Positions 1-64,000 of a stretch of DNA of 64,000 bases are shown piece after piece. The notes beneath the pieces are model-generated. The model ran no database searches. It was not told where the DNA came from and worked only from the letters and a program-made list of their open reading frames with translations. This stretch comes from Candidatus Micrarchaeota archaeon (GTDB taxonomy: Archaea; Micrarchaeota; Micrarchaeia; Anstonellales; Bilamarchaeaceae), in contig JBDRCX010000006.1 in assembly GCA_043821365.1 (NCBI GenBank), positions 711,417-775,416 on the forward strand. The letters are read 5' to 3'. A program made the position numbers and the translations under genes. Position 1 is the first letter of the stretch; each line of letters begins with the position of its first letter.

Positions 1-1254
1 ATTGTCTAAACCACAAATCCAGCGCAATACTCTCTCTACTCCGATCCCATACCCGCTGTGTGGGACACTACCATACTTTCTAAGGTCAAAATACCAATCA
101 TAGTCCTTTGGGTCCCCGTCTTCTTTTTCTATTCTTTTCATCATGTCTTCCACATCTATGCTTCTTTGCGATCCTCCTACTATTTCACCATAGCCTTCTG
201 GTGCAAGCATGTCAAAACATAAAGCAGTTTTAGGATCGTTTTTGTCTCTTGGCTTGTAGAATGCCATGATATCAGCAGGATAGTGGGTTACTACAATTGG
301 TGTGCCAAAATGTTCCATAATCTTCTCTTCTTCTATTGTTCTAAGGTCTTCCCCCCATGGGTGTTCCATTCCTTCCTTTTCCTTGAGTATCTTCAACACA
401 TCGGTGTAGGTGATTGTTGGAAATGGTTTTGAAATTGCAGTTTTTAATTTTGCAACATCTCTTCCTAGGAATATAAGGTCTTTTTCATGTTTTTCAAGGA
501 CTTTTTCAACTAAAAATTTTATCTCATCCTTTGCAACTTGTACTACCTCGTCAAGTTCCATCCAGGGAGCTTCCATTTCTGCCATCCAGAATTCAGCCAA
601 ATGCCTTGATGTTTTACTTTTTTCTGCTCTGAATGTGGGTGCAACGTCATATATCTTACCCAAACTAAAAATTGCTGCTTCTGCATAAAGCTGCCAGCTT
701 TGTGTTAGGTACATTTTTTCATCAAAATATTGCACTTCAAAAAGAGTCATCTTTCCTTCACATGCATTCGGAGATAATATGGGCGGATCAAACAAAGTAT
801 AGCCTTTTTTCTGGAAAAATTCATGTATCGCCAGAATCATTGTGCTTCTTATCTGAAGTATTTTTGTGAGTTTTTGGCTTCTGATCCAGAGATGACGGAC
901 ATCTAGCAAAAATTCGTCTGAAAGGTCCTTTGCAATTGGGAATGGTTCTCCTCTCGTAACAGTTTCAAATTTTTTGACATCAAGTTCATATCCACCTGGA
1001 GCCCGTTCATCTTTTTTTACTATACCTGAAACAATAACTGAACTCTCAATATAGGCTTCATTCGAATCCTTCCAGGAATTTTCGTCAACCTTGTCTTTTT
1101 TGATGGTTGTTTGAAGCACACCACTAGAATCTCTTAGTACTGCAAAAACCATATTCCCAGCACTACCAATTCTATGCCTATAAATCCAACCACGAATAGT
1201 GATTTCACTACCTTCTAACTTCTCAGTAAAAACAGTATTAATATCAGTAATCAT
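1..1254 (-). CDS. asnS: Asparaginyl-tRNA synthetase (class IIb), C-terminus cut by window edge
   Basis: Manual translation from ATG (rc of 1252-1254) gives MITDINTVFTEKLEGSEITIRGWIYRHR... with an OB-fold N-terminus, the class II motif FRAEKSKTSRHLAEFWMAEME, and GGSQR / GYGIGVERV near the end. The frame is open to position 1. This ORF is not in the supplied track because it is truncated. Confidence 0.85.
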   Translation of the reverse strand, partial: MITDINTVFTEKLEGSEITIRGWIYRHRIGSAGNMVFAVLRDSSGVLQTTIKKDKVDENSWKDSNEAYIESSVIVSGIVKKDERAPGGYELDVKKFETVTRGEPFPIAKDLSDEFLLDVRHLWIRSQKLTKILQIRSTMILAIHEFFQKKGYTLFDPPILSPNACEGKMTLFEVQYFDEKMYLTQSWQLYAEAAIFSLGKIYDVAPTFRAEKSKTSRHLAEFWMAEMEAPWMELDEVVQVAKDEIKFLVEKVLEKHEKDLIFLGRDVAKLKTAISKPFPTITYTDVLKILKEKEGMEHPWGEDLRTIEEEKIMEHFGTPIVVTHYPADIMAFYKPRDKNDPKTALCFDMLAPEGYGEIVGGSQRSIDVEDMMKRIEKEDGDPKDYDWYFDLRKYGSVPHSGYGIGVERVLRWICGLDN

Positions 1255-1370
1255 GTATCGAATTAGTTTAAAAAGAAATAAAAAGAAATGTTAGTTTCAA
1301 ATAACGGCCAATACCGTAATAAATAACTATTCTCATATTTTTTCTTGTCACCATCTTTTTTGGTGATAAA

Positions 1371-1847
1371 ATGAAAAATTCATTGCTGGTTTGTTTGTTA
1401 ATGGTTTTTGCATTTATGCAAAATATAAATGCAACCGAGCCATTGAGTACATACCCTGGCGTGGTTGTAAGTTCAAATTATGGAGTAAGTAATCTATCTG
1501 TTGTCCCTTCAGTCATATCTACTTGTCCTGCAGCTCCAATGTATGAACTTATTTGTCAGGATGGGTATCATGTTGAGATACAATATGATGAAAACGGATG
1601 CGAAATCGGACAGATTTGTGTAGCAGATTCAACCTGCCCCCCGGTTCCCATGTCCCAGCTAATATGTGAAGACGGCTATCATGTTGAATTGCAGTATGAT
1701 GCAAACGGGTGTGTGATTGGTCAGGTTTGTGTAATTGATTCTACGTGTTCTTCAACTACAATGGATGATTTAGCTAAAGAAATCAATGAGAATAACAACT
1801 TAATCCGGGAACTAATAGATTTGTTAAAACAAATTTTCTCTCTCTAA
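1371..1847 (+). CDS. Secreted Cys-rich protein with two tandem ~38-aa repeats
   Basis: N-terminal signal-like segment MKNSLLVCLLMVFAFMQNINA. Internal duplication CPAAPMYELICQDGYHVEIQYDENGCEIGQICVADSTC / CPPVPMSQLICEDGYHVELQYDANGCVIGQVCVIDSTC. Confidence 0.7.
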   Translation: MKNSLLVCLLMVFAFMQNINATEPLSTYPGVVVSSNYGVSNLSVVPSVISTCPAAPMYELICQDGYHVEIQYDENGCEIGQICVADSTCPPVPMSQLICEDGYHVELQYDANGCVIGQVCVIDSTCSSTTMDDLAKEINENNNLIRELIDLLKQIFSL

Positions 1848-1885
1848 TTTTTTTTATTTTAAAAATAGAAAATAAAAAGGAGATT

Positions 1886-1908
1886 AAAAAAGGACCTTGG
1901 TCCTTTTT
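1886..1908. terminator. Bidirectional hairpin aaaaaGGACCttGGTCCttttt between convergent genes
   Basis: Perfect palindrome flanked by A5 and T5 runs. It abuts the EF-1alpha stop codon (1907-1909). A near-identical element lies at 51611-51634. Confidence 0.5.
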
Positions 1909-3181
1909 ATGCTGCTGCTTTTGGTACAACGTCCAACACAACCCCAGCTGCGACTGTTTGACCCATATCTCTAAGGGCAAATCTGCCGAGTGGTGGGAAG
2001 TCGGAGAACTTCTCAATAACCATTGGTTTTAATGGTTGGATTCTAACAACTGCAACATCTCCAGTCTTAATAAAGTCTGGTTTTGCTTGGGCTGTTTGTC
2101 CTGTTTTCGGATCTTTCTTCTCCAAAATTTCTACAACCTTACCTGCAAATTGTGCTGTGTGAATGTGGAATACTGGCGTATAACCAATTGAAATTGCAGT
2201 TGGGTGGTTCAATACAACAATCTGTGCAGTAAATGTCTCTGCAACTTTTGGTGGATTTGAAGAAGGACCAATAACATCTCCTCTTTTAATGTCCTTTTTA
2301 TCAACACCCTTGAGGTTGAAACCAACATTATCTCCTGGCATTGCCTCAGTAAGCTCCTGGTGATGCATTTCGATTTTCTTAACTTCACCTTTAGCATTTG
2401 ATGGCATAACTACGATGCTGTCTCCTGGTTTCATCTTTCCAGTTTCAACTCTTCCTACTGGAACAGTACCGTGGCCAGTGATTGTAAAGACATCTTGAAT
2501 TGGAAGTCTCAATGGTTTGTCAACTGGTTTTGGAGGTATTTTGAATGTGTCTATAATCTCCAATAAAGTTGGACCGGTATACCATGGCATGTTTGCTGAT
2601 TTCTTTGTTAAGTTGTCACCAGCATATCCAGAACATGGAACAAACTTTACTTCTTCTAACTTGTATCCAATTCCTTTGAGTAGTTTTTCAACTTCTGCTT
2701 TTATCTTGTCGTATTCTTCTTGTTTGTAACCAACTGCATCCATCTTGTTCATGTTGACTGCAAATTGATTAATACCAAGAACTTTTGCAAGAAATGCGTG
2801 TTCTTTTGTCTGTGGTTGAACACCGTCCTTAACAGAAACTTGAAGTACTGCAGCATCTGCTTGGCTTGCACCTGTAATCATGTTTTTAACAAAATCACGG
2901 TGGCCAGGAGCATCGATAATTGTACAATAGTACTTTGGTGTTTCGAATTCCCTGTGAGAGATATCGATAGTAACTCCTCTTTCTCTTTCTTCTTTCAAAG
3001 CATCCATAACGAATGCAAATTCGAATGTTGCTTTACCAACCTTGGAAGCTTCCTCCTTGAGCCTGTTGAGCACCTGTTCTGAGATTGCTCCAGTTTCGTA
3101 GAGAATTCTACCAACTGATGTTGACTTACCTGAGTCAACGTGTCCTATAAACACTAAATTTAGGTGTTCTTTCTTTGCCAT
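1907..3181 (-). CDS. tuf: Translation elongation factor EF-1 alpha
   Basis: [21 protein letters not shown] (G1), DAPGHRDF (G3), NKMD (G4). The ORF track extends to 3223, but the ATG at 3181 has a GGAG motif 8 nt upstream and gives the canonical N-terminus. Confidence 0.95.
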
Positions 3182-3300
3182 AAATTCATCTCCTTTTATT
3201 TTTTTTCTTTTAATAATAGCCAACCTTTAATAGAAAAAGGTAAACGTGAATTTATTCCAAGATGTTTTTAAAGCTAACTATTATTCCCCTGTCGTTTTTT

Positions 3301-3783
3301 TTACACTTTTGCCAATATTACGGTGTAATTTTGTCCATAATGTTTAGCACAAGAAGGACACATCGTATAGAAAAAGTACATTTTACTCATCTTCTTTTTC
3401 TTTGATTTTGTGTATTCTTCCATTTCGCTTACCCACCTACCCATATTTTGATAGGACCCCTCAAAGACTTTAGTTAGAAATGTACCTGAGATTTTCTCCA
3501 TCTTGGCTCCAGGTATCTCTTTATTCACTGCAATGTAAATATCAGAACCAAATAATGAATTTTCATCTGAAAGCATAAGTTGTTCTCCAAGTGCATCAGC
3601 TGATTTTATTTTTTCTATATTTTTTACAATAACCTGACCAAAATTCAAAGGTATGTGGAAAAAACTCATCACATGGTCTTTAATAAATAATTTGTTCTTC
3701 CACTTAATTTCCTTTTCATTCCATGGTGTTGAGTTAAATCTGTTACAACAACCAGTTTCAGATTCTTCATATAATTTGTCCAT
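3301..3783 (-). CDS. Conserved hypothetical protein with N-terminal CC and C-terminal CPSC motifs
   Basis: 160-aa ORF: GCCNRFNSTPW ... FFHIPLNFG ... YTMCPSCAKHYGQNY. A TATA-like tttataaaaa lies about 25 nt upstream on the minus strand, suggesting a leaderless transcript. No function recognised. Confidence 0.6.
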   Translation of the reverse strand: MDKLYEESETGCCNRFNSTPWNEKEIKWKNKLFIKDHVMSFFHIPLNFGQVIVKNIEKIKSADALGEQLMLSDENSLFGSDIYIAVNKEIPGAKMEKISGTFLTKVFEGSYQNMGRWVSEMEEYTKSKKKKMSKMYFFYTMCPSCAKHYGQNYTVILAKV

Positions 3784-4092
3784 ACTTATCCCATCTAAAC
3801 TATTCGTTATATGGTTTTTTATAAATTAGTTTTCTTAACGATTAGAATTTCTAAAAAGAAGGGAGATGGTACACCAATAGGCTCCATCCCGCCTCCCACT
3901 CTTAATCTCCATTGTGGAGGAAAAGACTTTGTACTAAAAAAATTTATATAGCTGAATCTTTGTCTCTAAAAGTCAACATCACAAAATTTCTCTTTTTCCA
4001 ATCAAAACAAAAAGAACTTCTATACCCAGAGCTCTCCCTTTCGAGTGTACAAATAAAATTTCGTTTTTAAATCTTGTCATCGTGATACACAT

Positions 4093-5364
4093 ATGGTCAA
4101 GAATAAATCCTACCGTTTCAAGAAAAAAGATGATTCACTTCTTCCTTTGGCAGTTTCAAATCCAAAAAAAAATCCATACAGATTCAGAAAAAAAGATGAA
4201 AGCACTACAGTAGTAATTGCAGTGAGTTTATTGTTGATCCTAGTAATACTTTTTGGTGGTGCACTTCTATTTGTATTAAGTCAGAAAAGTGACCAACCAG
4301 TAATCATCCCATCTAATAATTCAACTTCTAATCTCACGAATACAACTAACACAACAATTGAATGTGGTGATGATTGCATTTACTTGAATGCAATTAATGG
4401 CAACAATTACTCAGCATGTCTACCTATAATGAATTCAACTATTACACAAATGTGTTTTGAATATTTTTCCAACGAATCACTTGATGCATGTAAACTTGTT
4501 ACTGATATGGAAAAGAAAAAAGTTTGTGTTACTAAGTTTGCTATGGAAGACGATAATGCATTGCTATGTGATCTCCTCTTAAGTGAAGGATATTTGGAAT
4601 GTAAAGTACAAGTAGATCCATGTTATGCAGAGTTAGACCAAAATCTTTGTCATGCAGTAAATGAAAACGATCCTTCAAAATGTAAGTCAAATGATGAATG
4701 TTTATTGAATTATAGTGTTACTAACTCAGATGTTGATGGATGCGAACTTATTTCAGACGAAGTTATATCACTTGCATGTCTTTCAACAACTTCTGATGAG
4801 GATTATTGCAAAACTCTAACAGAAGGTCCAAAAACAGAATACTGTTATCAGCTTTACAGTGTTTTTGAAGATGATTATTCTTATTGTAGTAAAATAACAA
4901 ATCTTGAAGGTCCATACGCTCTAGATTGTTATTCTAATTATGCAATTAGTGAGGAAGATCATATAATTTGTAATGTATTGACTTTAGATCAAAGGTGGAA
5001 ATGCTATACAAACTATTCACTTGCAACTGGTGATCTTGATGGTTGCGAGGATATTCATCTGCTTGCTGATACCAATCGTTTCAATTGTGTTTTTACATAT
5101 GCAAATAAGTATGGTAATCCATCTGCTTGTAATATTCTTGAAGATACAAGTTCCAAATCAGTTTGTTACCAAGGTCCAATAATTTATTCCCCACAGAATC
5201 TTGATTGGCAATACTGTGAAGATGTTTCAAACTCAGACTGGTCTAATAAATGTTTCAATGAGGCTGCAAAATTAAACCAAGATATCTCTATTTGCAATTA
5301 TATAGCTGTGGATTATGCAAAAGAAGCATGTAAAATAGCCTATGAAGTAAATAAAACAAAATAA
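4093..5364 (+). CDS. Membrane-anchored extracellular protein with ~12 tandem two-cysteine repeats
   Basis: Duplicated basic N-terminus (YRFKKKDDS / YRFRKKDES), one TM helix (VVIAVSLLLILVILFGGALLFVL), and an N-x-S/T-rich linker. This is followed by repeated ~25-aa units of the form D-x(1-3)-C-x(9-14)-C. Confidence 0.7.
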   Translation: MVKNKSYRFKKKDDSLLPLAVSNPKKNPYRFRKKDESTTVVIAVSLLLILVILFGGALLFVLSQKSDQPVIIPSNNSTSNLTNTTNTTIECGDDCIYLNAINGNNYSACLPIMNSTITQMCFEYFSNESLDACKLVTDMEKKKVCVTKFAMEDDNALLCDLLLSEGYLECKVQVDPCYAELDQNLCHAVNENDPSKCKSNDECLLNYSVTNSDVDGCELISDEVISLACLSTTSDEDYCKTLTEGPKTEYCYQLYSVFEDDYSYCSKITNLEGPYALDCYSNYAISEEDHIICNVLTLDQRWKCYTNYSLATGDLDGCEDIHLLADTNRFNCVFTYANKYGNPSACNILEDTSSKSVCYQGPIIYSPQNLDWQYCEDVSNSDWSNKCFNEAAKLNQDISICNYIAVDYAKEACKIAYEVNKTK

Positions 5365-5369
5365 AAAAA

Positions 5370-6017
5370 TTATTCTTTTGGTTGCTCTTCTTTAGGATCT
5401 TCTTCTACTGATATTTGTTCAAAGTAGTTTAGATCATAAGTGAATTCTTCGTATGATTTTATCTTACCCTGAGCCATCATCAATTCTCTTGAGAGAATGT
5501 AGAATATAAGTGCAAGAGATCGTTTTCCTTTGTTGTTTATTGGGATTATATGATCAATGAATTTTGTTTCATTATCAGTATCACACAATGCAATAACAGG
5601 AACACCATTTTTTGCACTTTCTATTAATGCCTCATGTTCACCTTTTGGATCACATACCATCACAATTTTTGGTTCCATGAATTTTTCTACATTCATGTTT
5701 GTCATTGTTCCAGGTACAAATCGTCCTTTGACTAGGTTGACTCCAGTGAGTTCAGCAAATTTACTTGCAGGGTTGCTAGAATAGACACGGGAAGCAACTA
5801 TGCACACTTCTTCTGGTTTGTATCTTGCTAATATTTTTGCTGCACTTACCAGTCTTTCTGCACTTTTTCTCAAATCAAGTATGTAGAGGCCATCGTCTCT
5901 TCTTTTGAAGATATAGTCTCTCATATCACTTGTTCTTATCTTGGTGCCAATGTGTACACCGGCTTCAAGAAAGATTTCCTGTTTTACAGGCATTCCAGTT
6001 TTATCTGTTGTTGTCAT
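5370..6017 (-). CDS. rps2: Ribosomal protein uS2
   Basis: LEAGVHIGTKIRT, YIFKRRDDGLYILDL, and VCDPKGEH...ALCDTD are typical of archaeal S2. Confidence 0.95.
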   Translation of the reverse strand: MTTTDKTGMPVKQEIFLEAGVHIGTKIRTSDMRDYIFKRRDDGLYILDLRKSAERLVSAAKILARYKPEEVCIVASRVYSSNPASKFAELTGVNLVKGRFVPGTMTNMNVEKFMEPKIVMVCDPKGEHEALIESAKNGVPVIALCDTDNETKFIDHIIPINNKGKRSLALIFYILSRELMMAQGKIKSYEEFTYDLNYFEQISVEEDPKEEQPKE

Positions 6018-6034
6018 ATTTTCATCCTCCTGTT

Positions 6035-6165
6035 GTCCTTTTTAGAAAAAGGACCAAAAATCTGGTTTTGTTAAGTTTTCCTCTTCGAGGAAAAATGATT
6101 TAACTAAAATCCATCGGATTTTTCATCAACCAGTTTTTTATGTCACTTTTTTCCAAAAAAGTGAC
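6035..6165. repeat. Cluster of four palindromic hairpins between the tRNA-Pro-like gene and rps2
   Basis: The hairpins are gtcctttttagaaaaaggac (6035-6054), ttttcctcttcgaggaaaa (~6076-6095), aaaatccatcggatttt (~6108-6124) and gtcacttttttccaaaaaagtgac (6142-6165). Confidence 0.6.
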
Positions 6166-6420
6166 TGGGGCCGCTGAGATATGCTCCTCCCAACCGCAGG
6201 AATTTGTAGTTGAGAAGTTTGAATTTCTTGCGCTTTTTGGTAAAAAGCGCCCAAAAACTTAACTTGCTAATTTTTGCTCGCAAAGCTCGCAAAAATAGTG
6301 TTGCCACCAAAAACCCGATAGGGTTTTTCAACAAAGAATTTTGGAGCGCCTTTTTTCAAAAGGCGCACTCAGATAACAAGCACCCCAAGCTTGCAGGATA
6401 CCAGGTTACCTCACGGCCCC
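6166..6420 (-). tRNA. tRNA-Pro(GGG)-like gene with a ~182-nt insertion in the T-loop; possibly a pseudogene
   Basis: Minus-strand read:
- Acceptor, D-arm and anticodon arm: GGGGCCG TG AGGT AACCTGGTA TCCT G CAAGC TTGGGGT GCTTG TTAT CTGAG.
- Then a ~182-nt hairpin-rich insert.
- Then CTCAG CGGCCCC A.
The acceptor, D-arm, anticodon arm and T-stem all pair. The residual T-loop would be TGCATAT, which lacks the universal U55 and A58. Confidence 0.5.
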
Positions 6421-6604
6421 AAAGAGGGGACGGTTTTGAACTTAAAGTTCAAATCAACTGCCCCTAAACTTCTAGACATTTGGTGTGGAAGGTTTTAATA
6501 TCTATTTTAAACTCGAATGCCAATCTATTTAAATGTTAAAATGTATATTTTATTCTAAGAAATTTGTTTTAAACACAAGTTTCTAACCCACATATGGGGG
6601 TATT

Positions 6605-7117
6605 TTGTTATCATTTAACAAAAATGGTGATATATTGAAAAATAAGATAGATACTTTGGATCTTTTAATACTCAGGGAGTTAAGAGCTAATTGTAAACGA
6701 CCAGTAAGGGAGTTAGCATTAAAACTTAGGATGCATCCAAACACACTTCTACAAAGAATTAAACGACTAGAGAAATCCAAAGTAATACGTAAATATCATG
6801 CTGATATTGATTTCAAATCATTAGGATATGATATGCATTCAGTGGTTATGATAAAAATAAGAAAAAGCGGGCTAGAAGACGCAAAACTTCTCCAAGAAGT
6901 TTCTGATTTACCTGAGGTTCAATCTTTATACGCAGTTACTGGCGGTGCGGATTGCATTGCCATAATTAAAGCAAAAAACAGAGATGATCTTGTACGTATT
7001 TTGAGAATTATACAAACACAACCTTCCGTATTAAGAACAACAAGTTACTTGGTTCTAATTACTTATAAAGAATCTGCAAGTTTCAATCCACTTACTTCTT
7101 TATCTGGAAGGAGTTAA
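6605..7117 (+). CDS. Lrp/AsnC family transcriptional regulator (paralog 1)
   Basis: HTH segment VRELALKLRMHPNTLLQRIKRLEKSKVIRKY followed by a RAM-like C-terminal domain. TTG start with GGGGGT 5 nt upstream. Confidence 0.85.
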   Translation: MLSFNKNGDILKNKIDTLDLLILRELRANCKRPVRELALKLRMHPNTLLQRIKRLEKSKVIRKYHADIDFKSLGYDMHSVVMIKIRKSGLEDAKLLQEVSDLPEVQSLYAVTGGADCIAIIKAKNRDDLVRILRIIQTQPSVLRTTSYLVLITYKESASFNPLTSLSGRS

Positions 7118-8649
7118 TTCTTTTTTCTGAAACCATACAGGTAGTAAGCATTTCCGTATGATGGAATTATACCTTGTCTCAAAGCACCTTCAAATATTAA
7201 GTTTGCTTGGTGTTGTTCTATTAAAGTATTTCTAAGGTCTCTTTTTGCTATTGGATTGGTGCTAGTTGATGGGGGTGCCCATTCATCTACAAATACTATT
7301 GCTCCCCCTGGTTTTAGTGATTCTATTGCATTTCGTACAAATGTTTCTCTTTCAGCTGGTTCCATATTATGCAGTACGCATGCAACTATCACAGTATCAT
7401 ATTTATTAGCCGGGTCAATCTGTATCCCGTCTGTTCTAGTATCAAAAATTTCCCCACCATTAATTTTTCTTACTGATTTCCATACTGCTGCTTCTCCATT
7501 TATTGGAGTGTAGCAGTCTACGAACACTTCATCAACCATCTTATATGTTGCAAGTATCTTTTCCAAGGCAAGTCTTCTTGCTATCTGGACTCTGGCTAAT
7601 CTTACTGGTGCTCTTGCAGCTTCAGTTTCAGTTGATGGTAGTTCCATTTGTCTTTGTTTAAGTTTGGCTGGGTCTTTTTCATATACCATCAAACTCATTG
7701 AGTGGTAAGCGTCAATTCTTAATTTGAATTCAGCCACAAATCTTGCTCCAGTGACATTCGACATTATCCTATCTCTTAAATCTGATTTGCTTTCAACTGG
7801 TCTGAAATTTTCATCAAACTGAACCTCTATTGCAGGATCAAGAGCATTTTGACCTCGTTTTCTCGAAAGTTTTGCTGGCCATTCATCTATTAATACAAAA
7901 TAACCATGTTCTTCTAATTTTTTGAAAATCTCTTGTATAACCCTTGTCTTAATTCGCCTATGATCACTTGGTGGATCTCCATACTCATTTTCACGAAGCA
8001 GCATAACTGGGTCTGCTATTAAATGTAATGTTTGTGATAAAATTGCCATGTGTATTTGCGCATCTAATCGCAGTTCTCTAAAATCTTGTTGAGTGTACTC
8101 AACATCAATACCAAGTTCAGCAAGCTTTCTTTTTGCTTCTGCTTGCATTCCTGTTGAAATATCATTTGCAATGATTCTTAGACGTGCTATAGCTTCTGGA
8201 TCAACTTCCCCCAATCCAGTTACTATACTCTCTATAACTGTTCCAGTACCACAACTCATTTCTAGTGTTCTACCAGTAAATATATTTGTTTTACTAGTAT
8301 CCATTCTTGATGCATGAACTGCAACTAATAGTTTGAGCAGACGTCTTATTGCTTCATCATGCTCTTTCATGTGGCCATCATAATTTTTTCCAGCCCACTC
8401 ATCGAACAAATCTGCCATACTTGTTTTTGAATAACTTCTTGCAACTTGTGCCATCCCGCTTTCAGCAACTAACTTGTCTATTGTTCTTCTTCTATCTTCA
8501 TGAAGTGCTCTAAGTTGTCCATCTAGTTCAGGGTTTGCTCCTCTCTTGTGCATAGGTGGGTCTACGTGTGCTGCGCGTAATGTACCGACACGGTGGCGTT
8601 TTGTCATTCCAACATCACGTCCACCCTTTGAAAGGTCTTGTATAGCCAT
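7114..8649 (-). CDS. Two-domain class I SAM-dependent methyltransferase (paralog of 12655-13635 plus a second MTase domain)
   Basis: Domain 1: FDEWAGKNYDGHM ... LEMSCGTGT ... SQTLHLIADP ... VLIDEW. Domain 2: DTVIVACVLHNM ... LKPGGAIVFVDEW. The ORF track starts at a TTG at 8682. The ATG at 8649 has GAGGGA upstream, but the start remains uncertain. Confidence 0.75.
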   Translation of the reverse strand: MAIQDLSKGGRDVGMTKRHRVGTLRAAHVDPPMHKRGANPELDGQLRALHEDRRRTIDKLVAESGMAQVARSYSKTSMADLFDEWAGKNYDGHMKEHDEAIRRLLKLLVAVHASRMDTSKTNIFTGRTLEMSCGTGTVIESIVTGLGEVDPEAIARLRIIANDISTGMQAEAKRKLAELGIDVEYTQQDFRELRLDAQIHMAILSQTLHLIADPVMLLRENEYGDPPSDHRRIKTRVIQEIFKKLEEHGYFVLIDEWPAKLSRKRGQNALDPAIEVQFDENFRPVESKSDLRDRIMSNVTGARFVAEFKLRIDAYHSMSLMVYEKDPAKLKQRQMELPSTETEAARAPVRLARVQIARRLALEKILATYKMVDEVFVDCYTPINGEAAVWKSVRKINGGEIFDTRTDGIQIDPANKYDTVIVACVLHNMEPAERETFVRNAIESLKPGGAIVFVDEWAPPSTSTNPIAKRDLRNTLIEQHQANLIFEGALRQGIIPSYGNAYYLYGFRKKN

Positions 8650-8768
8650 TTGTATTCCCTCAATTCGACCATCCCACCTCAACTTAATTAACAGTCTTTA
8701 CCCTAATCTATTATGCAAAGCAAATATTTAAAAGGTATTGTTTTAGTTTATGGCAATTAACGTAAGTT

Positions 8769-8963
8769 CTAAACACGTGGATAACGTAACACATTTTGCA
8801 CAATATCCACATGAGACATAAACATACGTCTACAACAATAACGATCAACACCAAGTTCATCCATTATCACATCTGGTTTTTTGTCATTTAAAGACATCTT
8901 ATATTGTTCATACAAGTGTCCAATGACAGAACCACACGTGAAACATCTTACTGGAAATTCCAT
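8769..8963 (-). CDS. rpoN: DNA-directed RNA polymerase subunit N (Rpb10 homolog)
   Basis: MEFPVRCFTCGSVIG ... RYCCRRM zinc motif, 64 aa. GAGGTGA Shine-Dalgarno upstream. Confidence 0.95.
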   Translation of the reverse strand: MEFPVRCFTCGSVIGHLYEQYKMSLNDKKPDVIMDELGVDRYCCRRMFMSHVDIVQNVLRYPRV

Positions 8964-8976
8964 TTTTATTCACCTC

Positions 8977-9090
8977 ATCGAAATTCCTATTTCGATTAAG
9001 TAAAAATGTACATGCATTTTTACACTGCGCTTTTTAGAAAAAAGCGCGCAAAAATTTTTTATTTATTTTGGGGTGTGGGGTCTCCCCCAC
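8977..9090. repeat. Four consecutive hairpins filling the rps9-rpoN spacer
   Basis: The hairpins are atcgaaattcctatttcgat (8977-8996), gtaaaaatg-tacatg-catttttac (9000-9023), gcgctttttagaaaaaagcgc + gcaaaaa (9027-9054) and gtggggtctcccccac (9075-9090). Confidence 0.6.
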
Positions 9091-9103
9091 AAACAAACCA
9101 AAA

Positions 9104-9829
9104 TCACCTGTATGATTTTTGGAACCTGGCCCTTGCCTTTGGTCCACGGAACTTCTTTGGTTCAACCCGTCTTGTATCATCAACTATTAATGAACGATCG
9201 ATTGTAATGAATTTTTCCTTAAGGTTCATCTCATCAAAGTATGCTACTAGTGCGTTTGCTATTGCTGTTCTTGCTGCTTGTGCTTGGCCCATCACTCCAC
9301 CGCCATTAACATTGACTGCAATGTCTATGTTATTTGCTTCTGGACCAACGTACTTTATTGGCTCTCTTATTATTTCTCTTATGTAAGAATTGTTAATTGA
9401 TTCAATGTTTCTGCTGTTCAATCGTATTACTCCTTTGCCTTTAGTTATTGTTGCACGTGCTACGCTCTCTTTTCTTTTTCCTCTTGTAACAAAAACTTTT
9501 GTTTCTATTTTTTTCGATGGTTTCTTTCTTTTCTTTTTTGGACTTGGTTTTTTCTCTTCTGTTTTGTGTTCGTGAGTTTCTTTTTTCTCTTCGTGTTTAT
9601 GTTCTACATGGGTGTGTGCCTTTTTCTCAGGTACTTCGTGTTTATGTTCTGTGTGTTTGTGCTCTTCTTTCTTTTCATGCTCCTCATGCTTTTTTTCATG
9701 AACATGTTTATGTTCTACATGAGTGTGCGCTTCCTTCTTTTCATGAGCTTCTTTTTTCTCATGTTTAGTGGTGTGAGTTCCTTCCTTCTTTGTTCTTTTC
9801 TTTTTTCCTTCTTTAGTCATGATCATCAA
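9104..9829 (-). CDS. rps9: Ribosomal protein uS9 with a ~105-aa His/Glu/Lys-rich N-terminal extension
   Basis: The C-terminal ~135 aa (GKRKESVARATI ... GGGVMGQAQAARTAIANAL ... DDTRRVEPKKFRGPKARARFQKSYR) is canonical S9. The N-terminus is HEKK/EHKH repeats. The start overlaps the rpl13 stop. Confidence 0.9.
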   Translation of the reverse strand: MMIMTKEGKKKRTKKEGTHTTKHEKKEAHEKKEAHTHVEHKHVHEKKHEEHEKKEEHKHTEHKHEVPEKKAHTHVEHKHEEKKETHEHKTEEKKPSPKKKRKKPSKKIETKVFVTRGKRKESVARATITKGKGVIRLNSRNIESINNSYIREIIREPIKYVGPEANNIDIAVNVNGGGVMGQAQAARTAIANALVAYFDEMNLKEKFITIDRSLIVDDTRRVEPKKFRGPKARARFQKSYR

Positions 9830-10251
9830 CCCGAATAACCTATACTTTTACAGATCTCGTAGATAGTAACATGCTTGGAAATGCCATCATAGTCTGCATT
9901 TTCTATTTTCATGTTTACTTCCATGTTCTTTGGATTACCAGTATGAACTCTTAGTCTTCCCAAAGCAATCTTTCCTCTGCTACTTTTCATTGGTAGCATT
10001 CCTCTTATCATTCGTTTAACAAATAAGTGTGGAATTTTTGGCCAAGTCGGAGACTTCTCAGGTGTACCTTTGTGCTTAAGACCTCTTTTTGTCAAATATC
10101 TTTGTGTTATTTCTTTTGGATTTCCATTTATCACTATTTTCTCAGCATTTATTAAATGGATTTCATCTCCGTTTATGAGTTTCTTTGCAATCTGACTTGC
10201 AAGCCTTCCAAAAATCATATTCTCTCCATTAATGACATTCATGAATATCAC
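9826..10251 (-). CDS. rpl13: Ribosomal protein uL13
   Basis: GRLASQIAKKL ... VINAEKIVI.G ... MLP...RG motif pattern. Located inside the L18e-L13-S9-RpoN operon. Confidence 0.9.
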   Translation of the reverse strand: MIFMNVINGENMIFGRLASQIAKKLINGDEIHLINAEKIVINGNPKEITQRYLTKRGLKHKGTPEKSPTWPKIPHLFVKRMIRGMLPMKSSRGKIALGRLRVHTGNPKNMEVNMKIENADYDGISKHVTIYEICKSIGYSG

Positions 10252-10604
10252 TTTAGTATGACAACTCCCTTTCCATCGGGGTTAGTCTTTTTTAGGCTTT
10301 CAATTGTAATCGCCTGTCCGCCAGCCATGCTGATCAACTGTCTTGCACTTTCGCTAAAAGCAAATGCTGCCACAGTGATCTTTTTTGAAACATTTCCAGA
10401 ACCAAGTACTTTTCCTGGAACAAGAATTGTTTCATCTCCTTCTGCATACGCATCAATCTTACTTAGATTTACCTCTATCTTCTTTCGCCTTGGTTTTGAA
10501 AGCTCATAAGCTACCTTTTTCCAAAGCGGTTTGTCAGTTTTCATCAGATCTACAATCAAAGATTTAAGGATCTGATTATCTTTTTGTCTTTTCATATTCG
10601 CCAC
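10248..10604 (-). CDS. rpl18e: Ribosomal protein eL18 (L18e)
   Basis: PLWKKVAYELSKPRRKKIEVNLSKI ... ILVPGKVLG. Conserved operon position. Confidence 0.9.
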   Translation of the reverse strand: MANMKRQKDNQILKSLIVDLMKTDKPLWKKVAYELSKPRRKKIEVNLSKIDAYAEGDETILVPGKVLGSGNVSKKITVAAFAFSESARQLISMAGGQAITIESLKKTNPDGKGVVILK

Positions 10605-10738
10605 CTACGGCTCGCCCCTGTTTTAGAGCAGGGACTCTACCTTGAATAAGCGTTATTATAACGTTAGGGAACATTTAAAATGCTAATGATAACTCGTTTA
10701 TGTCCTAATTATATAAAAAAGAAAATAAAATAAAGAAA

Positions 10739-11125
10739 TTATGCTGGTCTTGCCAGGTCATATATTTGTTTCAATGCAACCACGAACGCTGCCGGAGCAA
10801 CGAATACGCTAAGTGCACTTAGGAACTGATATACAAAGACTCCTAAAGGACCCGTCATACCGCCAGTTACCTCGCTCATCTTAGCCACAACTTCGTTAAT
10901 AGAATTCATTACCATCAGGAGGGCTATGGTCGCGACGAGGAATTGCATAATTTCTTTGTCCGATATGTTCATAAGGCCTACAATAATACCCAACAAACCC
11001 AATACTGCAAGTACCAATGGCAATGCAGTTCCAAGCATGTTTGAGGCTAGACCTATCACAATGGCAATAACAAATCCACCAAGGAATGCATATTGGCCAT
11101 AGTTAACTGTTGTTGATTTTCCCAT
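10739..11125 (-). CDS. Small integral membrane protein, function unknown
   Basis: 128 aa with 3-4 hydrophobic helices. GGTGA SD upstream. Confidence 0.6.
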   Translation of the reverse strand: MGKSTTVNYGQYAFLGGFVIAIVIGLASNMLGTALPLVLAVLGLLGIIVGLMNISDKEIMQFLVATIALLMVMNSINEVVAKMSEVTGGMTGPLGVFVYQFLSALSVFVAPAAFVVALKQIYDLARPA

Positions 11126-11207
11126 TTTACTATCACCTCGATTGACCAGTAAAACGATAACTAGATTTTAAAATCCTCCGATTGCCCTTCGTCAATTGTA
11201 CTGGTTT

Positions 11208-12050
11208 TTATAGTAAAATTGCTAGAAATAGACCAGACATTCCCAACAAAAACGACACCAAGCTTGCATCTCTTGCAAATTTTAGTTTGTTGTTTATTGC
11301 TTTGTAACAAATCAACAGTATGATAATATCGGCTATAACGATGAGTGTACCTGGTATAATGCTCATCGTCAGCCCAACTAAAAACGGTGCCGCGCTTAGG
11401 GGTATAAATAAAATATATAATATTGCTGCAATCAACAATGCAGGTTGTTTTCCAATCACTATGGGGAGTGTTTTTGATTTTCTTGCTTTTCTATCTCCTT
11501 CCATATCCTGTATTGATTTTATTATTTCCCTTGCTAGACCAGCTACAAAACCTAATAGTGCCAGAATAATTGCAAGAAGAGATAAAGAATTTGAAACCAC
11601 AAAATTTCCAAAGATAAATGGTATTGCCATTGTTAATGCGATGTAAACATTTCCAAGTAATGGCAAGTCTTTCAATTTCCAATTATATAATATGGCAAAA
11701 AGATTGAATAGAATGACAATCGCAAATACTATATAGTTAATATAATATGCAAATACCACTGATGCTATTAGCGAGAGTATCGAGAAATACAATGCAAATT
11801 CCTTTGTTATTGTACCATCAACTAAAGGCCTGTTCTTTGCTTTGTTTAATCTATCTGTTTCAATATCAAAATAGTCATTCAATGCAAAAGAACCCATCTC
11901 ACTGAAGATTGGAACCAATAAAGATAGGATTATTATAGGGGATACTAGGGGTAAGGAACCAAGAACAATGGTTTCTGCTATCAAAACTGCAAAAGCAAGC
12001 ATTATTGCATGCTCGAATCTTGTGAGTTTTATGAATTCCTTTAGGAACAT
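11208..12050 (-). CDS. UbiA-family prenyltransferase, likely digeranylgeranylglyceryl phosphate synthase
   Basis: Polytopic membrane protein with NDYFDIETDRLNKAKNRPL and a second D-rich motif, IQDMEGDRKA. Confidence 0.8.
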   Translation of the reverse strand: MFLKEFIKLTRFEHAIMLAFAVLIAETIVLGSLPLVSPIIILSLLVPIFSEMGSFALNDYFDIETDRLNKAKNRPLVDGTITKEFALYFSILSLIASVVFAYYINYIVFAIVILFNLFAILYNWKLKDLPLLGNVYIALTMAIPFIFGNFVVSNSLSLLAIILALLGFVAGLAREIIKSIQDMEGDRKARKSKTLPIVIGKQPALLIAAILYILFIPLSAAPFLVGLTMSIIPGTLIVIADIIILLICYKAINNKLKFARDASLVSFLLGMSGLFLAILL

Positions 12051-12181
12051 AATCTTACCTTGTTGTTTTAGTTTAAAACATTATCCACTTTCAAATCAAT
12101 CACATCTTTTGATTCAGTTAATTGTTGGTTCACACACTTTTTTATAATTATTTCTGTGTAATATCATTCCAGGGGGATTTT

Positions 12182-12658
12182 ATGAAAGAGATTATAGACG
12201 AAATCGATAAGAAAATTTTGGCTGTTTTGATTGACAATTCAAAAACACAGTTGAAAAAACTGTCAAAAACTTTGAGAATACACCCAAATACTCTGTTACA
12301 ACGCATCAAAAAATTGGAGCATGAAAATATTTTGATGAAATATTCTGCAGTTGTTAATTTTACAAAAATTGATAGAAGAATGCAAGCTTTGATGTTTTTA
12401 GATGTTGATATGACAAAAGGCTGGGAGGAAGCAATTAGGCCATTGGCTAAATTACCAGAGGTTGTTTCTTTTTTACTAATCACTGGGGATCATGATGTTT
12501 TGATAATTGCAAGAGTTAAGGATGAATATCATTTGGGGGATTTGATGAGAAGATTTCAGGCAACTAAAGTTGTGAAAAAAACAACAACTCATTTGATTGT
12601 AGATACTTATAGGGAACCATACGAGTATAATCCTTTGAGGGATGAATTGAGGTTTTAA
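12182..12658 (+). CDS. Lrp/AsnC family transcriptional regulator (paralog 2)
   Basis: LKKLSKTLRIHPNTLLQRIKKLEHENILMKY. The ATG at 12182 is preceded by AGGGGGA. The ORF track start at 12122 is probably too long. Confidence 0.85.
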   Translation: MKEIIDEIDKKILAVLIDNSKTQLKKLSKTLRIHPNTLLQRIKKLEHENILMKYSAVVNFTKIDRRMQALMFLDVDMTKGWEEAIRPLAKLPEVVSFLLITGDHDVLIIARVKDEYHLGDLMRRFQATKVVKKTTTHLIVDTYREPYEYNPLRDELRF

Positions 12659-13635
12659 TTTTTCACAAATAAATGCAATCTCATGGAATGGAATTCATCA
12701 ATTGGAGCTACTGCTCTTTCTTCTAGTTTTGTGAAACCATTTGTTATAAAGTGACCTATTAACTCTCCCGGGTGTTTTAGGGGTCTAACTATTGCATCAA
12801 GAAATAATGCTATGTCTAATGGTAAAACTGGAGAAATCCTAAATGGATCTTCTTCAATCACAACTGCAATTCCACCAGTAACCAAAGCATCTTTAATAGC
12901 CCTAACCATTCTGGGTTTATCATCATTACTAATCAAATGAAACGTTTGTGAACAAACAACTGTTCTAAATCCTCCAATAGAAAAATCATAAGCACTCATG
13001 TTTGTGTGTCTAATATCTATTCCTAATTTCTCCCGTGCTTTTTCAAGCATCTTTGGTGAAACCTCATTAATATGAACAGGTTGAATTTCCTGTTCTGGTG
13101 CTAACAATGCATGGTCAATACCAGCAGCTCTCATAATTCTACTTCGTTCTAAAATCTCTTGAACATATCTCATTGGTTCTCCAGTTCCTGCTGTCAAATC
13201 AACTATTGGAGTTCTAAGAAAAGGGGCAGCATATTGCAAAACAGTTCTTATTGCCTGGTAATGTCTTGTTTCTATTCCCATGTGCTGATCATACCTATCT
13301 GAAAACTGATCATAAAGCATTGCAAAAAATCTTACTCTCTGTGCAAGATTAAAACTATCATAAATTTGTTTTATTGCAGCCTGCGCTTTTTCGATCACAA
13401 TATCTCTTTTTCTTTTTTCAACTGCAAATTCATTTACTAATCTGAATAAGTTTGGGACACTTACTGTTCTTGGGTCAGCTGCTAATAATTCTAAAATTGG
13501 TCGAGGTAATCTTTCCTGTTGTCTTTGTACTCGTCTCCCACCCATCACTACTACTGTTGTTATGGAAGGTTTAAAATGGTTATAATTAACATGACTATCT
13601 AAAAATCTAATCATCGATTTATATCCATGGACCAA
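12655..13635 (-). CDS. Class I SAM-dependent methyltransferase (paralog of domain 1 of 7114-8649)
   Basis: LYDQFSDRYDQHM ... VDLTAGTGE ... SQTFHLISND ... AVVIEEDP ... IDEFHSMRLHLF. The start is uncertain: TTG at 13635, or an internal ATG at 13614. Confidence 0.75.
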   Translation of the reverse strand: MVHGYKSMIRFLDSHVNYNHFKPSITTVVVMGGRRVQRQQERLPRPILELLAADPRTVSVPNLFRLVNEFAVEKRKRDIVIEKAQAAIKQIYDSFNLAQRVRFFAMLYDQFSDRYDQHMGIETRHYQAIRTVLQYAAPFLRTPIVDLTAGTGEPMRYVQEILERSRIMRAAGIDHALLAPEQEIQPVHINEVSPKMLEKAREKLGIDIRHTNMSAYDFSIGGFRTVVCSQTFHLISNDDKPRMVRAIKDALVTGGIAVVIEEDPFRISPVLPLDIALFLDAIVRPLKHPGELIGHFITNGFTKLEERAVAPIDEFHSMRLHLFVKN

Positions 13636-14574
13636 TACAAAGTTGAAATAATTTCAAGAGAAGAAAAAAATCAATTAATGGAAAAACATGTTTCAAAAAA
13701 TCTCCACGAAAGAAAAGCAATTATTCATGGAACATGTGTGAAATTCTTTACTGATAATCATGAGTTCAAAGACATGTGGGAAGATAATTTTGATCTAATG
13801 CCTGATTGGATAAGACCACACGCAAGGCTATTTGCAATTTCTGGTCCAAAGCTAAAAGTATTATACGAACCATTTTCAAAAACAGTTATCATTGAAGGTT
13901 GCAACTACTATGGCTGGGTAAAAAGTATTGCATTAGCACTAGTAGCAGATTTTATGGAAGATTTTACCTCTGAACATCGAAGATATTCAGTCCATGGTTC
14001 TTTTGTTGATGTTGGTGGGAGAGGTTTAGCCATAATCGGTCCTTCTGGAAGTGGAAAAACAACCTTAACATATGGTCTTCTTCTAGATAAAAAATCAAAC
14101 TTTGTTACTGATGATTGGTTTTTTGTTAGGCTAGCACAAAATGAAACATCGGTATATTCATCTGAAAAGAATTCCTATATTCGTGGAGATCTTGAAAACA
14201 GCTGGCCAGAATACAAAAATAAACTCAAAGGAATAAAGAAAGACAAACAGGATCGTGCAATTGTTGATGTAAAACAATTAATTGGCGGAGATCGAATAAA
14301 ACAAGAATCAATTCTTTCACTGACTATTCTTTTAACAAGAGACAAAAAGTTGCCAGTTGAAACAAAACTAGACAAATATGAGGCACTTGAATTTATGATG
14401 GATAATGACTTTTGCAATCCGCATCAATTAATTAGAAACGAAGAAAAATCAAAACAAAGAATAAGCTTTTTCCGTGAATTATTTAGCCGTACTCCTGTTT
14501 ATTTACTAAACACAATAGAAACACCAGAACAAAGTTTAACAAGACTTAAAACACTTATAAAAAAAGAGGTCTAA
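13627..14574 (+). CDS. HPr-kinase-like (HprK C-terminal fold) P-loop protein with an unknown N-terminal domain
   Basis: HGSFVDVGGRGLAIIGPSGSGKTTLTYGLLL..SNFVTDDW matches the HprK/PEPCK-like Walker-A core. The first ~125 aa are unrecognised. Confidence 0.65.
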   Translation: MDQYKVEIISREEKNQLMEKHVSKNLHERKAIIHGTCVKFFTDNHEFKDMWEDNFDLMPDWIRPHARLFAISGPKLKVLYEPFSKTVIIEGCNYYGWVKSIALALVADFMEDFTSEHRRYSVHGSFVDVGGRGLAIIGPSGSGKTTLTYGLLLDKKSNFVTDDWFFVRLAQNETSVYSSEKNSYIRGDLENSWPEYKNKLKGIKKDKQDRAIVDVKQLIGGDRIKQESILSLTILLTRDKKLPVETKLDKYEALEFMMDNDFCNPHQLIRNEEKSKQRISFFRELFSRTPVYLLNTIETPEQSLTRLKTLIKKEV

Positions 14575-14575
14575 T

Positions 14576-15412
14576 ATGAAAATCGCATTAATCCAAATGA
14601 GTATGACGGACAACCAAGACGAAAACCTTTCAAAAGCATTACAATTTATCAAAGAAGCATCAGAAAAAGGTGCAAAAATTATTTGTCTCCCCGAACTTTT
14701 CACATCAACTTATTTTCCACAAGAAGAAAATGTAAATACAGAAAAATTTACTGAATCAATTCCAGGGAAGAGTCATGATCTACTTTCAAAAGCAGCAAAA
14801 GATAATCAAGTTGTCATAATAGGCGGTTCAATATTTGAGAAAGCAGACAAACTTTACAACACTTCAATGGTTTTCGATGAAAATGGAAAACTTCTTGGAA
14901 ATTATAGAAAAATACACATCCCATATGATGAAAAATTCTATGAAAAAAATTATTTTGAAAAAGGAGATCTTGGTTACAAAGTTTTTGAGACAAAATATGG
15001 CAGAATAGCTGTTCTAATCTGCTATGATCAATGGTTTCCAGAGGCAGCAAGAATTGTTTCCTTAATGGGGGCGGATATGATATTCTATCCAACTGCAATT
15101 GGTATTTGTGATTCAATCAAACAAACAGAAGGAAATTGGCAAGAAGCTTGGGAAGGTGTCCAAAGAGGGCATGCAATTGCAAACGGGGTTGTAGTTGCAG
15201 GGGTTAACAGAGTTGGAAAAGAAGGCGAAACTAATTTTTGGGGAGGTTCCTTTGTATATTCTCAGTTTGGTACATTGATTACCAAAGCAGATGATACTGA
15301 AGGAGTTGTCATTGCAGAAATAAACACAGAACTTGGAAAAGAGGTCAAAGAAGGATGGGGGCTTTTCCATAATAGAAGACCAGAAACTTATCAAAAAATA
15401 ACCGAGAAATGA
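14576..15412 (+). CDS. aguB: N-carbamoylputrescine amidase (carbon-nitrogen hydrolase)
   Basis: Nitrilase-superfamily layout (CLPELF ... YRKIHIP ... ICYDQWFPE) with a Glu-Lys-Cys triad. Adjacent to agmatine deiminase. Confidence 0.85.
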   Translation: MKIALIQMSMTDNQDENLSKALQFIKEASEKGAKIICLPELFTSTYFPQEENVNTEKFTESIPGKSHDLLSKAAKDNQVVIIGGSIFEKADKLYNTSMVFDENGKLLGNYRKIHIPYDEKFYEKNYFEKGDLGYKVFETKYGRIAVLICYDQWFPEAARIVSLMGADMIFYPTAIGICDSIKQTEGNWQEAWEGVQRGHAIANGVVVAGVNRVGKEGETNFWGGSFVYSQFGTLITKADDTEGVVIAEINTELGKEVKEGWGLFHNRRPETYQKITEK

Positions 15413-15431
15413 TTATAATCATTCTTTACAA

Positions 15432-16457
15432 ATGAGATTTATGGATAAATACCGAATGCCTGCGGAATGGGAACAACATGAAGCAACCTGGCTATCCTGG
15501 CCAAAAGATCCTGAGACATTCCCCGATCAAATCTTGCCTAAAGTTGAGAAAATCTACATTGAAATGATAAAAGCACTTCATGAAAAAGAAAAAGTGCATG
15601 TTCTTGTTAATGATGAAAAAACTCAAATAAAAGTTCAAAAACTATTAGATGAAGCAGGAGTTAAAAATAATGTTATTATCCATAAAATCAAAACAGTTGA
15701 CGTGTGGATGCGTGATTATGGCCCTATTTTCGTAAAAAACAATAGCAAAATAAAAATGACAAAATGGATTTTCAATGCATGGGGTGGAAAATACGAACAA
15801 CTTATGCATGATAATTCTGTTGTTGATCAAATGATTCCTCTACTTGGAGATATTGAAGTTACCAAACCAGGAATCATTTTAGAGGGTGGTTCAATTGAAG
15901 TAAATGGTAATGGAACTTTACTAACAACAGAACAATGTTTACTCAATCAGAATAGAAATAAACACCTAAACAAAGAACAAATTGAAGATTATCTTAAACA
16001 ACATCTTGGGGTTTCACATATAATTTGGTTGAAAGAAGGAATAGCTGGTGATGATACTGATGGTCATATAGATGACATTGCAAGGTTTGTTGGACCAAAC
16101 ACAATTCTATGTGCAACTGAACAAACAAAATCAGATGACAACCACCAGATCCTGAATCATAATTTAGAAACACTGAAAAATGCAAAAAATGAAAAAGGCG
16201 AACCGTTCGAAGTTAAAGAACTTCCTATGCCAGGCCGGGTTGATTCACCATACGGAAGATTACCTGCAAGTTATGCTAATTTCTACATAGGAAATGGTGT
16301 GGTCTTACTCCCAACCTTTAATCATAAAAATGATCAAAAGGCAATCTCAATTCTTGAGGAAAATTTTCCTAATCGTAAAGTTGTTCCAATCTATTGCGAA
16401 CCATTGGTGTGGGGACTAGGCGCAATCCATTGCGTTACGCAGCAGCAGCCCATTTAA
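15432..16457 (+). CDS. aguA: Agmatine deiminase
   Basis: RMPAEWEQHEATWLSWP, VWMRDYGP, GGSIEVNG, TDGHIDD, and a C-terminal GAIHCVTQQQP catalytic Cys motif. Confidence 0.9.
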   Translation: MRFMDKYRMPAEWEQHEATWLSWPKDPETFPDQILPKVEKIYIEMIKALHEKEKVHVLVNDEKTQIKVQKLLDEAGVKNNVIIHKIKTVDVWMRDYGPIFVKNNSKIKMTKWIFNAWGGKYEQLMHDNSVVDQMIPLLGDIEVTKPGIILEGGSIEVNGNGTLLTTEQCLLNQNRNKHLNKEQIEDYLKQHLGVSHIIWLKEGIAGDDTDGHIDDIARFVGPNTILCATEQTKSDDNHQILNHNLETLKNAKNEKGEPFEVKELPMPGRVDSPYGRLPASYANFYIGNGVVLLPTFNHKNDQKAISILEENFPNRKVVPIYCEPLVWGLGAIHCVTQQQPI

Positions 16458-16489
16458 ATATTAGTGTTGTTAGTGTCACAGGTGAAAGA

Positions 16490-16768
16490 ATGGTAGCGAA
16501 AAAAACAAAAAAAGTAGAGAAAATTGAAGAATGTTGCTGCGAAGATCCATCTTGTTTAAATACAGTAGAACGTCCACCTATGAGTGGTATGTGTTATGCT
16601 ATAGGGGGCATTCTTGCAATGTTTGCCGGGGTAGTCTTTCTCCTTGGAGCTTTCGGGAGTGTTGATACTATGACAGTTTACATAGCTGCAGGTATTCTTC
16701 TTGTATTCCATGGATTGGGGGGAGTTCTTCACGTTATTCGCGGATGTCCAATGTGCAAACCTAAATAA
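16490..16768 (+). CDS. Small two-TM protein with Cys clusters at both ends
   Basis: The ATG at 16490 is preceded by AGGTGA. Contains CCCEDPSC ... two hydrophobic helices ... RGCPMCKPK. The ORF track start at 16394 overlaps aguA and is unlikely. Confidence 0.55.
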   Translation: MVAKKTKKVEKIEECCCEDPSCLNTVERPPMSGMCYAIGGILAMFAGVVFLLGAFGSVDTMTVYIAAGILLVFHGLGGVLHVIRGCPMCKPK

Positions 16769-16773
16769 TTTTT

Positions 16774-17547
16774 TTATTTCTTATGCATTTTGAAATAATC
16801 TTCAACATGCATTTGTAATTCTTTATTTGTTTCAAAGCCAAATTTTTGGTGTAACTGAAGCAGGTATGGGTGTGGAGAAAAATGAGGGACTGTTATTGCA
16901 TATCCTTCCATATCCATTGATGCTGACTTTGCATCTGCTCCAATATATTTATCATAAACATTTCTGAATCTAGAAGAAGTTGCCGCTTGTTCTCTTGAGA
17001 CTATCTTACCTTCGATCTTTTGGTTTAGAAAAGCAAATGCAATTTGTTTTTTCTCAGGTTTTCCTGTGATAAGATTAAGCAATGGTTTTTCGATCCGAAC
17101 AACTATCTTTATCTCACCATCGTTTATAGTCATATCATACTCATTTTTTTCAAGATGCAGTAGTAAGAATGATGTAAAAAATTCCTTTGAATCATGGAAA
17201 CTTGTTGCTTTGGAAAGTAGGACCAGTCGTTCTCCATGGAAAAAAATCGAACGCATGGCTCCGTGTGCAAATGAGTTCCCCAATCTTTCTTCACCAATAC
17301 TGACATTTTGGAAATAATTATTTGGTACTGCATATGCTGCTCTTGTTTCAAACATAGGGGAAATAAATTTCACCGGCCAGGTCATTGAGGAATAAAGACT
17401 TCTCGATAATGAAGAAAAACTCTGCGCCATTATCTTTGAATATTCCATCCTTTCTTTGTCTTCTCTATGCATCTTCTCTATGAATTCCACATATTCTGGT
17501 ATATTCTTGGCAGTTTCACAAAATTGGCACATAACTAAAAAAATCAA
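16774..17547 (-). CDS. Hypothetical protein
   Basis: 257-aa ORF with no recognised motif. Divergent from 17603-18673. Confidence 0.5.
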   Translation of the reverse strand: MIFLVMCQFCETAKNIPEYVEFIEKMHREDKERMEYSKIMAQSFSSLSRSLYSSMTWPVKFISPMFETRAAYAVPNNYFQNVSIGEERLGNSFAHGAMRSIFFHGERLVLLSKATSFHDSKEFFTSFLLLHLEKNEYDMTINDGEIKIVVRIEKPLLNLITGKPEKKQIAFAFLNQKIEGKIVSREQAATSSRFRNVYDKYIGADAKSASMDMEGYAITVPHFSPHPYLLQLHQKFGFETNKELQMHVEDYFKMHKK

Positions 17548-17602
17548 GCTTGGTTTTTAAGTTTATTTATTCTATTATCAATACTTTTTAAGGGTTTTAA
17601 AC

Positions 17603-18673
17603 ATGAAGAAATCTGATATTATCAAAATAGTAGTCATATTAATCGTAATTGGTTTTCTGACCGAACCATTATGGTTCGGTGGTGGGTTGCAGAATCTTTT
17701 CCAATCTCCCATACAGGCAGCTACCAATGTAACTGGTACTGCAATTTTTAATGGAACCATACGAACATACGATCCCCTCTTATTCATACAAGGATCTGTT
17801 CCTCAGGCTGTTGTAGATAAGCTAAATCTTCGTACAGATGTTACTAGTATGGAACAAACAACAGAAGGAATGCTTATCACAGTTGATAGTAGGGATAGTG
17901 TATATCCATTGGCGGTTTTCTTAAGAACCCTTAACGTTACTTCATACTCAAGGGCAAATATTGTTGTTGATCAAAATATAGAAGTACAAACACTTACAGG
18001 TACAGTAAAAACATTTCTTCCAAATGGGGTAATCCAAGTTATTTGTGAGCCATTGGTTGATGCAGATAATGAGGTTCCTGTTGTTATGACTGCAGTTTTG
18101 CGCAATGACCAAATTGTTGGGTATCAATCTACTAACATTCTAGTGAACAAATCAAATCTGACACTTGATGCTGAAATTTATTCTCTAAACCAAACAACAT
18201 ACTCATATACAATACCTTGGGAAAGCAGAAATTCTATTGGAAATTTATCTGATTATGGTCTTGCAACATATAAAAAAGTCGATTCAATTCTGTTTACTCA
18301 ACCACTCACAACTGATCAAATATTAACAAAGAAATTCTATTCATCTGTTATTTATATCGATTCCAACACTGCCCAAATGGAATCACTATTTGATGATATT
18401 GACCAATTGGAACAAATATTCTATGATGTTGATTACATATTACCATCATCTACACTCACTATAATATCTGAAGATGAACCTGATCTTGAATATAACCACA
18501 CTTCAACATACAGCTACGTTATTCTTGTCAATTCAAGTTCTTTAACAGAAAATTATTTTTTAGTTAATTCAACTAATTACTACCAGATCGGTGATACATT
18601 AAAAATAGAAATAGAAACACTATCATTGGGGGATAAAGTTATTGAGATTAAACGTGTCTCCCTCCCATCCTAA
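17603..18673 (+). CDS. N-terminally anchored extracellular protein, sequon-rich
   Basis: TM segment IIKIVVILIVIGFL, then about 10 N-x-S/T sequons. No recognised domain. Confidence 0.6.
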   Translation: MKKSDIIKIVVILIVIGFLTEPLWFGGGLQNLFQSPIQAATNVTGTAIFNGTIRTYDPLLFIQGSVPQAVVDKLNLRTDVTSMEQTTEGMLITVDSRDSVYPLAVFLRTLNVTSYSRANIVVDQNIEVQTLTGTVKTFLPNGVIQVICEPLVDADNEVPVVMTAVLRNDQIVGYQSTNILVNKSNLTLDAEIYSLNQTTYSYTIPWESRNSIGNLSDYGLATYKKVDSILFTQPLTTDQILTKKFYSSVIYIDSNTAQMESLFDDIDQLEQIFYDVDYILPSSTLTIISEDEPDLEYNHTSTYSYVILVNSSSLTENYFLVNSTNYYQIGDTLKIEIETLSLGDKVIEIKRVSLPS

Positions 18674-19178
18674 CTATTTTTTTAAGTCGTTGTTCTGCTT
18701 CAATTAATTCAAGGTATTTAATTACCTGCTTTGGCAGATGCTTTCTCCATTCACTATTTCCTTCACCCATCAGTTTCCTTATGTTGGTGCCTTCTTTTGG
18801 CCCACGGTCATAATAAGCCACTGGATTTACTAATATCCCATGCTTTGAGAAAAGCATCTTAACTAGTGCATTGTTTGAATAAACAGACTCAATGTCAATA
18901 GGGGGAATATGCATGTATATATGGTCCACCCATATTCTATTGTCATTTACATCTGGTACTGGTACTATTACTAATTTGGTAAGTTCGCTTTTATTAAAAC
19001 AAAGACGTATCATCTCAATTCTTTCACCACATGTGAATGGATTCTCAGTGGTGAATCCGTCTTCGGAACTCCCAATAACAATAACTACTTCTTTGTATTT
19101 TCTGAGTAATTTTTTAATAGCATGATAGTGCCCATGGTGAAATGGTTGGAACCTTCCAATAAATAAAGCTCGCTTCAT
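18648..19178 (-). CDS. nadM: Nicotinamide-nucleotide adenylyltransferase (archaeal NMNAT)
   Basis: ALFIGRFQPFHHGHYHAIKKLL (the H-x-G-H nucleotidyltransferase motif). The ATG at 19178 has AGGTGG 6 nt upstream. Confidence 0.85.
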   Translation of the reverse strand: MKRALFIGRFQPFHHGHYHAIKKLLRKYKEVVIVIGSSEDGFTTENPFTCGERIEMIRLCFNKSELTKLVIVPVPDVNDNRIWVDHIYMHIPPIDIESVYSNNALVKMLFSKHGILVNPVAYYDRGPKEGTNIRKLMGEGNSEWRKHLPKQVIKYLELIEAEQRLKKIVRMGGRHV

Positions 19179-19190
19179 CAAATACCACCT

Positions 19191-22100
19191 TTATGTTTCT
19201 TTCATTACCTGCTTAAGTTTTATACCTACTAGTTTTGATACTCCGTCTACTTTTGTGACACCAATCACAGAGTCTGCGTTGGCCATTACGGTATCGTTGT
19301 GGCTTACCATAATGAATTGACTGTCCTTGCTCATACCATTTACAAGGTCAGCCAGGTTTTTACTGTTGGATTTGTCAAGTGCAGCATCAACCTCATCAAG
19401 TATGTAGAATGGTGCTGGTTTGAACATCTGTAAAGCAAAAACAAACATCATTGCAACCAGTGTTTTTTCACCACCAGACAAAGCATCTAATGAGTGTTCC
19501 TGGTTATTTCTTCTTAATTTTATAAACAACCCACTTTCAAACGGCTCTGAAGGATTGCTTAGGTAGAGATGTCCGTGCCCAACATTTATATATTTGAACA
19601 TTTTGCCGAAATTATCACTCACTGCATTGAATGTCTCGAAAAATGCCTCTTTTTTGTGTTCTTCTATCTCTCCTATCATCAACAGGATTGCCTCTCGTTC
19701 TCGGTCTAATCTTTCTATTTTCTCTTCTACATCCATAATTTCTGCTTTTTTCTTATCATACATTTCTACTGCTGCCATATTGACATTTCCAATGGTGGCA
19801 AGAATCTCTTCTGCGTCTTTCATCATTTTTGTTAATTCTTCTTTCGCTAGCTCTAAATGTTCTATATTAGTATAAGCTGCATATTCTATCTTTATATCTT
19901 CCAATCTTGTTTGTGCTGTTGCTGTTTTCACATTTATTTGGTTCATATCTTTTATTGCCTTGTCCAATTCAATTCTAATGTGGCCTCGTTTCTTCCCAAT
20001 TTCTTGAATTTCATCTTCGTATGATTTCATTTGTTCAAAAAGCTTTTCGATTGCCTTACTAACTGATTTCATATTTTCTTCTGTTTGTGCAAGTTCTTTT
20101 TCTTCTTCTATAATTTGCTTTTTCACTTCTTTTATCCTTTCAAAAGCTTCTTTTTCTTCATTACCTAATTTCTTCAGTCTTTCAAGTTTTGATGAATGTT
20201 CTTTCTTTCTAATGTCAACTTCGCTTAATTTCCCTTCAATGGTAGCTTTCAATGATGATACGGCTGCGCTCATGTCTGCTCTTTTCTTACTGCTTTCTTC
20301 AGAACTTCTCTTGAATTCATTTTCTGCAGCTTTAAGTCTTTCTTTTATGCCAGCTATTTTCCCTCCTGCTTCGGCAACTTTCTTAGCAAGATGTTCTCTT
20401 ACGCCTGTTCTTTCTTTTACTGAAGTTTCTAATTTTTCTATTTCATCTTTTATCTGTTCTTTTCTCTTTAACAAGTGTTCAATTTCTTTTCTTCTTTCCT
20501 GCTCCATCTTGTCCTTTACTTCAGCTGTTTTGATTGTAATCTCTAATTTGGCTTTTTCTGCTCTCATTTTTGATTCTTCTTCCCGTATGGAATAAAGTTC
20601 TTGTAATAATGAATCCTTTGTGCTCTTTACATCATTGAATTCGTTTTCAATTTTCTTAAGCTGGTTGTTAGCAAACAATCCAGATTGGGATCTTCCACCA
20701 CTTATGATGCCGGATCTTTCAAATATCTCTCCATCAATTGTTACCATTCTTGCAGTTCCAATACCAAGTTTTTTTGCATCATTTGCCGTATCAATTAAAA
20801 GTGTATCTGCAAACACATACTCCATTGCTCTCCGTAAATTTGATTTACAATTTATTACCTCAAGAATCGATGAAAATTTACCTAATTTTACTTGTGATGG
20901 TGTTCGTATCGAATCAAGAGGTATGAAAGTCACTCTTCCTACTTTTGCTTTTTTCAATTTATCTATTGCTTCTGTTGCAGTGTCAATACCATCAACAATA
21001 ACATAAAGTAAACGTGATCCTCCAGATGCCTCAACAGCACTACTGTATTCCGGATCAAATGTTATAAGGTCCATTACAGTTCCATAAATTCCATCATTCA
21101 CCCTTTTTAGTTCATTGACAAAACTCAATGCAGGGTTTGCCAATTGGGGTGAACTTCTAACTCTGAATATTGAAAGTTTTTCTTTAAGTTCAAGCATCTG
21201 CTTGTCAAGTTCATTCATTTGAGCGTTGATGTCCTTGGTTTTATTGAATGATCTGTCAATTTCTTTTGTTATCTTCTCGATTTCCCTTCTAAGGTGATTA
21301 ATATCTTCTTTTTCTTCTGTTTCTCCATCTTCACCCGGTAGTGTATTCTCATGTTCTGCTTTTTTTGCTTCTATAAGCTGTCGTTTTGCTTCTAATTCAG
21401 TATTTAATGATGAAAGTTTCTCTTTAAGAGATAAAAGTTCGGATTCATGAGTGTCTAAGGTTTTTCTCAGTTCATCTATCTCATCATCATCTCCCCCACC
21501 GCCATATTTCATCAAGTCTTCTTCTGCTTTTTTTAGTTGGTGTTTGAGTGTACCGAGTTCCTTTTCAAGAGCTGCTAAAATTTCCTTTTCTTTTATTGTT
21601 TCTTTTTCTGTTTCTTCTATCTCTTTTTTTGTTTCTCTCACAAATGCTTCTTTATCATCAACTAGTTGTTTCTTTGATCCACCTGATGCTCGTAGTTCTT
21701 CGAGCCTTCTTATCATTGCGTTGGTCTTTTGCTTGGATTGGAGTTCCCCACTGGTTTTTGCTCTTTTAGCATCAATTTCTCCTATTGTTGCTTCGACTTC
21801 TTCTATTTCTTGTTCTTTAGTTTTTCTTATCTGGTTTAATTTTTCTTCTTGTTTTGTTATATTTGTCAATTCTTTTTCCAATTTCTGCATCTCATTTTTG
21901 AGCAATGTACCTTTTGCATTTGTAAGATTCTTCTTTGCACCAGAATATCTTATTGCCGTTTCTTTTTCTCTTTCTAATTCGTCAAGAAATGCTTTTCTTT
22001 CGCCGAGTACTAGTTTGGCTTCTTTTATTCTTGTTTCTACCATTCCAAGTTCATTGAGTGCTTCTTTTTTCTTTTCTTCAAAATCAGCAATACCAGCAAC

Positions 22101-22556
22101 ACTATCGATAATCTGTCTTCGTTCCTTACCGTTCATATTTATAATTCGTTGAACTTCTCCCTGTGCAATTGTGTTACGACCACTGCTGTCTAAGTTGTAT
22201 TTTTTTAATGCTTCAACAACACTTCCACGTGTTGTTCTTTTATCATTCAACATGTATTTTATTTTTCCATCTTCTCTTATGGCACGTTTTATTTCGTAAC
22301 CTTTACCATCATTTTCATTTTGTAAAACTAGTGAAACTTCTGCTGTTCTTGATCCTGCATATATCAAATCGGTGACTTTTTTTGCACGAAGTGATTTTAG
22401 GCTAATTTCTCCCATCACAAAACGAATTGCATCGCATAGATTACTTTTCCCAGAACCATTGGGTCCGGCAAAACAAACGAATGTATCTGGAAGTTCAACA
22501 TTAGCTGCTTTGAATGATTTGAAATTTTTTAATTTGAGACGGGAGATAAAAACCAT
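19191..22556 (-). CDS. smc: Chromosome segregation protein SMC
   Basis: N-terminal Walker A FAGPNGSGKSN, long coiled coils, a hinge region, and C-terminal LSGGEKT ... FYILDEVDAALD. Confidence 0.95.
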   Translation of the reverse strand: MVFISRLKLKNFKSFKAANVELPDTFVCFAGPNGSGKSNLCDAIRFVMGEISLKSLRAKKVTDLIYAGSRTAEVSLVLQNENDGKGYEIKRAIREDGKIKYMLNDKRTTRGSVVEALKKYNLDSSGRNTIAQGEVQRIINMNGKERRQIIDSVAGIADFEEKKKEALNELGMVETRIKEAKLVLGERKAFLDELEREKETAIRYSGAKKNLTNAKGTLLKNEMQKLEKELTNITKQEEKLNQIRKTKEQEIEEVEATIGEIDAKRAKTSGELQSKQKTNAMIRRLEELRASGGSKKQLVDDKEAFVRETKKEIEETEKETIKEKEILAALEKELGTLKHQLKKAEEDLMKYGGGGDDDEIDELRKTLDTHESELLSLKEKLSSLNTELEAKRQLIEAKKAEHENTLPGEDGETEEKEDINHLRREIEKITKEIDRSFNKTKDINAQMNELDKQMLELKEKLSIFRVRSSPQLANPALSFVNELKRVNDGIYGTVMDLITFDPEYSSAVEASGGSRLLYVIVDGIDTATEAIDKLKKAKVGRVTFIPLDSIRTPSQVKLGKFSSILEVINCKSNLRRAMEYVFADTLLIDTANDAKKLGIGTARMVTIDGEIFERSGIISGGRSQSGLFANNQLKKIENEFNDVKSTKDSLLQELYSIREEESKMRAEKAKLEITIKTAEVKDKMEQERRKEIEHLLKRKEQIKDEIEKLETSVKERTGVREHLAKKVAEAGGKIAGIKERLKAAENEFKRSSEESSKKRADMSAAVSSLKATIEGKLSEVDIRKKEHSSKLERLKKLGNEEKEAFERIKEVKKQIIEEEKELAQTEENMKSVSKAIEKLFEQMKSYEDEIQEIGKKRGHIRIELDKAIKDMNQINVKTATAQTRLEDIKIEYAAYTNIEHLELAKEELTKMMKDAEEILATIGNVNMAAVEMYDKKKAEIMDVEEKIERLDREREAILLMIGEIEEHKKEAFFETFNAVSDNFGKMFKYINVGHGHLYLSNPSEPFESGLFIKLRRNNQEHSLDALSGGEKTLVAMMFVFALQMFKPAPFYILDEVDAALDKSNSKNLADLVNGMSKDSQFIMVSHNDTVMANADSVIGVTKVDGVSKLVGIKLKQVMKET

Positions 22557-22639
22557 GATTTATCGAATGCTAATCTCAGATTAGATTAAAAAGCATTTCT
22601 GCAGTTTCTTGAAAAATAGGCATACACTAACTTCATTCA

Positions 22640-22754
22640 TGGACACGGAGGGATTTGAACCCCCAGCCTTCCACAGTTTGGCAAACTAGTTTTGATCAAA
22701 CTTTTACTAAAAGTTTGGCGCCAAGCGGATGCTCTACCGTTGAGCTACGTGCCC
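22640..22754 (-). tRNA. tRNA-Ala(GGC) with a 43-nt canonical-position intron
   Basis: Minus-strand read: GGGCACG TA GCTC AACGGTA GAGC A TCCGC TTGGCG [intron] GTGGA AGGCT GGGGG TTCAAAT CCCTC CGTGTCC A. The G3:U70 alanine identity pair is present. The intron contains the hairpin CAAACTTTTAGTAAAAGTTTG and is bounded by a CCAAAC direct repeat. Confidence 0.85.
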
Positions 22755-22794
22755 GTGCAACTTTTTAGTAAAAAGTTGCTCAAAAATAGTCAAT

Positions 22795-23019
22795 TTAAGA
22801 TGGCGATATAAAAGTTACTGAGTCACCGCGCAACAAAACTGTGCCGACTCCTCTTTTGACTTCACCATTGACCATCTGTTCTGCTTTTTCAAGAACAATG
22901 TTCATGTGTACATCGTATGCTACCATCACGCCTCGGAATTCATTTCCTCCTTTCATACCGATTATGACGGTGTTGTTCAATGAGCTATTCAATACATCAA
23001 ATGGTCTTCTTTCTGGCAT
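22795..23019 (-). CDS. Sm-like archaeal protein (SmAP/LSm)
   Basis: PFDVLNSSLNNTVIIGMKGGNEFRGVMVAYDVHMNIVLE ... LLRGDSVTFISP (Sm1/Sm2 motifs). The ATG at 23019 has GAGGTGA 7 nt upstream. The ORF track start at 23079 is probably too long. Confidence 0.85.
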   Translation of the reverse strand: MPERRPFDVLNSSLNNTVIIGMKGGNEFRGVMVAYDVHMNIVLEKAEQMVNGEVKRGVGTVLLRGDSVTFISPS

Positions 23020-23075
23020 AAAAAATTCACCTCTAAAAATAAACTCTTTTAATCTATCATCATAGGTTTTAAAAG

Positions 23076-23549
23076 TCATTCGTTATTTACAATTGTTTCT
23101 ATTTTTCCTGGTCCTTTGAATATAATTATTCTATCTGCAGTGTTTCTAAGTGCGGCACTGAATGCAACATCAGTTGCAATGATCATAGTTCTTTTGCCCT
23201 TTGCCTTTGCCTTTCTTAAGACGGGTAAATAATCAGTATCTCTGGTCATGAGTGCAATTGTGTCTATATCTTTGTCAATAACATACTCCATTGCTTCAAT
23301 GGCCATAGTAACATCAACATCGCCAGTGGTTATCTCAGTTTGAAAACCTTGATTTACCATAGCCTCAATCAGCTTGTCAGATGCAAACTGATCAAGATAT
23401 ATTTTTGCAACACGGATATTACCAAAACGTGAAATCTCTTTTCTAAGTTCATGGAGATCCACATTGAATGCTTTCCTTAAAATATTTGGACCGTCAACCA
23501 AAAGTGCAATATCTGGTCGTTCCTTTTTTCTTTTTAAAAAATCAAACAT
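23076..23549 (-). CDS. NYN/LabA-like domain protein (predicted RNase)
   Basis: IALLVDGPNI ... IALMTRDTDYLPVLRKAKAKGKR is the LabA/NYN pattern. Confidence 0.8.
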   Translation of the reverse strand: MFDFLKRKKERPDIALLVDGPNILRKAFNVDLHELRKEISRFGNIRVAKIYLDQFASDKLIEAMVNQGFQTEITTGDVDVTMAIEAMEYVIDKDIDTIALMTRDTDYLPVLRKAKAKGKRTMIIATDVAFSAALRNTADRIIIFKGPGKIETIVNNE

Positions 23550-23605
23550 TTAATCTACTCCAGGTGGCAATCGTGTTCGTCGCAACGAACGCGATACATA
23601 TGGAA

Positions 23606-24340
23606 CTATTGTTCCATACTGAAATTAAAAAATTTCATCGCATTTTCGCTAGTTGCATTCGCAACTTTAACAGTTTCTATATTCTTTACTTCTGCAATAT
23701 ACGCAATAGCTTCGCGTATAACTTCCGGTGTTCTACCAACATATGGCGAATCACTTTCCACCAAAAGTCTATTCAGTGGTACAATATTAATAACCTTTCT
23801 ACGCTCCTTCGACCTAAGGTGGGTTATTGATATATACCCACCACTATCTACAATTTTTTTTGCCTGTTCTTCAGAACCACAATAAAAGTGCATTAGTACT
23901 CTCATCTCAGTTGTCATGCTAATGATGTCATCAACAGCATTTTTTGGAAGGTTATTTTCATTAGGATTATTTCTCGAATGTATTACAAGAGGAAGATCAA
24001 ATTCCTTCGCAAGGTCAATCATCTTTTGAAACACGATTTTTTCATTTTCAACGTGTTCGTTTGTTTGTGCCCACTTATAGTCTAAACCAACTTCACCGAT
24101 TGCATTTGGTTTGTTATTTCTAATAAATTCCACCCACTCGTCTACTTTTGTTATTCCCTCCTTTACAGTACTCTGCGGTGCAATCCCCAATATGAAAGGA
24201 TAATTATGCTCCTTTGCAAAATCAACTACTTTTTTGTTTGCGCCATGCGAGTATCCTGCAACTACTGGGTAAATATCTGGAGGCAGAACATAGTCTTTTT
24301 TCATTTCAAAAAGATGGGTATGTGAGTCCACAAGTTTCAT
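23606..24340 (-). CDS. tatD: TatD-family metal-dependent hydrolase/DNase
   Basis: MKLVDSHTHL ... GEVGLDY ... VIHSR ... ESDSPY. Confidence 0.85.
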   Translation of the reverse strand: MKLVDSHTHLFEMKKDYVLPPDIYPVVAGYSHGANKKVVDFAKEHNYPFILGIAPQSTVKEGITKVDEWVEFIRNNKPNAIGEVGLDYKWAQTNEHVENEKIVFQKMIDLAKEFDLPLVIHSRNNPNENNLPKNAVDDIISMTTEMRVLMHFYCGSEEQAKKIVDSGGYISITHLRSKERRKVINIVPLNRLLVESDSPYVGRTPEVIREAIAYIAEVKNIETVKVANATSENAMKFFNFSMEQ

Positions 24341-24511
24341 GTTTTTTGGTTAATCGTTTCATGTTATAAATGCTTTGTGGTTTATCTCTGGTACTTTCAC
24401 CAGGTGGGGGTGAGGGGAAAGTTTAGTTTAAAAACCCTAATGTCTTATAAGTATACCTCTGTCCGAATTATCAGATGTAAATTGAAATCGGAATTCCAAT
24501 AAGGTGTATTA

Positions 24512-24904
24512 ATGGTTGACAAAATTTTTGCTATTGCAAAGGAATTAAGAGTAGGCAAGTATGTCATGATTGATGACATACCCTGCAAGGTTGTTGAGAT
24601 TGAAAGTTCAAAACCAGGTAAGCATGGTTCAGCTAAGATGAGGATTACAGGAATTGGTGTTTTCGGAGGACAGAAAAAGACACTCCTAAGTCCTGGTGAT
24701 GCTGATGTTGTAATCCCAATAATCGAAAGAAAAAATGTTCAAATAATGTCAGTAAGCGGAAATAATGCTCAGGTTATGGATCAACAATCATATGAAGTTT
24801 ATGATCTTGAGATTCCAGAAGAACTTCTTAGTCAAATAGCACCTGGGAAAGAGGCTGAAATTTTAGAAACAATGGGTAGGAAAATGATGGAGAGGATAAA
24901 ATGA
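24512..24904 (+). CDS. eif5a: Translation initiation factor aIF5A
   Basis: SKPGKHGSAKMRI contains the hypusine-site motif (KPGKHG). AAGGTG SD upstream. Confidence 0.9.
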   Translation: MVDKIFAIAKELRVGKYVMIDDIPCKVVEIESSKPGKHGSAKMRITGIGVFGGQKKTLLSPGDADVVIPIIERKNVQIMSVSGNNAQVMDQQSYEVYDLEIPEELLSQIAPGKEAEILETMGRKMMERIK

Positions 24905-25224
24905 ATGTTAATATCGTTTCGAACACTGATAATAAATTATTAGACAGGAAAGAAGTGAAAGCAGAAATAAGCTTTACTGGTTCTACACCAAATCGGACAC
25001 AGCTCAAAGAGGCAGTTGGACAAAAAATAGGTGCCAACCCAGAACTAATTGCTTTGAGGCAAGTTACAAGTAATTTCGGTAGGCACTCTGTGAAAGTTAC
25101 TGCCTATGCATATTCATCAAAAGAGAGTTTAATGGGAGTCGAACCAGTTCACATAAAAGTAAGGGAAGGACTCATACAAAAACCAGAAAAAAAGAAAAAA
25201 ACATCTGGTTCAGCTAAGAAGTGA
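24901..25224 (+). CDS. rps24e: Ribosomal protein eS24
   Basis: NKLLDRKEVKAEISFTGSTPNR pattern. Conserved S24e-S27ae pairing. Confidence 0.9.
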   Translation: MNVNIVSNTDNKLLDRKEVKAEISFTGSTPNRTQLKEAVGQKIGANPELIALRQVTSNFGRHSVKVTAYAYSSKESLMGVEPVHIKVREGLIQKPEKKKKTSGSAKK

Positions 25225-25228
25225 TTAA

Positions 25229-25393
25229 ATGGCTGACGATAAGAAAAAACCTGCACCAGCAGCAAAAAAGAAAGAAAAACCAAAGGCCTACAAACCATCA
25301 AAATCATGTCCAAAATGTGGGGCAGGAGTAAGATTGGCAGAACACAAAGATAGGCGTTCTTGCGGTAAGTGTGGCTACTTTGAGAAAAAATGA
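25229..25393 (+). CDS. rps27ae: Ribosomal protein eS31 (S27ae), 54 aa
   Basis: Manual translation: [54 protein letters not shown], a C4 zinc ribbon. The ORF is below the 60-aa track cutoff. Its stop overlaps the next start (ATGA). Confidence 0.85.
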
Positions 25394-26055
25394 AACAATT
25401 TTTTCTTTTTCTTGCACTTTTTTCAATTATTCTACTTTTATTCGTTTTAATTTCTAATTCACTTGATTTATTTCCTTCATTAGTTCAACATTATTCTCTT
25501 CTTGGTTCATTGGCAATTCAAATGTTCATCTTTTTTACGGCATTGTTCTTTCTTTGGAAGAAAGACCTCAGATCAACATTACATTCGATTGGTTTCCCAG
25601 GTTCGCCAATTAATACAGTAATCTTTACTATTGTTGGTCTGCTTTTGATGTTCTTACTATTGGTTGTTCTCGGTGTTTTGGCAACTTTTGGAGGGTTCAA
25701 TGATCAAGAAAAAATATCTGATAAGGTTGCTTCATTACCATTGGTTGTTCTTTTGTTCGCTGTTCTTCTAGCTCCAATAGGAGAGGAACTTTTTTTCCGT
25801 GCATTATTAGTTCCAAGATTCGATAACTTTTTTTTAAAACTAATTAAAATTCCCCATCTTGGTATTTTTTTCTCATCAGTTGTTTTTAGTATATCTCATT
25901 TTGCTTATGGTTCAATTGTTGAAATACTTGGCGTGTTTGTGATTGGCATTCTTTTGGCAGTTATTTTCAAGGCATCTAAAAGCATAACTCCCTGTATAGT
26001 TATTCATATGATTTATAATGGAATTTCAATATTAGCTATGAAGTTGTTGGAGTAG
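25390..26055 (+). CDS. CPBP (CAAX) family intramembrane glutamic protease
   Basis: [16 protein letters not shown] and HMIYN motifs in a polytopic membrane protein. Confidence 0.8.
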
Positions 26056-26060
26056 GTATT

Positions 26061-27032
26061 ATGATAACACTTGGGATAGAAGCAACTGCACACACACTGT
26101 CAATAGGCATTGCCAAAAACAACAAAATTCTATCTAATATTATTGATACCTATTCTGGTGGTGGGGAAGGTCTAATCCCCAGAAAAATGGCAGATCATCA
26201 TTCAAATGTTTTCTCAGATGTTCTTTCAGGGAGTTTGTCTGCTGCTGATGTTTCTATTGAAGAGATAGATCTGATTGCTTTTTCTCAAGGGCCTGGAATT
26301 GGTGCTCCATTGTCAGTTGGTGTTTCAGCAGCAAAATATCTTGCAAGTAAATACAAAAAGAAAATTATCGGGGTTAATCATTGTTATGCCCATGTGAAAA
26401 TAAGCGAATTTTGTTGTAAAGTAAAAAATCCACTTATTCTTTACATTTCTGGTGGCAACAGTCAAATATTAGTTGAATCTGGTTCCTTTTATCATGTTCT
26501 TGGAGAAACATTGGACATTGGCATTGGAAATCTTTTTGACAGCTTTGCTAGAGCGATAAATATGAAACATGCACATGGTTCAGCACTTTCAAAACTTGCA
26601 GAAGGTGGGAAATATGTTGAATTGCCATATTCAGTAAAGGGTATGAATTTAGTTTTTTCAGGGCTACTCACTGCAGCAGAAAAAGCAGCAAAGACCAATG
26701 AACATAAAGATGTTGCATATTCATTGATGGAAACTGCATTTGCAATGACTTGTGAAGTTACTGAAAGAGCATTATTTTTAACTAAGAAAAAAAATCTTGT
26801 TGTTTGTGGTGGAGTTGCACAGAATAGAAGGCTTCAGCAGATGCTCAAGACAATGTGTGAAGAAGATGGAATCAAATTCGGTGTTGGACCAGATGAATAT
26901 AATCGTGATAATGGTGCTATGATTGCATATGCAGGATGGTTACAATACAAAAAATATGGGGATTTTTCAATAGAAAATTGTGTTCCTGTTACTAATTATC
27001 GTATAGATCGTATGGGGGAAATTCTAGGGTAA
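26061..27032 (+). CDS. kae1: tRNA N6-adenosine threonylcarbamoyltransferase Kae1 (not fused to Bud32)
   Basis: LGIEATAHTLSIGI ... GPGIGAPLSVG ... NHCYAHV ... CGGVAQN in an ASKHA fold. Confidence 0.9.
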   Translation: MITLGIEATAHTLSIGIAKNNKILSNIIDTYSGGGEGLIPRKMADHHSNVFSDVLSGSLSAADVSIEEIDLIAFSQGPGIGAPLSVGVSAAKYLASKYKKKIIGVNHCYAHVKISEFCCKVKNPLILYISGGNSQILVESGSFYHVLGETLDIGIGNLFDSFARAINMKHAHGSALSKLAEGGKYVELPYSVKGMNLVFSGLLTAAEKAAKTNEHKDVAYSLMETAFAMTCEVTERALFLTKKKNLVVCGGVAQNRRLQQMLKTMCEEDGIKFGVGPDEYNRDNGAMIAYAGWLQYKKYGDFSIENCVPVTNYRIDRMGEILG

Positions 27033-27053
27033 ATTTTAATTATTTAATGGATA

Positions 27054-27824
27054 ATGATATTCATGAAATTACTCAAACTTGGCGGTTCTTTAATCACAAA
27101 CAAATCAGGATGGAAAGAAGCAAATCCAGAGAACATAAATGCTCTTGCAAAGGCAGTTGCCTCTGCATGGAAAAAATCTCCACGGGATTGGATTATTGTT
27201 CATGGGGCAGGTTCTTTTGGTCATCCTTTGGTAGTTAAATATGGTATAAATAATGGAGTGAAAAACACTCAACAAAAACTCTCATTTGCATTAACCCACA
27301 ATGCATGTATGGAATTATCTGCTCTTGTTTGTTCAGCTTTAAATGCAGTAGGAATTCCGGCAGTTTCAATACCTCCAGCTATGATTATTACATCAAAAAA
27401 TAAGAGGATTCATTCTTTTGATATGAAAATTGTTGAAGATTATTTAGAATCCGGATTTGTCCCAGTTCTTTTTGGGGACATGGTTCCTGATTTGGACCTG
27501 GGTGGTTCTGTTTGTTCTGGTGATCAAATCATCTCATACCTAGGTAAATCAGCAGAGCAAATCATTCTTGCAACTGATGTTGATGGTGTTTTAGACGATA
27601 AAAACAATGTGATTACAGAAATTAATGAACAAAATTTTACTGAGATTTCAAAACATCTAAAAGATTCTGATAGAAAAGACGTTACTGGTGCGATGGCCGG
27701 TAAACTAAATGAACTATTACAATTGGATACTCCTTCGTACATTGTTAATGGACTAAAACCAGAAAGAATAGAATCTCTTATGTTAGGGAAACAAACAATC
27801 TCTACAAAAGTTTCTAAAAAATAG
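27054..27824 (+). CDS. Isopentenyl phosphate kinase
   Basis: Amino-acid-kinase fold: KLGGSLITNK ... VHGAGSFGH ... SGDQI ... TDVDGV. Confidence 0.85.
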   Translation: MIFMKLLKLGGSLITNKSGWKEANPENINALAKAVASAWKKSPRDWIIVHGAGSFGHPLVVKYGINNGVKNTQQKLSFALTHNACMELSALVCSALNAVGIPAVSIPPAMIITSKNKRIHSFDMKIVEDYLESGFVPVLFGDMVPDLDLGGSVCSGDQIISYLGKSAEQIILATDVDGVLDDKNNVITEINEQNFTEISKHLKDSDRKDVTGAMAGKLNELLQLDTPSYIVNGLKPERIESLMLGKQTISTKVSKK

Positions 27825-27829
27825 AATTT

Positions 27830-28234
27830 TCAATCTTCTTGGATAGTTACTGTTCCCTCATTCCCATTAACCTCTACTGTCATACCATCTGTTAATATTT
27901 TGTATAAATCAGTTTCTGGCTTGTCAACCATTGGAATTTTTGATATAATTGCTCCAACAGATATTATTGGTTCTGCTTCAACATTAACTATTGCAGATGG
28001 TGCTTTTTTGTTTTTAGCAAGCTGAAGCATGACATAAGATCCAACTGTTGATCCTTTCCCTCTTGGAAATACTAATACTGTGTCTGCTATACATTTACCT
28101 TGAATGGAATGACCTTCTTCCATGACAATTCCAGTTTCTGGGTCAACTCCTCCTAGAAATGAAATTGGGTCCTTTGATAAAAGCACTTTCCCAGTTGCAG
28201 TTCCTTTAGAAATAGTTCTGCATTTTATTTCCAT
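27830..28234 (-). CDS. Aconitase X swivel-domain protein (DUF126); putative phosphomevalonate dehydratase small subunit
   Basis: GTATGKVLLSKDPISFLGGVDPETG ... FPRGKGSTVGS ... APSAIV. Sits among mevalonate pathway genes. Confidence 0.8.
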   Translation of the reverse strand: MEIKCRTISKGTATGKVLLSKDPISFLGGVDPETGIVMEEGHSIQGKCIADTVLVFPRGKGSTVGSYVMLQLAKNKKAPSAIVNVEAEPIISVGAIISKIPMVDKPETDLYKILTDGMTVEVNGNEGTVTIQED

Positions 28235-28266
28235 AATATCAAATCATATAATTATAAGGGAAAAAA

Positions 28267-29601
28267 TTAATATTCTAAGTACTGTCTAAGCTCCCACTGA
28301 GAAACTTGAGTAAGATACTGCCTCCATTCGTCTTTTTTTGCAGCTACATATACCTCAAATAAATGCTCTCCTAAAACTTCTCTCCCTAGTTTGCTTTCTT
28401 CTAAAAACATAATTGCTTCATGTAAAGATCCAGGTACAATTTTAATTCCATTTTCTGTTCGTCTTTGTTCTCCCATTTCAAATACATTTTCATCAACTGG
28501 TTCTGGTGCATTCAGTTTTCTTTTTACGCCATCAAGTCCTGCGCGTAGCATTGCAGCCAATGCAAAATATGGGTTAAAAGTAGGGTCCGGGACTCGTAAT
28601 TCTACACGTACTGCATTGGCGTTTGAAGTGTGTGGAACCCGAAGTAATGCTGATCTATTTGTCCTTCCCCAGCATGCATTTACAGGAGCTTCATACCCCG
28701 GGACAAGTCTTTTGTACGAATTAACAGTTGGATTTAACAATGCACACAACCATCCGATATGTTCAAGTTGTCCTGCAATAAATTGTCGTGCTGTTTCAGA
28801 AAGACCATGCACTCCGCTTGGATCTGCAAATATATTCCCATCTCCTTTCCATAAACTCTGGTGTACATGGGATCCACTTCCATTTACGCCTGCAATCGGT
28901 TTTGGCATAAAAGTAGCATGATAACCATACTTTGCTGCAATTGCCTTTACCACCATCTTAAATGTCATGGCATTGTCTGCTGTTTGCAAAGCATCTGCAT
29001 ATTTGAAACTTACTTCATGCTGGCTTCCAGCTACTTCTGAATGTATCATTTCTGACTGTATTCCAAATGATGATAATGCAACTGCAATTTCCATCCTCAT
29101 ATTCCATCCAGGACTACCTGCATCATTGCTGAAGTATGTTCCATTTCCAGATGATGCAATAATGGGTTTGCCATCTTCACCTAATTTAAATAAGAAGAAT
29201 TCAAGTTCTGGTCCAGTCTTATATGTAAGTCCTAATCCTTTTGCAACTTCAAGTGCTCTTTTCAGTACGAATCTTGGATCATGTAATGATGGTTGTCCTT
29301 CCATATCATGAACATCACAAATTAATCTTGCAGTCTTTTTTTCTGGGTCAGTTACCCATGGAAGAACTGCGTAGGTACTCTCATCAGGTACAAGTACCAT
29401 ATCGCTTTCACAAATACGTGAGTATCCCTTTACTGACGAGCCATCAAAACCAACACCGCTTTTCAGTGCAACTTCAATTCTGTCAAAAGGTACAAACCCA
29501 GCTCTGGTGCAACCATGTATATCTGAGAATTGTACAGCAACAAATTTTACTCCATCTTTTTTTACTCGTTCTACTAGTGATTGTTTTGTTTGTCTTGTCA
29601 T
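28267..29601 (-). CDS. glnA: Glutamine synthetase type I
   Basis: FDGSSVKGY, GPELEFFLF, MPKPIAGVNGSGSHVH and NSYKRLVPGYEAP signatures. Confidence 0.95.
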   Translation of the reverse strand: MTRQTKQSLVERVKKDGVKFVAVQFSDIHGCTRAGFVPFDRIEVALKSGVGFDGSSVKGYSRICESDMVLVPDESTYAVLPWVTDPEKKTARLICDVHDMEGQPSLHDPRFVLKRALEVAKGLGLTYKTGPELEFFLFKLGEDGKPIIASSGNGTYFSNDAGSPGWNMRMEIAVALSSFGIQSEMIHSEVAGSQHEVSFKYADALQTADNAMTFKMVVKAIAAKYGYHATFMPKPIAGVNGSGSHVHQSLWKGDGNIFADPSGVHGLSETARQFIAGQLEHIGWLCALLNPTVNSYKRLVPGYEAPVNACWGRTNRSALLRVPHTSNANAVRVELRVPDPTFNPYFALAAMLRAGLDGVKRKLNAPEPVDENVFEMGEQRRTENGIKIVPGSLHEAIMFLEESKLGREVLGEHLFEVYVAAKKDEWRQYLTQVSQWELRQYLEY

Positions 29602-29678
29602 CTTCCCGCCTCTTGGTTTTCCACTTTGCTAACAAATAATTATAAATAATTACATGGGTTTTATACCTGGCAATACCA

Positions 29679-30851
29679 TCAAATCAATTCCTCTATATCC
29701 TTAAAAACAACTTTCTGTTTGCACAACCCAGGTAGGTATTTTGCTGCTTTTCCAGAATTAACACCAGTTGTTTTGTAACCAATTGCTTCGATAGGACAAA
29801 CAACCATGCAGGTATCTGCAACTATTCTTCCACCGGCATCTTCTATTTTTTTTGTCAATCCAATAGTATCTGCAATTTTCTTATTTGCTCTGGCAGTACA
29901 AATCCACAATTCTTTTTTCAATTTTTTTCCTTCAACCAATTCTGCCACTTCTTTGATTTCATCTATTGAAGCATGTGGGCATCCAATTGTTATTAAATCA
30001 GCATCTTCACCAGTAATTAGTTTTTCTTTTGCTTCTTTGATATCTTTTTCTTCTATTGTGATTTTCTCAGGTTTGTCACTAATTTTCCATTCTGGTGTGA
30101 TTCCTTGAACATAATAAAGTGCAACAGAGCCGCTTGCTGCCATAGATGCACCTAATGACTTCATCCTATCCTCATTTGCGTCTTTTTTATCTAATCCAGT
30201 AAAAGCCGGAATTTTATTCTTTACAGTTGATCCAACTAGGTTTCCAAGTGCACCATAGTCTGTCATTTTGTTTAGTGGGCATTTTACTTCCACTAAATAT
30301 TCTGCAACTCTATTCTCATCAAGGTGCAATCCATATTCTGGCGTAACTCCGCAAATTGCAGCTGCAAGTGCTGATGGCCCACCTTCCCGGTTTGTCCTTG
30401 CGCCAAGAACTGAATTACAAAAAGAAACTGCACTTGATTCTGCCCATGCAACATGTTCACCAACTTTTGGTCGTATTCCTATGAAATATGGGGTACATGT
30501 GCACGTGTTCATTATTCCCATTTTTGTATAACTTTCCAAGACTTGAATCTGTTTTTTTGCAAAATCTTCTGGAATTCTCATCTCTTTCCATTGTTCAACA
30601 TCCATTCCAGCAGGATTGAGAAATGTTGGAACAGTAACCTTTGCTCCTTTTTTTACTAAGTCATCTAGATATTCCAAACCAGCATTGCCAATTGTTTTGA
30701 ATGATACTCCTGCAATTTGCGCATTTGTTATTTTTATCATTTTTTTAGCATCATAAATCTTTCCAAGTGCAACTAGAATCTCAATTGATTGTTGGTTTGC
30801 TTCCCCCATTTCTCCATTGAACATTTTCTCTTCTTTTTCAGTAAGTTGCAC
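29679..30851 (-). CDS. Aconitase X catalytic-domain protein (DUF521); putative phosphomevalonate dehydratase large subunit
   Basis: MFNGEMGEANQQSIEILVALG ... NAQIAGVS ... TCTPY ... IGCPHAS. Paired with the DUF126 gene two ORFs away. Confidence 0.85.
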   Translation of the reverse strand: MQLTEKEEKMFNGEMGEANQQSIEILVALGKIYDAKKMIKITNAQIAGVSFKTIGNAGLEYLDDLVKKGAKVTVPTFLNPAGMDVEQWKEMRIPEDFAKKQIQVLESYTKMGIMNTCTCTPYFIGIRPKVGEHVAWAESSAVSFCNSVLGARTNREGGPSALAAAICGVTPEYGLHLDENRVAEYLVEVKCPLNKMTDYGALGNLVGSTVKNKIPAFTGLDKKDANEDRMKSLGASMAASGSVALYYVQGITPEWKISDKPEKITIEEKDIKEAKEKLITGEDADLITIGCPHASIDEIKEVAELVEGKKLKKELWICTARANKKIADTIGLTKKIEDAGGRIVADTCMVVCPIEAIGYKTTGVNSGKAAKYLPGLCKQKVVFKDIEELI

Positions 30852-30860
30852 TAAACCACC

Positions 30861-32180
30861 TCACAAATACTCCATCAGATCAATTTTTTTCCATTGTGCT
30901 TTTGTGAAGTTTTTTCCCTTTAAAGAACTACTGTTATCGACATGCTGAATCAATGGTTTTGTTGCATCAACTCCCATCTTTGAAGTTTCATATGTATGTG
31001 AATCAGCACTTGGATCTAAAGATGATCCTTTTTGATTTGTTTTTATCACCACATCTTTGTCTGCCTGTACTCTTGTTGCTATTGCCCATTCAACTTCCAT
31101 TGAATTATCAATATCTATATCCTCATCAACAATCACTACATGCTTCAATGATTTGTGTCCTGCAAAAGCAGCTTCAATTGCTTTTTTGCCATCATCTTCA
31201 TTTTTCTTTTTAATAGAAACAACTGCATGAAGCCAAGAACATCCACCTGGAGTGATATTCACCCCGTTGCATTCACATACTTTATTCACTTCTGTGAAAA
31301 TGGTTGGTTCTCTTGGCATTCCCATCAGTATTTTATGTTCTAATCCGCCTGGCGGTAATACATGCCAAAGAGCATCATTTCTATGGTACATTTTTGTGAT
31401 TTTCATAACCTGTTGTTTCCTTACAACGTCATAAGTCTCTGTTAAATCTACAAATGGTCCTTCATCATGAAGCTCTTTTGTTATTTTTCCTTCAAATGCA
31501 AATTCAGCGTCTGCAGGTACTTCAATTCCATTGCTTAATTTCACTGTCTTGACCGGCATCAAAGTGTTTGCAAATTCAAGTTCATCTTGGCCAACTTGTA
31601 CTGACATTGCAGCAGAAAGCAAAACATTTATTGGTGCTCCAACAACAAAAGCAACGTCAAGTTCTCCGCCAGCCCTGTTTATGAATTCCTGAAGATGCCT
31701 GTTTAATATTCTCACTACAACCTTATCTTTGTCAATAACCATCATCCTGTGAAAAGATAGGTTCCTCCCATATTCTTTGTCTTTTGAAATTACAATTGCA
31801 GATGAAAGATATGGCCCTCCATCTTTTTCAAAATGCAATGGAATTGGTAATTTGCCTAGATCAATATCAGTTGTACTATTCTCAAGAACAGGGCCACTCT
31901 CTACTAAAGTTGGTTTTGTTGGATTCTTTATCGCATGAACGAGTTTTGGTATCAGCTCTTCTTTTTTAACTCCAAGATACTCACAAACAAGATCCTTTGT
32001 TGAAAAAACATTTCCAACTGCTTTGAAATCTGATCCTTTTATTTCTGGTGCATAAACAATATTTCCATCAATAGAATACATTAAACCTGCCAAATCAAGA
32101 TTTTTTGATATTGGTTTTTTGATTTCTTTTACTTTTCCCTGTTTTCTTAATCTTTCAATAAATTCACGAAAAGAAAGCAT
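30861..32180 (-). CDS. UbiD-family decarboxylase; putative trans-anhydromevalonate-phosphate decarboxylase
   Basis: The 439-aa sequence reads as a UbiD-type decarboxylase by eye (N-terminus FREFIERLRKQGKVKEI, central HRMMV). In a cluster with UbiX, AcnX and IPK. Confidence 0.8.
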   Translation of the reverse strand: MLSFREFIERLRKQGKVKEIKKPISKNLDLAGLMYSIDGNIVYAPEIKGSDFKAVGNVFSTKDLVCEYLGVKKEELIPKLVHAIKNPTKPTLVESGPVLENSTTDIDLGKLPIPLHFEKDGGPYLSSAIVISKDKEYGRNLSFHRMMVIDKDKVVVRILNRHLQEFINRAGGELDVAFVVGAPINVLLSAAMSVQVGQDELEFANTLMPVKTVKLSNGIEVPADAEFAFEGKITKELHDEGPFVDLTETYDVVRKQQVMKITKMYHRNDALWHVLPPGGLEHKILMGMPREPTIFTEVNKVCECNGVNITPGGCSWLHAVVSIKKKNEDDGKKAIEAAFAGHKSLKHVVIVDEDIDIDNSMEVEWAIATRVQADKDVVIKTNQKGSSLDPSADSHTYETSKMGVDATKPLIQHVDNSSSLKGKNFTKAQWKKIDLMEYL

Positions 32181-32243
32181 TATTTCACCGATACTAATTC
32201 TTCTGGAGGATTTAAAATTAGTAGTAGTTGGTTGCGGTAAAAA

Positions 32244-33368
32244 TTATACAAGATTTTCAAAATCCAATGCATATACCCTTTTTGAACCATCTTTAAGGCT
32301 TGTTTGAATGTAAATCGATCCCTCTGCTCTTATATCAAAAGCCTTGACACCATGTTCTGCCATAATTTTATTTAATAGTTGTATATCATCCTGGTATTCT
32401 CCATGCAATTCTGGTGGAATTAATCTTACATTGCATTGAATACAAAGTAAACGTGCATTTCCACCCTTTGTTATATCAGTCATTACAATTCCGGCATCTT
32501 CCACTCCACCAAAAACTGCAAAAACATCAGGGATATGCAAGACTTTTCTTGGTTGGTTGCGTGCAATTTCATAAAGTTCAGCTTCTTTTTTCATAATAGT
32601 TAAAAATGCAGCAGCATTTCCCCCTCTAGCATCTTCCATCCCTATTAGCATCACTGCATTTTTGCCATCATATTGTACTCTATATGCATATCTCTTCTTT
32701 CCATGATCAATATATTGTGCAGTTCCTAAATCAATTTTTGATCTTACTTCATCTGGTAAGGTATCTAAAAATTCTCTTAATCTTGTATGTGCCATCTGAT
32801 TTGTTGCATCTATACTTCTAAGAAGATCACAAGTTGCGTCTGAAAGTTTTATTGTTTGCCTTCCATCAAAATCTGTGTTCAATGCAAAAGTAAATGTAAA
32901 TTGTTTTCTAATATGTTCAGTTCTAATTGCTTTTGTGACCACTGTTTCATCCAAGAAATCCTCTAATAATGAAAAAATAACTTGTCTTCTTAAGTTTTCA
33001 ATCGCAGAATTTGGGTCAATGCCGGTAGGATGAAGTAGTAACAATAATCTGCATTTGGTTGGAAGGTCATCTTTTTCTATTTTTCCTTTCATTTCTGCAT
33101 GAGTTCTGTAGAGCATGGTTTCTTCTGCTATTTTATTTCCATTCCCATAATTTGCAGCTTCGAGTCGTGTTAATTGACTTACAAAAGAACCAGCAATGTT
33201 GGCCCTTTCTGGTAACAGAGAAGTTTCTCTTGTTTTCTCCTCACCTTTCTCATGTGGTCTTTTTCCAATCAAATGATCATAAGGGTCAGTTGCAGCAGAA
33301 CGAAAATTTGGTCTAGTAATTTCATTAGTACTTGGTCTACATGTACTTGTTTTTTGCTTCCTGACCAT
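32244..33368 (-). CDS. Hypothetical protein with a C-terminal protein-kinase-like region (degenerate catalytic loop)
   Basis: C-terminal ~140 aa: YAYRVQYDGKNAVMLIG ... KKEAELYEIA ... GIVMTDI ... AFDIRAEGSIYIQ (compare HRDLKPENIL, with Asn replaced by Gly) ... VYALDFENL (compare the DFG motif). The N-terminal ~230 aa are unrecognised. Confidence 0.5.
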   Translation of the reverse strand: MVRKQKTSTCRPSTNEITRPNFRSAATDPYDHLIGKRPHEKGEEKTRETSLLPERANIAGSFVSQLTRLEAANYGNGNKIAEETMLYRTHAEMKGKIEKDDLPTKCRLLLLLHPTGIDPNSAIENLRRQVIFSLLEDFLDETVVTKAIRTEHIRKQFTFTFALNTDFDGRQTIKLSDATCDLLRSIDATNQMAHTRLREFLDTLPDEVRSKIDLGTAQYIDHGKKRYAYRVQYDGKNAVMLIGMEDARGGNAAAFLTIMKKEAELYEIARNQPRKVLHIPDVFAVFGGVEDAGIVMTDITKGGNARLLCIQCNVRLIPPELHGEYQDDIQLLNKIMAEHGVKAFDIRAEGSIYIQTSLKDGSKRVYALDFENLV

Positions 33369-33405
33369 AAAAATAATGTGTAAGTATATGTTTAAATATA
33401 GATAT

Positions 33406-33942
33406 TTATTGGCTCCCCCAACGTTTTCCTATTTCGTTTTTGATTCCAACCTGATCTAAAATTCGTGCAACAACAAAATCAATCATATCATCTATTGTTT
33501 TTGGTTTTCCATAAAATCCAGGGGTTGCAGGTAATACAATCCCACCTGCCAATGTAACCAATTCCATATTTTTTATTGTAATAAGAGAATATGGGGTTTC
33601 TCTAACAACTAAAATTAATTTTTTCCTTTCCTTCAACACAACTTCAGCTGCCCTTGTGATTAATGCATCTCCAACTCCATTTGAAATTTCACCTAAGCTT
33701 TTCAATGAACACGGGACAACAATCATTGCATCTGGTGGATTTGAGCCTGAAGCATATGGGCAAGAAAAATCAATTTCTTCATAGTCTGCTTTAGGTAAGT
33801 TTACACCTTCAGCATCTGCAACTTTTTTTGCCCCTGAACTAACAATCACTTTAATATCCTGCTTCATTTCTTTTAGTGTTTGGACTAGTTTCACTCCATA
33901 TTGCAGTCCAGATGCACCAGTGATGGCAACTAAAATTCGCAT
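33406..33942 (-). CDS. ubiX: Flavin prenyltransferase UbiX
   Basis: MRILVAITGASGLQYG ... VVPCSLKSLGEISNG ... RETP. The ORF track start at 33975 adds 11 aa and is unlikely. Confidence 0.9.
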   Translation of the reverse strand: MRILVAITGASGLQYGVKLVQTLKEMKQDIKVIVSSGAKKVADAEGVNLPKADYEEIDFSCPYASGSNPPDAMIVVPCSLKSLGEISNGVGDALITRAAEVVLKERKKLILVVRETPYSLITIKNMELVTLAGGIVLPATPGFYGKPKTIDDMIDFVVARILDQVGIKNEIGKRWGSQ

Positions 33943-34003
33943 AATCCTATTCAGTGCCAATAGAATTTTAAACAATCTATGTTATTAGAAATTTGGTGAA
34001 TTT

Positions 34004-34138
34004 ATGTCTCAAAGTTGTAGAAGATGCGGAAGTGGTTCTAAACCAGTTATCAAAATGATTGGGAATGGTGCAAGTGGCATCTCATCAAGTGACGAATCAT
34101 GGGTTTGCACTGCGTGTTTCAGGAGTTATTATCTCTGA
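34004..34138 (+). CDS. 44-aa CxxC...CxxC zinc-ribbon protein (candidate)
   Basis: Manual translation: MSQSCRRCGSGSKPVIKMIGNGASGISSSDESWVCTACFRSYYL. GGTGA lies 3 nt upstream of the ATG. Below the ORF-track cutoff. Confidence 0.45.
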   Translation: MSQSCRRCGSGSKPVIKMIGNGASGISSSDESWVCTACFRSYYL

Positions 34139-34512
34139 AATTCTTCTATTTTTTTCCCAAGACTAACTGCCGTTTCCCAATTTATTGCAAAAGATTTATT
34201 GTTTTCTTTAAATATCCCCAAAGGCAAGAAAATCCATGGTTTTCTACTTCTTCTCCAGCCAACATAGCAGGTTATTCCACTGATTTCTTCCCATTTTTTT
34301 AAGTTTAAGAACTGGTCTCTGTCAATGTTTAGATTTTCTTTTTCCCAGGCCTTTGCTTCTATACCAATCTGTACCCCTCTTCTGAAAACAAGAATATCTG
34401 GACTAAGTGAATTGACTCCACTCCCAGCAGCTCGTATTACACAAAATTCTTTAGTTGAAAAATAGTCAATAAGTTCGCGTTCAGCACGGGAACCTTTACG
34501 ATAGGTAAGCAT
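34129..34512 (-). CDS. hjc: Holliday junction resolvase Hjc
   Basis: RKGSRAERELIDYF ... VIRAAGSG ... PDILVFR ... IEAKA is the archaeal Hjc catalytic pattern. Confidence 0.85.
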   Translation of the reverse strand: MLTYRKGSRAERELIDYFSTKEFCVIRAAGSGVNSLSPDILVFRRGVQIGIEAKAWEKENLNIDRDQFLNLKKWEEISGITCYVGWRRSRKPWIFLPLGIFKENNKSFAINWETAVSLGKKIEEFQR

Positions 34513-34546
34513 GATCTATTTACTTTTAGTTACTTTAAATAGTTGT

Positions 34547-35005
34547 TTACTCCATTAAAGGTTCGACTGCACATTCTCTTTGAAGGGCTTCTGTTACTTT
34601 GTTTTTCACTACTTGACTATCAAATGGCTTCATGATGACGTCAATTGCACCTTCATTCATAACCTTTCTAACCTCTTCTGCACCAATACCACCACTTATA
34701 AAAATTACTTTTTGGGTCGGATTAAGCTTTTTCAATTCTCTCAAGAATTGAACCCCATCCATTCCTGGCATATGAAAATCACTAATAACAAGATCAAAAC
34801 CACCTTTTCTGTAAATATCTAAGGCTTCAGTACGCGTAAGTGCTGTTACCACTTCGCGATCGTCCTTCCTAATTAGTCTTTCATTCATCCTTAGTATCGC
34901 TGGTTCATCATCTACAACTAATATTCTATGTCTTTTTTGAGTTGGTCCTGATCCATCTCTCCTATTTGACGGTCCACCAGCTCTTGGTATTTGTGCAATT
35001 GTCAT
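34547..35005 (-). CDS. Stand-alone CheY-like receiver domain protein
   Basis: ILVVDDEP ... DLVISDFHMPGMDG ... VIFISG ... KPF. Has a disordered Arg/Gly-rich N-terminus, no output domain, and no histidine kinase in the window. Confidence 0.85.
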   Translation of the reverse strand: MTIAQIPRAGGPSNRRDGSGPTQKRHRILVVDDEPAILRMNERLIRKDDREVVTALTRTEALDIYRKGGFDLVISDFHMPGMDGVQFLRELKKLNPTQKVIFISGGIGAEEVRKVMNEGAIDVIMKPFDSQVVKNKVTEALQRECAVEPLME

Positions 35006-35035
35006 AATTTATATATTTCTACAACAGGTTAAAAC

Positions 35036-35791
35036 TTACATCTCTGGTGCTTCCATCATGGCGCGTATCAAACTCCTAGCTGCTTCCTGAAGATTCAGTT
35101 CTCCACCTTTGATGTACCATCTTCTTCTTTCTGCTATTTTTTCTAAAACTCCTTGGGAATCAGAAACATTTTCTAAAGAAATATCATATTTTTCTTCAAG
35201 CCATTTTTTTAGTTCATTAGATTTGAGTATTTTTTCTGCAAAATCATAAGCATAAAGATCCTCATTTCCCTGAACATTCAGTGCACCCTTTCTTACAAGT
35301 TCATTTTTTTTCTCATACTTTGGAAAAATTCCCCTATAATCAGTAATACTAAGTTCTGGGGTGATATTTATCCACTGGAGATTTTTTGTTGTGCCTGCAA
35401 CTGCAGAAACCTTTGCTGCTTTTCGTTGTGCAAGCATGTTTACTAATGTGCTTTTTCCTACATTTGGATAGCCAACTAATATTGCTCTAACTGGCCTTTT
35501 GCTTGTTCTTGATAAAATTGCCTTGATTATTCTACTTCGTTCATCTGTATCCTTTGCCGATATAAAGATTCCTTTATTTTCTAATTTTGGCAATTCCATA
35601 TCTTTTGGAAGAAGATCTGATTTGTTTGCAACTAATAGCAATCGTTTTGACCCAGCCCATTTTTCTGCCAAGGTTAAACGGGTGCCTTTTATGTCTCTTG
35701 CATCAACAACTTCAATAATAACATCTGCACTATGGATCATGTTTTTCAAAAATGACCAAGGATTCATGTTCCCTTTTTCTCTTCCCTTCAT
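35036..35791 (-). CDS. Circularly permuted GTPase (YlqF/RbgA-like ribosome biogenesis GTPase)
   Basis: G4 (ANKSD) precedes G1 (GYPNVGKST) and DYRG, which is the permuted motif order. Confidence 0.8.
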   Translation of the reverse strand: MKGREKGNMNPWSFLKNMIHSADVIIEVVDARDIKGTRLTLAEKWAGSKRLLLVANKSDLLPKDMELPKLENKGIFISAKDTDERSRIIKAILSRTSKRPVRAILVGYPNVGKSTLVNMLAQRKAAKVSAVAGTTKNLQWINITPELSITDYRGIFPKYEKKNELVRKGALNVQGNEDLYAYDFAEKILKSNELKKWLEEKYDISLENVSDSQGVLEKIAERRRWYIKGGELNLQEAARSLIRAMMEAPEM

Positions 35792-35843
35792 GTATTGATC
35801 TTAACTAATTGGTTTAATAAGTATTTTTAGTAAAAGGAAAAAT

Positions 35844-36599
35844 ATGCTTGAACATACTTTTATCCATCTCCCAAATTTTGGTCCGAGGCGTGAACGTAGA
35901 CTTTGGAGTAGTGGGATATCAGATTGGGATGATTTTCTCGATAATTTTGGTTCATCTAAATTCCACAAAATGTTCTGTTCGAAACTTGCAAGTTCTAAAC
36001 ACGCTCTTAATGTTGGTGATGCAGAATATTTTGCAAATGCGTTGCCTTCAAATGAAGCCTGGCGTTCTTTCCCCCATTTCAAAAAAACAGTATATCTTGA
36101 CATTGAAACTACTGGACTTGGAAAAAACAGTGACTATGTAACAGTTATTGGTTTATTTGATGGCAAAGAGGTCAAAAGCTATGTTCATGGTCAGAATCTT
36201 AATGATTTTAGGGGGGATATACGCAACTATGATTCAGTGGTGACTTTCAACGGTTCAATTTTTGATCTTCCATTTATACGTAAAAGTATGCCAGGGATAA
36301 AACTTCCAAAATTACATGTTGATTTACGTTTTACTCTTGCATCTATCGGAGTTCGTGGCGGTCTTAAAAAAATAGAAACTCAGTTTGGCTATGAAAGAGA
36401 GGATGATCTCAAAGGATTGAATGGTTATGATGCTGTCTTACTTTGGCAAGCATACAAAAAGAGAAATGACAAACACGCTCTTGATAAGCTTATTCGCTAT
36501 AATGCAGCTGATATCTCCAATCTGAAAAAACTAATGGAATGGGCCTATAAGGAAAAGAGAATAAGAACAGGGTTTGATGAATTAAGACAAACAAATTAG
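35844..36599 (+). CDS. RNase H-like (YprB/DEDD-type) exonuclease-domain protein
   Basis: VYLDIETTGL ... TFNGSIFDLPF ... YNAADI. Confidence 0.7.
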   Translation: MLEHTFIHLPNFGPRRERRLWSSGISDWDDFLDNFGSSKFHKMFCSKLASSKHALNVGDAEYFANALPSNEAWRSFPHFKKTVYLDIETTGLGKNSDYVTVIGLFDGKEVKSYVHGQNLNDFRGDIRNYDSVVTFNGSIFDLPFIRKSMPGIKLPKLHVDLRFTLASIGVRGGLKKIETQFGYEREDDLKGLNGYDAVLLWQAYKKRNDKHALDKLIRYNAADISNLKKLMEWAYKEKRIRTGFDELRQTN

Positions 36600-36640
36600 A
36601 CTATAGTTAGGTTTTAATATTTATAAATAGAATTTGCACC

Positions 36641-37687
36641 ATGAGAATTTTCTATGTATTGCTTTTAGCATTGTTTATATTTGGTTGCACTGAACCACCA
36701 ACTGATCTAAATCAATCAAACACTACAAATATTACAAATTGCACTGGTCCAGTCTGTGGTGTTGATGACATTACATATGCCACTGATTGTGATGCTGAAC
36801 AGGCAAACGTTTCTATTGCCTACAAAAAAGAATGTCTTGTTATAGAAACCTGTATGGATAGTGATGGTGGCCAGGTCATTGATATGGTCGGTACAATCTC
36901 ATTTGGTAATGAAACATATATGGATTATTGCATAAGTAACAGTCAACTTGGTGAATATGTTTGCGATGGGGGTGAAATATCTCTCATGGGTGTTAATTGC
37001 GGTGAAGGAAACATGTGTTTAGGTGGCATCTGCACCACAGATCCAAATTATCAAAATAATACTATCTACCAAGCATGTGTTGGCCCAACAGAAGTAGATC
37101 TTTTTTCATCTTCTAATGTGACATTTGAAGGAAAAACATATTCTGATAATTGTGTTGAATCCACTACTGTGAGAAAATATTTCTGTAATAATGATGCTCT
37201 TGATTCAACTATTCTTAATTGTGCTTCTGATTATTCTTGCAATTTAGGTAGATGTGAGCCAAAACAATACAGTTGTACTGATACTGATGGTACAAATCTA
37301 TCATCAAAAGGAAAAGTAACTGTTGTCTATGGTTCAATTATTTCATCTGAAAACTGGGATGAATGTGAGAATATCACTACTGTAGTTGAATATTCCTGTT
37401 CAGTGAATAACACCATGGTTTCAGAAAAGATTGATTGCGGGATAGGTTTCAAGTGCAATGCAGCAACCTGCGTTCCAAGTAAATGTAATGATAGTGATGG
37501 TGGGGTGAACATCTATAAAGTTGGGACTGTTGTCAAAGAAGAAGAATCAGAAACTGACTGGTGTGAAGGCCTACAGAAAATAAAAGAATTCACCTGTGTT
37601 GGCGACGATATAGTTTCCAAAACAATCAACTGTGGTGTTGGTTATTTCTGCGATGTTGATCATTGTGTTGAAGGTTCTGTTACATGA
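36641..37687 (+). CDS. Putative lipoprotein: Kazal-like module plus four ~65-aa six-Cys repeats
   Basis: Signal/lipobox-like LLLALFIFGC. CTGPVCGVDDITYATDC...C matches the Kazal core PVCG-x-D-x2-TY-x3-C. This is followed by four units of C-x-D-[ST]-D-G ... D-x-C ... E-[YF]-x-C ... C-x2-G-x2-C-x3-C. Confidence 0.7.
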   Translation: MRIFYVLLLALFIFGCTEPPTDLNQSNTTNITNCTGPVCGVDDITYATDCDAEQANVSIAYKKECLVIETCMDSDGGQVIDMVGTISFGNETYMDYCISNSQLGEYVCDGGEISLMGVNCGEGNMCLGGICTTDPNYQNNTIYQACVGPTEVDLFSSSNVTFEGKTYSDNCVESTTVRKYFCNNDALDSTILNCASDYSCNLGRCEPKQYSCTDTDGTNLSSKGKVTVVYGSIISSENWDECENITTVVEYSCSVNNTMVSEKIDCGIGFKCNAATCVPSKCNDSDGGVNIYKVGTVVKEEESETDWCEGLQKIKEFTCVGDDIVSKTINCGVGYFCDVDHCVEGSVT

Positions 37688-38322
37688 TTTTGAAGAATCT
37701 AGGTAACATCCTTAAACAAATGCAGTTTCTGGCAAAAAAAAGAAAAGCGCCAGTTATATCTGCAGAGGATTCAACAAAAGGAAACAAATTCAAGATACTT
37801 GTTTTTACAATGCTTTCAGCACGTACTAAAGATCAAACTACAATTGCGGTAGTAAATCGTCTTTTTTCACAAGCAAAAGGTCCTAAAGAAATTATTAAAT
37901 TAGGGCCGAAAAAACTTGAAAAAATTTTATATGGAGTTGGTTTTTACCGCGTTAAAACTAAGAATCTCTTGAAGATGTGTAATCTTTTAAAAGATGGCCA
38001 AGTTCCAGATAGTTTGGAAGATTTACTCAAAATCCCAGGGGTTGGAAGAAAAACTGCCAATATTGTTTTGGCCAGGGCATTTGGTAAAAATACTCTTGGT
38101 GTTGATGTGCATGTTCATCGAATTTCGAATCGTCTTGGTCTTGTTAAAACAAAAAAACCAGAAGAAACTGAAGAAAAACTTATGAAAATTATTCCTGATA
38201 AATATATTAGGAAACTGAACAAAACATTTGTTTCTTTTGGTCAAACTGTCTGTCTGCCAAGAAATCCTGATTGTTTAAATTGTCCAATTTCTGATTGTTG
38301 TCCAAAAATAGGAATTTTTTGA
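37684..38322 (+). CDS. nth: Endonuclease III
   Basis: HhH-GPD motif LLKIPGVGRKTANIVL and an Fe-S cluster motif C-x6-C-x2-C-x5-C (CLPRNPDCLNCPISDCC). Confidence 0.9.
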   Translation: MILKNLGNILKQMQFLAKKRKAPVISAEDSTKGNKFKILVFTMLSARTKDQTTIAVVNRLFSQAKGPKEIIKLGPKKLEKILYGVGFYRVKTKNLLKMCNLLKDGQVPDSLEDLLKIPGVGRKTANIVLARAFGKNTLGVDVHVHRISNRLGLVKTKKPEETEEKLMKIIPDKYIRKLNKTFVSFGQTVCLPRNPDCLNCPISDCCPKIGIF

Positions 38323-38436
38323 TTATCTTGAACGTTTCGACGTTCAAGGACATGTCCAAAAATAGGAAGGACAAATTATTGAAATTTGTCCTGTTTGTAA
38401 CTTATCAAATTTACAATACAATTAAAAAATAAAAAA

Positions 38437-39360
38437 TTATTTAGATTTTTTCTTTGGCAATGGTGTTATCCCAGCTGTTTCAGATATTATTGCTGAAATA
38501 TCTGTACCTTCTGCAATGATGTACTTTGTGTTTTCACTCAATGAGTTCTGGGCAACCTGTAATTTCTTCAATGTTTGTGCGTCTCCTTTGAAATATTTCT
38601 GTGCAGCTTCATTCACAAGTTGAATTGCTTTTGCTTCTGCCTGAGCTTTCATCTCAACTGCATGCGCATCTGCCAAAGCTCTCAGTTCTATTGATTTTGC
38701 GTCTCCCTCGGCAACTTTTATTGCAGATCTTCGTTCACCATCTGCTCTTGTTTCTACTGCAGAAGCAAGATCAACAGCAGCAATTTTCTCATTTTCTGCT
38801 TTAACAACATTGTTCATTGCTTGCTGAACATCGTGTGGTGGGTCTATTCTTTGAAGTTCAACTCTGATAATGTTAACTCCCCACTGATTAGTTTCTTTAT
38901 CTAGTTGGTTTTCTACCTCTGTGTTTATTCGTTGTCTGTTTTCATTTGCTTCTGTAAGTGTCATCTTACCCATAAGAGCCCTAAGTGTTGTCTGTGCAAG
39001 TGATGGAATTGCGGTTCTGTAATTATCTATTTGGTAAACTGCCTTATTTATGTCGTCTATTTTGTAATAAACAATTGCATCAACCACTGCATTAAGATTA
39101 TCTTTTGTAATGACTGTTTGTTGGTCAACATCAACTCTCATCTCAGTTGTTGGAACTTTTATCACATTCTCAACAAATGGTATTACCACCAAAAGTCCTG
39201 GATCTGCGAGTCTATTAAATTTACCAAATCTTTCTACAAGTGCCTTTTCCACTGGTCTTATTATTCTAAGTCCAGCAAAGAGCAAGAAAACTAATAAAAC
39301 TAAACCCCCCATCAAAAGTACTGGTAGACAAGCTCCCAAACCTAATAATTCGACTGCCAT
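38437..39360 (-). CDS. SPFH/band-7 (stomatin/prohibitin-like) membrane protein
   Basis: N-terminal TM, then RIIRPVEKALVERFGKF ... and a coiled Ala/Glu-rich C-terminus. Confidence 0.85.
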   Translation of the reverse strand: MAVELLGLGACLPVLLMGGLVLLVFLLFAGLRIIRPVEKALVERFGKFNRLADPGLLVVIPFVENVIKVPTTEMRVDVDQQTVITKDNLNAVVDAIVYYKIDDINKAVYQIDNYRTAIPSLAQTTLRALMGKMTLTEANENRQRINTEVENQLDKETNQWGVNIIRVELQRIDPPHDVQQAMNNVVKAENEKIAAVDLASAVETRADGERRSAIKVAEGDAKSIELRALADAHAVEMKAQAEAKAIQLVNEAAQKYFKGDAQTLKKLQVAQNSLSENTKYIIAEGTDISAIISETAGITPLPKKKSK

Positions 39361-39385
39361 ATTTGATCTATGGCATATTGATTAT

Positions 39386-40285
39386 TTAAATTATACTAGT
39401 TGCAAAAGAATCGAACTTTTTTTCTGTTAATTTTACTGCTATTTTTTTTGCATGGTCTTGGTCTTTAGCAAGTGCAATGCAGCACCCTCCTCCTCCTCCA
39501 CCAGTTACCTTTGCACCCAAAGCACCTTCTTCTATTGCTATTTTATTTATCTCATCATTTTTTTCATTGGAAACTCCTATTTCTGATAAAAGTTTCTGAT
39601 TATTGTTCATAAGAATTCCAATCTTTTCTAAACTGCCGTCTTCAATGGCCTTTTTTCCTTGAGCTTCAATATCCAAATATTCATCCAAAAGTTGCTGAAA
39701 TTGTTCCCCATCATCATCCTTTAATTTTTGAACTCCTGCAACCATTTTTGCGGTTTCACTATATTTTCCGCTAAAAGCAATTACAATGTCTAATGTTTTT
39801 TTTGGTTTTAAGAATGTTAATCTGTTTTCATTTGAAGCATTTCCTCTTATATATTCTGCAATACCTCCATATGTTGCTATGGTATTGTCTACTCCACTTG
39901 GATTTCCGTGAAAAGCTTTTTCTCCATCATAAGCATGTTTGTTTATCTGTTCATCAGTTAGCTTTAGCTTTTTCTCATCTGCAAATGCCCTTACCATACC
40001 AACACAAAAAGCTGCAGACGATCCAAGGCCTCCATATGTTGGAAGGTCACCCGTAAGATGAACGTGGTATTTTTCCTTGATATTCATACTTTCAATAACT
40101 GCGTTTATACCACCCAAACTCATATCTGGCACAACTACCATTTTTGTTATTATTTTGTTTTCATTTGCTTTATCAACTTTAACAATTGCTTTGTTTGCTA
40201 TCCCTCCTGCTATTGCAGGTGCTCCATGAACAACAAAGTGCTCACCAAAAAGAATTACTTTACCATGGCCAGTACCTTCTCCCAA
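39386..40285 (-). CDS. mvk: Mevalonate kinase
   Basis: GHGKVILFGEHFVVHG, PTYGGLGSSAA and KVTGGGGGG are GHMP kinase motifs. Confidence 0.9.
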   Translation of the reverse strand: MGEGTGHGKVILFGEHFVVHGAPAIAGGIANKAIVKVDKANENKIITKMVVVPDMSLGGINAVIESMNIKEKYHVHLTGDLPTYGGLGSSAAFCVGMVRAFADEKKLKLTDEQINKHAYDGEKAFHGNPSGVDNTIATYGGIAEYIRGNASNENRLTFLKPKKTLDIVIAFSGKYSETAKMVAGVQKLKDDDGEQFQQLLDEYLDIEAQGKKAIEDGSLEKIGILMNNNQKLLSEIGVSNEKNDEINKIAIEEGALGAKVTGGGGGGCCIALAKDQDHAKKIAVKLTEKKFDSFATSII

Positions 40286-40289
40286 AAAT

Positions 40290-41069
40290 TCACCCTTTCG
40301 GTTTCCTGCCCTTTACTTTTGGTGGTTTAATGTCTGGGTGTGCGTCGGTAAGCATTCCAGGACTTGCATATGGTTTGTATCCAATAGTTTCAAAGACTTT
40401 GCAAATAAGGTAGGCATCTTCAGGACCGTTTGTTAATTTTGGTTCCAGCTCCTTTAATGCAACAAGAAGATTTGTGTATGCTTTTCGTTTTCCTTTTGTT
40501 ACATTTTCAACTAGGGTGTCATCCTTATTGATGCCAGCAAACTCAAATGCTTTATTCACTATGGAATGATTAACTCCAGATAAAATAGCAGAAACTTCGT
40601 AATCTTGAACTTTTTCTATTCCTAATTTTTTTACTGAAACCCATTCATTGTATTTCCCCATAAATCCGATGAAATCTTCTATTTTTTCATTAGCTGGTTT
40701 TGGTGCATTTGTTGGCATTATTTTGAATTGTACATTTGCTTGCGTAAGTAGTTTATTGAATAAATAACACTCAGCAACACAAATTAGTTTTGGATTATCT
40801 ACACAAGTTCCAAGTGTATCTCTTAGTTTTGCTGCATTTTCAATAAATTCAATAACTGCTTTCAAACCAGTTCCTTTTAGTTTCACCATCTCATCTATTT
40901 TTTTGGTATTAATACCTGAAAATTCATATGCTGGTTGTTCTATGTTTGAACTGATAAAAGCAAGAACCTGTGCAACTTCTTTTGGTTCTTTATCTTTAAG
41001 GTCAAATGCAACACCCAATCGAAATCCCTTATATTCTCCCGTAAATATCACTTCATTTTTTCCATACAT
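40290..41069 (-). CDS. Hypothetical protein, apparently co-transcribed upstream of mvk
   Basis: 259-aa ORF ending 4 nt before the mvk start. Basic C-terminal tail KPPKVKGRKPKG. No motif recognised. Confidence 0.5.
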   Translation of the reverse strand: MYGKNEVIFTGEYKGFRLGVAFDLKDKEPKEVAQVLAFISSNIEQPAYEFSGINTKKIDEMVKLKGTGLKAVIEFIENAAKLRDTLGTCVDNPKLICVAECYLFNKLLTQANVQFKIMPTNAPKPANEKIEDFIGFMGKYNEWVSVKKLGIEKVQDYEVSAILSGVNHSIVNKAFEFAGINKDDTLVENVTKGKRKAYTNLLVALKELEPKLTNGPEDAYLICKVFETIGYKPYASPGMLTDAHPDIKPPKVKGRKPKG

Positions 41070-41130
41070 ATTGATAACCCAGAATTTCTTATCTAAATAA
41101 GTTATTAAAGCTTAAATCAAAACTAACTAC

Positions 41131-42321
41131 ATGCGCAGAAGAATGCACATGGTTCAGATTAAAAAACCTCCATCTCCTCCAACACTGATAGGTAAGGCAT
41201 ATTCACCCGAAATGATCCAAAAACTTGTCTCAGAACTTTCCAGTGGAAGTTCTGATAGAGAAATAAAAGCATTTAGCGAGTTTGTAGATCATCAGGAGCA
41301 AGTCTTTTCAAGTATTTCAGATATTCCAGATCTTACAAATACTGAAGTTATTGAACTAATTCTTGCAACTGTTATGCGTTATGATGATGAGATTATAAAA
41401 AATCTGGAAGCTGAAAAAAAGAAAAAACAACTCCAATTCCTTGCAACTACTCCATATATTCCATTTCCAATACAAGAAAAAGCAAAAGCAGCAGTAAAGC
41501 GTTTGCACACTGGAAAATTTCAAGAAAAAGTTACAATTCCTCCTCTGCATGTTAATACATACAGTCCTAAAAGAGTAGAATTACTTGTGCAAAATTTGAA
41601 TTCAGAAAGAAAAGAACAAAAAATTCCAGCAGCAGTTGAATTTATTCATAATTATCCCCGTATTACTCCAACAGTTTCAAAAATGCCAATGCTCACCGTA
41701 ACCCAGGTGACTACAAAAGCAATCGAAATCATAGATCAAAATCCAAAGGAAGTTATACGTATAATGGTAAGTAAAAAAATGGTTTCTGAATTGTTTTTTC
41801 TGGCTTCCCTTTCTCAAGCGCCACCTAAAATCAGAGATATGGCTAGAAAAGCAGCAGAGACTCTACAATTAAAGTTACGTTTGCCTTCTCAAAAACCGCC
41901 AACCCAAATGCCAAAACAAAGTCCAAAGCCTACAGATGTACGAGTTCAAACACTGAAATTACAAAAATCTTATATGCCATTGGAATTGGAAGCTTTAGTT
42001 AGTGGTCTTGGAAGTGTGGAGAGTGTCAGGTCAGTAAAAGCAGCGATAGAATTTTTGAAAAACTATCAAATTATAGCTGAGACAATTGCTAAAACACCAC
42101 AGATTACTATAACTGAGGTTACTACTAAAGTCGCACAAGTAGTTGATAATAACCTAGACGTGATCCTCAAAGAATTGGAAAGACAAAAAGCAGTTCATGC
42201 GGTGAATTTCTTAGCAAATTCTGAAAAGTTTTCAATGGCAGTACGAGAGCAAGCAAAGAAATTATTGGAAAGAATGCAGAACCCATTTTACACTGCGAAA
42301 AAAAGTGCTGAGAAAAAGTAA
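41131..42321 (+). CDS. Hypothetical protein made of three ~105-aa tandem repeats
   Basis: The repeats begin YSPEMIQKLVSEL, YSPKRVELLVQNL and YMPLELEALVSGL. Each continues with a conserved A-x-EF-[IL]-x-N-Y ... T-x-T-[EQ]-V-T-T-K and ends with A+KAA/LL-E. Confidence 0.6.
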   Translation: MRRRMHMVQIKKPPSPPTLIGKAYSPEMIQKLVSELSSGSSDREIKAFSEFVDHQEQVFSSISDIPDLTNTEVIELILATVMRYDDEIIKNLEAEKKKKQLQFLATTPYIPFPIQEKAKAAVKRLHTGKFQEKVTIPPLHVNTYSPKRVELLVQNLNSERKEQKIPAAVEFIHNYPRITPTVSKMPMLTVTQVTTKAIEIIDQNPKEVIRIMVSKKMVSELFFLASLSQAPPKIRDMARKAAETLQLKLRLPSQKPPTQMPKQSPKPTDVRVQTLKLQKSYMPLELEALVSGLGSVESVRSVKAAIEFLKNYQIIAETIAKTPQITITEVTTKVAQVVDNNLDVILKELERQKAVHAVNFLANSEKFSMAVREQAKKLLERMQNPFYTAKKSAEKK

Positions 42322-42354
42322 TTATAAATGTGATCTATCATTACTTTCAACTAC

Positions 42355-42582
42355 GCCCCTGTAGCGCAGTCCGCTTTTTAGGAAAAAGCTTGGCAAAAAC
42401 TGGTTGTTGTTTTTGTAGTTTTCTAATAAAAAGCAGGTGTTAAGGTAGCGCGCGTCCTTGGTATCGCACCTTTTTTCAAAAAGGTGCGCCAAAAACTTTT
42501 GTAAATAGTGACCCAGTTTTGGGCCGCCTTTTACCAAAAGGCGGAGAGGACGAGGCCGCGAGTTCAATTCTCGCCGGGGGCT
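42355..42582 (+). tRNA. tRNA-Thr(GGU) with two introns (D-loop ~70 nt, canonical 37/38 position 83 nt)
   Basis: Read: GCCCCTG TA GCGC AGT [42371-42440] TAAGGTA GCGC G CGTCC TTGGTA [42464-42546] A GGACG AGGCC GCGAG TTCAATT CTCGC CGGGGGC T. The exons sum to 75 nt and all four stems pair. Confidence 0.75.
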
Positions 42583-42592
42583 TCTTATTGTT

Positions 42593-42614
42593 TGTGGAAA
42601 CCACGGTTTCCACA
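42593..42614. terminator. 10-bp palindromic hairpin TGTGGAAACC-ac-GGTTTCCACA downstream of tRNA-Thr
   Basis: Perfect inverted repeat 11 nt after the tRNA 3' end. Confidence 0.4.
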
Positions 42615-42685
42615 CCTTTCGTTATCCTTTGGCTAGCACCCTCAGATCGTCTCTAATCATTTATGGCTATTTAGCTATATTTATA

Positions 42686-42703
42686 AATTAGGTGCACCTA
42701 ATT
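42686..42703. promoter_or_regulatory. 18-bp perfect palindrome AATTAGGTGCACCTAATT, candidate DtxR/MntR operator
   Basis: Lies between the TATA-like tatatttataaa (about 42678-42689) and the ATG at 42710 of the DtxR-family gene. The half-site TTAGGT resembles DtxR-box half-sites. Confidence 0.5.
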
Positions 42704-42709
42704 CCGCTC

Positions 42710-43090
42710 ATGAAGCATAGTAAGCAGGTTAGTGCCAGTATTGATGAATATATCGAAGAAATGTATCGCTGCAATCTAAACAAAAAACCAATCACCACTA
42801 AAAATCTAGCTCAAAAATTAAAAATATCAATGCCATCAGTAAGTGAAATGCTTCCTAAATTAAGAGAAAGAAACCTCATATTATACCAACCAAGAAAAGA
42901 AATCAAACTTACCAAAAAAGGGAAAAAATTAGGCTTAAATATATATAAAAAACACGAAACAATAAAGAAATTTTTTATAATGCTCGGACTTGGGAAAAAG
43001 AAAGCAACAGAGCAGGCATGTAGAATTGAACACGAACTTAGTGATGTGGCACTTAAGAAACTCGAACTTTTTTTGAAAAAATTAAAATAG
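42710..43090 (+). CDS. DtxR/MntR-family metal-dependent transcriptional repressor
   Basis: IDEYIEEMYR ... TTKNLAQKLKISMPSVSEMLPKLRERNLI ... LTKKG ... RIEHELS. The ATG at 42710 is preferred over the GTG at 42692. Confidence 0.85.
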   Translation: MKHSKQVSASIDEYIEEMYRCNLNKKPITTKNLAQKLKISMPSVSEMLPKLRERNLILYQPRKEIKLTKKGKKLGLNIYKKHETIKKFFIMLGLGKKKATEQACRIEHELSDVALKKLELFLKKLK

Positions 43091-43098
43091 GTGTTGCA

Positions 43099-43314
43099 TT
43101 GAACCTGCTTGATGTGAAAGAAGGAATAGAATTATCTGTAAAAAAAGTTGATGGGGGTCAGGCTCTCTCACTTCGATTAAGTGAGCTTGGAATCTTTGAA
43201 GGTTCAAAGATCAAAGTTCTGAAAAACAAAAGGGGTCCAGTTATCTTGTGTGTCTTCGGATCAACACTTGCAATTGGAAGAGGCCAGGCAAAAAAGATAG
43301 AGGTAAGCAAATGA
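43099..43314 (+). CDS. feoA: Ferrous iron transport protein A
   Basis: FeoA SH3-like pattern LSLRLSELGIFEGSKIKVL. TTG start with AGGTG upstream. Confidence 0.85.
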   Translation: MNLLDVKEGIELSVKKVDGGQALSLRLSELGIFEGSKIKVLKNKRGPVILCVFGSTLAIGRGQAKKIEVSK

Positions 43315-45104
43315 TTCGTGTTGCATTGCTTGGGAATCCAAATGTTGGAAAATCAAGTCTATTCAATTCATTAACTGGTCAGAAACAGAAAGTTGCCAAC
43401 TGGCCAGGAAAAACAATAGAATGCAAAAAAGGAATTTGCAAGGTTGGAGGTGACGACATTGAAATTTTCGACCTTCCTGGAACATATAGCCTTTCTCCAT
43501 TCTCAGATGATGAAAAAATTGTTGATGAAACATTAAAATCAGTTGATTTTGATGTTATTATACAAATTGCAGACAGTTCCAATATTGAAAGAAATCTTTA
43601 CCTTACTCTTGAACTTCTAGAAAGAACCAGGAAAGTGGTTGTAGCATTGAATATGGATGACATTGCGACTAAAGAAGGGATGAAAATAGACGAAAAAAAA
43701 CTTTCAAAAATTTTTGGAATTGATTTTGTAAAGATAGATGCAAGAAAGAAAAATACACTCGGTAATCTTTTGTTGCATGCAATTAACGTTGCCAAACATC
43801 CAAAATCAAAATCAGAAGCGTTACAGTCACCCAAAGCCCGTTACAAACTTATACAAAAAGCAGTGCAGGAATCAGTCAGCTGCAAATCAAAAATAAATGA
43901 AAATTGGTTTGATAAAATTGCACTTAACCAGTATCTTGGTCCGATTCTTTTCCTTCTAATAATGTTTTCTGTTTTCCATCTAACATTTATTCTATCAGAA
44001 CCATTGTCTGTTCTTGTTGATTTTGTTTGGGGATTACCCACATCGTATTTTGTTGAAATCATAGAGTCAATAGATTCTCTTCCTAACTGGATCGTGTCTC
44101 TATTGGAAGATGGAATTATTGCAGGTGTTGGTAGTATAATCTCTTTTTTCCCACCGATTGCAGTAATGATGTTCCTTCTTTATTTTCTTGAAGACTCAGG
44201 ATATTTGGCACGGGCAGTTGTCGTCTTAGACAGTCTCTTGAAAAAATTTGGGCTTGGAGGAAAAGCGTTTATACCTCTTCTTCTTGGTACAGGATGCAAT
44301 GTCCCTGCAATCATGGCTACAAGAATTATAAAAGACACGAAAACAAAGCTTATTACGATATTCAGTATCCCTTTTATGTCTTGTTCTGCACGTTTACCTG
44401 TTTATGTTCTTTTTGCAGGTGTATTCTTCCCAAATAATGAGGCAAACATAATATTCTTCATGTATATTCTTGGTTTTGTTGTTGCAATTTTGAATGCATT
44501 ACTCCTGAAAACATTTGTGTTCAAGAAAGAAGATGAAGAGCTTTTAATTGAACTTCCAAAATATCATTGGCCATACCTAAAGAATCTTTTTATCGAGACA
44601 AAGATGAGCGTAGAACATTTTGCTAGAAGAGCAGGTACAGTTATCCTCATCGCATCAGTTGCGATCTGGTTTCTTTCCAGTGCTCCATATGGTGTTGATT
44701 ACGGTTCAAAGGAAAGTGTTGCAGGTATCATAGGCAGTACAATTGCACCACTATTCTCTCCACTTGGTTTTGATTCATGGCAGTCTGGTCTTGCATTATT
44801 CAATGGAATGGTTGCCAAGGAAATAGTTATAAGTTCATTTGCAACGACTTATGGTGTTGGTGAAGAAGCTGAACTCTCCTCTTTGATATTACAAGATTTT
44901 AGTACACCTTCTGCATTGGCATTTATGGTTTTTGTTCTCTTATACGTTCCATGTTTTGCTGCTATGGGAACCATAAAGAGCGAAACAAAGTCATGGAAAA
45001 TGACTATATTATCCGCAATCTACTATATTGTTGTTGCATATGGAATCTCATTTCTGATATATTCTTTAGCCTTGAATTTCTGGGGTGATTTTAATGGATT
45101 ATGA
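43311..45104 (+). CDS. feoB: Ferrous iron transport protein B
   Basis: MIRVALLGNPNVGKSSLFNSLTG (G1), DLPGTYS (G3), then a polytopic gate domain. The ORF track start at 43248 overlaps feoA. Confidence 0.95.
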   Translation: MIRVALLGNPNVGKSSLFNSLTGQKQKVANWPGKTIECKKGICKVGGDDIEIFDLPGTYSLSPFSDDEKIVDETLKSVDFDVIIQIADSSNIERNLYLTLELLERTRKVVVALNMDDIATKEGMKIDEKKLSKIFGIDFVKIDARKKNTLGNLLLHAINVAKHPKSKSEALQSPKARYKLIQKAVQESVSCKSKINENWFDKIALNQYLGPILFLLIMFSVFHLTFILSEPLSVLVDFVWGLPTSYFVEIIESIDSLPNWIVSLLEDGIIAGVGSIISFFPPIAVMMFLLYFLEDSGYLARAVVVLDSLLKKFGLGGKAFIPLLLGTGCNVPAIMATRIIKDTKTKLITIFSIPFMSCSARLPVYVLFAGVFFPNNEANIIFFMYILGFVVAILNALLLKTFVFKKEDEELLIELPKYHWPYLKNLFIETKMSVEHFARRAGTVILIASVAIWFLSSAPYGVDYGSKESVAGIIGSTIAPLFSPLGFDSWQSGLALFNGMVAKEIVISSFATTYGVGEEAELSSLILQDFSTPSALAFMVFVLLYVPCFAAMGTIKSETKSWKMTILSAIYYIVVAYGISFLIYSLALNFWGDFNGL

Positions 45105-45246
45105 GATTATTTCATTCTATGTGTTTGGATCTGTTATTCTCCTACTCATAATCTTTTATGTGAGGGGGTCTCTTTTCAAATATGGAAGTTGTAGTGGATG
45201 TCCATCTAGTGGAAATTGTATCATCGAGAAAAAATTCAAATCATAA
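45094..45246 (+). CDS. FeoB-associated Cys-rich small membrane protein (50 aa)
   Basis: Manual translation: MDYEIISFYVFGSVILLLIIFYVRGSLFKYGSCSGCPSSGNCIIEKKFKS. One TM plus a C-x2-C-x5-C cluster. Overlaps the feoB end by 11 nt. Confidence 0.6.
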   Translation: MDYEIISFYVFGSVILLLIIFYVRGSLFKYGSCSGCPSSGNCIIEKKFKS

Positions 45247-45252
45247 TCTTTC

Positions 45253-45277
45253 GTCACCTGTCGTTTCGAAAGGTGAC
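45253..45277. terminator. Hairpin GTCACCT-gtcgtttcgaa-AGGTGAC after the feo operon
   Basis: 7-bp inverted repeat followed by a TATA-like atttataaat (45281-45290) for the acn operon. Confidence 0.4.
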
Positions 45278-45346
45278 AACATTTATAAATTACCAATTCA
45301 ATCTTGTACTCTAATTCTAATACCATCAGATTAATGGCGGGATTTA

Positions 45347-47263
45347 ATGACGAATCTAACTGAAAAAATTATCAAAGAACATCTAAAAGAAGGAGAAATG
45401 AAAACTGGCCAGGAAATTGGAATAAAAATCGACCAAACACTAACCCAAGATGCTACAGGAACTATGGCTTTTTTAGAATTTGAAGCTATAGGTCTACCGA
45501 GGGTTAAAACTGAGACAGCAGTTAGCTATGTTGATCATAATACTCTTCAAACTGATTTTAGAAACCAGGATGATCATCTTTATCTTCAAAGTGTTGCAGC
45601 AAAATTTGGTGTTAATTTTTCAAGAGCAGGTAATGGTATCTGTCACCAAGTTCATTTAGAAAGATTTGCAGTTCCTGGAAAAACAATTCTTGGAAGCGAT
45701 TCACACACACCAACTGCAGGTGGCATTGGTGCAATTGCAATTGGTGCAGGTGGTCTTGATGTTGCAATTGCAATGGGGGGCGGTTCATTCTATTTAGAGA
45801 TGCCTAAGGTTATAGGTGTAAAATTAATCGGCAAACTCCCAGAATGGAGCTCTGCAAAAGATGTTATCTTAGAATTATTACGAAAACTCACAGTGAAGGG
45901 CGGGGTTGGTAAAGTATTCGAATATTTTGGTCCTGGAGTTGAAACATTGTCTGTTCCTGAACGTGCAACAATAACCAATATGGGTGCAGAACTTGGTGCA
46001 ACAACAAGCATTTTTCCAAGTGATCAAATAACTTTTAAATATTTGAAAATGCAACAACGTGAAAAATTCTGGAAAGAATTGAAGGGAGATGGTAGTGAAG
46101 ATTATTCTGAAATAATAGAACTTGATCTAAGTAAAATCGAACCACTTTTAGCAAAACCACACTCTCCAGATGCAGTTGTTTCTGCAAAAGAACTGAAAGG
46201 TACAAAAGTTACTCAAGTGATCGTTGGTTCATGTACTAATAGTTCATACAAGGATCTTATGACAGTTGCAGCAGTTGTAAAAGGTAAAAAGGTTCATCCA
46301 GATGTTAGTTTTGCAATTGTTCCTGGTTCAAAACAAGTTTATGAACAAATAGCTAGAAATGGTGCGCTTGCAGATCTTATTGCAGCAGGTGCGAGGATTC
46401 TTGAAAGTGCATGTGGTCCTTGCATTGGTATGGGTCAGGCACCATCAAGCGAAGGAGTCAGTATACGTTCGTTCAACAGAAATTTCAAAGGAAGATGTGG
46501 AACTCCGAATGCATTTGTCTATCTTGCATCACCAGAAGTCTGTGCTGCATGTGCATTAAAAGGAGAAATTACAGACCCAAGAGAACTTGGTGCTGCACCA
46601 AAAATAGAATGGCCGGAAAAAATAGATGTAGATGATTCAATGATTATCCCTCCATCAAATGGCAGTGTTGAAGTGGTCAGAGGACCAAACATTAAACCAT
46701 TACCAGATATGAAGCCATTAGAAAACTCTTTCCAAAAAGAAGTTTTGCTAAAACTTGGAGATAATGTAACTACTGATCACATTATGCCAGCAGGTGCAAA
46801 AATTCTTCCATTAAGAAGCAACATCCCAGCAATAAGTGAATTCGTCTTCAGTGCTGTTGATCCAGAGTTTGTTTCAAGAGCAAAAGAAAAACAAGGAGGA
46901 ATAATTATTGGTGGAGATAATTATGGTCAGGGAAGTTCTCGCGAACATGCTGCAATTGCTCCTCTTTATCTTGGCATTAAAGCAGTTATAGTGAAGAAAT
47001 TTGCAAGAATCCATAAAGCTAATTTAGTTAATTTTGGAATTTTGCCATTAACATTTGCAGATCCTGCTGATTATGATAAAATAGAGCAGGGCGATGTGCT
47101 TGAACTTGATGGTATTGTGGATGGAGTGAATCGCGGTACAATAAAAGTAAAAAACACCACCAAAAATTACGAGTTTTCAACAAAATTTGATGCTACTAAA
47201 AGAAATACTGAAATGCTTTTAGCAGGCGGGTTAATTAACCTGACAAAAAACAAAGGAGAGTGA
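45347..47263 (+). CDS. acn: Aconitate hydratase (single-chain, ~640 aa)
   Basis: [23 protein letters not shown] and CGPCIG (Fe-S cluster ligands), plus a swivel domain with [14 protein letters not shown]. Confidence 0.9.
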
Positions 47264-47267
47264 AATT

Positions 47268-48509
47268 ATGGTAGAATTTTCTGATTTGAAACCACTAGAA
47301 GGAAGTATTATTTCGATGAAAGATGGCAAGCTACATGTTCCGGACGATCCAATCATTCCAGTAATTGAAGGGGATGGAGTTGGAATTGATATTTCACCAG
47401 TTATGAAAAAAGTTGTTGATGCTGCAGTTCAAAAAGCATATGATGGCAAGAAAAAAATTGTCTGGTTTAAAATTCTTGCAGGAGATGAAAGTTTTAACAA
47501 ATACAAAAACTATCTTCCAGATGATACGGTTAATGCAGTAAGACACTACCTTGTAGCAATCAAGGGTCCACTTACAACACCAGTTGGTGGTGGTCATAGA
47601 AGTTTGAATGTCACATTGAGACAATTATTGGATTTGTATTGCTGTGTTCGTCCTGTTCGTTATTTTGATGGTGTTCCAGCTCCAGTAAAAGATCCAAAAA
47701 AACTTGATATTGTAGTTTTCCGTGAAAATACTGAAGATGTTTATGCAGGTATTGAATGGAAAGAAGGAACAGAAGAAGCAAAAAAAGTAATTGATTTTCT
47801 TAATACAACAATGGGAAAGAAAATTGCTGCAGATTCTGGTATTGGTGTAAAACCAATAAGTATTACCAGAACAAAAAGGCTTGTTGAAGCAGCAATTAAC
47901 TATGCAATCAAATACAATAGAAAAACAGTTACACTTATGCACAAAGGAAACATAATGAAATTCACCGAAGGTGCATTCCGTGAATGGGGCTATGAAGTTG
48001 CAAAAGAAAAATTCAGAGACAAAATTGTCACTGAAGAAGAAGTAAATAATGGTGCAAGTAAAGAAGGGAAAATCCTAATTAATGATAGAATAGCAGATAG
48101 CATGTTCCAGCAAGTTTTGTTAAGGCCTGATGAATATGATGTGATTGCAACAACCAATTTGAATGGTGATTATATAAGTGATGCTGCAGCAGCTCAAGTT
48201 GGTGGTCTTGGAATTGCTCCAGGTGGAAATATCAATTACAAGACAGGCCATGCATTCTTTGAAGCAACTCATGGCACTGCACCAAAACACGCAGGCCAGG
48301 ATAAAGTGAACCCTGGTTCATTGATTCTTTCTGCAGTCATGATGCTTGAGTACATGGAATGGACCGAAGCTTCAAATCTTATTCTGAAAGGTTTTGAAGA
48401 AACAATAAAACAGAAAATTGTCACCTATGATCTTGCACGCCAGACTGAAGGTGCAAAAGAAGTGAAATGTTCTGAATTTGGGGATACAATAATCAAGAAT
48501 ATGAGCTAA
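47268..48509 (+). CDS. icd: Isocitrate dehydrogenase (NADP-type)
   Basis: [46 protein letters not shown] and [11 protein letters not shown]. Confidence 0.95.
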
Positions 48510-48518
48510 AGTGATCAT

Positions 48519-49778
48519 ATGTCAAGAAAAAAAATCAGAGAATATGATGCAAAGAAATTACTATCAAATAATCTGGCAAACTATGGCTACGAAATGAAGT
48601 TGGAAGTTGCACTTGCTGATCAAACATCAATTGATGATAATTTCACAAAACTCTCTGCTGAAAATCCCTGGCTTAAAACAAAAAAACTTGTTATCAAGCC
48701 AGATCAACTGATAGGCAAGAAAGGAAAGCACAACCTTGTTCTTTTGAATGCAGATTTTGATGCTGCTAAAAAATTCATAAAAGAAAACATGGGAAAAACA
48801 CTCGAAGTTCAGAAGATTAATGGTGTACTCACTCATTTTATTATTGAGCCATTTGTTGAGCATGGCGATGAGTATTTCTTGGCAATAATGTCAAAAAGAG
48901 ACCATGATGTTATTCTGTTTTCTGAGAAAGGTGGAGTTGATGTTGAAGAAAATTGGGATGCCGTCATGCATTTTGAAGTGCCAATTGATTCTGATGCCGA
49001 TTCAATTGAAATAAATATCCCTCTTCAAGGAGATAAAAAAGCAAAGATGATTTCATTTATCAAAGCACTTTACAAATATTCTGTTGATTTTGGCTGTACA
49101 TATATTGAAATGAATCCAATTTCATTTGACAAAAACAATGAACTAAAACCACTTGGTTTTGTTTGCGAACTTGATGATTGTGAATATTTCAAATGCGAAA
49201 CTAAATGGGATGGTTTAGAGTTCCCAGAACAGTTTGGAAGGAAAAAATACCAAGAAGAAGAATTTGTGACACAACTTGATGATAAAACAGGCGCATCACT
49301 CAAACTAACCGTAATCAATCCCGAGGGGAAAATCTGGCTTTTAGTTGCAGGTGGAGGTGCAAGTGTAATTTACACTGATACAGTTGTAGACCTTGGTTAT
49401 GGTAATGAGCTTGGTAATTACGGTGAATACAGTGGAGATCCTAATGAGGAAGAAACCTATCAATATTCAAAAACAGTTCTTGATCTTGCAACAAGGAAAA
49501 ACGGAAAAATTCTTCTAATTGGTGGTGGAGTTGCAAACTTCACCAACGTGGCTAACACATTCAAAGGAATAATCCGTGCATTAAGAGAAGCAAAAGAAAA
49601 ACTCAAGAAAAATAAAATGCAAATTTATGTTCGTAGGGGCGGTCCAAATTTTGAAGAAGGACTAAAAATGATGAAAGAACTTGGAAAAGAACTTGAAATT
49701 CCAATAGAAGTTTATGGTCCTGAAACACACATGACCAAGATAGTTGATCTTGCAGTAAATCATCTGAAGAGTGGTTAA
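48519..49778 (+). CDS. aclB: ATP-citrate lyase, ATP-grasp (beta/small) subunit
   Basis: MSRKKIREYDAKKLL, an ATP-grasp core and a CoA-ligase-like C-terminus. Translationally coupled to aclA by an 8-nt overlap. Confidence 0.85.
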   Translation: MSRKKIREYDAKKLLSNNLANYGYEMKLEVALADQTSIDDNFTKLSAENPWLKTKKLVIKPDQLIGKKGKHNLVLLNADFDAAKKFIKENMGKTLEVQKINGVLTHFIIEPFVEHGDEYFLAIMSKRDHDVILFSEKGGVDVEENWDAVMHFEVPIDSDADSIEINIPLQGDKKAKMISFIKALYKYSVDFGCTYIEMNPISFDKNNELKPLGFVCELDDCEYFKCETKWDGLEFPEQFGRKKYQEEEFVTQLDDKTGASLKLTVINPEGKIWLLVAGGGASVIYTDTVVDLGYGNELGNYGEYSGDPNEEETYQYSKTVLDLATRKNGKILLIGGGVANFTNVANTFKGIIRALREAKEKLKKNKMQIYVRRGGPNFEEGLKMMKELGKELEIPIEVYGPETHMTKIVDLAVNHLKSG

Positions 49779-51582
49779 TATGGATTTATTTTCAAAAAAC
49801 ACCGAAGCATTTGTATATAATCTCAAATCAAATCCAATTCAAAGGATGCTTGATTTTGACTTTATATGTAAAAGGGAAAAGCCAAGCGTAGCTGGAATTA
49901 TACAACCAGGAAATGATGGTTATCATAAGGCATTTTTCGGAACAAAAGAGATTCTCATTCCTATTTATTCAAACATATCAAAAGCCACTGCAGCACATCC
50001 AAATACAGATGTCATGGTTAATTTTGCGTCTTTTCGATCGGCCTATTCGTCTTCAAAAGAAGCTCTGGAATCAAAAACAATCAGAACAGTTGCCATAATT
50101 GCAGAGGGAATGCCAGAAAGAGAAGTAAGGCAGTTAATTACACTTGCAAAGAAAAATAATAAATTAATAATTGGGCCAGCAACTGTTGGCGGAATATCCG
50201 CAGGTGCATTTAGAATTGGAAATACTGCTGGAACAATAGACAATATAATTTCATGCAAACTTTATCGTCCTGGTCATGTTGGTTTTGTCTCAAAAAGTGG
50301 TGGATTGACAAACGAAATGTGCAATGTAATCGGAAGAACAACAGATGGAGTTTACGAGGCAATTGCAATTGGTGGCGACCGCTATCCAGGTTCAACTCTT
50401 CTTGAGCATATGTTGAGATTTGAAGGCAATCCGGAAATTAAAATGATTGTTGGTCTTGGAGAACTTGGTGGAGATGAGGAGTATGCAATAATTGATGCTA
50501 AGAAAAAAGGCCTTCTTACAAAACCAATAGTCATGTGGGTTGCAGGAACATGTGCAAAAATGTTCCCAGGTGAAGTCCAATTTGGTCATGCGGGTGCAAA
50601 AACAGGAAAACAGAGGGAAAGTGCTGATGCAAAAAATAAAGCATTGAAAGAAGTTGGCATCATAGTTCCAAATTCCTTCGAAGATTTTGACAAAACAATT
50701 GCAAACACCTTCAAATCACTTAATCTTCCTCCAATAAAAGAACCAGAAGTTCCAAAACTTCCAGTTGATTATTCAGTTGCAATGAAGAATTCAATGATCC
50801 GAAGACCGACAAATTTCATTTCATCAATAACTGATGATCGGAAAGATGAACCATACTATGCCGGTATTCCAATGAGCAAACTTGTTGAGGATAATTATAC
50901 AATTGGTGATGTAATTTCATTGCTTTGGTTCAAGAAAAAACTTCCCAAATATGCAACTAAATTCATTGAAACTTGTATAATCATAGCAGCTGATCATGGT
51001 CCAGCAGTTAGTGGTGCGCACAATTCAATAATAGCTGCACGTGCAGGTAAGGATACTGTTTCTGCACTATGTAGTGGTCTTCTTACTATTGGTCCGAGAT
51101 TTGGAGGTGCAATTGATGATGCCGCAAGATATTTCAAGGATGGATGTGATAGTAAGGTTCCTCCAGAAAAATTTGTTGAAAATATGAAGAAAAAAGGAAT
51201 TCATATACCTGGTATTGGACATAGGATCAAATCCGCCAAAAATCCAGATAAGAGAGTTGAGCTATTGAAGGAATATGTGAAGAAAAACTTCCCAACCCAC
51301 AAATATCTGGATTATGCACTTGCAGTTGAACAGGTAACTTTGAAAAAAGCAGATAATCTTATTTTGAATGTTGATGGCTGTATCGGAGTGTTATTTGTTG
51401 ACATGTTTGATTCATGTGATGAATTTTCAAAAGAAGAAGTTAATGAAATTGTGGATATTGGTTATCTCAACGGAGTGTTTGTTCTGGCACGAAGCATAGG
51501 CCTTATGGGGCATGTATTTGATCAGAAAAGATTGAAACAACCACTGTACAGGCATCCATGGGATGATATTCTATTTTTATAA
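49771..51582 (+). CDS. aclA: ATP-citrate lyase, alpha/large subunit (CoA-binding plus citryl-CoA lyase domains)
   Basis: SKSGGLTNE, the phosphohistidine loop QFGHAGA, and a citrate-synthase-like C-terminus GIGHRIKS ... LARSIGL.GH. Confidence 0.9.
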   Translation: MVNMDLFSKNTEAFVYNLKSNPIQRMLDFDFICKREKPSVAGIIQPGNDGYHKAFFGTKEILIPIYSNISKATAAHPNTDVMVNFASFRSAYSSSKEALESKTIRTVAIIAEGMPEREVRQLITLAKKNNKLIIGPATVGGISAGAFRIGNTAGTIDNIISCKLYRPGHVGFVSKSGGLTNEMCNVIGRTTDGVYEAIAIGGDRYPGSTLLEHMLRFEGNPEIKMIVGLGELGGDEEYAIIDAKKKGLLTKPIVMWVAGTCAKMFPGEVQFGHAGAKTGKQRESADAKNKALKEVGIIVPNSFEDFDKTIANTFKSLNLPPIKEPEVPKLPVDYSVAMKNSMIRRPTNFISSITDDRKDEPYYAGIPMSKLVEDNYTIGDVISLLWFKKKLPKYATKFIETCIIIAADHGPAVSGAHNSIIAARAGKDTVSALCSGLLTIGPRFGGAIDDAARYFKDGCDSKVPPEKFVENMKKKGIHIPGIGHRIKSAKNPDKRVELLKEYVKKNFPTHKYLDYALAVEQVTLKKADNLILNVDGCIGVLFVDMFDSCDEFSKEEVNEIVDIGYLNGVFVLARSIGLMGHVFDQKRLKQPLYRHPWDDILFL

Positions 51583-51610
51583 TTTTTATCTAATTATAAA
51601 AGGAGATTCA

Positions 51611-51634
51611 AAAAGAACCTTGGTTCTTTTTATT
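51611..51634. terminator. Bidirectional hairpin aaaaaGAACCttGGTTCttttt
   Basis: Near-copy of the 1886-1908 element. Lies between aclA (+) and a small minus-strand ORF. Confidence 0.5.
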
Positions 51635-51770
51635 TTACTGAATGGAAGTTCCCTTCTTTATCCCTTGTAAATATGTGTTGCTTATTTGCTTTACAGACAA
51701 AAACTCCTTTCTTTTCATTCATTGGAGACCAAAGTCCCTGAAATATATGACAATCCGGACATGCTGGCAT
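51630..51770 (-). CDS. 46-aa CPxC zinc-ribbon protein (paralog of 52587-52736)
   Basis: Manual translation: MPACPDCHIFQGLWSPMNEKKGVFVCKANKQHIFTRDKEGNFHSVK. GAGGTG lies 7 nt upstream of the ATG. Confidence 0.5.
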   Translation of the reverse strand: MPACPDCHIFQGLWSPMNEKKGVFVCKANKQHIFTRDKEGNFHSVK

Positions 51771-51885
51771 GGTTTAACACCTCATAAATTATTAAGTAAA
51801 AATGCACGGCATTTTTACACTTCAATTACTGGCCAAGAGTACTATTTCAATTACATTTAAAACATTTTCTAACCTGTTTGTTAGT

Positions 51886-52590
51886 ATGAGAGGCATTTTC
51901 GCTATTCTGGTTTTGGTTGTTTTATTCGGATGTTTAGTTCAGGAACCGTCAGTTCCACCTTCTGTACCTAACTCTACTATTCAACCTCCGGTACAGCAAG
52001 TAAATAATTCTCCAGCACAACTAACGTGCGAAGAATACTGTTATTCTGCAATTACTCCATCTTGTGATGGCAATTGGTCAATTAGCGGTGTTTATCCTAA
52101 TTGCAATTGTAATTTCGATTGTGTTGTTATATCAAATACAACTGAACCAAATATTACTGAACCAATTGAAGTGCCAGAAGCAAATTTTTCAGAACTTCTT
52201 GATATTGCTCTAGATAAAATAAGTGATGGATTTTATCTAAATCACAGCGGAACTTTTACTGAGAATAAATACACTTGGAGGAGAATGATTACCGATGGCA
52301 CAATCATTGATACAAGTACTCCCGAAGTTAAATTTAATGGAGTTTCAATGGATTCACTTCAATCATCAGGTTATTTCATTTTCCATGGTGATGATCTAAA
52401 AGAAGTTTATGGGGTTGCAATTTTCAATGATGAAGATCCATTTGAAGAATATGGTATTAATGATGGATTTGATGTTTATTATGTGCCAAAATTAATACAG
52501 AGAACTCTAATTGATTGTACTGTTTATAATAAAGAAAATCCGACTACTTTAGTAGTCGCATACTACTTCAAATGTGAAAATGAAGATTAA
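51886..52590 (+). CDS. Putative lipoprotein with an N-terminal Cys-rich segment
   Basis: MRGIFAILVLVVLFGC is lipobox-like. A Pro/Gln linker is followed by CEEYCYSAITPSCDGNWSISGVYPNCNCNFDC. The ORF track start at 51802 is unlikely. Confidence 0.6.
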   Translation: MRGIFAILVLVVLFGCLVQEPSVPPSVPNSTIQPPVQQVNNSPAQLTCEEYCYSAITPSCDGNWSISGVYPNCNCNFDCVVISNTTEPNITEPIEVPEANFSELLDIALDKISDGFYLNHSGTFTENKYTWRRMITDGTIIDTSTPEVKFNGVSMDSLQSSGYFIFHGDDLKEVYGVAIFNDEDPFEEYGINDGFDVYYVPKLIQRTLIDCTVYNKENPTTLVVAYYFKCENED

Positions 52591-52736
52591 ATTGATTTTA
52601 GGAATCCATCATTGCTTAATGTGAATTTGTGTGCTGGATTCGCACTGCATCTGAATTCATTCTCTGCTTTAGCCAAAGGTGAATTCATACCGAAACTCAT
52701 ACAACATTCCGGGCAACCTTTTACATATTCGCTCAT
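52587..52736 (-). CDS. 49-aa CPxC zinc-ribbon protein (paralog of 51630-51770)
   Basis: Manual translation: MSEYVKGCPECCMSFGMNSPLAKAENEFRCSANPAHKFTLSNDGFLKSI. GGTGGAG lies 9 nt upstream. Shares the pattern CP[DE]C-x4-G-x2-SP-x7-F-x-C-x-AN-x2-H-x-FT with the other copy. Confidence 0.5.
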   Translation of the reverse strand: MSEYVKGCPECCMSFGMNSPLAKAENEFRCSANPAHKFTLSNDGFLKSI

Positions 52737-52845
52737 GGGTATCTACTCCACCGATTGGGTTATCGGCATTCTACTGGTCATATTTTCCAACGAATATAAA
52801 CTATTTAAATCTATGTAATTTTTTATTAAATGTTAAGAAGTGTGT

Positions 52846-53550
52846 TTAGTTGCTTTTTCTGATACCATCCTCTAATTTTCTTAAGTTCTCCAAAATTACT
52901 CTTTTGGTATCATCTAAAAACCTTAAAACAAAATCAGTGTGTTCTGTTCCTTTGAATGCTCTGAAAACAGGACTGAGATGCAGTATCGTTTTGTGTATTA
53001 ATCTCAATACTCCTAACTCTAAAAATGTGGTTGCCCCAAACCAAAAATCAGATGCTAAATATGCTGCTAAAGTAGATAATGCTGCACAACAAACAAATGC
53101 ATATTTTGAAATTTTATCTTCGATTCTTCTGCGTTTTAATTTTTTATAATCATCATTCGGAATCGCTACAACTTCAAATTCTCCTTTTTCATTTCTTCTT
53201 GTCATTGTTGTTACATCTTTTGTTAATTGAACTGTAAAACCAAGTGAGGTTTCACCACTTGGTCCTTCACAAACAAAAAATTCTCTAGTTAAAGCACCTC
53301 TTTGCATACTTTGTTCTATGTCTTTTTCTAACGTTTTCTTTTTTTGATCAATCTCATCGATGGCCGTTGTTCTAGTTCTTTTTATATCCTCTACTATCCA
53401 TGTTGGGTAGTTGCGCATCTCACCTAATCTTTTCCACGTTCTAAGTCGTTGCCTAATGGTATCAAGTTTAACTCCTGTTTCTGGTAGATTTGCAAATCTA
53501 GCAACAGTGCTAGCACCTTCCACACGACCGAAAAAAATTGCTCTAACCAT
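52846..53550 (-). CDS. Hypothetical protein: possible N-terminal HTH plus a C-terminal hydrophobic segment
   Basis: GASTVARFANLPETGVKLDTIRQRLRTWKR is HTH-like by eye only. Also has a coiled central part and the TM-like segment YAFVCCAALSTLAAYLASDFWFGATTFL. Lies immediately downstream of tRNA-Arg. Confidence 0.5.
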   Translation of the reverse strand: MVRAIFFGRVEGASTVARFANLPETGVKLDTIRQRLRTWKRLGEMRNYPTWIVEDIKRTRTTAIDEIDQKKKTLEKDIEQSMQRGALTREFFVCEGPSGETSLGFTVQLTKDVTTMTRRNEKGEFEVVAIPNDDYKKLKRRRIEDKISKYAFVCCAALSTLAAYLASDFWFGATTFLELGVLRLIHKTILHLSPVFRAFKGTEHTDFVLRFLDDTKRVILENLRKLEDGIRKSN

Positions 53551-53591
53551 TTTAATCTATTTAATATAACTGAGTAGAAGTATTTAAAAAA

Positions 53592-53791
53592 CGCCCCAAC
53601 CGCGATTTGAACGCGGACTACAACCTTTCCTCCCCGAACCTTTTACAATCTTGAGGAAAACTATATTAAAAGGTCCGATCCAAAACAAATTATCAAAAAC
53701 AATCATCGTTTTACGACAATAGGTTCCAGTTCCATTCTTCCTAAAAACGGGGTCGCAGGGTCGTGTCATATCCAGGTTAGACTATTGGAGC
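53592..53791 (-). tRNA. tRNA-Arg(GCG) with a 126-nt canonical-position intron
   Basis: Minus-strand read: GCTCCAA TA GTCT AACCTGGATA TGAC A CGACC CTGCGA [126 nt] . GGTTG TAGT CCGCG TTCAAAT CGCGG TTGGGGC G. The intron ends pair (CCCCG...CGGGG). Confidence 0.8.
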
Positions 53792-53886
53792 ACCAACGAA
53801 CATATTTAAATATATAGCTTTTAAATTATTCCTGCATTTCATGTAGAGAAATCTATAGTTCTTAGAATGCTATAACCTTAGGTGGT

Positions 53887-54036
53887 TTGTTGAAACGATG
53901 TATAACATGTGGTAGAAATACTAAAGACTTTGCTGAATTTCCGTGTGCAGATTGTGGTGAAAAAGTAATTCGCTGTCATTACTGCAGAGAGAATAAAAAC
54001 AAATATAGCTGCAAGTGCGGCTTTGCTGGTCCGTAG
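53887..54036 (+). CDS. Small double zinc-ribbon protein upstream of EF-1 beta
   Basis: Manual translation from TTG: (M)LKRCITCGRNTKDFAEFPCADCGEKVIRCHYCRENKNKYSCKCGFAGP. Four CxxC-type pairs. AGGTGG immediately upstream. Archaea often have such a gene before EF-1 beta. Confidence 0.6.
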   Translation: MLKRCITCGRNTKDFAEFPCADCGEKVIRCHYCRENKNKYSCKCGFAGP

Positions 54037-54044
54037 GTGTATTA

Positions 54045-54311
54045 ATGTCTGACGATGAATATAATGTTGCTGCTCAAGTAAAAATATATGTTGAAAATCC
54101 AACGTTACTTGAAACTGTGAAAGTTGATATTGAAAAAGTAACCAAAGTCCAGAAATTCTGGGAGGAAGATCTTGGTTTTGGTATAAAAGTTTTGAAAGCA
54201 AATCTGCTTCTTAAAGACTCCGAGGGTGGAATGGATAAGCTTGAACAAAGCATCCGTGAAGTTAAAGGAGTTAGTGAATTGGAAGTTGAGAGTGTTACAA
54301 GGTTGGTGTGA
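54045..54311 (+). CDS. Translation elongation factor EF-1 beta
   Basis: 88 aa: MSDDEYNVAAQVKIYVENPT ... EDLGFGIKVLKANLLLKDSEGGMDKLEQSIREVKGVSELEVESVTRL. AGGTG SD upstream. The ORF track start at 54015 is too long. Confidence 0.85.
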   Translation: MSDDEYNVAAQVKIYVENPTLLETVKVDIEKVTKVQKFWEEDLGFGIKVLKANLLLKDSEGGMDKLEQSIREVKGVSELEVESVTRLV

Positions 54312-54313
54312 TC

Positions 54314-54922
54314 ATGGCAAAAAAAACAGAAAAAAAGCCTATTAAGAAAAAAGAAGAAAGTGATTCTTTTAGAGGTATAGTTCGTATTGCAGGTAAGGAT
54401 GTTAAAGGTGAAGTAAAACTTCAACGTGCTCTTTGTAGTGTAAGGGGAATTAGCCATACATTATCTGTTGCAGCAGCTCGTTTAATTGAAAAAGAACTTT
54501 CAATAGCCCCAACTCACAGAGTTGGTGACCTAACTGAAGAACAAATAGAAAAAATTGATCAACTTCTTTATTCTCTTCAAGATCATAATGTTCCTAAATA
54601 TTTAATGAACAGAAGAACTGATTTCAATAGCGGTAATGATAGACATGTTATTATGAATGATCTTATATTCGAAAACACACAAGACATAGAAAGAGAAAAG
54701 AAAGCATACAGCTGGACTGGCTATAGACATAACTATGGTCAAAAAGTTCGCGGTCAGAAAACCAGAAATACAGGCAGAACAGGTATGGCAGTCGGTGTGT
54801 TAAGAAAGGCAATTATAGCAGCTCAAGGTGGTGCTGCGGCTGCTGCTAAGCCAGCAGAAAAATCAGCAAAACCAGCAGAAAAAGCAAAACCAGCTGCTAA
54901 AGCAGCAGCAGATAAGAAGTGA
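54314..54922 (+). CDS. rps13: Ribosomal protein uS13 with Lys-rich N-terminal and Ala/Lys/Pro-rich C-terminal tails
   Basis: IVRIAGKDVKGEVKLQRALCSVRGIS ... YRHNYGQKVRGQKTRNTGR. The ATG at 54314 has GGTG 5 nt upstream. A GTG at 54308 is an alternative start. Confidence 0.9.
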   Translation: MAKKTEKKPIKKKEESDSFRGIVRIAGKDVKGEVKLQRALCSVRGISHTLSVAAARLIEKELSIAPTHRVGDLTEEQIEKIDQLLYSLQDHNVPKYLMNRRTDFNSGNDRHVIMNDLIFENTQDIEREKKAYSWTGYRHNYGQKVRGQKTRNTGRTGMAVGVLRKAIIAAQGGAAAAAKPAEKSAKPAEKAKPAAKAAADKK

Positions 54923-54926
54923 TTAA

Positions 54927-55640
54927 ATGGGCGATCCTAGAAAACTCCGGAACAAATACGAACGTCCCAAAAAATTGTGGGATGTAGACAGATTAAGACA
55001 TGATAAAGCGTTGGAATCTGAATATGGACTTAAGAACATGCGGGAGCTTTGGAGGGCAACTGCAGAACTTAAAAAATACAGACGTGAAGCAAGGCGTCTT
55101 CTTTCACTTACTGAAGAAGAAAGAAAAGATGATGCAAAAAAAATTCTTGTCAAGCTTGCTAAGTTCGGTATTCTTAAAGAAGGATCTGCTATTGATGATG
55201 TGCTTTCTTTAGAAGTCAGAGCAGTTTTGGAAAGAAGACTTCAAACAATGGTTCTTAGAAAAGGACTTGCAGTTTCTTCAGCACAATCAAGACAACTGAT
55301 TACTCATGGTTTCATTGCAATAAAAGGAAAAATAGTTACAAGACCAGGTTATCTTGTAAATGTTGCAGAAGAGTTGGTTCTTTCACATGCTAAACCAATT
55401 GAGTTACAAGCAAAAATAGTTGAAGAATCAACAGAAACTGAAAAACCAGAAGAAGCTGAAAAACCAAAAGAAACCAAGCCAAAAGAGATCGAGAAACCAA
55501 AAGAAGAAAAACCAAAAGAAAGTGAGAAACCAAAAGAAACTGAAAAACCAGAAGAAACCAAACCAGCAGAAGCTGAAGAAACTAAGCCGAAAGAAGCTGA
55601 AAAACCAGCAGAAGCTGAAAAACCAAAAGGGTCTTCTTAG
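54927..55640 (+). CDS. rps4: Ribosomal protein uS4 with a ~65-aa (E/K)KP(E/K)E repeat C-terminal tail
   Basis: MGDPRKLRNKYERPKKLWD ... S4 domain RRLQTMVLRKGLA.S..QSRQLITHGFI. The tail reads EKPEEAEKPKETKPKEIEKPKEEKPKESEKPKETEKPEE... Confidence 0.9.
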   Translation: MGDPRKLRNKYERPKKLWDVDRLRHDKALESEYGLKNMRELWRATAELKKYRREARRLLSLTEEERKDDAKKILVKLAKFGILKEGSAIDDVLSLEVRAVLERRLQTMVLRKGLAVSSAQSRQLITHGFIAIKGKIVTRPGYLVNVAEELVLSHAKPIELQAKIVEESTETEKPEEAEKPKETKPKEIEKPKEEKPKESEKPKETEKPEETKPAEAEETKPKEAEKPAEAEKPKGSS

Positions 55641-55649
55641 GGTGTACTT

Positions 55650-56237
55650 ATGACTGATCACAAAACTGAAACTAAAAAAGAAGAAAAAACCACGAAGGAA
55701 GAGACATCAAAAAAAGATGAAACACCTAAGAAAGTAGAAACTGCAAAAACTACCAAAAAAGAAACTAAAACTGAAGAAACAAAAGAAGAGACTGCAAAGA
55801 AAGAAGCGACACCACCTGAAACACCTCCTAAAGAAGAGGTTAAAAAACAAAGAAAAACTCGTTTAGCTGTTGTTCATGTTTTTTCATCAAAGAATGATAC
55901 TATAATAACTGCAACTGATGTAAGTGGTGCTGAAACTCTTGCATGGGCAAGTGGTGGTATGGTAGTCAAGTCTCATAGAGAAGAAGGGAGACCATATGCT
56001 GCAATGCAAGCTGCATTAAGAGTTGTAAATGTTCTTAAAGATAAAGGGATTACACATGTTCATGTTAAGATTCGTGCACCTGGTGGAGTTGGAACAAAAA
56101 CTCCTGGTTCTGGTGCACAGGCAGTTGTAAGAACAATTGCAAGAACTGGTGTTCGTATTGGAAGAATTGAAGATGTGACTCCGGTTCCAACTGACTCTAT
56201 GAAGAGAAAAGGTGGAAGAAGAGGAAGAAGAGTATGA
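55650..56237 (+). CDS. rps11: Ribosomal protein uS11 with a ~65-aa Lys/Glu/Thr-rich N-terminal extension
   Basis: Core: [21 protein letters not shown] ... HVKIRAPGG ... [39 protein letters not shown]. Confidence 0.9.
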
Positions 56238-56896
56238 AACTCACTCTTGATAAAAAACATGCAAATAGGATCGTTGTTATTGCAAATGATACATCATCAA
56301 GTTTTGCAAATGTAGTCAGGCGTTATGGTATGTCCAGAGTTCCAGTTATGGCTATAGAGGGTGTAACATTTTATGATAACTCTAGTGCTTTTTGGGATGA
56401 ATATTTGGCACATAGACTTGGTTTAGTGCCTTTACTTACCCCAGAAAATACACAAGCAGATACAGAAGTTACATTTTCACTTGATGCGCAGGGCCCTAAG
56501 ATAGTTCATTCATCTGACCTTGTTAGTTCTGATAAGGAAATTGTTGTTGCACAAGGAAAAATACCACTTGTGACTTTAGGTGAAAACCAACATCTGAGAT
56601 TTGAATGCAAAGCTATTGTGGGTACTGCGGTTACTCATGCTAAATTCCAAGCTGGTTTGATAAGTTATGGAATTGAAAATGATTCTGTTAGGTTTTTGTT
56701 TGAAAGTTTCTTCCAAATGGAACCAACTGATCTTGTTTCACGAACCTGCGATCTAATATTGGATGATCTTGAAAATATAGAAGCAGTTCTTGGAAAGAAA
56801 TCAGCTAAAAAAGCAAAAGCAGAGAAAAAAGAAAAACCAGTTAAGGTTGCAAAACCTAAAAAAGAAAAAAAACCTAAGAAAGAAAAAGAAGAGTAA
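56234..56896 (+). CDS. rpoD: DNA-directed RNA polymerase subunit D with a Lys-rich C-terminal tail
   Basis: [21 protein letters not shown] ... [13 protein letters not shown]. Conserved position after S13-S4-S11. Start overlaps the rps11 stop (ATGA). Confidence 0.9.
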
Positions 56897-56978
56897 CTCT
56901 CAAACTCTTTTGGAGGTTAGGTTGTCCTTGAAAGCGGACGCTTTCAAGACAGTAAAAATTATTTTCTAATTTTTACAC

Positions 56979-56993
56979 GCAGGGGTGGCAGAG
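56979..56993 (+). other. Orphan 15-nt copy of the tRNA-Leu 5' end (GCAGGGGTGGCAGAG)
   Basis: Identical to 57061-57075 and located 67 nt upstream of the intact gene. Followed by the hairpin TTGAACAAGTTCAA. Confidence 0.6.
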
Positions 56994-57060
56994 TTGTTTT
57001 GAACAAGTTCAAAGCCTCCGCCACATTCATTCGGTTATTCGACTGAAATAACTTTCATAA

Positions 57061-57144
57061 GCAGGGGTGGCAGAGCGGTCAAATGCGCCAGCTTGAGGGG
57101 CTGGTGGGTTAGTCCCTTCGAGTGTTCGAATCACTTCCCCTGCA
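57061..57144 (+). tRNA. tRNA-Leu(GAG), class II, intron-less
   Basis: GCAGGGG TG GCA GAGCGGTCAAA TGC G CCAGC TTGAGGG GCTGG [15-nt variable arm] GAGTG TTCGAAT CACTT CCCCTGC A. Confidence 0.9.
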
Positions 57145-57172
57145 TAGTCATTTTCTCTCAGTGCACTACCGA

Positions 57173-57284
57173 ATCATCACTGAGCTATTCCTAATTATCA
57201 CTGGATTTTGATTAATTCTGAACTCAGTTATAACTTTGGCAAGTTATCACCGAAAAGAATATATATCTATTTTCAGTGATAACT
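57173..57284. promoter_or_regulatory. Four copies of a TTATCAC(T/C)G-like motif upstream of and overlapping the Fic start
   Basis: Copies: atcatcactgag (57173-57184), aattatcactgg (57193-57204), agttatcaccga (57242-57253), and inverted tcagtgataact (57273-57284). A TATA-like aatatatat lies at about 57259-57267. Confidence 0.35.
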
Positions 57285-57287
57285 ACT

Positions 57288-58262
57288 ATGGCAAGAATAG
57301 TAAAAAGGATCGTTAAAGGAAAGGTTTACTATTACTTGGAAGAATCCATAAAAAAAGGAACTAAATGGATCAAAGAAAGCGTGTATTTGGGTAAAGATTT
57401 ACCCGATAACATAAAACTGACTAAAATTTACAAAAAATTCGAGGAAACGCTTAAGCTGAAAGGCATTTCTGGGATTACCCCTCCGTTTACGGAATTCATA
57501 ACCCGTCATCTCGCCCTAAAAATAGAAAAAGCAGCTAAGGATAAGTTATTGTTCTTGAATTCACTTTCTTCCAAACAGAGAATTGAATTTATCAGAAGAG
57601 AAAGAATAACATTTGTTACGGACTCAAATGCTATCGAGGGGTCAACTTTAGACTACTGGCTGACGGAAAGAATTCTCTCGGACCAAAAAAGAATTGAAAT
57701 GCTGCAGAAACGAGGAGTAATCGTTACGAATATGGATAAGGAAGAACAAGAGGCACTCAATCTAAACAAGTGCTTAGATATCTATGAAAAACTTCTTAAA
57801 AACAAAAGAGAGTTAACTGGTGAAATGATTCTACAATTTCATTGTGTGCTCCTTTCGAAAATAGATGGCTATGAACGGTACTGTGGCATTTGGAGACCGG
57901 TGAATGTAAGAATCCGCGGTTCGGATTATGTTTTCCCACATCACCAAGAAGTCCCAAAGCTTATGAATGAACTGTTTGGCTGGTATTCCAAAAATAAAGA
58001 TTTGATCCACCCGGTAGAACTTGCTGCAAAGTTCCACACTAAATTCACTACAATTCATCCATTCGCTGATGGAAATGGGAGGATGGCAAGACTGCTTATG
58101 AATTATATACTTCAAGTAAATAAAATCCCATTCACAAATATTCCTCTTAGCAAACGAAGCAAATATATGCGAACTCAGGAGGCTGGCAATCGCGGCAACC
58201 AAAAACTGTTTGTTCTTTTCTTAGCCCAAGAGATAATCAAACAGAACCAAAAATTGAACTGA
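57288..58262 (+). CDS. Fic-domain protein (AMPylase family) with an N-terminal inhibitory-helix motif
   Basis: Active site HPFADGNGRMARLL. Upstream SNAIEG matches the [S/T]xxxE[G/N] autoinhibition motif. The ATG at 57288 is preferred over the GTG at 57276. Confidence 0.9.
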   Translation: MARIVKRIVKGKVYYYLEESIKKGTKWIKESVYLGKDLPDNIKLTKIYKKFEETLKLKGISGITPPFTEFITRHLALKIEKAAKDKLLFLNSLSSKQRIEFIRRERITFVTDSNAIEGSTLDYWLTERILSDQKRIEMLQKRGVIVTNMDKEEQEALNLNKCLDIYEKLLKNKRELTGEMILQFHCVLLSKIDGYERYCGIWRPVNVRIRGSDYVFPHHQEVPKLMNELFGWYSKNKDLIHPVELAAKFHTKFTTIHPFADGNGRMARLLMNYILQVNKIPFTNIPLSKRSKYMRTQEAGNRGNQKLFVLFLAQEIIKQNQKLN

Positions 58263-58329
58263 CGTTAGTTAATCCCCTAACTCCGTTTCGGCCAGCCTTT
58301 ATATAGAACAGCTGCTAGACCAACCTCCA

Positions 58330-58513
58330 ATTGATCGAGTATAGATCAATGGACCATAAATTGATGCGTCAATTTATCGGTCGATAAGAAGGGCAAGAGA
58401 AAGGCGAAAAATGGCAGAGCGTCCGATGGAACGTCGCAACGTTCCATGGACCACAGAACGGAACGCCGTTTTGTAGGTCCTCAGATCGGCTCTGAGATTC
58501 CTTCCCCTGCATA
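58330..58513 (+). ncRNA. Hairpin-rich tRNA-Leu-related region (candidate structured RNA or decayed tRNA/att remnant)
   Basis: A TATA-like ctttatata (58297-58305) lies upstream. Five stem-loops follow:
- TTGATC-gagtata-GATCAA
- ATAAATTGA-tgcg-TCAATTTAT
- ATGGAACGT-cgca-ACGTTCCAT
- AACGG-aacg-CCGTT
- CTCAGA-tcggc-TCTGAG
Contains TGGCAGAGCG (the tRNA-Leu D-arm) and ends with CTTCCCCTGCATA (the tRNA-Leu 3' end). Confidence 0.3.
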
Positions 58514-58552
58514 CTGATCTGAGGGTTATTCCCCTTCATCTTTCTAATTTTA

Positions 58553-59167
58553 TCAAATTCTATCAATTTTAATTCCACTAATATAAAAAATCGCAATAAT
58601 AGTATATATCAAGTAACCAAGAACAACAAGTATGAAATTAAATGATATGCCCATATCTGACTGTCCAGGTACAAAGTTTATTGCATCTATGGCAAAAGTT
58701 ATGGGACCTAACACTATTCCAAACAGGAGATACAAAGAGAACGCCCCGTTCAATAGTATGCTAATGAATAGCATGAATATCTTTACTAATTTTGGTATGA
58801 TTTTAATCTCTCTATGCTGAATGGAAATAATTAACCATGCACTAATGAAACTAATGATTGCACTAGCAAAAAGTGCAGGTCCAGTTTTTTCACTTCCCAT
58901 TAATGAAATCAAATCATTTTGGAATGTTGGTTGAATAATATAAAGAAAGATAAAAAATGCAATCATAACTAAGAATACTAAAGGGTTCTGAGCAGATTTA
59001 ACAGCTTCATCCATCCAATTCTTCTCTTCACATGAAATTTCAAAACTTCCAATTTTTAGTTTGGTTTTATTTTTTTGTAATGCCCCAACTGACAGAAATA
59101 AAAAAACCAAAAAGAACAACCATATCACAATACAAGGCAGACATATGATCGGAATACTCTGAACCAT
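58553..59167 (-). CDS. Polytopic membrane protein, function unknown
   Basis: 204 aa with about 5 hydrophobic helices. Confidence 0.6.
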   Translation of the reverse strand: MVQSIPIICLPCIVIWLFFLVFLFLSVGALQKNKTKLKIGSFEISCEEKNWMDEAVKSAQNPLVFLVMIAFFIFLYIIQPTFQNDLISLMGSEKTGPALFASAIISFISAWLIISIQHREIKIIPKLVKIFMLFISILLNGAFSLYLLFGIVLGPITFAIDAINFVPGQSDMGISFNFILVVLGYLIYTIIAIFYISGIKIDRI

Positions 59168-59270
59168 AACGTATACCTACACACTCCTTTTTTTATTCCT
59201 TTTTACTATCTGCTTTATTTTGGTGGTATTACAGTTTATTTTTAATAACTAGCCTAGTTATTATGTTGTG

Positions 59271-60515
59271 ATGTATGTACAAAAAAGGCAACCACAACCT
59301 ACTAATTTAACTGCACGGATTAGACTGTTTGCAGAACGTATTCTAGAAGAAAGAATTCGCAAAACATCATTACATAATAGAACTCAAGAGTTAAACAGGG
59401 AAATACTATTTCTAGTAAATGCATTTGTTAATGGTTATTGGAGTGCAACTTCTTCTCCTCTTGGTGCAACGCTCCATGATTATGGGGGATACTATCCAAA
59501 TAGAGAATTCCAGTCAAGAGATGCAATTGCGCATCTTAGAACATTAGCTGAGCGAGGAGTAGATTGTAGTGCTGCAATTCAAGCTTTAGGAACTCATCTT
59601 CAAGACAATAGAACTCCACATCTCATTTCTAATAATATTATCGAAGCAATTCGTGTGCTAGCATTAAGTGGTGCAGATTTTAGTCATTTAGTTCCATTTC
59701 TAGAAAAACAAACTGATAATGCACGTAGTAGGTTTTGTGAATCTGCACCTGGCGTATTGGATATAATTAAACGTCGTGATCAAATTCTTCATTCACAAAC
59801 AACATATAGAATACAAATGGAACAAAGACTCACTGCATTATCAAGCAGATTTGAAGAAGCATGGTCTATGCCTTTACCTTTCATGACTCTAGTTACTGAT
59901 GCCACTACTTCTTCTAGATTTGTTCGTAGAGAAATATTTGAATCCGACACAGTCACTGATTTTACTGGCTATGCTCTTCCATCTGCTTTAGTAACTGCTA
60001 CTGCCGAAAGGCATAGACTTTATGGTAGAATTGTTCTTTGGAGAACATCAATGGGAGATCCTCATTTTGATGCAATTGTTTTTCATGAGTTTGCTCATTT
60101 ACTCAAAGAACCTGGAAAATGTTTCGATTGCATGAAAAAAACACTATTCAGAACATGCAATGACAAATCTCAAGCAGATTATCTCACTCGTATCTTAAGT
60201 GAAGGATTTGCAGAATTCTGTTCCCATTTAACTACAGATACGCCAATTTTACGAAATCAAGATTCCAAACACCTTGATGAAGTAATTCATGAAGCAGAAA
60301 TCAAGGGCTGGGAGCATATTGCTACTTCTGATAGGTATCATTTCTATGTTTATGAAATTGGTCTAAATTTCTTTACTCTAGCACATTCATTATTACGGTA
60401 TTCTCCTCTGGATTATGCATTATTACTTTCAAAAACACCACCAAGTCCTGAAGAATTACTCTCACATAATGGAGGAATGAGATGGGCAGAACGAGTTCGA
60501 TTTTCAAAAGCATGA
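59271..60515 (+). CDS. Putative HEAT-like repeat plus HExxH (MA-clan-like) metallopeptidase
   Basis: VFHEFAHLL followed about 40 aa later by SEGFAEF (a gluzincin-type third ligand pattern). The N-terminal helical repeats are AIAHLRTLAERG / AIQALGTHL / AIRVLALSG. Confidence 0.55.
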   Translation: MYVQKRQPQPTNLTARIRLFAERILEERIRKTSLHNRTQELNREILFLVNAFVNGYWSATSSPLGATLHDYGGYYPNREFQSRDAIAHLRTLAERGVDCSAAIQALGTHLQDNRTPHLISNNIIEAIRVLALSGADFSHLVPFLEKQTDNARSRFCESAPGVLDIIKRRDQILHSQTTYRIQMEQRLTALSSRFEEAWSMPLPFMTLVTDATTSSRFVRREIFESDTVTDFTGYALPSALVTATAERHRLYGRIVLWRTSMGDPHFDAIVFHEFAHLLKEPGKCFDCMKKTLFRTCNDKSQADYLTRILSEGFAEFCSHLTTDTPILRNQDSKHLDEVIHEAEIKGWEHIATSDRYHFYVYEIGLNFFTLAHSLLRYSPLDYALLLSKTPPSPEELLSHNGGMRWAERVRFSKA

Positions 60516-60549
60516 TATGTCTTACTACTAAAAAACAAACTATGATTTT

Positions 60550-62193
60550 TTGTCCATATCTAATTCTTTAAATCTTGCTAGGGATAATGTACTGATGTTC
60601 ACGTGGGAATTGTGGTTTGCCATCGTACCAGGATTAATTCTGTTTCTTTATGGTATTGATCACTTCAGCAAAGAGATACAACGTGTTGCAGGTGAACGTT
60701 TCCGTTCTGTACTTGGAAAGCTTACTAAACATCCACTTGGAGGAACCACACTCGGTGCTATAGTAACAGCAATAATACAATCAAGTACTGCTACAACTGT
60801 CATAGCAGTTGGTCTTGTTGATGCAGGAACTATCTCATTTGCACAGAGTTTGGGCATAATGTTTGGAGCCAATATAGGTACTACAGTGACAGCACAGCTT
60901 GTTGCCTTTAAATTGACTATTTTTGCACCATTCTTTATTCTTCTTGGTTTTGTTATTAGTCTTTTTGGAGGGAGATATAAGTTTTTGGGGAAACCTATTT
61001 TCTATTTTGGTTTAGTCTTCTTTAGTCTTGCACTTATATCTGAAGCTATAATCCCATTTAAGGATAACCCTGAATTTCTTTCAATGTTTTCACATCTTTC
61101 AAATGTGTTTGTTGCCATTTTTGTTGGCATAATAGCAACTCTTATTCTTCAATCTAGTTCAGTCACTACAGGTATTGTTGTGTTACTTGCAGGGACTGGC
61201 TTGCTTACTCTGGGTCAAGGAATCCCAGTTATATTAGGAGCCAATATAGGTACAACTGCAACTTCACTTCTGGCGGCTTCAAGAATGGATCTTCATGCAA
61301 GAAGAGCATCCATAGCACACTTTCTCTTTAATGTTGGTGGCGTGTTGATATTCCTACCATTCATTACAATTTTCACATCATTTGTGGAAGGTATAGGTGG
61401 AAATCTTGCTCAACAAGTTGCAAATGCTCATTTAATCTTCAATCTATCTGCTGCCACTATCTTTCTCCTTATGCTGAATCATTTCAAACTATTAATTGAA
61501 AAGCTTGTGCCAGGAACAGAGGACGAGATCATTTTCAAAACAAATTATCTTGAAAACGGACCACCAATCAATAATCGGCAAGCTTTTGATTTTATAGAAA
61601 AAGAATTAGTACATTCCATTGATGTTACTTTAAAACTTTTTGACGAATCTATCGGATTTTTAAAAAATAATAAAGGCAGGTCATTTCAACGTGTTACAAA
61701 GCTTGAAGCATTCAATGATTTTCTTGATGAAAAGATAGAACAGGCCATTCTCAAATTATCTGGAAAAAAACTTAGTGAAAAAGAAGCCAGAAAAACAGTC
61801 CTGCTTGTTCGTATGTCGAATATGGTAGAACAACTTGGAGATCGCGCAGACGATCTTGCATATCTATCTGTCGAGTTAAATGAACGTGGAGGGTCTCTTT
61901 CTCCCGAATCTATGGTAGAACTAGATCAATTATATGAGCAATTTTGTAAAAATATTCTAATCCTTAGAGAATCAATTCCAAAAATAAGTTTGGCGAACAT
62001 AAAGAAAATGAGGAAAAATGATATTGCATTCAGATTGTTGCTGAATGTAAGTTATCAGAAACATCTTGAAAGGCTCTACTTACAAAAAGCGTATGCAGGA
62101 ACATTTTTTGTTGAAACATTATCCACACTAGAGCAAGCAAATGCTCATGTACGTGAAATCAGAAAACTTTCTGAGCTTTACAGAAAATCATAG
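60550..62193 (+). CDS. Na+/phosphate cotransporter (NptA-like) with a PhoU-like C-terminal domain
   Basis: Duplicated GANIGTT(V/A)T motifs in the membrane domain and a helical C-terminus. TTG start, uncertain. Confidence 0.85.
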   Translation: MSISNSLNLARDNVLMFTWELWFAIVPGLILFLYGIDHFSKEIQRVAGERFRSVLGKLTKHPLGGTTLGAIVTAIIQSSTATTVIAVGLVDAGTISFAQSLGIMFGANIGTTVTAQLVAFKLTIFAPFFILLGFVISLFGGRYKFLGKPIFYFGLVFFSLALISEAIIPFKDNPEFLSMFSHLSNVFVAIFVGIIATLILQSSSVTTGIVVLLAGTGLLTLGQGIPVILGANIGTTATSLLAASRMDLHARRASIAHFLFNVGGVLIFLPFITIFTSFVEGIGGNLAQQVANAHLIFNLSAATIFLLMLNHFKLLIEKLVPGTEDEIIFKTNYLENGPPINNRQAFDFIEKELVHSIDVTLKLFDESIGFLKNNKGRSFQRVTKLEAFNDFLDEKIEQAILKLSGKKLSEKEARKTVLLVRMSNMVEQLGDRADDLAYLSVELNERGGSLSPESMVELDQLYEQFCKNILILRESIPKISLANIKKMRKNDIAFRLLLNVSYQKHLERLYLQKAYAGTFFVETLSTLEQANAHVREIRKLSELYRKS

Positions 62194-63138
62194 AACCTTC
62201 TTTTTCTGATTTGGAAATCCTACTATATCTATTGTCTGAGATGCAAAGTGAATGTCTTTAGTTTTTCCTAAACCTTCAAGAAGTTTGTGGCTTAGTGCAT
62301 TTGAAACAAGCCTTCTAGACCGAACTTCAGTAACATATCTTATATTCATAGACACCCAATTGTCTGTTAGTTTGATAAATACCTGAGGTTCAACATCCTT
62401 TCTACGAAAAAAATATTTTTCCCCCATCCTGGCTAGTTCCTGCGAAGCCTTTTTTACAGTTTCATTTGTTTCTTTCTTTGTAATTTCTAAAAGAAGTTTC
62501 TCAGCTTTTTTCCAGTTGCTGCCATAAGTTATAGGAATCCAGATTTCATCCCATATGAATTCGTGGTCTTTAGTATAATTTTTTATGGTTCCAGAGATTG
62601 CATATCCATTAGGTATAACAACTAATCTACCAGTTACTTGATCTCCTTCAATCCATTCCCGTGTTTCTAATAATGTAGTGTAAAAAATACCAATATCGAT
62701 TACATCTCCATAAGTAGTGTTTATTTGAATTCTATCTCCAACAGCGTATGTCCGTGTAATAAGGAGTATAATGCCCCCAGCTAAGTTCTTGAAAATATCT
62801 TGAAGTGCTATGGCAATTGCAGCTGCTATAAGACCATATGCAACCAAAATGGTTTCTGGATTCGGTATCCATACTGTTATGACAATAGCAATAACAACAA
62901 CAGCATTGATAATTGAAATTACCTTACGGAGTTCAAATTTTCTACGGTTATCTTTTATCCTTTTTGTAACTGCTTCTTCTATTACAATCTTGAATATAAG
63001 ATATATCGCTGCTAGTGCGGAAAAAGTATAGAAAATTGCCAACAAATAATAATTTTGGTATATTGTGTTTGCATACCAAAGCGTTCCTGATACGATTAAC
63101 AAAATAAGTAAAACAAATATTTTTCCTATTGGAATCAA
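62188..63138 (-). CDS. Small-conductance mechanosensitive channel (MscS family)
   Basis: TM3-like AIALQDIFKNLAGGIILLITRTYAVGDRI, then a beta domain. Confidence 0.85.
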   Translation of the reverse strand: MIPIGKIFVLLILLIVSGTLWYANTIYQNYYLLAIFYTFSALAAIYLIFKIVIEEAVTKRIKDNRRKFELRKVISIINAVVVIAIVITVWIPNPETILVAYGLIAAAIAIALQDIFKNLAGGIILLITRTYAVGDRIQINTTYGDVIDIGIFYTTLLETREWIEGDQVTGRLVVIPNGYAISGTIKNYTKDHEFIWDEIWIPITYGSNWKKAEKLLLEITKKETNETVKKASQELARMGEKYFFRRKDVEPQVFIKLTDNWVSMNIRYVTEVRSRRLVSNALSHKLLEGLGKTKDIHFASQTIDIVGFPNQKKKVL

Positions 63139-63247
63139 ACATCAACACCTCATCTTTCAAATTTAATATCAAAGTGAGAATTTAAAAATGATATATTGGT
63201 ATATGAAAAATAACTAACTTTATATAACTAATCTGAAAACACTAATT

Positions 63248-63583
63248 ATGTATCCACAGATAGTTGTTGATTTTCTCAATTATTCTGCCATTGCAATAAG
63301 TGCAATTGGTATTCTAATCATGCTCCATGCATGTATTGTAACACTAGCTAGTATTATCAAAATAGAACTTGCAAGAAAAAAGACATTCAGAGCATATGAG
63401 AATCGAAAAAGAGTTTTCATACAAAGAATAATTTTATCTTTAGACTTTTTTGTGGCAGCCGATCTATTACGACTGGTTTTAGTTACATCGATGGAAGAAA
63501 TTCTTTTCCTTTCAGTCATTGTTGGTATACGTACAATTCTAAATTGGTCTTTAAGTAAGGAAATTCATTTGCACGAAGAATAA
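63248..63583 (+). CDS. DUF1622-like small membrane protein
   Basis: Two to three TM helices with the LDFFVAADLLRLV pattern. Confidence 0.6.
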   Translation: MYPQIVVDFLNYSAIAISAIGILIMLHACIVTLASIIKIELARKKTFRAYENRKRVFIQRIILSLDFFVAADLLRLVLVTSMEEILFLSVIVGIRTILNWSLSKEIHLHEE

Positions 63584-63625
63584 TTTTTATATTTATTTTC
63601 ACTTCAAACATATTCTATTAAAAAC

Positions 63626-63647
63626 ATTATGAATATATATTCATAAT
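63626..63647. promoter_or_regulatory. 22-bp perfect palindrome ATTATGAATAT|ATATTCATAAT abutting the DUF134 start codon
   Basis: Verified base by base. Ends one nt before the ATG at 63648. Confidence 0.4.
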
Positions 63648-63944
63648 ATGGTTAGGCCAAAAAAATGTAGGTGCATTTCCAGAGAGCCTGGAGTTACATA
63701 TTTCAAACCAGTTGGTGTGCCACTAAAACAACTCAAAGAAATAGAACTAAGTATTGATGAATTTGAAGCAATCAGACTTGTCGACTTTCTTGATCAAGAA
63801 CAAATATCTGCTGCTGAAAAAATGAAAGTTTCTCAACCAACATTAAACCGCTTGCTTAAATCAGCCAGAAAAAAATCAGCAGAATATTTAGTAAATGGTT
63901 ATTCTTTGAAAATTAATGGAGGAAATTATTATATTTCGAGGTGA
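63648..63944 (+). CDS. DUF134 (UPF0251) predicted DNA-binding protein
   Basis: MVRPKKCRCI...P.V.YFKP.G ... EFEAIRLVD ... Q.EAA..M.VSQPT..R.L..ARKK. Confidence 0.8.
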   Translation: MVRPKKCRCISREPGVTYFKPVGVPLKQLKEIELSIDEFEAIRLVDFLDQEQISAAEKMKVSQPTLNRLLKSARKKSAEYLVNGYSLKINGGNYYISR

Positions 63945-63948
63945 TACG

Positions 63949-64000
63949 ATGCCAAATAAAGATGGAACTGGACCAAGATGGTCAAGCGGAAATTGGAGAT
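63949..64000 (+). CDS. DUF5320-like small protein, N-terminal fragment (window edge)
   Basis: MPNKDGTGPRWSSGNWR matches the MP-x-x-DGTGP start typical of genes following DUF134. Confidence 0.45.
   Translation, partial: MPNKDGTGPRWSSGNWR

Follow-up and report, generated by a model that had tools for sequence, protein, structure and literature searches.

Classical, non-suicidal elements with a pNOB8- or lambda-type tyrosine integrase that reside in archaeal tRNA genes have been reviewed; archaeal elements are described that integrated in tandem or that lost their integrase once inserted (PMC8371274). Regenerated tRNA and displaced 3′ fragment mark the boundaries of such an island, which is also the logic of the Islander database (PMC4383910). 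CIMEs, tandem accretions and the tycheposon islands of Prochlorococcus (bioRxiv 10.1101/2020.12.28.424599) are tRNA-side islands from successive integrations, with scattered partial tRNAs and integrase-less cargo. No description of integrated elements at the tRNA genes of the DPANN archaea considered here was found in the literature searched.

The locus described here lies in a 64,000-nt stretch (the window) of a Candidatus Micrarchaeota genome of 1.2 Mb that is 87% complete and is designated G000 among its relatives. A cassette of ~1.36–1.37 kb with a Fic gene follows tRNA-Leu(GAG), and it is most probably the remnant of a tyrosine-integrase element that integrated at the 3′ end of this tRNA gene and later lost its integrase. 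As in the classical archaeal elements, a regenerated tRNA forms one boundary and a displaced 3′ fragment the other, and relatives carry an intact integrase gene beside the att site. Differences from those elements are the Micrarchaeota-type DPANN host, the very short core (11–13 nt, up to 24 nt in relative G015), the reduction of the remnant to a single-gene islet of 1.37 kb, and the C-terminal zinc ribbon of the relatives' integrase. With CIMEs and tycheposons the locus shares integrase-less cargo beside a tRNA gene, and its att cores and arms are conserved; the elements here are much smaller, no replication module was seen, and mobilisation in trans would be putative.

Table 1. Features of the tRNA-Leu(GAG) locus (window coordinates); att and arm assignments are putative.
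Feature	Coordinates	Strand	Remarks
Structured leader of tRNA-Leu	56979–57060	+	homologous leaders in relatives
tRNA-Leu(GAG)	57061–57144	+	ancestral neighbour of rpoD; probable integration target, attL side
attL core CTTCCCCTGCATAGTCAT	57134–57151	+	last 11 nt of tRNA + 7 nt
Left arm of element	57147–57175	+	TCTCTCAGTGCACTACC at 57154–57170
15-bp palindrome, AT-rich TATA-like loop	57242–57284	+	inverted repeat; also in L093, L094
Fic gene, 324 aa, class II	57288–58262	+	Pfam Fic 84 bits
Conserved tail of Fic unit	58263–58308	+	small hairpin + TATA-like TTTATATA (58298–58305)
Two-hairpin repeat module, copy 1	58324–58383	+	
Two-hairpin repeat module, copy 2	58420–58480	+	inserted after GTCC relative to G015 ortholog
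Right arm of element	58480–58500	+	hairpin CTCAGATCGGCTCTGAG + ATTC
attR core CTTCCCCTGCATACTGAT	58501–58518	+	displaced tRNA 3′ fragment, 13 nt exact, 16/18

The tRNA gene was found intact by ARAGORN and matches Rfam tRNA RF00005 with 51.9 bits, and its synteny with rpoD is kept in 15 relatives. The sequence-only reading had proposed that the end of the cassette repeats the tRNA 3′ end with two flanking nucleotides and that Fic is the only ORF so bracketed, and both statements hold. CTTCCCCTGCATA, made up of the 11 terminal nt of the tRNA and 2 flanking nt, occurs at 57134–57146 and 58501–58513, exact over 13 nt and 16/18 if extended, and no other credible ORF lies between the copies. Shuffling gives an expectation of 0.07 by chance against the 2 copies in the window. 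Elsewhere in the genome it recurs once, as the 3′ end of tRNA-Leu(CAG). Among the 19 tRNAs of this genome just 2, those of the two tRNA-flanked Fic cassettes, have a 3′ copy downstream, and none has one upstream.

The relatives support the reading as an integration scar. About 40 genomes of the same genus served for comparison, and the tRNA-Leu locus was inspected in 16 relatives. Besides G000, at least 7–8 of the 16 carry displaced tRNA-Leu 3′ fragments downstream of the orthologous tRNA, one in each of G015, G023, G011 and G010 and two in each of G020, G007 and G021; one G020 fragment retains 44 nt of the tRNA. The enclosed cargo varies (YbaK-like with small ORFs, beta-propeller, TrmB-like with small ORFs, M23 peptidase, GNAT, AbiH-like), and integrase-less cassettes of 0.8–2.6 kb recur in G020, G010, G011, G023 and G015. 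Tyrosine integrases lie ~45–110 nt past tRNA-Leu(GAG) in G007 and G045. In G007, 45 nt separate the tRNA from the start of a tyrosine recombinase of 428 aa (PF00589, 72.9 bits), and a second one (84.6 bits) adjoins the third att copy. Members of this integrase family are found in 23 of 39 genus genomes, ~110 nt 3′ of tRNA-Leu GAG, CAG or TAG. The relatives' integrases are intact in the integrated state. The identity core spans just 11–12 nt in the integrase-bearing G007 elements, so the 13 nt seen here represent a full core. TCTCTCAGTGCACTACC of the left arm agrees at 13/15 positions with the left arms of the integrase-bearing G007 element and the G023 cassette at the same offset from the core, and the right arm agrees at 16/21 with those of G023 and G007, again at an identical core offset. 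The empty site that had been suggested as a check exists in outgroup G031, which reads rpoD-tRNA-Leu-L18e with L18e-L13-S9 ~200 nt after tRNA-Leu. Within the genome under study, neither a PF00589 match, nor a homolog of the G007 integrase, nor an integrase fragment was detected in the 87% available; at the orthologous site an integrase is present in G007 and G045.

A plausible course of events can be outlined. A small element with a classical, non-split tyrosine integrase would have entered by recombination at the 3′ end of the chromosomal gene for tRNA-Leu(GAG), so that the tRNA was regenerated at attL while a copy of its last 11 nt, with a few bases of flank, was displaced to attR. Deletion would then have removed the integrase along with any other genes, leaving the 1.37-kb islet with both arms, the self-contained Fic unit and two copies of the hairpin repeat, which may have been inserted later. 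Both the order of these events and the loss of the integrase by deletion are what we infer. Measured against tRNA-targeting tyrosine-integrase elements, the cassette has the target tRNA, the 3′ repeat and the variable occupancy and lacks the integrase inside; it would therefore be a remnant or derivative and not a complete member. The proposal of a degraded integrative element that used tRNA-Leu as att site and kept Fic as cargo is thus supported by the varied cargo, the G007 and G045 integrases, the homologous arms and the G031 empty site. Two other element types were considered and rejected. A suicidal element of the SSV type is not indicated, as no int(N) or int(C) fragments are present in the genome and the integrases of the relatives are intact. 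An integron does not fit either: cassettes are bounded by a repeat of the tRNA 3′ end, an IntI-type gene is lacking, and the relatives' integrases lie inside the elements.

Decay after integration is not the only way to read an integrase-less islet. Alternatively, the cassette may be a non-autonomous, still-mobilisable CIME-like mini-element for which related elements would supply tRNA-Leu-specific integrases in trans; we consider this possible but unlikely. Both arms and a full-length core are preserved, no base of the 11-nt core differs between G000 and G015 despite a synonymous divergence of ~0.8–1.25 while the adjacent arm and flank have diverged, integrase-less cassettes recur in the five relatives named above, and integrases of this family are widespread in the genus. 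The intact core also counts against a dead scar, since a neutral scar is expected to decay. However, G023 retains a stretch of ~50 nt with homology to the integrase gene's 5′ end, which points to decay by deletion and not to a dedicated cassette design. The genome under study has no integrase, and a pattern scan of metagenome contigs for attB or attP junctions, as left by an empty site or an excised circle, gave 0 hits. These last two results, the former in a genome only 87% complete, also count against the scar reading, as does the shortness of the exact repeat (13 nt). It is rather improbable that the Fic unit of ~1.05 kb entered a pre-existing empty or decayed scar later, for instance by transposition or illegitimate recombination. 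Its homology edges are sharp (57240 to ~58308, at the foot of the palindrome), at least four other contexts contain it, and in one of these it abuts an IS200-like Y1 transposase; from contexts that have no tRNA or att core, Fic could have reached an older scar by another route. Against this, the unit is flanked here by neither a transposase nor terminal repeats, Y1 transposases in relatives show no link to the hairpin module, and the tRNA-flanked islets, two independent ones here and one in G013, all hold Fic paralogs only 30–49% identical. The occurrence of Fic in three such islets fits Fic as habitual cargo of these elements.

Two further readings concern the repeats themselves. The distal region at 58320–58513 could encode a structured RNA of its own, or conceal a tRNA-Leu gene that is split or has several introns, with tRNA-like ends that are functional. 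This is very unlikely, even though ARAGORN missed many disrupted tRNA genes in this genome, a gene for tRNA-Leu(CAA) was not found, the stretch forms a good fold (z = -3.6), and a TATA-like box lies upstream (58298). The region lacks a 5′ acceptor strand, an anticodon arm and a T-loop, and it owes its stable fold to two copies of a dispersed repeat, which is also found away from tRNAs. An independent functional RNA had been named in the sequence-only reading as the outcome that would overturn its proposal; the region gives no Rfam match, the G015 core is present without the module, and in seven relatives the core follows unrelated sequences. Coincidental repeats, with nothing ever inserted, have next to no probability. 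The exact match is indeed just 13 nt, and 10–11-nt repeats are frequent in the AT-rich DNA here, but the low shuffle expectation and the recurrence of the arrangement in at least seven relatives, with different cargo and with integrases, speak against chance, and the comparative data have refuted it already.

Not every tRNA-like piece at the locus belongs to this scar. TGGCAGAGCG, which had been taken for a tRNA-related piece at 58413–58422, is at 58412–58421, off by one base, and abuts the inserted hairpin repeat. Exact 10-nt repeats are frequent in the 2.5-kb stretch around the locus (five families), the last two bases of TGGCAGAGCG belong to the dispersed repeat, and the orthologous position in G015 reads TGAGAGCG; TGGCAGAGCG is therefore judged a chance match and not tRNA-derived. 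The distal region is thus no tRNA relic except for its last 13–18 nt.

The 15-nt copy of the tRNA 5′ end had likewise been counted as a piece of the scar. GCAGGGGTGGCAGAG, tRNA positions 1–15, is indeed identical at 56979–56993 and 57061–57075, has just these two copies in the genome (0.05 expected by chance in the window) and reaches 27 nt at 85% once upstream bases are included. It forms the 5′ part of a leader in which TTTGAAC-AAG-TTCAAA folds into a hairpin at 56998–57013, CTCCGCCAC pairs as complement with GTGGCAGAG (57016–57024), and a second hairpin is also present. This leader lies upstream of tRNA-Leu(GAG) in 10 of 40 genus genomes, with homologs in G023, G005, G011, G016, G020, G042, G044, G051, G054 and the outgroup G031, and two other tRNAs of the genome under study have similar 5′ copies. 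The copy is thus the start of a conserved hairpin leader outside the scar. It was also considered as exon 1 of a gene with a D-loop intron and rejected, as no bulge-helix-bulge pairing is visible by eye and a full tRNA stands downstream. Relative G018 carries a true D-loop intron. There is also a divergent RNase P RNA candidate (37.5 bits, under the cut-off).

The two-hairpin module of the distal region, with helix 1 paired at 99% and four covarying pairs, is dispersed and absent at the G015 core. It is not a tRNA-associated element, for ARAGORN finds no tRNA within 3 kb of 16 copies in relatives. One copy adjoins the only Y1_Tnp gene of this genome; at the other Y1_Tnp loci of the genus it is found at 0 of 11 (1/12 overall), and module-rich genomes such as G010 and G003 have no Y1_Tnp. 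An IS200/IS605-type miniature element associated with a Y1 (HUH) transposase is thus not supported.

By its motifs the cargo is a class II Fic AMP-transferase, predicted to be autoinhibited as had been proposed: the inhibitory SNAIEG (aa 113–118) and the catalytic HPFADGNGRMAR (aa 257–268) are both present and agree with the class II pattern HxFx(D/E)GNGRxxR plus an N-terminal (S/T)xxxE(G/N). These motifs are shared with class II Fic AMP-transferases (FICD/HYPE) and with SoFic, a single-gene defence model of PADLOC; the protein matches FICD structures at E=1e-22 and PADLOC SoFic at 93 bits. Unlike these, it has a ~100-aa N-terminal extension that matches no Pfam family, and its scores fall under the NCBIfam cut-offs for named Fic families. 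A role in defence or stress response is probable. The palindrome upstream probably provides promoter and operator, and the Fic unit that is shared horizontally begins on the left at its 5′ foot, with boundaries at 57240–57242 in four other contexts. By pairwise identity, copies of the unit are 84–89% identical in unrelated contexts without tRNA or att core, which suggests that it is horizontally mobile. The Fic cassette at tRNA-Leu(GAG) was found only in G000 and G015, between which Fic shows a dN/dS of 0.057, and the unit appears to be retained by purifying selection. The same genome holds another Fic cassette flanked by a tRNA, at C6:641051–642850. No Fic gene was seen within 1.5 kb of 30 integrase loci, for which the flanks are short.

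Integrase-driven chromosomal inversions are known in Thermococcales (Cossu et al. 2017, PMC5495485), and one breakpoint of a ~46.5-kb inversion here likewise falls exactly at the tRNA-Leu att site. S13, S4, S11 and RpoD stand directly upstream of the tRNA-Leu locus, and L18e, L13 and S9 are 46.5 kb away on the opposite strand, so the ribosomal-protein cluster is broken at this point as the sequence-only reading had stated. Its suggestion that the element caused the rearrangement does not stand. L18e has the same new upstream neighbours in all 13 inspected relatives' loci, with no tRNA or att fragment, so the break predates the genus; it is genus-wide and far older than the Fic cassette. Unlike in Thermococcales, no inverted att copy was found at the L18e breakpoint, and since the event is also genus-old, the link of the inversion to an integrase is only circumstantial.

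The locus is an ordinary integration hotspot in a little-studied DPANN host. It documents in Micrarchaeota an active family of tRNA-Leu-specific integrative elements together with their one-gene remnants, a Fic gene that moves between these tiny genomes, and an rpoD-tRNA-Leu junction at which genome change has been concentrated for a long time. Genome annotation can use short displaced tRNA ends as boundaries of accessory islets, even when no integrase remains. Rather more speculatively, the tRNA 3′ ends of Micrarchaeota might serve as small gene-capture platforms, in which integrase-less cassettes of 1–3 genes, strikingly often with Fic, would be shuffled between genomes in trans by tRNA-specific tyrosine integrases of sister elements, with the intact 11–24-nt cores and the integrase-binding arms under selection. 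If true, this would amount to an integron-like economy run on tRNA ends.

The tRNA-like repeats that a sequence-only reading had taken for the scar of an integrated element proved real in this archaeal genome (six contigs, 36% G+C, 87% complete), in which the window spans C6:711417-775416. The 15-mer GCAGGGGTGGCAGAG, a copy of the tRNA 5′ end, lies at 56979 and, identically, at 57061, and these two copies are all that the 1.2-Mb genome contains. The intact tRNA-Leu(GAG) was recovered as proposed. The 13-mer CTTCCCCTGCATA of the tRNA 3′ end (57134) recurs at 58501, and the extended match reaches 16/18. Elsewhere in the genome it occurs just once, at the 3′ end of tRNA-Leu(CAG), an intron-containing gene on the same contig (C6:327295-327431). 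The two tRNAs have the acceptor stem and the 13-mer in common. The intron of tRNA-Leu(CAG) is non-canonical, lying between D-arm and anticodon stem, and ARAGORN miscalls the gene as tRNA-Thr. Between the 13-mers the Fic gene is, as claimed, the sole credible gene. It carries SNAIEG, the inhibitory motif of class II, along with the catalytic motif HPFADGNGRMAR, and is related to FICD structures (E=1e-22) and the SoFic model of PADLOC (93 bits).

Features of the tRNA-Leu(GAG) locus, and displaced copies of the tRNA 3′ end in this genome (G000) and its relatives
Feature	Position	Strand	Remark
S13, S4, S11, RpoD	54308-56896		directly before tRNA-Leu(GAG)
tRNA-Leu(GAG)	57061-57144	+	only tRNA called in the window by ARAGORN and Rfam
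Fic gene	57288-58262		324 aa; only credible gene between the two 13-mers
Two-hairpin module, ~60 nt	58324-58383 and 58420-58480		two copies in the window
L18e, L13, S9	10604-9104	minus	apart from the cluster part at 54308-57144
Second integrase-less cassette	C6:641051-642850		outside the window; intron-containing tRNA, hairpin module, Fic paralog, displaced tRNA 3′ copy
Displaced copy, G000	1.37 kb downstream of tRNA 3′ end
Displaced copy, G015	1.25 kb downstream		measured from partial tRNA copy
Displaced copy, G023	1.5 kb downstream of tRNA 3′ end
Displaced copy, G011	1.3 kb downstream of tRNA 3′ end
Displaced copy, G010	2.6 kb downstream of tRNA 3′ end
Displaced copies, G020	0.8 and 1.8 kb downstream of tRNA 3′ end
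Displaced copies, G007	5.4 and 9.7 kb downstream of tRNA 3′ end
Displaced copies, G021	0.1 and 1.3 kb downstream of tRNA 3′ end

The same tRNA-Leu(GAG) follows rpoD in 15 genomes of the genus. Copies of its last 11-14 nt are displaced downstream in direct orientation in several genomes (Table), and five genomes whose downstream sequence extends for 9 kb or more show no such copy. The cargo between the repeats varies by genome: Fic, a YbaK-type editing domain with small ORFs, a beta-propeller protein, a TrmB-like regulator with small ORFs, an M23 peptidase, a GNAT acetyltransferase or an AbiH-like protein. One G020 fragment still spans 44 nt of the tRNA. In G015 the Fic cassette is bounded on its left by a 46-nt partial tRNA, and therefore a younger element lies there between the true tRNA and Fic. 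About 40 nt 3′ of tRNA-Leu(GAG) in another relative (G024:C7, locus L023) lies GGTTCAAGTCTATTCTGCATAT, apparently a decayed repeat of the T-arm and 3′ end, which may be a minimal scar after loss of a cassette. The orthologous tRNA in G018 (C1 ~45223-45348, locus L022) has a D-loop intron of ~42 nt flanked by a short GCGGTC-AAA duplication.

Integrases accompany the site in relatives. Two tandem elements of 5.4 and 4.3 kb occupy it in G007. The gene of one tyrosine recombinase (428 aa; PF00589, 72.9 bits; C-terminal zinc ribbon) begins 45 nt past the tRNA, and that of a second (84.6 bits) adjoins the third att copy. Members of the family are encoded in 23 of 39 other genomes of the genus; copy number reaches six, and several copies are pseudogenes. 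Family members lie ~110 nt downstream of tRNA-Leu with anticodon GAG (G007, G045), CAG (G023, G004, G003) or TAG (G010), and more distant members adjoin tRNA-His or tRNA-Ser. The genes are intact when integrated, so the elements are of the classical type and not the 'suicidal' type of SSV. A search of the window's own genome for the cognate integrase yielded no PF00589 match and no homolog of the G007-type enzyme. Both arms beside the att cores match at a fixed offset from the core: the left arm TCTCTCAGTGCACTACC agrees with TTCTGAGTTCACTACC of G007/G023 at 13/15 positions, and the right-arm hairpin CTCAGATCGGCTCTGAG-ATTC with CTCAGAACGGTTCTGAG-GTAT of G023/G007 at 16/21. On these matches the cassette appears to derive from the G007/G023 element family. 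The G023 cassette retains ~50 nt with homology to the 5′ end of the G007 integrase gene, which indicates internal deletion as the origin of integrase-less cassettes, a route known from other archaeal elements too (PMC8371274). In G007, where the elements do carry an integrase, just 11-12 nt are shared between att copies, so the 13-nt repeat here is a full-length core and has not been eroded.

Fic of this genome and of G015 are 85% identical in protein, and the gene appears to be under selection (dN/dS 0.057; dS 1.25, and 0.79 for a chromosomal neighbour gene). The unit runs from ~57240-57242 (57185 in DUGF01000073.1), at the foot of a promoter palindrome (57242-57284), to between 58255 and 58308. 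It recurs in JBAZMS010000004.1 (89% protein identity) and DUGF01000073.1 (84%), the Micrarchaeia and Micrarchaeota MAGs with the closest units, with no tRNA-Leu or att core around it, and in three further contexts at 64-73% identity. The flanking genes of the two closest contexts are just ~30-64% identical to those of this genome, and the comparison with host genes is thus incongruent with vertical descent; the unit would be horizontally mobile. The palindrome directly upstream of Fic is a perfect 15-bp one with a TATA-like loop and is kept wherever the unit occurs. Just past the Fic stop, a second TATA-like box (58298-58305), kept in three contexts, could drive downstream or antisense RNA.

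The two-hairpin module in the distal region is dispersed through the genus. Its layout is GTCC-R-AT, hairpin 1, ATGGACC-A, hairpin 2, YGGTC (GTCCRAT-hp1-ATGGACCA-hp2-YGGTC). Hairpin 1 shows 99% pairing, and four of its pairs covary. This genome has five copies, the others at C6:611154, C6:642548 and C3:96467, and three of the five lie inside its two Fic cassettes. G015 lacks copy 2: where this genome reads CAGAGCGTCC-[module]-TCAGA, G015 has GAGAGCGTCC-TCGGG, which places the insertion of the module after GTCC. The same alignment shows that the 10-mer TGGCAGAGCG (58412-58421), proposed one base off as a tRNA-related piece, is not tRNA-derived; it is no better than other 10-nt repeats of the stretch. 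A tie of the module to IS200-like Y1 transposases was not supported, no link being found in relatives. The only such gene of the genome is at C3:96623-97072 (Y1_Tnp, 106.6 bits), and a homolog directly adjoins the Fic unit in JBAZMS010000004.1.

In the second cassette the intron-containing tRNA (C6:642598-642850) stands at one end and a displaced repeat of its 3′ terminus (14 nt exact, 19/22) at the other; between them, on the opposite strand, is a Fic paralog (319 aa, 30% identical, C6:641218-642177). Of 19 tRNAs tested in this genome, just the two with Fic cassettes have a 3′ copy within 8 kb downstream, and no upstream copy was seen for any of them. Another tRNA, in G013, is followed by a 49%-identical Fic, beyond which lies an apparent decayed copy of the T-arm and 3′ end of that tRNA.

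Not every part of the proposed scar belongs to it. The 5′ copy begins a leader (56979-57060) that also holds a hairpin and a segment complementary to positions 7-15 of the tRNA. Leaders homologous to it precede tRNA-Leu(GAG) in 10 of 40 genus genomes, and a reversed control pattern gave none. Those of the window and of loci L006, L007, L009, L010, L019, L022 and L024 begin with a copy of the first 7-17 nt of the tRNA. The lower stem is either GCAGGGG/CCCCTGC, an acceptor-stem mimic ('minihelix'), or GTGGCAG/CTGCCAC, with a compensatory GTGGCGG/CCGCCAC in G051. Cloverleaf-like versions stand before two tRNA-Leu genes of the outgroup G031. Two further tRNAs of this genome, a tRNA-Gly(TCC) and the one in the second cassette, are likewise preceded by 5′ copies. 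TATA-like boxes ~25 nt before the leader start suggest that the primary transcript may begin with the leader. Leaders are found whether or not a cassette follows the tRNA, and 3′-end recombination does not account for them. Elsewhere on the contig, a stretch that matches archaeal RNase P RNA weakly but over the full length (C6:111852-112172; 37.5 bits, gathering score 84) is probably a divergent form of that RNA.

Nor did the Fic element cause the rearrangement, as had been suggested. The empty site was found in G031, of another family in the same order, where S13-S4-S11-RpoD-tRNA-Leu(GAG)-L18e-L13-S9 is continuous with ~200 nt from tRNA to L18e; the tRNA is thus an ancestral cluster member. 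The locus does lie at the break, and the split looks like a single ~46.5-kb inversion with its breakpoint just 3′ of the tRNA. In G024 tRNA and L18e are 47.5 kb apart on one contig. The separated L18e-L13-S9 arrangement is common to the whole genus sample. At each of the 13 L18e loci inspected in relatives, the gene has the same new neighbours upstream, a small ORF and/or a gene of the UbiA family, and neither a tRNA nor an att fragment is present; the break is therefore older than the genus. The Fic cassette was seen at tRNA-Leu(GAG) only in this genome and G015. The inversion could stem from an older element at this att site, by analogy with the integrase-driven inversions of Thermococcales (PMC5495485); no trace of it is left.

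The core of the proposal, a degraded element with tRNA-Leu as att site and Fic as cargo, is upheld by the homologous arms, the integrases of relatives, the variable cargo and the empty site, and we regard an integration scar at tRNA-Leu(GAG) as probable. The att core is perfectly kept in this genome and G015 despite saturated synonymous divergence, which leaves room for continued use of the site; that the cassette is still mobilised in trans seems unlikely. On this reading a classical tyrosine-integrase element was reduced by deletion and the remnant keeps a Fic gene apparently selected and horizontally mobile, a known kind of feature in an under-described host.
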